A DNA stretch of 63,313 nucleotides, the filler included, from Collodictyon triciliatum (lineage: Eukaryota): assembly GCA_043381765.1 (NCBI GenBank). It is 6 parts of 6 records of this genome, joined end to end, with 100 filler letters (N's around TTAATTAATTAA, not from the genome) between each part and the next. Parts side by side here need not be neighbours in the genome. Positions count along the whole stretch, not along the records: positions 52,631 to 61,146 come from JBHJMP010002122.1; 5 more parts are not named here. One strand, 5' to 3'. Shown here piece after piece: positions 1-63,313 of this stretch (its first letter is position 1; each line of letters begins with the position of its first letter). The translations under genes and the position numbers were made by a program. Under the pieces are notes generated by a model. The model did not search any database. It was not told the DNA's origin and saw only the letters and a program-made list of their open reading frames with translations.

Positions 1-26330: not shown

Positions 26331-26460
26331 CACACTCACTCACTCACTCACTCACTCACTCACTCACTCACTCACTCACTCACTCACTCACTCACTCACT
26401 CACTCACTCACTCACTCACTCACTCACATAACAACCGCCCTGATCCGCCCTGATCTGCAG

Positions 26461-27115
26461 CATCGCGCTGGGGGCATCGTCTCTCGGGGTTGTGGGGATC
26501 TACCCGGCGATGAAGCGCGTGACGTTCTGGCCGCAGGCTGTGCTTGGGCTCGCATTCAACTGGGGCGCCCTTGTCGGGTGGGCAGCGGTGCACGGGAGTC
26601 TGCATCTGCCCGCCGTTGGCCCGCTGTATCTCGCGGGCGTGGCATGGACCATCCACTACGACACAATCTACGCCCACCAGGACAAGACGGACGATGTGCG
26701 GGTCGGCGTCAAGTCCACGGCGCTGCGCTTCGGGCCCGCCTCCAAGCGGTGGCTCGCGCTCTTTTCCGCCGCGACAGTCGGAGGCCTGGCGCTCTCCGGT
26801 GTGGCGTGCGACCTTGCGTGGCCTTTCCATGCGTCGCTGGGTCTGGCGGCTGCGCATCTGGCGTGGCAGGTTGCGGCTGTGGACTTGGACTCTCGTGCAG
26901 ACTGCATGGACAAGTTTGTCTCGAACAGGGTTTGTTGTTGTTGTTTTTGTTTGTTTTTTACGGGTCTATCTTCTCTTGTCAATAATTCCTTCTTGTATGT
27001 ATGAACATATGTGCATGAGTCTGTGTGTCTGTGATGGTTTGGTTCTCTGTTGTGATAGGACTTTGGCGCAATTGTGTTTGCGGGGATTCTTGCGGCAAAG
27101 TCGGGGTTGTTCTAA
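26461..27115 (+). CDS. COQ2: 4-hydroxybenzoate polyprenyltransferase (UbiA family), last two exons, 5' partial
   Basis: YPAMKRVTFWPQAVLGLAFNWGAL, YDTIYAHQDKTDDVRVGVKSTALRFG; last exon DFGAIVFAGILAAKSGLF*. Confidence 0.92.
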
Positions 27116-27476
27116 AGGCTCTCGCGTCCGGAGAGTCTGGAGCAGAGTGTAGTTGGAAACTGAAGGGAGACAGGCGTGGGGTTTGGACTGCTTCAAATGC
27201 TGCGTCAGTTGCTTTTGTCTGAGGAAATAAAAGTGTGCAAATCAAGTGTTTTAAACGGGGTCTCTATTGTGGTTGTCCATGAAATGCAAGAAGCAGTAAA
27301 GACATGTTTTCAAAAGGCTCAGGTCTGTGTGATGTCTTTCAATTTGTGTTGGTATTTGCTTTCGTCCTGTTTATGTATATGCTAGAGTCAGTGGGGGGTG
27401 ATGGTCTTCTTCTGCATTCGTGTGGCTCCAGAACTTTCCCGCTCTTCCCTGTTGCCTCGAAAGCCTTGAAGGCCTC

Positions 27477-29065
27477 TCAGTTCTTCTGCTGCTCGAATTC
27501 AACCAAGACGCCGTTGCAGTCCTTGGGGTTGAGGAAAATCACCTGCCATCCATTTTTATCTGCATTCAGTGCGCATAACACAATCGAAATGTGGGACATA
27601 ATGATGAGGAGCCGAGGACGTAGTCGCTGCTCTTGTCTACTTCAGCTTTCTTTTCTCTTTCTTTTTCTGGGTCTCAGTATTTTCATCTCATTATCTTTCC
27701 TCTTTTTTTTCTTTTTTTTAGTGGTGTAAAGTATTACGGGTTTTCCGTGTGCGCCAATCTTTGGGACAGGATTCAATGGACGAACTTTATTTTCCGCCAT
27801 TTGAGCAGCGGCCTTTGTGGCATCATCAACCTAAAAGAATTGCGTTGGATTGGATTGGATTGTTAATATCAGTCCCATATGCGTGCGAAACGTTTTTTAG
27901 CAGAAAGTTTCGTGATTATCGTGCTTGAATACAGTTCCGTCAGGATGAAAGAAACTGGAGTTAAAATGAGTCGCTTGGTTTTTTTTTCTATTTTTTACGT
28001 ATACCTCAACACAAATATGGTGGATTCCTCCGCTTGTGTTCTTTTGAAGGAACTTCTCGATGGGGCTGTTTGCGCCTATACAGAGACATTTTGACAAATC
28101 CAGATAAGCGAAAGCTCAGCTTTGAATCGTGTGAGAAATATAAGACGTGCGCTAATGAGCCCTTGTGTGAAACGCTCTTCCGTTGGCAAAAAAAAAAAGT
28201 GCTCAAAAATAGATACGATAGGGAATGAATGGTACCGTATGGCTTCAAAAGCTCGATGGTTGTGTTTCCAAGATCAACAAAGACGGTTATCACTCCATGC
28301 TCCTCGAGTGTCTGTTGGCCGTAGCATGATTTCAAAGTGATACATCGTGATGACCCAACATGACATAATATAGTTGCGGAAGTAAACAGAATATATGCAA
28401 GCAATGTTTCATGAAGTTGAAGTCGGGCTGGCTAATCCTACCAAAGGCTTGCTCACGCGTGCACCCATGACATTCTTGTAAAAGTTGGTTGCTTGCTCAA
28501 GGTCGGGTACAGCAATCGCCAGATGGTTCAGACGACCAATCGAGAACTTTGGCTTTTCTGTCTGTTCGATCCACTAAATCCCATATTGTAGTGAATGACT
28601 TGATTATTCTCTATGCGACGCATCATATCGACTGGTGGTATATTTTTCACAAAATCTTTTGCAAAAAAAAATACATAATAGTGTAAAGTCCGGTTATATA
28701 TGCATATTGGACAGAACAGACTATGAGTGCAAAAGAAGAGAGCGACTTCTGTACTCAAGATAATAGTTTTTTTTTCTTTCTTTGCAAAAAAAGAAAAGAA
28801 AAAGACGCGCCTTTTTCCACTCTTCACTTTCTTTTGGTCTGGTGTTCGTGCGTATGAAGAAAAGCCCAGACCAAACACATACAAAAAAAAAAAAGAACCC
28901 GCGTCTCATTTGTCAGAGACAATCAGCCAGTTCCCACAAGCACGCGGAAGCACAAGAGTTTGGTCGCGTGGAACTCACTTCGGGGTGTCTCTCGGCAAAG
29001 GAGCGCAGCGGAATGGAAGCCTTTTGTCCTTGGGCAAGTCCTCGGAATGAACGGAGCAAACTCAT
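27477..29065 (-). CDS. MCEE: Mitochondrial methylmalonyl-CoA epimerase, 6 exons
   Basis: Presequence-like MSLLRSFRGLAQ; GRLNHLAIAVPDLE, EHGVITVFVDLGNTTIELL, SPIEKFLQKNTSGGIHHICVEVDD, KIGAHGKPVIFLNPKDCNGVLVEFEQ. Confidence 0.95.
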
Positions 29066-29816
29066 CGGAATCGGTGGCCTGTGTGGTTTTTCTCTGCGTG
29101 TGGGTTTCGCCATGAGTCAGACGCGTGTCAAAATAATAGTTTATTATTTCACAGCAGCATAGACACTTCTTGTCTCGACCAAATAGACAAAGAAATACAA
29201 AAAGAAAGAAAAATGGTGAAGAAGCTCGACTGGAGGATAATTACGCCCTTCGCAACACAGACACGCTCGCAGCCATTCGACCGACGAGAGAACAGGATAC
29301 TTGAGCAATTGGTCGCTGCTTCGGTTGGCTTGCGTCGATTGGTTTCTGTGCGTGTGCTGATTGTTTGCGTTTGTTATGGTTTTTTCATCGAATCGTCAAT
29401 GAATCTAGTTTTATCTGGAATTACACGCAATTACAACGAGGCGTGACGTGAGCATTTGCCACCGCGTGCTGCAGAATCTGTTTCCATTTGCGATGGTTGG
29501 TCTTTTTCCATTTGTGGGATTTAAATATAAAGTGCGAAACTGGCGCCAATCTCAGCTTATTCACCTCAGTGCACAATAAATAATTTGCACGTCGGCCGAA
29601 ACGGAAGGACACATTGGCAGATCTGGCCAGTGACCCAAGGACAAGGCCGGCGTTACGCCCTCCATTGTACCCGATGATGTCGTGTGATATCTACTGTTTA
29701 TTCATCGACTCTGGGATTGCAATATTATTAGTTGACAGAAAGCATCGTGTCTCTCGCATTAACCATTCACCCAAAAAGAGACACACAATCAGGTCGCTTA
29801 GGACACCTTCGTCTCT

Positions 29817-32784
29817 TCAACGAACGCGTATGGCATTTGCTGATGGAGCAGCACCCCGCGCGTTGGATGGACCGGACGACTTTACAACCGGAGCGCTTTG
29901 CTTCGCACCAGCTTTTGTGCCCACGGCCGTGCTTTGGCTGGGTGGGGGTGGTGCTGCTGCTGCTTTGCCCGAAGGTTTGGATTTTGTTTGTAGCTTAGCA
30001 CAGATTGGAATGTGTCGATCTGCTGCATTTTCATTAAACTTCCGTCCGCAGTGCTAGTGAACAAAAAAACAAAAACAAAAAAAAAAGCACTCAGCAAGAG
30101 TCGAGTCTTGGATAATTTAACGAATCCTATTAAGAGCATTGTTTGCATGCGAAGCGAAAGAGAAAAAAAACGAGTGTACAGAGTTATTACTGGACACGCT
30201 TTCTTTCCGTCATCTTCTACGGCTGCACCTTCATACAGAGGCTCCGATGGCACAGAACCTCCACCTTTTGCAGCGCGGATGGCGTTAATAAAGTTCATTC
30301 GGTCTCGCTTCCACTTGGCCAACTTTTGTGGTTGGTTCTCTCCCTGTGCCTGCGCTTGTGCTTTCTTTTCTTTCTTTTGAGCTTCCTAGGTTTCCCAGGG
30401 TTCGTTGTTAATGAAACAAAAAGGGTTTAAAAACATGTATGATTCGTTAGATGATATGCAAATATCATATGTATAATTGAACCTTGAAGAGCTTCATAGC
30501 ATCTGGCTCAAGGCGCTGCTTCGTGGGGTCAAATACTTTCCGCTGTTTCTTTGATACCTTGGAGCACACCCTTTCGTGTACCTTGATTCTGTCCGCGGCA
30601 AATTTTCTTCCGCATGAACCACATTCCACTTTCTCAACATCCCCGTCTTCTCCGTTGCCCTGGTCTTCATCGTCTTCTTCCTGATTAGGATAACCGTAAG
30701 CACTGTATTCATTATCCTCTCCCTCGTCATCATCTTGTTGCTCTTCGTGCTCGTCTTGTCGATGCGGAGGGTACCCTTTCTCAATCTTTTTTCTATTACC
30801 AAATAATTTACAATGCAATAGGCCGATAAGAACTTTCCGATGAATAAAAGTGCGGCAAGCACAAAAAGTAGAGACTGAATGAATGATAGCGATTCAACAC
30901 GAATACCAGAATTAAGAAATAGCATACCCATATTCCAACGCGTGCTGCATTCTATTCGACCCAGATGTCGGTCGATTCCGCCCCACTTCTGAGCGTTTCT
31001 GTACATGACGGACAGGCTCCGGCTCCGGTTCAGGCTCCGGCTCTGGTTCTGGAACATAAGAGGCCTTCTGGACATTTCCTCGAGCCGAAGCCTTTGGGGC
31101 TCGACTAGGCTTTCCACTGGACTTGCTGTATCCCGAGGCGGCATCAAATGGCACTTCAGAATCATGTTGGTAATATCCTTGCGCACCTGGATTCGAATGA
31201 ATCCCTGATGGTGCGTAGGAATCCATAGGATTTGCCTGGTCATCGGGGACGCGGCGAGAATCCTGCGTGCGCTTCGAACGCTGCTTGACTCTGGCCGCGG
31301 CCTGCAGGACTGCACCATCTTCTTCTGCACCATCTGCATGGGGAAGGTGTCGCCGCCGCATGGACGCATTCGACGGTACGTAATTGGCATCCTCCTGATC
31401 TGCATGCACGTTTTGTTGTTTGGTTCGATTGGACAGGTCGCCACGGGTGGGTTGCTGAGGCAAATTAGCATTGAGGTTGGCTGGTGCACTTGCAGCAGAC
31501 GAAGCCGAGTTTGCAGACGGGCGCAGCTGGACCGGGTTTATCGGGGCTGTTGCATAGCCATTCGCAGCCGCTGCGTGGTCGGCCTCGTGCTCGATGTTGG
31601 CCGAGTGGGAACGACCAGCACGTCTGCGGGACGGATTGGCCGGTCCATTGGCCATTCCAGCGTCTGGTGACTCCCGGTCATCGCGGCGACGGCCTGAACC
31701 TGGCGAGTTGCTCCCCGATACTGTTTGGACGTGACCGCGCACACTGCGGATCAGCGTGTGGTCTTCCTCAAGCATGCGCAGAAGCACCTCCTTGCAGACA
31801 TCGGGTGACATCTTTTTCAGGTCGGCCATGGAAAAATGGCTTCCTGATGAGACACCCTGGGGAGCTGCTGACCGTTCTTCATACGAGTACGGACGCCCGT
31901 ATCCGTATGGAGCTTGGCCGCCTTTGGGGCCTGGATTCATTGTGTTTGTGCCTGCGTATCCTCGCCCAACAGGTGGGTTCGTTGCATAGCCACGATCCAC
32001 CATTGCGTGCGGATTCCCGGGTGCATAGTGCGGTTCATAATATCCTGAAGAGGGCTGCTGTTGCTGCTGGTACTGCTGGTCATAGTACCCGCCCGTATTT
32101 CCTTGCTGTGGGTAGTTGTAGTACGAGTTTGAAGTTTGACGGGCTGGATAGTCATATGTAGCTGCGTCTTGGTGGCCGCGGCGGCTGATGAAGTGCGAGA
32201 CATGTATGAGTGTATTTGGGTGTCATTATACTTTCATGTAGACGCATACCCATAAGTCCCACCCATCGATCCGTCATTACTAGGATAGGCTGCTGGATAT
32301 TGTGTTTGCGGCTGTGCTGGGTAATCATCCCGAGAATAACCTTGGTTTACTGCCCTTGCGGGAATCGGGATTGGGTCGTTCCATTGCTAAGTTTGTACAT
32401 TTGGTTAATCAGAGACAAAATAAAATAATAAATGCTACAGTTCACAACAGAGTCCGACTTCCTATCACTTTGGCCAAGTGAATTTTCATTACAAGAGGTG
32501 AATACAAAGGAGGGTGAGGTAATGGTATATGAATCATCAAAATCGAGGCTTACTTGCTCTTGTGCTGGTGCTAGTGCCGGCTGAGTGGATGGGTCTAATA
32601 GTGAGCGGTGATTGTGTTGATCACAGAGCATTTATTTTAGACATCCACATGTATGCAATAAAATAACTAAAAAGGCACCCCCATGAAATCTATCGTCTTT
32701 CATGAGTCTGGCTCTTTCCATCTGCTCCTTGCGCTTCTGGGCCCAGTTTGTGGCAGCTTGGCTATTTTTTGAGGCGGTTGACAT
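29817..32784 (-). CDS. Zinc finger C2HC domain protein (ZC2HC1/FAM164-like) with long disordered N-terminus, 7 exons
   Basis: CGSCGRKFAADRIKVHERVC..RKVFDPTKQR, KWKRDRMNFINAIRAAK, CPHCGRKFNENAADRHIPIC; splices in frame from MSTASKNSQAATNWAQKRK. Confidence 0.82.
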
Positions 32785-33869
32785 TGGATGTTGAGGAAGT
32801 GGTTGTCTACAAGAGGGATTTGACTTAGTCTCCTGCAAAGAGCGACCCTGAACCACAATAATATATTCAAATCTATCTTGCTGACTGAGGGGTTTTAACG
32901 GTTTAATGCCGGTTCGTTTCGAAAGACCATTCATAAGAATAAGTATGCAGAAATGATGACAGTGGTGGGCAAGCACTAGCTTTGAAAACTTGAGCTTCGT
33001 TGTATTCCTCTTTGTTTTGGCACAATTCGGAGGTCAAAGTAAAAAAAAAAAAAATAACGAGTAAAGAGTTTTGGCTGTGAAGCATGTATTCGTGATCAAG
33101 TAGGGATTTAGGCTAAATGAGTTTGACTTACGCACAGTCGAACTTATGAAGCCTTGTTAGAATGCAGGAAGGGCACTGAGGCAATACAAAAACCCAAGCG
33201 ACTTGCGGCACTGAGAAGGAAGCGACACAGCGAGTATATCTACAAAACTACCTCAAGAGAAATAAGGATACGCCCTTTTTGTAAGCCTGCTTATAGTGTG
33301 GCAGCCCTGGTAACTTTCGAATATTCGGCACTCTGCTCCCTGTCACGCCGGGAGTCGCAGGCAACAGCTCCGATCTGGGGCGATCTTTTTGCAAGCAGCT
33401 CGCTGGGTGATTCATCTTTTGTCGTTGCGGATATTTCTTTAACTCCTCCGAATGGTGTTTGAACACCAGCATGAGATGTATATCTCGGTATTACCGCGTT
33501 GTACTAACTTATGGAATTATTTGAATGCAACATTATGCACAATATTTACATGCATTACTGCTTAATGATCAATTAATAAAAATGAGGCTAAAAAATCTTT
33601 ATAGAATATAATATATTATATTTTCCAACTTTGTATAATACATTATATAATACATATATAATAATATGTATAATTATACAATAATGAAAGTTATTTATTG
33701 GTACATGCAGTATAATTATGAAATACTATTCTAAATTCCACATTATATTTACAATTATGGGAATAGATTTCCTAAACGGAAAGATGAGAGTCTCCCACAG
33801 AAACATCAAAGAAGCACGAATCACACGACACACAACGCACATACAAAGCCAAGTGTTACGGCGCCCTGC

Positions 33870-35445
33870 ATGGACATCCAAGTCGGACTTGAGGGAAGCC
33901 TGTCATCCTGGGATGCAGAGACCTTTCAAAAGACGCGCCTGTGTGCCATCGACAGCGACACCGCCTCCGAGAACGACCCGTGTGAGGCTGCCGATCCGTC
34001 GCTTCAGCCTTTGGGTTTGCAGTTGCATATTGATACTTGAGGCCAGATATACAGAGATGTGCTTCTGCTGGTCTTCATGGAGAAGCACTAGACATGTGAC
34101 AACATCAAAGGGGAGAAAAATCATGCTATGCTAATGTTTTCGTAATTCTGCTGTCTTTTTTTCCCTTTTTTTTTCTTCTTCGTTCTCTCGTCCTCGCCTT
34201 TCGCTGGGTGTTGAATGCTTCTGTGGATGTTCATGTAAAGTCTGCGAGTGCCCAATCATCAATGGTGCGGATGGAAAACCTATGCCGGCCAGTCTTCGGC
34301 TGATTTTCCCACAGCATGTCCATGTGCTCCGGGTGCGTGTCTTCAGTTCGTCTCGAATCCTGGAGCTGTACGATGGTGATGCACAGTATATCGGCACGAC
34401 GCAGCGCGGTCAAAGCATCATGGTAGAATCGGCTGGCCTTCATATGACTAGCTTTCAATGGAGTCCACACCTGTTTCGCAAGGGAAATCTTTTGGTCAAA
34501 GTACTTTGCGCTTAAAGCTTAGGATACATAGCCACTGATAGCATCATAATATGTACCTCTGTTTCATACTAGTTTCTATCGTTGGCCGAGAAGGCGACAT
34601 TTGTTCTGCACAAGATTATACTTGTTGTTAAGACAAGCAATCTCGAGCAAAAGCTTCCACCTAGCCTTAATGTACCAGATTTACCTATGTAATCCATATG
34701 AACCAAATATGCTTTTCATTTTTTAGAACTTCCTTTCTGTATTTTTCATGCATCTGACATGCTACTTGATGGTCACTAAAATAAGTTACATTATTGGATA
34801 AAATCAAAGCCTCCGAATGTCGAGGGTATTACAGGGGTAGCTGGATTACTGCCAATGGCTGTGCAGATGATGGGCACTCACTCACAAATGACTCAAGACA
34901 TAGCAAGGGGCGTAGTGTCAGAGCAAATAAAAGGTAAGTCTGGAACAGGTTGATTATTATTCTTTGATAACATGTTTCCTTAAGTTGCCCTTTTTTAAGC
35001 ATTGTATCTTGATGGAAAAAAAAAGACAACGATGAGAAAACGTGCTTTTCTAAAATTCAACACTTTTCCCCCCAAGCGTACACAACTTCATCGGCACCGC
35101 AAATGGCTGCACCTAAACAAGTTGAAAATTCAGTTGTAGATGGTTTGCATCATTATTTTCTATATCAACAGCAAACGGTTGAATGATCAAATATACATTT
35201 TAATCAGAGATAACAATTTTTTTACACGAAATGAAATACAAGCAAAATATCATTTTTCAATTGAATTAGAATATCCACTTGCAATAGAAAAAATAAGACA
35301 AATGGAGTCGAGACTGGAGCAAAAAATGGCGATTGCTCTTTTGGAAGTAGAAAAGAGGGTATTGGCAAAGGTTGAGCAGTTGATTGATGACCGATTCGAC
35401 TCTCTCACCTCTAAACTTTTTGATGCTCTAGACCCAAGCCAATAA
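33870..35445 (+). CDS. C10orf88/PAAT-like protein, 6 exons
   Basis: N-terminal LSSWD; VFSSSRILELYDGDAQYIGTTQRG (cf. SSARNMEVYLGEEYCGTSRG); KFLSLAEKATFVLHKII; C-terminal coiled coil LEVEKRVLAKVEQLIDDRFD. Exons join in frame. Confidence 0.65.
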
Positions 35446-35662
35446 ACATTTTTTCTTTTGTTAAATGTACACGGAATACACTATCTCGTGGTTTTTTTTC
35501 CAAGAAGATAAAAACCTCATTCATCGCATCGAGATTATGTGAAAATATAATCTTTTCTTTATTTATTTCAAGGTTTTCTGACATAATGTTTTTTTTTTGA
35601 TGTACAGGCTACAACAATATTGTTAAGAGGGATGTTTTCTTTTTATTAAAGGATTCAATCAG

Positions 35663-38600
35663 CTAATGAAATAAGGTGGATATAAAGTTATTCGAGATGT
35701 CCAGAATAACTAGATTCGTTAGAAGGGTTATTTCATATGGAAGAGCAGAAAGTCGATTGCCAGAGATATGTAGACCAGTAAGACCTGTTAGGCCATATAT
35801 CTCTGCAGGTAACGTGTAAATTCTGTTATTTGACACATTGAAAGATATCAAACCTGTAAACTCGTATATTTCGGAAATTGATGGTATCGCATTATAAGAA
35901 AGATTAAGTGTAGCTAGCTTTGTTATTTTCGATGCAGCAATTGGAAATGCCGTAAATTTGTTTCCTGATAAGTTGAGGGAAGTTATATGCTTCAAATCCA
36001 ACAAAGCCGTGGGAATTGCAGATATCTAGTATGTAATAGAAATGATAAATCATTAAGATGAAGAATAATGATTAGGAAGGGTCCAAAATCAAATTGTTCA
36101 AGAAATACCCAAAGGAAATTACCCTATTATCTGATAGATCAACTATTGACTTTTCTGGTAGCAGATTAAATTCTGAAGGCAATTCTTTCACACCTTTATC
36201 CGAAATAACAACTTTGTCTTTGGTGAAAGAAATCGAATCGAGAAAGAGTTGCAAAGATGATTGAAATTTGTTTCTTTTCACGCTCATGACTTCAATATTC
36301 ACCATTTTCCTCATGCTCGGCAGACAGCTTACCTTTTTTTTTTAAATTAAATAAATAAATAAGTCAGTATCACATATTGTATTACTTATGAAGTATTTAT
36401 GGTAGTGTTATAGATATAATGTAAAGTCACTTGATTCAAATCCATGAGTAGCTGTTCAAGTGATGTCAAAATCGAAATTGCAGAGGGGATGGAAGAAAGT
36501 TTATTTTGTGAAGCGTCAAGTATTTGCAGTTGGGTTAGAGAAAAAATATCGGAAGGTAATGCTGACAAATGATTCCTGGAGAGGTCAAATACAAATATTT
36601 CTTGCAGGTTCGACAGCCCAGGTGGGAGCAGTTGTATCTGGTTGTTTCGAAATGTAAGGTGAATCCCATAAAAATTAAGAAATAAATTGTATTGCTGAGT
36701 AATTACCTTGTTATTTGATAAGTTCATATTACGCTTCACTGGAAGAAGCATAAGCTCCACTGGAATTTCTTTAATATTCTTTCCAGAAACCTTAATCGTG
36801 TCTTTGCTAAAATAAACAGATTCAAAAAACTGTTTTGTTTGCAGTGGAAACTTGTTCTTTTCAAGGCTTAGTCGTTGGATTTTGGTCATCCCTCTGAAAT
36901 TGGGGACTTGGGACACCTTGCGGATTAAAATATAGGGTTTTTTTTGTTAAAATAATAATATCATCCACAAAGTAAGGATATATAAGCTTTGATAGCTAAT
37001 TACTTCGTTCTCGTGGATCAGAAATAGTTCAAGGTTTTCCAACGCAGATATTCCAGGTGGTATTTGTGAGATTTTATTGGTGGAAACGTCCAAAGCAGTG
37101 AGTCGAGAAAGAGCGGAGAGTTCGGGTGGTAATGATGAAATACTATTTTTTGAAACATCGAGATGAACGACCTCCAACAACTTTGATATATCAGGAGGTA
37201 AGGACGATATCTAATATTTTGCAGATAACACAAATAAGTGTATGGAATGGTCATATTTCATATAATTATTGAATATTGACATGTTTACTAGGTGATTTTC
37301 AAGCTCAAGTTACCAAGTTGTTGGACACGTTTACAACCGCTTTTGATGGAAATGACATGAAATCAGATAGAAGCACTTTCAGACTCTTGTGAGATATATC
37401 AAGTTCATCTTTTCTAATAGCAACTGAATCAACCAATTCTTGTAATGAGTGTTGAAAGTGGTTTTGCTGAAGGTTAATTCTTTGGATATTAGCCATGGCT
37501 CTCATATCAGGAACATAAGAAATCTATTTAAAAAAACGATAAAAAAACAAACAAACAAACCAAAAACAACAAATAATTGAGCTAAAATATTTTACTACAT
37601 ACAAAAAGTGTTATTTTTTTTAAAATACCCGATTTCCATAAGCATCCAAATGTAATAATTTGGATAAACGCGATATCTCACGAGGAAGTTGAGTTATGTA
37701 GTTGTTTGATATTTTGAATGATAACAAATCAGTAAGGGATGCTATTTCTGGAGGGATTTCCCTAATCTTGTTATCAGATATCCAAAGGCTTGTTAGTTTT
37801 GTCAGGAGCGACACCTCACTAGGCAATGCCTCAATATCGCCAGGTTTGAAAGAAAGCAAGACACAATTCTCTAGCAAAACAACACCGGGGAATCCTCTGG
37901 GATTCAAAGAGAGAATGCTTTTACAACTCTGTTTTATAAAAAAAAAAGTATTATGAGAATCCATTTGGCAAGAAGAAATGGAAATGTCTATAACTTCAAA
38001 TATGTTACAGTTTCATAAATTGAATATGTCGAATGCTCTGGTTTAAATGAGATAGGAGGTATTTTCACGAGGGGACGGCTCAAAAATGATGCCATACATA
38101 TATACTGATTAAACAAGTGTGTCAAAATATTTGCAAGAAAAATACTTACACCCTTATTTACTACCATCCCACAAAACATATCCCTCAAGTGCTCGAGAGT
38201 TGGGCGACTAGTGGGAACCTGACTTAAAGCCATCCCGAGAATACTCTTGAGGTAATCGTTCTTTATGAAGTGAGAGTCGAATTGAAACTCTTTCGGTATT
38301 TTCTTTGCGACAAGCATCCAAATAATGCGTCCAATATCATAGACTCGGTTTCTTTCATATTCCACTATCCATTCTCGCGAGTTGACATATTCCGAATCTA
38401 CTTTGAAGGGGTCTTTTCCTCCCAATGAGACAGCAAGCTCTTTGCGTTTCGTGAACGAGATGTAATCACGCAATCGAACAGAGCCATCTTGTTTCAATAT
38501 AAGAGTGTCCAACTCCAGGTCGATCGCAAAGATTGCATGTCTGCAGAGAAAGATGACGGCGTTGCATATATCAAGACCTAGTCGCAGCACTTCCACCGCC

Positions 38601-38920
38601 GAAAAAGTGTTTTTAAATATGATGTCACTAAAGGAAGCAGCCTCGTCATATTCACATACAAGACATGCTGTATCTTTGTCCATATAGCCGCCCAGAAAAG
38701 CAGTGACATGCTGGTGAGGAGGGAGCCGGACTAGGCTACTCATTTTCTCCATTAAGCAAGCAATCTCCTTTGCAGTACAGTCCGGCAGTTTTCGGCGTGC
38801 TACAATGACAGGCTTCTCCGTGTCCCGGACAACTCCGCGGAACAGGCGGCAATCATCTCCGACTCTGATGAAATGCTGGAACACAACGTCGCTCTTTTGC
38901 AAGTGGACAAACTGGCTCAT
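35663..38920 (-). CDS. N-terminal pseudokinase with C-terminal leucine-rich repeats, 8 exons
   Basis: Kinase fold (HQHVTAFLG, LVCEY, GLDICNAVIFL, VYDIGRIIW, RPT) lacks the catalytic motifs. LRRs follow the LxxLxLSxNxI/LxxLP pattern. All seven introns are GT-AG and phase 0. Confidence 0.85.
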
Positions 38921-39079
38921 CTTCTTGTGCGTTTGCGTTGGTGTTGATGTTGGTTTGTGCGGCTCTGGGGGTATACCTTCGAGGAGACTGAGCGAAGGCT
39001 TTTTTTTTTTTTTATGAGTGCGGGTTTCATTGTTTTTTTTTAGTGGCAAGGTGATATGCTTCTTCAGTCAATTAGTAGC

Positions 39080-39388
39080 CTCCTCCTTGAAAGCGAACAT
39101 GCTTTGTGAGGAGTCTATCCAATTGCGCTTACCGGATAGCGAATGCCTTTGCCTGATCGCCTTCCGCACTGCAGAAAACGCCCGAAAGCTTCTGGAGCTG
39201 AAGCAGGTTAGTTTGAGCGATAATACGATCAGCTTCAGCAGAAGTAAACCAACAAAGACTTAGTGATACTCTACCAACTACCGCTGGATGTGTGGCCGCA
39301 ACTCCTTCGTGAGGAGCTGAAGCCGTTCAGACCGACCCACGTGGAGATCAAAAAAGACAAAGGCTTCTTCACAGACACGGCCGTGGTG
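39080..39388 (+). mobile_element. Decayed dispersed-repeat fragment (probable non-LTR retroelement ORF1), truncated by contig end
   Basis: Aligns by eye to 62076-62384 with long identical runs such as ccttccgcactgcagaaaacgcccgaaagcttctggagctgaagcagg; carries a frameshift/stop near 39260. Confidence 0.6.
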
Positions 39389-39488
39389 NNNNNNNNNNNN
39401 NNNNNNNNNNNNNNNNNNNNNNNNNNNNNNNNTTAATTAATTAANNNNNNNNNNNNNNNNNNNNNNNNNNNNNNNNNNNNNNNNNNNN
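39389..39488. other. Artificial contig linker
   Basis: N44-TTAATTAATTAA-N44. Confidence 0.97.
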
Positions 39489-39523
<35 letters not shown>

Positions 39524-40453
39524 TTTTTTTTTTTTTGTTTTTTGTTTTTTGTTTTTTTGTTTTTTTGTTTTTTTGTTTTTTTTGTTTTTTTGTTTTTTTG
39601 TTTTTTGTATTTTGTCTTTTTGCATCCTACTGTCATGGAGCCTCATAACATATCATTTGAGGAAAGTAAGGAGACAGAAAGGGGCAAAGTCGATTGATTT
39701 GTTCTATCGCATCGGCAGGACACACCGGACGGACGCCCATCACACGCGTCCCACCGACCGCGGCGTATTTCTGACCCCAATGCGCAAGACATGTAACCCA
39801 AAGCCCTCCGGCTCATCCAGTCCGCGACTGTCATTGCCGCGTTTATCTCACAGAAGCAATTAATGCTCGACTGCTGCCTCTGTGGTGAACATACCGCGCA
39901 GCGCCCGGATGGCGATTTCAGAAGGAGCTGTATTTTGGTGGGCGCGTCGCCATGATTCTTAATACACGAGCCTAACCATACCTTTGTTGGTTCCATGCGA
40001 CAGACTGGGAGTGATATACCCAGGGCAGAAAGGATGAACTGGTTTCTACCGCGAGTAACTGAGTCACTGCGTGATGGAATGGAGGTTGCCTTACGTAATG
40101 GGTAGTGCATGACTTCATTTCATTCGATTTATTGTTATTGCAGGATGGCATTTCAACTTAAATTATCAGGAGACGAAAGAATCAGAATCAGAATCAGAAC
40201 CAGAGGACGAAAGTGTATGCGGGGTCTGCGAAATGCGCGGCGACTTTTTTCGCGAAGAGTGATTTTAAGCAGCTTCTCAGCGTGTCAGAGACAATACGAC
40301 GGGGAGCATGGAGATGAACAAGATGCATCAAGACGTGTATCGCAGAGCACCAGCTAGTGGGAGCCTTTGCGGACAAGAACACGTTTGCAGACACTTTTTC
40401 TCTCCTTTACTCTGTTTGTCACCGGCACAGGGCTGTTCCTACCGAGGCCTCCC

Positions 40454-43400
40454 TCACAAGAAAAGCGTGATTGTGTATATGAGAAGGCCAAGGAAAATGC
40501 CCAGCGCAACAAGCAGGCAGAAGTACGCCCAGAACTTGTTTTTGCGGGAGGGCTTGACAGCCGGACTCAGCGGTTTCTCGGCCTTCTGGAGCAGCTGCAC
40601 ATCGCCGGCGTCGTCGCCGTTCTCGTTCTCGTCGTCTGTGTTGCTGACATCAAAGTTGATCCTTACCTGCTCGGCCTCCTTCCTGGAGAAGCATAAGGCT
40701 GGTGTGAAACGCGTGTTGATATCGGGATGCTCTCGAAATGCGAAGCGCTTACGCAGGCTCGGTTGCTTCTGGTTTGCGGTAGAAGGGCTCCGGAAGGAAA
40801 GGCCGCTCGTTTGGAGGCTCGCGTCCACGCCCAACTGCAAGCAACGCTGGTTGAATAGCGTGTTTTTTTGGAGGCAGAAGCCGCCCGCTTGACACAGAAC
40901 GCGCAAAGGAGAAAGCAATCAAACTCACCAGGCCACTCGTCTGCCACAGCCCGGGGAAGCACTTCGACCTCAAACTCCAGCTTGCCCTGTGCATTCAGCA
41001 TTGCTTGTTAGAGGTTGTGGAGGTTTGTGACATCTAAGTAACGGTGGCAGAAGAAAGGAGTGAGGAAGGAGTGGGAAAGGGATGAGAGAAAAACAAAGAG
41101 TGAAAAAGAAGAAAACAAAAAGTCTGGCAACGAGCCAAGAAAAGAGTTCTGTCGACTGGAGAAGCACTCACAACCGGCCGCGACTCATTGGGGTGCGCGA
41201 GATCGACCCACTGGGAAAAAAGACAGGTGTTGAGAAGGGTTTGCACAGTGGAACGAATGAATTCTAAGTGTTTGACAGGAGAGAGAGAGAAGGCGCAACA
41301 TCCAAAAAAAAAAACAATAGAATGGATTCGCCCAGGCTTGTGCTTATAGTTCAGAGGCTGTAAAAGAGTTTCGTCTCGTCTTGTTGTTCCAGTCGACCTG
41401 TCTTGCGATTCCGACTTGATCTCTTGTTTTCCGGGCTGACTCAAACATGTTGCGGAGGTTCAGATTCGCTTCGCCGACATGATAGCCTGGTTGCAACCTA
41501 GATTGATCCCACAAGTGTCTTTGTCAAGGTTTTCTCTTGTTGTGAAATGGCGATGATGGTGGTTCATCCGGTGCTTTCTGTGCAATGTCTTGGCACTCAG
41601 CAAGTGTTTAAAATGCGATTCATGAATAATACGGATACTTTGGGCTGTCGTTTGTGTTATCAATATCATACTCGGTAGTGTTTTTTTTTTCAGGGTTTTT
41701 GTAATGGTAAAAAAGATCAGATGAAAAAAAAGATGAAAAAAAAAAAAAAAGGATATTAGAACACGAATCCGATTGAACTCGTTCGGAATAACAACAGAGA
41801 ATATGACACGCCAGTTGATTGGCCTTTTTTCGATGATGGCAATATGGTTTCCGGGTAAGGACATTCATAATGTGGTGAATATAAATGAATACATGTTACA
41901 ATATACAGCATGAATAAGTTTTTAATTAATGCGAATTTGATCAAGTATTCAGGTATGCTAACATTAAGCCTTTGGAATATTTCTTCATGACGGCTGTATC
42001 TTGTCGCTCTCTTTGAAATGAGGTCGAAATGAACAAATCCCATGCATTCTACGCTCATATATCAGACAGAGTTCCGTTTCAATTAATTTCAAGATTCATA
42101 ATTTTGTTTTGTGAAATATGAGCAGTCAAACTTGAACATACGGGTACGTGTCTTCTAATATCCTTGATGGACCAAATCACAAGACGAATTTCGAACTCTG
42201 AGAAAAAGAGAATGTTAAAAATATATATATATGGAGCGTAATGATTCAGTCCTATAAAGACTATGCTAGAGCTCGTAAGTCCATACCGACTGGATTTGTA
42301 ATGGGAATTGGTCTTAGTGGAGTCTCAATCGATTCTTCAATTGTTAAAATCTCAGCTATCACCTTGAGTTGTCCCTTAAAGAAATCAAGTTTTCAACGAA
42401 AAGCAAAAGCGTGAGAAATAAATTATTAAACATATACCTTTTTTTTTTATTAAATAAAGTAGCTAGGAGCGAATAGCAACAACAAAAAAATATATATAAA
42501 GTAAAAAGTAAATTAGCTCCAACAGAATTTAAAATACTTGTGGTGTCTTGTGGATAGGATTCCAAAGATTCCGGGTTTCGATTGGTTTGAGACTCTATAT
42601 GGTTTGTATTTGTAACTAGGAGCGACCATAATTGCGAGTGTATCCATGTTTTTTATGCATGATGTATGACACATTCAATTGTTGGGATTCACATGAGCTA
42701 AAACATATCACAATAGTACCAGCTGCTTCCATTCCTGACTCAAAAATCTGTTTTCCAAGTCAATAACTGTATTTCCGATAAGTTGCGTCTCTGGCGCCTG
42801 TAAGTTCCTTACAGAAATAACCAACAGAGGATGGTCTATACTTGAAAAAGAATGTGTTAAATGAAGATATTCATAAGAAGGCCCGAGTGAGAGGGTTAAG
42901 TGCAGTAGTGCAAGAAAGCAGAAACTGGAAGTGTCTTCGAATTAATAAAAATTGATGACATGCCCGTGAGATTTCCTTGCAGCTCATAATAAGATTCGAA
43001 CATTGGTTCTGTTGTGTCCTCCAGAAAATCTTTGATGCCGTCAATACTAAACATATATTACAGAAGTGATGACTTTCGAAAAGGAAACCCCCAGAATTTC
43101 GAAAAAAAAAATTGTGTTGCATTTCAGAATATCTTGAAAAGATACACAATTATGAATGCAAAAGTGTACAAGACAATGTCCTCGCCGCTCTTTCGCTCCT
43201 TTTTATGAATTTGACCAAGCGACGTTTCGGGCTCACTGAAGCGTAAAAAAATAAACAAAATTACTTTCATGGGGCAGTGAAGGGAGATACAGAAACACAC
43301 ACGTAAAAGAATGGTAATAGGTCTTAGAACTGAGATTGCCAAGAACCTTGTCGGTCCGATGGATAAAGTAACATATGGATTGGGTGGCTTCTCTGAATGT

Positions 43401-44817
43401 GATGAAAGTTGGGTGCCACATAGAATGTAAACACGTGCAACATACTGGATGGGTCTGATAAAGAAACAAAAATTGATATTCATATAAATCTAACGGTATG
43501 CGTGTGACCAAATTTGGTACATCGTACTCGAGTAAGCGGTTAAAAAGAAAAGGCGGCATTACTGTGATAGCTTTTCATAAAGACGAAGGATTTCTCTATC
43601 GACGTTTTGAGAGTTCTCACCAGAAGCTCGAGATATTCTGACGTTGAACTGAGCAGGATAAAATATTTAAAATGTTAATACGATGAGAAACGTCTGAGTA
43701 ATCATCTTAGGGAAATGTAATAAAACTTTCGCATTGGCCGTCAAAATAGTATGGTCCACATCGAACAGAAACTGAAATATTGTGGATAGGCTCCCAATTA
43801 CTTTAAGGTATCCGATGACATTTTTATCTTGCTTTGAAGGGGCCTTCATACCACTTTCAACGCTACTGGTGGGAAGCTCTTCTTCTTTTGCTCTATAAAA
43901 AAAATCAGAAGATATAACGAGCATCACAAAAATTGATCAGTGGAATGCCATATGTATGAATTGATCCAAGATAAATTCGCTGCCTAGGTGAGGGAAAGGA
44001 ATTACGTATATATGGGAACTATGGCGAAGGGTGGATTCTTTTGCTTCAATTCCCATTCACAGTTAAAAAGGGGGATTTCTTCATCTACCTCATCTGTACC
44101 CCCCAAATAATAAACATAATAGTAATAGAAATAGTAATAGTAATAGTAATAGTAATAGTAATAGTAATAGTAATAGTAATAGTAATAGTAATAGTAATAG
44201 AAATAGAAATAGAAATAGAAATAGAAATAGAAATAGAAATAGAAATAGAAATAGAAATAGAAATAGAAATAGAAATAGAAATAGAAATAGTAATAGAGAT
44301 GATAAGAGAAACGAAGAGAATAGAAATAGAAATGATGAGGATGAGAAAAATTAGTTAGTATGCGAACGGAATACATATTTATGTTTTCATGTTCGAATAA
44401 TTTTGGTGCTTCATGAGAATTGGGATAATTGCCTGCGGTTCCTATTATGATATCTTCGATGGGCTTGAGTTTTGTGGAGCTATTATGATTCATCATGTCA
44501 TGTAGTTTGTGAATAATAATTTTACCAAGGTTTTATGAATAAGACAAAAGAGTTATCTTGCGTTTTGATTTAATTGCAGAATGAATAAATCGTATAAAAT
44601 ATAAAAGACTTGTATAATAGATTAAAAAGTATGACCAATACAAGGCCGAGGATATTTTAGCGAGAAAGATATATTGAATGTTCACTTTTGATTCAGCTTT
44701 GACAGAAGCGGCGTCTTTTCATCGTTTCCTGTTTTTAAGGTGTTTGGTGGTAAGCTCTGCATAGAGCCTCTTTTGTCAGAATGGTCAATCCCTGATTTTG
44801 ATCCTGAAGACTTTGAC

Positions 44818-44884
<67 letters not shown>

Positions 44885-47530
44885 GGTAAGGAGGCATCGA
44901 CCTGAAGGAAAGATAAATATTCCACAGAAACTTTCAAGCTCTATAAATGAAATAGTTTAATTCCTCTGTACCACAAAACTTTTTATATTTACCTGGCTAT
45001 ATGATAATGATGCGCGTTGGTTTTCGAGTGTGTTCTTCACATAGGGAGATTTGAACTCTTTCTTTTTCTACCAAACAAAGTCAGAAAGAAATGATTGAGA
45101 ACGTAGAAACACAAAAGCATAATTTTTTGAGGAAGTGTGCGTGTGATACATTTACTGGTTTTATAAAATGTAAAGGACTAACTGTGAAGTAAGTAATTGG
45201 AATTGATGATTTTCCAATCAAGAGCTTCTGGTCTTCTCCTTCGTCCTTTATTGCATCAAAGGCAATATCTGTCCCGTTCAACTTTGTTGCTTTTGTAGGT
45301 GGATTTGCTTTCTTATTGCTAGCTTCATCCTGCGATTTTTTCTTCTTTTTCTTCTTCATAGTAGCTGACTGAGGAAAAGAATTCGACACAAGAATGATGA
45401 AGTCCGCATTCAAGTTACGAACTTGCTTGTACCGTATTCTGTTGTACTAGAGAATGAGACAGAAAAATTGTTCAGTTAAAAAACATTAAAATTGGTCGTA
45501 TGATGTTCCAAGAATGAATCAAACCTGTATTATAGTCGTATTCTCGCCTGATGATTCTTTTGTTTGCTTTGTTTCTGCATGTTCACCCATGATATCGTAA
45601 GCTATTTGTGGTTTTGTTATTTTCCTGCCATCAACTTTTTTCATTTCCCGTACACCAAGGGTGTACACATCTGCGATGAAGTCCTTTATAAAAGCGAGTA
45701 AACAGTAATAAATCAATTAATCATCACACGAGACGCCTTTTTTTTTTTTTTTTGAAAAATTGCATGAATTTGGGTGGTTCGTTGTTTTTCTTTACTTAAA
45801 CAATGTGATAGTATGAATGAGTACTTCAGAGCCGTTTTCATCCTCGGTGGCGGCTTCTGATTCGACATTATCGTTGGCAACAGAGTTTGTATCTATTTCG
45901 TGCAAGTCAATCAAACGGAAGGAAGCATAAACATGTCCCTTTATGATAGAACTATTTGGTAGTCGCAAATCGAACCTGTGGATTTTTTTTTCAGGTCGGT
46001 GATAGGAAATGAATTCAATGGAATGGGCGATAGAAATAGATGAAAAATTAAGAAATAAAAACACCAAATTTGTGACAGATACGATATACTGAAGATAAAA
46101 AAAAAATCTACTTTTCAAATTTATCCGCTTCCATCTTCAAAATTCTTTCTGGGGATATGGAAAACATGCCAAGCATATCATTTTCACTTATGTCATAGTC
46201 ATATACCTAATTAATTAATTAATTATTTACTTAACTATTATTGCCATTATAAGTATGATTATGATTATCTTCATTATTTTTATTCTTTAAATTATTCTAT
46301 TTTTTTTCGATACATGAAATCAACATTGTTCGAACATATTAGGACGACCATTCAAGTAAAAATAGTGTACCTCTATAAAAACATGAGGCGCAAGATTAAG
46401 GGGCAGTGGTAATTTCGGACTTAACGTGATTTTATCATTCCTTTATATTATTTCATTTCTTTAAGAAAACATGCATCAATCATAATATTTATATGTGTCT
46501 TATAAAAAGGAGAGAAGGCATATTTCTAATATTGAAAAAAAATTCCCATAAATTTGTATCAGAGTAGAGAAGCCTTCTTACCATACAGGATTTAGTGTTT
46601 TTTCAATAGTTCTTGAATCTTTGACGGTACTACCCATACGAATTTTGCAAAATGGATCTGAGAGGCGTATTCGGTAATGTTAGATATAGACAAAAAAAAT
46701 TCATATAATTCCTTCCATTGCATGAAACTTGCCAGAAAATCCGTCCGAGTCTGCTGCAATAAGATCAGATGCGGCTCCGAGATGAACTACGAGCTTGAAC
46801 TTGCTAAAAGTAGGCATATATGAATATCAAATATATTGGCAACTTAGGCACTCAATTGGAATGCTATAGGTATCATGTATACTTTTATTTCTCGAGGGTA
46901 TCTTCTTGTACCCAACCCAATTAATATATCCTATTAACTGATATATGCAAGATTTGGAAATGCTACCCTATTTTTGGCTGGATAGTGGCAGCTCGATGAA
47001 CAACAGGTAACTCGCTGACTGGTCCAAAGTTTATTCTATTATTCGTAGTTGATCGATTTTGTAAGCTTTGTTCAACACACTTTTAAAGAGGGATACAGAT
47101 AAGGATCTTGATAAAAAAAAATCATAACACTATAGTAATTCCAAAAAATTAAAAAATTTATTTTTGTTCTAAAGAAAATGTAAAAATACACTAATCAGCT
47201 GTACAATATTTATTGTTCTCACCAGAAATATCACACATAAAAAGAAGTGTTCTGTAAAACTAAACCATCATAATTGTGGGTACCTGAATAGCAAATGAGC
47301 TGTTATCTCCTTATCGCTGGCTTCATTGTTATAAAGTGGAACCCATTTTGCATCATTATATTTTCCCAAAAAACTTGCCAGCTGGTAAGGAGATATTGAT
47401 GAGTATGCCACTCATATTCGTCATGTAATTTGAAGGAGTTACATGTCATCCGAAAGTGAAATACACGAAGGAAACATAAAGTATTTAAGTTTTTTTTTTT
47501 TTAGCAAATATTAAATGTTAGGGATAATTA

Positions 47531-47588
<58 letters not shown>

Positions 47589-50500
47589 CAGCAATACCTT
47601 AAATCTTGCACCACCAATTCTGGAACTACCTTTCAAACTTGATGTAGATTTCAAATTGATTATGACATCGGGCCAGCTTTTCTCATCGACTACATTCAAA
47701 GTGAAAGGAAGTAAAGAAAAAACTATGAGTTATCTTTTTTTTTTGTTTCTTGAGTTTTATTTTGATTTATTTTATTTTGTTTTGTTTTGTTTTATTTTAT
47801 TTTGTTTTATTTTGTTTTGTTTTATTTTGTTTTATTTTGTTTTATTTTGTTTTATTTTGTTTTATTTTGTTTTGTTTTATTTTGTTGTGTTTTGTTTTAT
47901 TTTGTTTTATTTTGTTTTGTTTTATTTTGTTTTGTTTTATTGTGTTTTATTGTGTTTTATTGTGTTTTATTGTGTTTTATTTTGTTTTGTTTTATTTTGT
48001 TTTGTTTTGTTTTGTTTTATTTTGTTTTATTTTGTTTTGTTTTATTTTGTTTTATTTTGTTTTATTTTGTTTTATTTTGTTTTATTTTGTTTTATTTTGT
48101 TTTATTTTGTTTTATTTTGTTTTATTTTGTTTTATTTTATTTTATTTTATTTTGTTTTGTTTTGTTTTGTTTTAATCGTGCTTTCTTCTGGTTTATATAA
48201 GATAGTGTGTTTTGACAGTGTTGGATGTTTTTTTTTATCAAGCTTATCCTATTCCAAAAAAAAAAAAATAACAATTGCTAAGACAGGGAAACAAAATAAA
48301 TACGCGGTAGAGTCATCTTTAATGATTCCATGTATGTGTACCAACGAACAATTGCATCCTGGAAGATTTGATGAAGGGACCAGTGAGATTTTTTCAAATA
48401 TACACGACATAGTTTCCGAGACATATCATATGATACTTTATAGCGAGATATTTAGTAAACTGTCAAATTTTTAACTTAAGAAACCTCTGCACGACGAGAT
48501 TTGGACTTCATCATGTAGTTTCCCAAGTATATTTTCAACATGACATTTTCAGCAGATATTACAAGATTTGCTTCGTACAAATCAAACTTTGAGAATATCA
48601 GAGCAAACATAACATGATTAGTTTTGGTATATCAGAATATGGTGCCAATAAAATCCAACATAAAGAAAACCTGAAAACAGAATGGACCCATTGCAGGCGG
48701 GTCCTTCATATTTGTTATCAGATTTGGTTTTTTCTAAATAGGTAGAGTTAATAACAAAATATATCGATATCTCAAGAAGAAAAAAGAAACAAATAATGGA
48801 CTTTCTGGGAAAAAAATATACTGCTGGCTCCGCTGCGATGGATTTGGTTCTGGCTCTTGAACCAGTGACATCCATACTTTTCAAGTAATAAAATACGAGA
48901 ATGCGACCACGATATTGGATTCCTGGCACTAGACCATCGTTCATTAATTCATCACTACCATTTTCTACTAGTGATTTTATTGGAGCTCCATATAGATTTA
49001 TCTGCATGACATTAAGCGATGAGGTAGGAAACCCTTGACAACAAATTTTAATCAAGCGATGTTAAATTATCACGACATAAAGAAATGCGTGTTCAGATGA
49101 GTCGTAAAGAAAAAATAACCCAAAATGGTTTGGACTTCTTTATCTGATTTTCATGAGGGACGTGATTAATATCGATAAAGTGAGTTGCAATAACGTCATC
49201 CGAGGAGCCCTAGAATGATATTGACAACAGCAAAAAGAATTTGTAGCTTGTTATGTTCAAGTGTTTGGAATTACACCTGATATTTCTTCAAACATACGAT
49301 GTATGTGTATTCATTAATTTATTATTCAATAATTTATTATATGTCAACTTTGTTCTTCATTTGTGGTATAAATTTAGCAAGGAAAAACTTGGTCTTGGTC
49401 GTATATCTGAAGCGTCACAGCATTATTCAAACTGGGAATGGTAACTATTTTCGACCAAAGAAAGTTTTTATTGGACGCAAATAAGTGAGATAATGCAACA
49501 TCCACATTGTCTTACGAAGGATAAGGTAGAATATTCACACACCCGGAATCTCCAGAACTTCATTCCAAACAGGATTGAGTTCTTTATCCTTCACCGTGGT
49601 GGATGCAAACTCCTTTTCATAACGAAGAACAACATACGGATCCGATTTACCGACTAAAAATAATGTATTAAGTTACATACAAATGGCAAAGTGAATCCCC
49701 TGTCCGTTTTTGTGTGATAATTACTGTTATTGAAATACTCTTAAGTATGAATCCAGTGATATTCGGTGGGCTATTATCCTAGAATATTACGCAAATCCAC
49801 TTTTGGCAGATGTTCGGCCTTATAGACGTGACAGACAAAAAGCTCTTGTTTTGTTTTTATAGACGGGGGTAATACAATCTAATGTTGATGTATTTTGATA
49901 TTAGAAAAAGTGCATTTTATAGGTGTCTAATGTCTTTCTACAAATTTCATCACATATTTTACCCATATCCTTTCTTTTGGAAATGAAATGATATGAATCA
50001 AACACTTGAAGTAATGGAAACTCACATCAACGAAAAGCTTTGGTTTCTTTGGTCCAGAATCTTCCTGATGTATATGCAAGTGAACTTTACTGTTATATTG
50101 ATGAAATATGAAATAATTAAATTATTTGTGAGAATTACTGGTTTGTTGACATCTGTTCCGTGGAGTTTAATTTCGATGCTGGATTGGACATATCCACTAA
50201 CATCCTGGTCATCCATCGGGTTGATAAGAGCAAACCAACGGTCCTTAAAATCTCCAACTTGGCTCTGAAATATGTTGCCCAGGCAAAAATCATAGAACCC
50301 TAAAGAAAACCATCGTTTAAGCCGCCTTTGGTCGTTTTAAAAAAAGAAAATAATGGTGTCTTGGCAATAGAGAAAACTGGATGCTGAAATTTTGAATCAA
50401 TTTTTGGGCACCTAGCAAAACAGCGGAAGGCCCCGAGCTATCGTACACAGTGACCTTAAGCAGTTCTTTCTCTAACTAAAAAAAAAAATAAACAAATGAT

Positions 50501-51989
50501 TCATTCGAAAGAGAACAAGACTGATTCCATGGGGTAATTGGACGTAAGTAAGAGAATGAGGTGTATTCAAGAAGAATCTTACTGCATCTTGAGTTCCGTA
50601 AAACACCCACTCGAATACTGAGTCCCACACGGGGTCATGGCAATTGTCAATTATCCGAGTATTCTTTGATATTCCCAATAGGTACACTTCAGCCACTGGA
50701 TCCAGGTTATCGGTACCTTGCCTTTTTTTTATTTGTAATTAGAAAAGTGTGGGAAAATATAAGAATAAATGCAGTAAGAGCGATGCCTTCCTTGCCGAGG
50801 AGTATATGTTTCATTTAAAAAAGTTGTGGAGGATGTCTTAAAACTAAATCAGTTTAAACAATTTGTATTTACTGATTGTGCAACTGGATTGCTTTTTTCA
50901 TATGTACTGTAATTTGGTAGTTAGATTTTCGGACAGACATATGCGCATCGTCTAAGTCATCTCTAATTTTTGAAAAACGTGATTAAAATATATAATTTTT
51001 TCAAATTTAAATCGACACATAAAAGATAACTCTGGCAAGTAGAGTGTTTGATTTGTTAGGAATTTTGTAAAGAGTAGTAATAAGTGTATATGCTAAAAAT
51101 ATGACAATTATACATACATACATACATACATACATACATACATACATACATACATACATACATACATACATACATACATACATACATACATACATACATA
51201 CATACATACATACATCGGCTTAAACAAAGCAAAATGTAATAGTCAGTGTCTTGCATGGATGATTGCTACTTACTCTGTCAGGGCACCCACTTGGCCCAGC
51301 ATTTGGAGCTTTGAATCACGAGAGGATTTATTCCTCCTTGGTGTCCCTTTTGCAGCAGCCATCTTGTAAGAGAACTCTATGGATTCATCAAACTCAGGAT
51401 CGATGTTGAAGACCGGCTCGTAGTCTTCATCTTCCGCACCAAAGCTGGCTCTAAGCAACTCCAGGCCGTCTAGCTGAGTAACAGCGGGATCAGCCTCGAG
51501 CGTTGGCCGACTTAGGAAGACAGCAAGTTCAGGGTCATCATGAGCCGCATAGGACTGGCTCTTTAGTTGGTTATGTCGCATAGCACCCGAATTGCTCTGA
51601 CTTGGATGGATTTGAGGACGTAAAGGAGCGACGTAGGATAAAATAGTTTTGTGGTTCATAAGAAACTGTTCGTTGGGAGTAAAAGGATCTGTGGAGAAGA
51701 GAGCGTCTGTCTCCTGCTTTTTGCCTGCAGCCGAGCGTGTTTGGCTCAGATCTTGCAGAATGGCGCTGGCTGGAGACGAAGAGGGCTTCTTTTCTCGAGA
51801 GGTCACAGACAATGTGCGAGATTTCTCGGCCGGAACTGCGGTTGTGGGCGTCCGATTCGGCCCAGGGGACTTTGTTTGCTCCACTGCACTTGTAGCCTTG
51901 GTGTCCGGGTCGCTACTTGCGTTCGCTACATGATAGTATGGGCTTCTTGCGAGAACAGCCTGAGAGCGGCCTTGGCTTTCTTCGTTCAT
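40454..51989 (-). CDS. Ferlin (multiple C2 domains, C-terminal TM anchor), more than 30 exons
   Basis: In order: YQITVHMKKAIQL, HVYKAEHLPKVD..GKSDPYV..LNPVWNE, INLYGAP..GIQYRGRIL, SWPDVII, ASDLIAADSDGFSDPF, ARVYILCG, IGNTVIDLENRF, IETRNLW, FEIRLVIW, INWRVIF, GKLEFEVEVL..WPAG, TM FWAYFCLLVALGIFLGLLIY. A few junctions near 44700-44900 are unresolved. Confidence 0.88.
41515..41756 (-). other. U12-type (minor spliceosome) AT-AC intron, 242 nt, phase 0
   Basis: 5' end ATATCCTTT, branch site CCTTGAC (41529-41523), terminal AC 9 nt after the branch A. Splicing gives RIRVL|LWDQ, restoring the C2 strand. Confidence 0.8.
44119..44294. repeat. Compound (TAGTAA)n(TAGAAA)n microsatellite in ferlin intron
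   Basis: Tandem array visible directly. Confidence 0.9.
46658..46732 (-). other. GC-AG intron in ferlin, 75 nt
   Basis: TCT G|gcaagt...ctcag|AT CCA yields the conserved C2 motif DGFSDPF. Confidence 0.8.
47751..48173. repeat. (TTTTG/TTTTA)n pentamer array in ferlin intron
   Basis: Tandem array visible directly; it explains the spurious F/C/Y-rich ORFs. Confidence 0.9.
51110..51215. repeat. (TACA)n microsatellite in ferlin intron 1
   Basis: Tandem array visible directly. Confidence 0.9.
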
Positions 51990-52247
51990 CTGGTGTCTTT
52001 CTGTTTGAAAGGCTGCGTATAATGGGAATGAGTTCTGGTGTTTGCTTGGGTTTGCTGAAAGGAATGCCCAAGTCTTGTTGGTTGAAGGAGGTGGAGTTGG
52101 ACGTGTTCTTTTTACTTTTTTCATTTTTTTTTACTTTTTTTTCTTTTTTTACTTTTTTTTCTTTTTTTACTTTTTTTACTTTTTTTTCTTTTTTTACTTT
52201 TTTTACTTTTTTTACTTTTTTTTTATCTTTTTTTATCTTTTTTTACT

Positions 52248-52278
<31 letters not shown>

Positions 52279-52530
52279 CTTTTTTCTTTTTTCTTTTTTC
52301 TTTTTTCTTTTTTCTTTTTTCTTTTTTACTTTTTTACTTTTTTTCTTTTTACTTTTTTCTTCTTTTTTCTTTTTCTTCTTTTTTTCTTCTTTTCTTTTTT
52401 CTTTTCTTTTTTCTTTTTTTCTTTTTTTCTTTTTTTCTTTTTTTCATTTTTTCATTTTTTCATTTTTTCATTTTTTCATTTTTTCATTTTTTCATTTTTT
52501 CATTTTTTCATTTTTTCATTTTTTCATTTT

Positions 52531-52630
52531 NNNNNNNNNNNNNNNNNNNNNNNNNNNNNNNNNNNNNNNNNNNNTTAATTAATTAANNNNNNNNNNNNNN
52601 NNNNNNNNNNNNNNNNNNNNNNNNNNNNNN
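52531..52630. other. Artificial contig linker
   Basis: N44-TTAATTAATTAA-N44. Confidence 0.97.
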
Positions 52631-52728
<98 letters not shown>

Positions 52729-52803
52729 TGAAAGAAGGAGAGGAACAGGGAGGGAGAGGGAGAGGAAGTTGATTTGAATCTAAAGTAATTTTAAAGAGAC
52801 TTT

Positions 52804-55099
52804 TTAAATCCACCTTTTCATAAAAGGGTCATCATTAAAATCCTTCATTTCTTGTTCTTTTTTTGTGACGGTAAATTTGTCTCTCATGTAATTCATAACA
52901 GATGAATTTAACGCAGAATCCAATATAGGTTGCACCAGTCTCTCTACTTTTTCAAAGAAAGAAATGATGAACGCCGGGCCAGCTTTCCTTAAAAAGACCA
53001 TTGCAATTAACCCGTTAGACAAGGCGATTAGAGCAACGAGTAAATATTCCGAAAATATACTAAGGTCTGAATACCGCAACAAAAGGCTTGTCATCAAAGT
53101 AAAATAAAGTACTAATGTTGACCAGATATGAGATTTTTTCAGAAATTTGGACATAAACGGCTTGAAATACGTTGATAACCATATGCTTAATATCAAAATC
53201 CAGGAACCAAAGTAAATTTGTGAAGATGGAGAAAAGAAAATACTGATTAAAACGACAAGCAGCTTTTGCATCATAGTCACGATTTCCCAGTAAAAGCATT
53301 TTTCATTATATCCATCAACCAAAAATCGGAACAAAGTATAAGTGTCAGAAGTTGGATCAATTAGTGACGCCCTTTTGTAGAACATGTATGTAGCAAGAAT
53401 AAACGGGCCACCAAAACAATACAAAATAAGGTAAGCCAAGCAAATATATTTCCATACGAGATAAGTTGCATCATCACACATAATTGACATGTCAGCATTC
53501 AAGAAACTTACATCACCAAACCTCACACAATCAAATATATTTGTTACCGATGATGTGATAGTTGGGTGAACAAAAAATAGCATTACCAGCATGGAAAAAA
53601 TTAACTCTTGGTTAATTTTGAAGAAAGTAATATCTATTCTATTAATTTGATTGGTTCTTAATTTCCAAGCTGTTTTGGCTGTGAGAATTAAAATAACCAC
53701 TACTATCAGCATCAGAGGGGTCATCATTGAATACAACACCTTATCATATATTTTCATTTGAATTCTACATTCCATCGGATACGTGTCTATCGATAAAGAA
53801 AAAAAAAAGGTAGCTGGAATTTTCATTATTGAGATTATGGTGAAGCTCCAGTCGACATCGAAGTTCGCCAAGTATGATAAAACTTGAAAATGAGTTACAA
53901 GTGTTTTTAGAATCTGTATTTCTGCCGTCTTTGGTTGTCTTGATTGCTCTATCATGAAAAAAACAAACAAGAGAGGTCCTGCGATGCTGAGGGATACTAA
54001 AAACTCACTCGCTCCCTGGTTGGGGCATGATTGACACATTTTTGAGACTGAATCATAAAACTGATCAGCAGAACAAATTCGCCAAATTTTGATTGAAGAA
54101 TCATAGCTTCCAGAAACAATTTTTGAGCCATCATAAGTGACAGTAACGCTACAAACACCACCATTATGGCCGTGTAATGTGCGAATCAAAGCTCCATCAG
54201 AAATATTCCAAATTTTGATTGTATAATCATAGCCTCCAGAAACAATTTTTGAACCATCAAGAGTAACAGCAACGCTATAAACACCACCATTATGGCCGTA
54301 CAATGTACGAACCAAATCTCCATTAGAAAGATTCCAAATTTTGATTGTATTATCCCGACTATCAAAAATTATTTTTGAGCCATCAGGAGTAACAGCAACG
54401 CTGTAACCACCACCATAATCGCCGTACAATGTGCGAATCAAAGCTCCGTCAGAAAGATTCCAAATTTTGATTTCACCGCCTCCAGAAACTATTTTTGAAC
54501 CATCAAGAGTAACGGCAACGCCATAAACACCACCACTACCGTACAATGTGCGAATCAAAGCTCCGTCAGAAAGATTCCAAATTTTGATTTCACCGCCTCC
54601 AGAAACGATTTTTGAACCATCAGGAGTAACAGCAACGCTATAAACAGCACCATAGGCGTACAGTGTGCGAATCAAATCTCTATTAGAAAGATTCCAAATT
54701 TTGATTGTATTATCATAATAACCACCTCCAGAAACAATTTTTGAACCATCAAGAGTAACAGCAACGCTATAAACACCCCTATAATGGCCGTACAGTGTGC
54801 GAATCAAATCCCCATTAGAAAGATTCCAAATTTTGATTTTTCTATCATAATAACCACCTCCAGAAACAATTTTTGAACCATCACGAGTAACAGCAACGCT
54901 ATAAACACCATCATAATGGCCGTACAGTGTGCGAATCAAATTATCTTGTCCTTCAACTTGACAAAATTGGCAGTGTAGTATCAACCCTAAAATATATTTC
55001 TTAAAATTCTATCTAATTTGAAGTCAATTAAATTAAAACAACTATTAACGACTCACCCAACAGCAATATGGCTTCAAAAAAATTTGAGTTCAGTCTCAT
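52804..55099 (-). CDS. Signal peptide, 7 WD40 repeats, Cys linker and multi-pass TM domain (741 aa; exons 55099-55057 and 54986-52804)
   Basis: Exon 1 [15 protein letters not shown]|gtgagt...ttttag|GG (70-nt intron, in frame), then [15 protein letters not shown]. Seven WD40 repeats follow, then [18 protein letters not shown] and about 9 hydrophobic segments with [37 protein letters not shown] motifs (TRP-C/PF06011-like protist membrane domain). Confidence 0.85.
54076..54939 (-). repeat. Seven tandem 117-132-nt WD40 units with high internal nucleotide identity
   Basis: Units begin TTGATTCGCACA (unit 6 TTGGTTCGTACA). By hand count, units 1 and 2 differ at 9 of 132 nt. Confidence 0.95.
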
Positions 55100-58000
55100 T
55101 CTAAATTAAATGACGTGTTATAAAAGGTTAAAATAAAATTTTATGGCATGGTGTCTACTACCGAATAAGATATTTTTATCTAATATCGAACGATTACACT
55201 ACTTTCTAATTGATCGATATAGAAATACATAGCTATAAAGCATATAAATAGCCTCAACAAAATTCATGTAAATATAATCTCTCAATATGTAGTCACTCTT
55301 ATTATATCAATTGGTAAGGTTTTACAATTTTATTTGTTGGACGAGTGATTGAATCAGATGATTCATGAAATATTATTAAAAGTAAATAACGTCTCCCATT
55401 CAAAATAAATCGATATAAACTCACAAATTAATTGATAAGGACTTTTAAAATAATTCATTCCAATGAAATATTTTAAAAAATCATTTTTCAATAAATAATA
55501 TGTAAATTTTTGATGTGGTAGTTAGAGATAAACCACTGATAAATTCTTGGATAAATCCTGTTTTGAAAACAAAATAAGTCATTATACGATATACGAACAC
55601 GATGTAAAACATGGAAATAATGCAATGTAGCCTTATAATTAACAAATACAAGAATAGATCATAAGAAATGATTTAAAATTAATTATAAATGAAAAGATAA
55701 TATATGATTCAGTTTGAGACAAATATTGGTTTATCTAAGTTATAAATCAATAAATTATGGTAAACACAATACCCGAAGATTCCACAGAAGCACAAAATTA
55801 ATCAATCATATGTACTTTAAATCAAAATATAATATAATACCTTTAAATAAACTAAAACGTATTATTAATAAACCAACAATTTACACGATTTTAAAGGAAT
55901 ACAATATCATAAAACATTTATATGTTATGGGTATCAAGAAATAAGTGTACATCTGAATTATGAATAAATTTTATTCATCGGATGAATATTATCAAAAGAT
56001 AATTTCATAAAAAATATTTATTACCAGAAACATCGGTATCTTTTGACAAATTAATTTAATCATTGACCATCTATATTAATATTCCTCTAAATGAAGAACT
56101 ATTATTACCAATAAATTCCAAATAAGCATTAATCAGGCTATTATTCAATATTCATTATCATGTGTACATATTTATAAAACAAGAAATTTGCAAATTAAAA
56201 TCACTTAACTTTTTCTGTCTAAAATTTATACATTTTAATTAATCATGCAATCACAGCTGTTAAAAATATTCATATTATTAGATAATTTATATTGATTCAA
56301 TGATAAAAGAAACCCTGTTTGTTTGACTATGACGAATGAACATAATGTAGGAGCAAACAAAAATATTAAATTGGGAACATGTTTTTCAATAACCTCTGTT
56401 TGGCAATTAAAATTATGATTAAATAAAACTTATTAAATTATCTATCAGTTAACTGGACCATCGATTATTTCATAAATATGTTTACTCTTGAAGTACAACC
56501 AAATGTGCTATGAATAAGAGCTCAAGCGATGAATCACATCCTAATTTTCGGTATAATTTAATAAACTGATTGAAATACCATATAATGTTGTGTGAGTATT
56601 TGATATCATCTATTGGATGTTTAATGATTCTCGATAAGTTTCAGTATTAATATGCATTTATTTATCTGATTCATATCAGCTATTACCTTATTCTCTATCA
56701 TAAGGCTCTAAACAGTGTTTCCTAATCATACTCTCTTTAAATGAAATATTTTTCACAGTAACCATATTAATATAATTCATTGAACTAAAACAAGCTATAA
56801 TAATCGTAACCAAATCTTACTGATGAAAAAGTGATTATATTCTTTTGAACAGTAATCGTGTTATGTTTTATGTAAATCCTCTATTCCATTGAGAATTTCT
56901 AAATTGTATGCTATAAAGTTTCTTTGGAACTCTGGGTAAATTAAGTCTTCTTACAATAGCTTAGCCTAAATTATGACACAAAATATAGTTATTAATAGAC
57001 AAGAAATGCAACAAAAGTCTGAATATTAATTCATTTAATAGCAAAATCATTTTAAATGTAATTTATAATTGAAATTTAAGTCATTGAGGTCTTTTATATA
57101 TGCACCAATACAGAGATAATGAATGTTCCGAATCGAAAATTAAGTAAAATTGTTGGATAGTATAGAAATATATTAAGTTTTAATAATAATAATAAATATT
57201 TGCACTCTTCCTTATTCGACCAAATAGTAATAAACCGAATAATATCAAAGATTTGATAATATGGTATAATCGTCAATATGAAAAAAAATTAGAACTCATA
57301 CTGTATGTATGCTAATGCATGTGGTGAATAAAATAATAAACCATTCTATAAATCAATCAAAATATACAAAAACATTATGGATAGATTAAAATGGGTTAAT
57401 AAATATATTTGAATGATGGTAAATGTAAAAAAATAAAAAGGGCGTGAACCGTCTACCAAATCCTTGGTTAGTCGGGGCAACACAAAAATGCATATTAGAA
57501 ATACCTTTTAATTACCTATGATTATTTTGGGATTGGAAGGGGAAGGAGTGGGTATGTTGAATTCGATAAATCGACATCTAAATAATCAAAGAATAAAATT
57601 GAACAAATTCAGGTGATTTAATAACAATTGATTACCAGATAAATTTATTTATTGAGCGCTAAACCTATGAATCATTTTCACTTAAATGAACAAACAAGGT
57701 CTAGTTTTTGAGGGGTATAAGCATTAAGCTGTGGACAAAGATTACGTGTCAGTCAAGGGTGATGGTGTATCATTCAGCGGCAAATTGATTTTCAGCGAAG
57801 ATATGATATGCACATTTTTTGATCTGGATAATATAATGGTTCATATGTTATTAGATTTTTTTTAGAAGCATACTTGATGAAAAATATATCTATTGAATTG
57901 ATTAGAAAATAGTTTTTTCCATTATTTGATTCAAAGTGAATTAAAACGGAATATAAAACACAGCACCAAGAGTATGCATATAATAAAGCTATTTCAGTAG

Positions 58001-61000
58001 ATACGTAATTAAGCCAGTTTTTTGGTGGGATTTATTATTCATAAGGTGATAAGGAATAAGTTTATAAAAAGACAATCGACATAAAGATGCATATGCTGTC
58101 GACAAACAATTAATCTTGATTAAAATTAATTAGCAAATATATAGCTGAGACAATTATATTAATAGAAATGTTGCGGTATTGACACCATTTATTTCATGTT
58201 ATGATTAAATCTTTCAGCTTAATTATTAGCAAATAGCATGAACAGAATCTGATGATTGTTAATATTTTAGGTTTATATACTATCATTTTTAGATAAAGTA
58301 TTTATAAGTAATATTTTAACTAAAAATTATTCAATGTAATACATTTTTTCTTTTCTTTGGTAAATAGTGAATGTTTTCAAATAAGATGAACTATATTTAC
58401 CGCAAAAACGGATACATGACTTCTTATGACAGAAATTTACAAATAAATTTGATTTTGTTTTGATGATGAATGACTGGACAAAGACGTACTTAGTTCCACA
58501 CACAAAAACACCCAACAAAACCCACCGTACGTTCTTAGACCTTTACTTCAGACCAATAGGAAAACTAGAAGCCGCCGATCTACCAATCCTCCCCCTCCTC
58601 CAAGTAGTAGATCGAAACAGTTCCCTTTCCCACGGATTTTGTATTTTGTCCCCTCCATTTTCAACTGTATCTGAGTTTTTTCCATGACTTAAGTCTGAAC
58701 ATTTTCCGATAGAAGATAAATATAATTGTGTTAATTACGGAATATTAAATAAAATAACGCAATTTTTCATTTTGTCCATGAAGAAGCCAGGTTGGACCAT
58801 TTATCGAAAAAAAAAGCCTTTGGCACAAAATAAAGTTTGAATGATTTTTATTTTGTTATATTTTGCTAGAGGAATTGAAACTCAGTGTGTGTGTAATTTT
58901 GTTTTCTATCGTTGATTATTAATTCTATGATCAATTACGTGGTATATGAAATTTATCATTCTAATCATATTTTTTAAAAGTAAAACATACCAGGTTTGTT
59001 GTATGATAAAATTTGACCAGAACCATATTGTTCCACTATCAGAATGCTAATGAATCTAGCCTTAAAATTCCACTATTCTCATTTTAGATGTGTGATGAAT
59101 ATGTTAGTTATGAGTTTTTTGAAAAATATAAAATGTTCAATAAGCTAAGAATTCAATAAAAAGATAAATAATATAAAATAAATATTCTTTAAAAAATAAT
59201 GAAACGATCAAAATTTGCAGTATGACTCGTATAAGACCAAAAAAATGCGAGCGCAAAGTCCCTTTTGCGATGATATAGGGAACATGAGTCCTTCTTGATA
59301 TTTCGTGAGGTAATACTATGAAAAGCCTTTGTTGAAGTCCACCCTGAGATTATTATATTAATCCAGTGGCCATAATTTTGTATTAATTGAAAGGATATAT
59401 GTTAAATTCTCATAAAATCTTTTAATGTCGTAAAATTCAATTACCCTTGTTTTTTCGAACATCGTTTCTTTAAAGCCATACATCATCCAATTTCATCCAT
59501 TCCCTGTGAGAATTAAATGTAAGGGTTTACCAAGATAACAAAAAATCTGATTCTATCATTTACTTATAATCATGAAACCGAAAAAAAATGTGGATAAAGT
59601 CATATAAAGAACATCATACTTGAATTCTGCTGATTGAAGTGTGATTTTGTGACTGCATGTATGGCGTTGATAGGTTGACTATCTCCGGAGTATTACAATG
59701 GATTATCGTTTGTTTATGTTTCCAAAATTCTGACTTAAATTGAAGTCGCTATTTCAAAAAAAAAAAATTGAAGTACACATTTCGGAGTCTGCAAAAATAA
59801 TTTTACAATACACTTGCCGGTTCCACTAATGCCTTTGCTGGAGAAGTTATGCAGGTATGTCAGCTCTTACTTATAATCTGCTGAAATTTAGACATGCATT
59901 AGTCAAGAAAACTGATTTTTGGAGTTGAATAGAATGAACGAATATAAGGAATCTGATTGTAAAGGAGGGCAGGATGGTCGTGTGGACATTCGCACCCAGA
60001 GAGAAAATTTGACCTCCGATCAAATCCAGGTTAGGGCTCCTGATAGTTGCGGCTCTGTAGAGCTGTAATTATTCTCGACCCTCTCGAGTGCATATAGATA
60101 AGCCACAAATCCAGATTCCGTATGATGCTAGCCTAAACCCCTTAACCGACACGTGTCACTGCTTTCAACCAAGACACAACAACTATGACGGCCTGTAAAA
60201 AAAAAAAATCTAAACCCCCACCTCCCTCCCTCCCTCCCTTGAATCGAATAAAGGAAAAATATAGAGACGAGATATTATTATTTTTTCACTAATATGAGAT
60301 TCTTCTGAAAAAGGCCGAGTTGAGAAGAGAAAAGCAAACAGACCAACAACTAACCTGAAAGCAAATCCAATATCTAAGATATATTCTTAAAAATATGCGT
60401 CTGTATAATATACACCGAAGTGATCGTGCTGTGGGCAGAGCAACCAGATATTCAATCGCCTGATGCTCCCAGAAAGCATCACAAACTGCATGATATAGGA
60501 ATAGAATTCACTTTAACTCGTAATAATAGACAGTGAAATGAAAAATCAGCTAAAGCTTCTTTAAAAAATAAAAAATGGAATTAGGGGTATTTCGGGTAGT
60601 ATGGATGCGTGGCCAACAATGATTTGCGACAGGAAGGCTCAGAAATCTGGAAGATCCCAGCTCTCCTTGGCTTGCGAATACTTGTAATAATAAGGGGCCT
60701 AAAAACCTCTGCAGGAAGGAGGAATAGCTGAATTATAAGTTATTTGGATATTTAAATGAGTTTTGAGTTGTGGGTTTGTAGGTAAATACATGCAATGAGA
60801 TTGATTGTTGGCATGGGCGCCAACAGCTAAGTCTGTCGTGAATAAAAAAAAATACATGTAATGAGATTACATAAGGCAAGACTAAAGCCATTCATATATA
60901 GTTTTGTTGAAAGGACTCCTTTCTTGCTCGTTTTTTGTTTCTTTCATTTTACTGTTATTTTCCAGCGTTTGAAAGGCATCCTTACTCTCGATCAACACTT

Positions 61001-61146
61001 TTGGCTTTTTGACAAAGGTAATAGACTCGCTCAGGTTTAAGCCTTTTTCTAAAAAAAATAAAAAATGAAAATGAAGCTATGTTTTCGCGCTAGGTGTTTC
61101 AGTTTGCTTGGCCTTAAGTTGATCAGATGGTTTTTTTCTTTTTATT

Positions 61147-61246
61147 NNNNNNNNNNNNNNNNNNNNNNNNNNNNNNNNNNNNNNNNNNNNTTAATTAATT
61201 AANNNNNNNNNNNNNNNNNNNNNNNNNNNNNNNNNNNNNNNNNNNN
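61147..61246. other. Artificial contig linker
   Basis: N44-TTAATTAATTAA-N44. Confidence 0.97.
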
Positions 61247-61834
61247 CTTGTGATATAGTGATATTTTCATGGCGTGATGTAATGCTGTTTCTAATTTCAT
61301 TATGTAATGATTCGATGTGCTATATTGCGTTGAATTCTAAATAATTTCTCATATACTGTATGATTTCATTATCTTTATATTCAGTTGTGTAAGAGACATG
61401 ATGATAAACTAAAATATCAGCATATTTATCATTCTTTGACAAAAAACCCCTAAAATTTTGGCTTTTGTAGTGAAGATTTTGGTATCCAAATGAAATGGTC
61501 TTTTTATCGTGCCGGTAGATGCACGGAACGAGGATATTCCTGAGACATGGGATGGATTTTTACCGCTCTAATGGAGGCTGTATGAAATAGCTTTACTGCG
61601 TCGCACTGTACTGGTATTTTTTTTAATGTTTCCTTAAAACCCTATGAATCTTAAGATATTTTAGACATCGAAGCCGTGAGTCAGTTCATTTGTCTAACAT
61701 GATTGTGGCTCCGATGCTGGGACTATTCATATTGGAGATTATAGTTTAATTTTTATTTTGGATTAATATCTTATGTAAGATGTAATTTGTATGCGATATA
61801 ACACAAATCTTGTGCTCTATACCAATTTTCAAGC

Positions 61835-63210
61835 TTCTTCCTGCGCCTGATGGAGGGAAAACACAAGCCGCGACCCGTCGAAGGCTTTGCAAGTTGCAAC
61901 CAGTTCTTCTGGTTCCAACGCTGGTGTGGAAAAACCCCCGAGTTGCACGCAAGTCTAGGAAGACCCGTGCAAGGAAGCCGCCTTCAAATCTGTCTGAGCG
62001 GACAATATTTTTGCACGGGGTCGAGCAAGTCGTTTATAACAAGAAACAAGGCCCGCAGGCTCACAGATGCACTCGCTCCTTCTTGAAAGCGAACAAACTT
62101 TGGGAAGAGTCCATCCATGGCGCTTACCGGACAGCGAAGGCCTTTGCCTGATTTCCTTCCGCACTGCAGAAAACGCCCGAAAGCTTCTGGAGCTGAAGCA
62201 GGTAAGTTTGATTGATATTACGATCAGCTTCAGCAAAAGTAAACCAACAGAGGCCTCGGTGATGCTCTACCAACTATCACTGGACGTGTGACCGTAACTA
62301 CTTCGTGAGGAGCTGAAGTCGTTCAGACAGACCCACGTGGAGATCAAAAAAGACAAAGGCTTCTTCACAGACACGTCCTCGGTGAAGCTTCTCTACCACA
62401 AGAACCAGCTCTCTGCAAAGTTTACGGTCATGGGCAAAAAGTGTCCAAAGCGCATCCTCAAAGAGCGCCCGACAGCCGCGAATAACAAACAACAAGTAAA
62501 AGCCCCGCAAAAGAAATACACTCGCCAAGCAGACAAGCAGCAACCGGGGTCAAGAGAGCCAAAGCCAGGCAACAACAGAGTCTGCAAGACTCACAACAGA
62601 TACGCGCATACAGCGACAGCGACGATGACATGGAAGGAAATCTCGGTTCTCTTCAGAATCATCGCACTCGAGCCATCCACCGCCAACGCCAGACAAGCCC
62701 GCACATCACAAGACCCAAGAGCAGCGCATCTCCAAACCCCGAAAGAAATCTCCCCTTAAACGACCCATTCAGACTGACGTGAATATGGTTAACATAGGAG
62801 GCCTCAAGGCAGTCTACGTTACTTATCCGAAAGGATACTCCAAAGCGAAGGCAACACAAGAACCAGCACCCACCAAAGGTAGTCCGTTTACCCTTCCCCA
62901 GCCTGTCACACCGATAACCAAGGAGCAAGAGCAAACAGCACAAGTCGAATCCAAGCTTGGAACTTCACAAAATGAAGACAGTCCGAGCAAGCAGGAGCGT
63001 ATGTTTTAAAACCACAAACGCGTATCCATGCTCCGGTTAAGCAAAGTCCACTGCCAGCTACGCATGGCTCCGAAACCAGGGGACGGTCAAGCGCCACTTC
63101 CGTGAATACCAGACAAACAACGATGCATCGCTTTCTGTCTGAGTCGCCCAGCAAGAAACGCAAGGAAAGTGACCCGTTGTCCCTTCAAAAAACTCATCCT
63201 GTGGAATGAA
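61835..63210 (+). mobile_element. Decayed ORF, probable non-LTR retrotransposon ORF1 (RRM-like part plus low-complexity tail)
   Basis: GC rises abruptly; frameshifts and stops break one reading (LCLISFRTAENARKLL..SVMLYQL.LDV..LLREELK.F.PTHVEIKK); second copy at 39080-39388. No reverse transcriptase is visible, and boundaries are approximate. Confidence 0.5.
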
Positions 63211-63313
63211 ATAGGATGTAAACCCTGTCTGAGATAGAAGGTTGAAATTACTCGTCGGAATCGATTTGAGAAATAACAGCCATGTGCGTATTTTCATCGA
63301 CCCGACAACTCTA

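What the first reader, a model, noticed from the sequence alone, without database searches (positions are those of the whole stretch)
52804..55099. Candidate variable cell-surface receptor: secreted 7-blade WD40 propeller on a multi-pass membrane domain
Seen: the ORF track misses a 43-nt first exon (ATG 55099, GTGAGT donor, 70-nt intron) that splices in frame to give a signal-peptide-like N-terminus [29 protein letters not shown]. Exactly seven WD40 repeats follow, six with an N-x-S glycosylation sequon (WNLS/WNIS), then a Cys-rich linker and about 9 TM segments. Known: WD40 domains are almost always cytosolic or nuclear, and near-identical WD40 repeats are the hallmark of intracellular fungal allorecognition NLRs such as Podospora HET-e/HET-d. 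Inference: that kind of sensor module is here placed outside the cell on a TRP-C-like membrane domain, suggesting a non-self, prey or kin recognition receptor family. I do not recognise it as a described system.
Basis: partly seen in the sequence, partly recalled or inferred. Interest (0 to 1): 0.85.

Follow-up and report, generated by a model that had tools for sequence, protein, structure and literature searches.

The report
WD40 propeller on a 9-helix membrane receptor
This looks like an intact eukaryotic gene for a membrane receptor whose outward-facing part is, unusually, a seven-repeat WD40 propeller, attached to a nine-helix membrane domain that many protists use with other outer domains.

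Summary
They are a 43-nt ATG exon, a 70-nt GTGAGT...AG intron, an in-frame join to a 2.2-kb ORF, seven WD40 repeats, six N-x-S sequons, a 3-Cys linker and a multi-pass membrane domain. Splicing could not be tested.

The membrane domain is not an orphan. It finds 3909 representative proteins at E<=1e-3, from CRuMs, Amoebozoa, ciliates, a stramenopile and Rhodelphis. It sits at their C-terminus, behind large extracellular-type modules: TIG, FG-GAP, LRR, EGF, RCC1 and PQQ propellers, Ephrin_rec_like and DUF7630.

AlphaFold2 gives a confident nine-helix bundle (pLDDT 88.6) with no solved fold match. Relatives reach Pfam PF06011 "TRP", the fungal Pkd2/Flc type.

An N-out/C-in topology is supported by:
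- the charge bias across the loops;
- conserved loop cysteines on the predicted outer side;
- signal-peptide-like N-termini in relatives.

None of the 173 relatives in hand carries a WD40 like this one.

Verdict: a new ectodomain variant of a widespread, partly studied receptor or channel-like family. The "variable non-self receptor" reading has no support yet. It is not TRPW.

The parts
55057..55099 (-). Proposed exon 1: ATG plus 14 codons and 1 base; encodes the n-region and most of the h-region of a signal-peptide-like N-terminus
   Evidence: Nearest of 24 frame-compatible ATG...GT candidates, and one of 2 with a GTGAGT donor. Not verified by RNA.
54987..55056 (-). Proposed 70-nt intron, GTGAGT...TTTTAG, 20% G+C
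52804..54986 (-). Exon 2, one open frame to the stop codon at 52806-52804
54076..54939 (-). Seven tandem WD40 repeats (residues 31-318 of the spliced protein). Six carry an N-[LI]-S sequon in the c-d loop. Repeats 3 and 4 have a shortened b-c loop.
   Evidence: Pfam WD40 in 7 stretches, E 5.3e-52. PDB 2ymu E 2.3e-161. TRF period 126, 6.9 copies, 84% matches. Repeat alignment. The modelled part superposes on 7-blade propellers, TM-score 0.75-0.80 by target length over 255-270 columns, but the last blade has pLDDT<50.
54019..54075 (-). Short Cys-containing stalk (3 Cys, residues 319-337). Aligns with the C-terminal half of the juxtamembrane C-x2-C...C-x2-C-P module of relatives.
   Evidence: Alignment A1. 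No Pfam match of its own. Relatives carry Ephrin_rec_like or DUF7630 at this place.
52987..54018 (-). Nine-helix membrane domain (residues 338-681). Has a beta-hairpin outer loop holding the two family-invariant Cys (residues 501 and 518) and the conserved motifs HP, FL..GY, YWE...RK and P.
   Evidence: AlphaFold2 pLDDT 88.6, pTM 0.82. Conserved columns. 3909 relatives.
52807..52986 (-). Predicted cytosolic C-terminal tail (residues 682-741), helical, with 11 K/R

Best explanation
This is an intact gene for a multi-pass membrane receptor-like protein. It reads, in order: signal peptide, a seven-repeat WD40 propeller, a short cysteine stalk, a nine-helix membrane domain and a cytosolic tail.

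The membrane domain belongs to a very large pan-eukaryotic family. It is distantly related to Pfam PF06011 'TRP', the fungal Pkd2/Flc type. It shares its architecture with the apicomplexan and ciliate CRMPs. Family members hang interchangeable extracellular modules in front of the same nine-helix core.

Here the usual ectodomain has been replaced, by domain shuffling, with a high-internal-similarity WD40 array. That array is of the kind otherwise found in cytosolic NLR/STAND proteins and in bacterial proteins.

Inferred mechanism:
- The propeller faces the outside or the lumen of a secretory compartment.
- It binds a ligand on its top face, formed by the d-a and b-c loops, which are the positions that differ between blades.
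- The nine-helix core passes the event inward, most likely as cation (Ca2+) flux as reported for Pkd2, or as a trigger for regulated secretion as reported for CRMPs.

Shown here: the gene anatomy, the family membership of the membrane domain, and its nine-helix model. Inferred: splicing, topology, ligand binding and signalling.
For: Anatomy. Searches show the exon, intron and frame. Seven WD40 repeats are found.

Family.
- phmmer of the 425-aa C-terminal part against 1.84 billion representatives gives 3909 hits at E<=1e-3, 614 at <=1e-10 and 10 at <=1e-30.
- A profile of the domain matches all 173 fetched relatives. In 150 of 173, fewer than 250 aa follow the match. Among the 143 that cover the profile start, the median N-terminal extension is 990 aa.
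- I scanned 40 of the 150 listed hits with Pfam. Of these, 18 carry Ephrin_rec_like, 14 TIG, 6 RCC1 propellers, 5 DUF7630, 3 FG-GAP and 2 PQQ propellers. One each carries LRR, EGF, OpuAC or NCD3G, and 9 have no family.
- The named relatives come from Rigifila, Mantamonas, Clastostelium, Tetrahymena, Paramecium, Platysulcus and Rhodelphis.

Link to PF06011. Nine of 31 aligned relatives match at E<=0.1, best 5.1e-8. P0077 is above the gathering score. It is itself hit by this domain at 5.9e-19.

Structure. The model has nine helices, pLDDT 88.6 and pTM 0.82.

Topology (N-out, C-in).
- The N-terminus is hydrophobic.
- Internal loops hold 15 K/R in 82 residues on the predicted inner side against 7 in 94 on the outer side. 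The tail adds 11 K/R inside.
- The two family-invariant Cys and a third conserved Cys fall in predicted outer loops.
- 43 of 103 relatives that start with M and have at least 150 aa before the domain have a hydrophobic N-terminus.

Gene integrity. This protein keeps all seven invariant or nearly invariant family columns.

Literature (passages only).
- Pkd2 has a signal peptide, an extracellular domain, a nine-helix TMD and a cytoplasmic tail.
- Its Ca2+ permeability under membrane stretch is known to me from the listing and abstract start only.
- CRMPs have a conserved core of EGF/Ephrin-receptor-like domains plus 9 TM. TgCRMPa is N-out/C-in, and CRMPs have roles in rhoptry and mucocyst exocytosis.
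Against: - There is no RNA evidence for exon 1 or for expression.
- The protein's own membrane domain does not reach PF06011 or any other Pfam family at E<=10, so that link is transitive.
- Homology to CRMPs was not tested directly.
- No dedicated signal-peptide or topology predictor was available. Helix 2 is only weakly hydrophobic (mean 1.09).
- The full-length model is poor over the propeller: pLDDT is 50-80, and the first 27 residues and the last repeat are below 50. A closed seven-blade ring is therefore inferred from the repeat count, not shown.
- The blades lack the per-blade disulfides that the extracellular CRINKLY4 propeller has. They hold a single Cys in blade 7.
- The six sequons are close to one duplicated event.
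- The contig piece is short, and the gene ends 173 nt from a spacer of Ns. A misassembled junction cannot be excluded with reads, although WD40 and membrane domain lie in one uninterrupted N-free ORF.
- Nothing shows ligand binding, channel activity or surface location.
Confidence: 0.6

Rival explanations
1. It is a TRPW-type channel: an N-terminal WD40 propeller in the cytosol on a six-helix TRP / voltage-gated-like channel domain, as recently described in choanoflagellates and other protists.
For: The domain order is superficially the same, with seven WD40 repeats followed by a membrane domain. TRPW is reported across diverse eukaryotes (abstract and passages).
Against: - The membrane domain models as nine helices.
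- It matches no ion-transport, PKD-channel or other Pfam family at E<=10.
- Foldseek finds no TRP or voltage-gated channel at E<=1e-3. TRPM4 appears only at E 0.67 with TM-score 0.11. The all-against-all search lists none in its 50 rows.
- Its 173 fetched relatives carry extracellular-type modules and Cys-rich stalks.
- The protein has a hydrophobic N-terminus, whereas the TRPW propeller is intracellular.
Confidence: 0.03
2. One reading: a variable cell-surface non-self, prey or kin recognition receptor family. Its WD40 top face diversifies by repeat shuffling, as in the fungal HET-e/HET-d/NWD sensors.
For: - The repeats resemble each other at 84% DNA identity.
- Their closest database matches include fungal NACHT/AAA-WD40 proteins and the cyanobacterial repetitive propeller 2ymu.
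- Differences between blades concentrate in alignment columns 6-14 and 26-34. From textbook WD40 topology (recalled), these are the d-a and b-c loops of the top face.
- Two other members of the membrane-domain family with withheld accessions (P0003 at 58% identity, and P0077) may be paralogues.
Against: - No second WD40-bearing member exists among 173 relatives, even at E<=10, nor in the word-based search, where the best hit covers 17% of the query.
- Repeat dN/dS is below 1 in 20 of 21 pairs, with mean dN 0.14 and dS 0.22. That is neither recent homogenisation nor clear diversifying selection.
- Loop positions vary in any WD40.
- There are no population data and no whole genome.
Confidence: 0.12
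3. The protein is the same, but it works inside the cell. It would be resident in the ER, Golgi or a vacuole with the propeller in the lumen, for example as a transporter or channel of an endomembrane like the yeast Flc proteins, rather than a surface receptor.
For: PF06011-type proteins are reported at the ER as well as the plasma membrane (abstract starts in the listing). CRMPs spend most of their time in secretory organelles and are only transiently at the surface (passages). Sequence alone cannot tell surface from lumen.
Against: Relatives carry adhesion or ligand-binding-type modules (TIG, FG-GAP, LRR, EGF), which suit a surface role. No retention signal was looked for or seen.
Confidence: 0.15
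4. It is a gene-model or assembly artefact, or a young non-functional fusion. The WD40 array was recently inserted or misjoined in front of a family member and is not made as one protein, or the N-terminus is not a signal peptide and the propeller is cytosolic.
For: - The assembly is fragmented, and the window is built of pieces joined by N spacers.
- Exon 1 is only predicted, with 24 alternatives by frame.
- No identical annotated protein appeared in two protein searches.
- The stalk is reduced to 3 Cys.
Against: - There is one 2.2-kb ORF without Ns or frameshifts across the junction.
- All seven conserved family columns are kept.
- The array begins and ends at exact repeat boundaries.
- Any of the alternative first exons still joins onto the hydrophobic stretch encoded in exon 2.
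Confidence: 0.1

Closest known systems
Fungal Pkd2 / Trp663 / Trp1322 / Flc-type 'TRP-like' proteins (Pfam PF06011)
   Same: Signal peptide, extracellular N-terminal domain, a nine-helix membrane domain of about 400 aa and a cytoplasmic tail (passages). Relatives of this membrane domain match PF06011.
   Different: The fungal proteins carry an Ig-like / ML-like lipid-binding ectodomain, not a propeller. This protein itself does not reach PF06011. Its nearest relatives are protist proteins with Cys-rich stalks.
Cysteine repeat modular proteins (CRMPs) of Apicomplexa and Tetrahymena
   Same: Modular ectodomain, EGF / Ephrin-receptor-like Cys-rich modules next to the membrane, a nine-TM core, and an N-out/C-in topology shown for TgCRMPa. 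They are proposed to be contact sensors for regulated exocytosis (passages). Ciliate proteins are among this domain's relatives.
   Different: Direct homology was not tested here. CRMP ectodomains are Kringle, MAR, lectin and EGF, not WD40. This protein is far smaller (741 aa) and has only a 3-Cys stalk.
TRPW channels (WD40 + TRP channel; bioRxiv 10.64898/2026.06.15.732144)
   Same: A seven-blade WD40 propeller lies N-terminal to a membrane domain in a protist sensory protein.
   Different: The TRPW propeller is cytoplasmic. Its membrane domain is a six-helix, tetrameric, voltage-gated-like pore with a TRP helix. Here the protein has nine helices, no such fold match and a signal-peptide-like N-terminus.
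Plant CRINKLY4 receptor kinases
   Same: An extracellular seven-bladed propeller (called WD40 by the authors), followed by a Cys-rich domain and then the membrane. It is N-glycosylated (passages).
   Different: CRINKLY4 blades each have a disulfide, and its nearest structures are BLIP-II and UVR8. It is single-pass with a kinase. Here the repeats are canonical PF00400 without blade disulfides, on a nine-helix domain.
HET-e / HET-d / NWD-type WD40 arrays of fungal NLRs, and repetitive bacterial WD40 (PDB 2ymu)
   Same: Tandem WD40 units of high mutual similarity. These are among the best sequence matches.
   Different: Those are cytosolic and follow NACHT/NB-ARC or HET domains. No such domain is present here. 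Repeat identity here is 61-89%.

Membership tests
WD40 repeat (Pfam PF00400), seven-blade propeller | Repeated GH...WD units recognised by the family profile above its cut-off | tested here: met
   172.5 bits against a cut-off of 27, in 7 stretches
WD40 repeat (Pfam PF00400), seven-blade propeller | Closed ring of seven four-stranded blades | tested here: inconclusive
   The model superposes on 7-blade propellers over 255-270 columns, but the first 27 residues and the last repeat have pLDDT<50
Nine-helix 'Ephrin_rec_like/DUF7630 + TRP_C-like' protist receptor family (defined here by the hits) | Significant sequence match along the whole membrane domain, with the conserved Cys pair and the motifs HP, GY, YWE..RK and P | tested here: met
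   E down to 1.3e-42 for non-paralogous hits over query residues 5-365. Invariant C185/C202 and five nearly invariant columns are present.
Nine-helix 'Ephrin_rec_like/DUF7630 + TRP_C-like' protist receptor family (defined here by the hits) | Juxtamembrane Cys-rich module (PF07699 or PF24633) | tested here: not met
   No Pfam match in this protein at E<=10. Only a 3-Cys remnant aligns with the last half of the module.
Pfam PF06011 'TRP' (fungal Pkd2/Flc type) | Profile match at or above the gathering score | tested here: inconclusive
   Not matched by this protein. Matched by relative P0077 at 29.4 bits against 28.5 and by 9 of 31 aligned relatives at E<=0.1.
Pfam PF06011 'TRP' (fungal Pkd2/Flc type) | Nine transmembrane helices, extracellular N-terminus, cytosolic tail | tested here: met
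   Nine helices in the model. Topology is inferred from charge bias and Cys positions.
CRMP (cysteine repeat modular proteins) | Sequence homology of the conserved core (EGF-like domains plus 9 TM) to apicomplexan CRMPs | not tested
The resemblance rests on the architecture described.
TRPW / TRP channels of the voltage-gated superfamily | Six-helix S1-S6 pore domain with a TRP helix | tested here: not met
   The model has nine helices. No Pfam channel family at E<=10. Foldseek's best TRP row is E 0.67 with TM-score 0.11.
TRPW / TRP channels of the voltage-gated superfamily | Cytoplasmic WD40 propeller (no signal peptide) | tested here: not met
   Hydrophobic signal-peptide-like N-terminus.
HET-e/NWD-type fungal NLR | N-terminal effector (HET) and NACHT/NB-ARC domains before the WD40 array | tested here: not met
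   The 25 best of 44 Pfam matches are all WD40/propeller families. Only about 30 residues precede the array.

The most novel reading that the evidence does not exclude
This would be a eukaryotic receptor that displays a canonical, high-internal-similarity WD40 propeller outside the cell. Its top-face loops, the positions that differ between blades, would form a ligand surface that diversifies by repeat shuffling, as in HET-e/NWD immune sensors. That would give a surface non-self or prey detector gating a Pkd2/CRMP-like nine-helix transducer.
Probability: 0.12. Interest if true: 0.8.

Novelty: new variant of a known kind. Interest (0 to 1): 0.5.

Why it matters
WD40 propellers are the standard intracellular scaffold. 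The only extracellular 'WD40' found in print here is the atypical, disulfide-braced CRINKLY4 propeller.

If this gene's product really exposes a canonical WD40 array to the outside, it shows two things. First, the fold can work in the secretory pathway without blade disulfides. Second, the nine-helix Pkd2/CRMP-like core accepts almost any binding module. RCC1 and PQQ propellers occur in relatives.

It would also give a small (741 aa), tractable member of a family whose other members run to thousands of residues. The signalling mechanism of that family is still open, whether channel, GPCR-like or exocytosis trigger.

Tried and rejected
- Whole-genome search: no genome is held for this window, so paralogues could not be counted.
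- RNA evidence: no RNA holder was listed for 52790-55300, so the junction is untested.
- Word-indexed protein searches:
  - With the membrane domain alone, only P0003 was found.
  - With the last repeat plus the membrane domain, the search was swamped by WD40-only proteins. There were 15 hits, with at most 17% coverage.
  - With the alignment and longer proteins, there were 17 hits. One of them, T. thermophila P0186, has only sub-threshold propeller matches and no phmmer match to this WD40.
- Fold searches of the membrane-domain model:
  - Foldseek found nothing at E<=1e-3.
  - The all-against-all search gave a best Z of 8.1 (Hrd1, rmsd 7.1 Å over 194 residues). That is within the range the tool calls common for helical bundles. 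No known fold is assigned.
- Full-length fold: the propeller came out at low confidence. I attribute this to the alignment holding almost no WD40 relatives.
- ESM Atlas: only neighbours without names, or with Ephrin_rec_like / TRP / DUF7630 on a minority of members. These are leads only.
- Earlier-findings look-ups: empty.
- Literature:
  - 'DUF7630' gave 0 papers.
  - 'extracellular WD40' gave 2 papers.
  - Six variant phrasings together gave 1 paper.
  - The Eph/ephrin paper says nothing on this membrane domain.
- Direct comparison with CRMP sequences was left out, because none came from a search tool. The supplements of PMC9815656 that list them were not opened.
- Codon and GC comparison of the WD40 and membrane parts (GC3 0.24 against 0.37) was judged uninformative, because the repeats are not independent.
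Full report
**1. Observation**

Read on the minus strand, the region holds a 734-codon stop-to-stop frame at 52804-55008. That frame has no Met until about residue 330. The WD40 part therefore cannot be translated without an upstream ATG exon.

ATG is at 55099, the exon is 43 nt long, the donor is GTGAGT, and the intron is 70 nt long, 20% G+C, and ends in TTTTAG. The join is in frame and gives 741 residues. An in-frame TAA lies 9 nt upstream of the ATG (read).

Enumerating all ATG...GT exons in the 2 kb upstream that fit this acceptor's phase gives 24 candidates, of which 2 have GTGAGT. The proposed exon is the nearest and gives the most hydrophobic N-terminus. Every alternative still joins onto the hydrophobic stretch encoded at the start of exon 2.

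No RNA run was listed for the locus, so splicing remains a prediction.

**2. The propeller**

- Pfam finds seven WD40 stretches, at 172.5 bits against a cut-off of 27.
- The units occupy residues 31-318 and are 38-44 aa long. Repeats 3 and 4 have a shortened b-c loop.
- The closest solved relative is the repetitive Nostoc propeller 2ymu, at E 2.3e-161, followed by the designed 7-blade WRAP-T proteins and WDR5.
- The repeats are 84% alike as DNA and 61-89% (mean 77%) alike as protein. They are similar, not near-identical.
- Between repeats the mean dN is 0.14 and the mean dS is 0.22. dN/dS is below 1 in 20 of 21 pairs.
- Differences cluster in alignment columns 6-14 and 26-34. By textbook WD40 topology (recalled) these are the top-face d-a and b-c loops, but such loops vary in any WD40.
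- Six of the seven units carry N-[LI]-S just after the Trp. Related WD40-only proteins have WN.[ST] at 4 of 96 repeat ends. Composition shuffles give 2.1 sequons on average (P=0.009). Because the units are copies, the six sequons amount to roughly one event that has been retained.
- The full-length AlphaFold2 model is weak over this part, with pLDDT 50-80 and the first 27 residues and the last repeat below 50. Its alignment held almost no WD40 relatives.
- What was modelled superposes on seven-blade propellers, with a TM-score of 0.75-0.80 by target length over 255-270 columns.
- Ring closure is therefore inferred from seven complete units, not shown.

**3. The membrane domain**

On its own, the C-terminal 425 aa matches no Pfam family at E<=10 and no PDB sequence. 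An exhaustive phmmer search of 1.84 billion representatives nevertheless finds 3909 proteins at E<=1e-3, 614 at <=1e-10 and 10 at <=1e-30.

- In 150 of the 173, fewer than 250 aa follow the match.
- Among the 143 that cover the profile start, the median N-terminal extension is 990 aa, and 109 exceed 300 aa.

I scanned 40 of the 150 listed hits with Pfam at E<=1e-5.

| Pfam module | Hits (of 40) |
|---|---|
| Ephrin_rec_like | 18 |
| TIG | 14 |
| RCC1 propeller | 6 |
| DUF7630 | 5 |
| FG-GAP | 3 |
| PQQ propeller | 2 |
| LRR | 1 |
| EGF | 1 |
| OpuAC | 1 |
| NCD3G | 1 |
| No family | 9 |
| WD40 | 0 |

Named members come from Rigifila, Mantamonas, Clastostelium, Tetrahymena, Paramecium, Platysulcus, Rhodelphis and an unplaced eukaryote.

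The family alignment shows:
- an invariant Cys pair in a loop;
- nearly invariant G, G, W, K and P columns;
- a juxtamembrane C-x2-C...C-x2-C-P module.

This protein keeps all the conserved columns but only the last half of the Cys module.

**4. Structure and topology**

With alignment A1, AlphaFold2 gives a confident model of the membrane domain: pLDDT 88.6, pTM 0.82, nine long helices and a beta-hairpin loop that carries the invariant Cys pair.

Neither Foldseek nor an all-against-all structural search finds a solved counterpart. Foldseek has nothing at E<=1e-3. The all-against-all search gives a best Z of 8.1 at rmsd 7.1 Å, which is within the noise range for helical bundles. No TRP or voltage-gated channel stands out.

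Taking the nine hydrophobic cores from the model, an N-out/C-in arrangement fits the charge and cysteine pattern.

- It puts 15 K/R in 82 loop residues inside, against 7 in 94 outside.
- It puts the 11-K/R tail inside.
- It puts the three conserved loop cysteines outside.

Among relatives that start with M and have at least 150 aa before the domain, 43 of 103 have a hydrophobic, signal-peptide-like N-terminus by a crude hydropathy threshold. Many of the rest are likely truncated transcripts.

With the extracellular-type modules of relatives, these points make an outside (or lumenal) propeller the best reading. No dedicated predictor and no experiment back it, and helix 2 is only weakly hydrophobic.

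**5. What it is like**

*PF06011 and fungal Pkd2.* Nine of the 31 aligned relatives match Pfam PF06011 'TRP' at E<=0.1, best 5.1e-8. P0077, which this domain hits at 5.9e-19, exceeds that family's gathering score. PF06011 is the family of fission-yeast Pkd2. Passages read describe Pkd2 as a signal peptide, an extracellular domain, a nine-helix TMD of about 405 aa and a cytoplasmic tail. A listed abstract reports its Ca2+ permeability under membrane stretch (listing only).

*CRMPs.* Passages on the CRMPs of Toxoplasma, Plasmodium and Tetrahymena describe:
- a conserved core of EGF / Ephrin-receptor-like domains plus nine TM helices;
- homologues in Dictyostelium;
- an N-out/C-in topology shown for TgCRMPa;
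- a role as contact sensors for rhoptry or mucocyst discharge.

That is the same architecture as the family found here, and ciliate proteins are among the hits. I did not test CRMP homology directly.

*TRPW.* The recently described TRPW channels share only the domain order. Their propeller is cytoplasmic and their membrane part is a six-helix tetrameric pore. This is contradicted here.

*CRINKLY4.* This is the only extracellular 'WD40' found in print. Its blades are braced by a disulfide each, which this propeller lacks.

**6. Explanation and rivals**

The best-supported reading (about 0.6) is as follows.

- The protein is a member of this pan-eukaryotic nine-helix receptor or channel-like family.
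- Domain shuffling has put a canonical WD40 array in place of the usual ectodomain.
- The propeller binds a ligand outside the cell.
- The nine-helix core transduces, by cation flux or by triggering secretion.

The transduction step is inference by analogy.

| Rival | Confidence |
|---|---|
| Endomembrane rather than surface location | 0.15 |
| Artefact or non-functional fusion | 0.10 |
| TRPW | 0.03 |

No WD40-bearing second member was found among 173 relatives, even at E<=10, or in a word-based search. The 'family of variable WD40 receptors' is therefore unsupported, though it is untestable without the genome.

**7. Novelty and score**

The membrane family is widespread and partly studied. 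The WD40 ectodomain on it was not found in the sequence set I could examine or in the literature searches. I rate it a new variant of a known kind, with interest 0.5. It is unusual enough to merit a cDNA and a topology experiment, but it is a single, unexpressed-as-yet gene model on a short contig.

Noticed in passing
window 13068-13167, 26231-26330, 39389-39488, 52531-52630, 61147-61246: Five spacers, each made of two 44-N runs 12 nt apart. At 52575-52586 the 12 nt read TTAATTAATTAA. The window therefore looks like separate contig pieces joined by stop-in-all-frames spacers, so 'neighbours' in other pieces need not be linked. The gene studied lies in the 8.5-kb piece 52631-61146, 173 nt from its end.
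   Followed up: partly
window 6398-13111 (-): A 2237-codon open frame that runs into the spacer at 13068, so it is cut at a contig end. It has pentapeptide repeats (E 8.3e-10) followed by WD40/propeller matches. Its WD40 is only distantly like the one studied (E 2.5e-14). It may be a large STAND-like or repeat protein.
   Followed up: partly
window 24740-26038 (+) and 37988-39067 (-): Open frames with NHL repeats (E 1.2e-19) and a weak protein-kinase match (E 1.8e-7, below or near the cut-offs), lying in other pieces of the window.
   Followed up: no
window 52640-52760 and 52000-52530: A long (TC/GA)n microsatellite lies directly after the gene's 3' end. Beyond the spacer there are A-rich AAAATGAAAAA-type repeats. 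Both produce spurious low-complexity ORFs in several frames.
   Followed up: no
P0007, P0011, P0012, P0017, P0027, P0050 (Rigifila and unnamed relatives): Six of the 40 scanned family members carry RCC1-type propellers in the ectodomain position, and two carry PQQ propellers. RCC1 is normally a nuclear or cytosolic fold, so this receptor family has recruited 'intracellular' propellers more than once.
   Followed up: partly
P0164, P0162, P0166, P0167 (bacterial or metagenomic WD40-only hits): Several close WD40 matches have hydrophobic N-termini. One is named a T9SS type A sorting domain protein, so secreted WD40 arrays of this repeat type appear to exist in bacteria.
   Followed up: no
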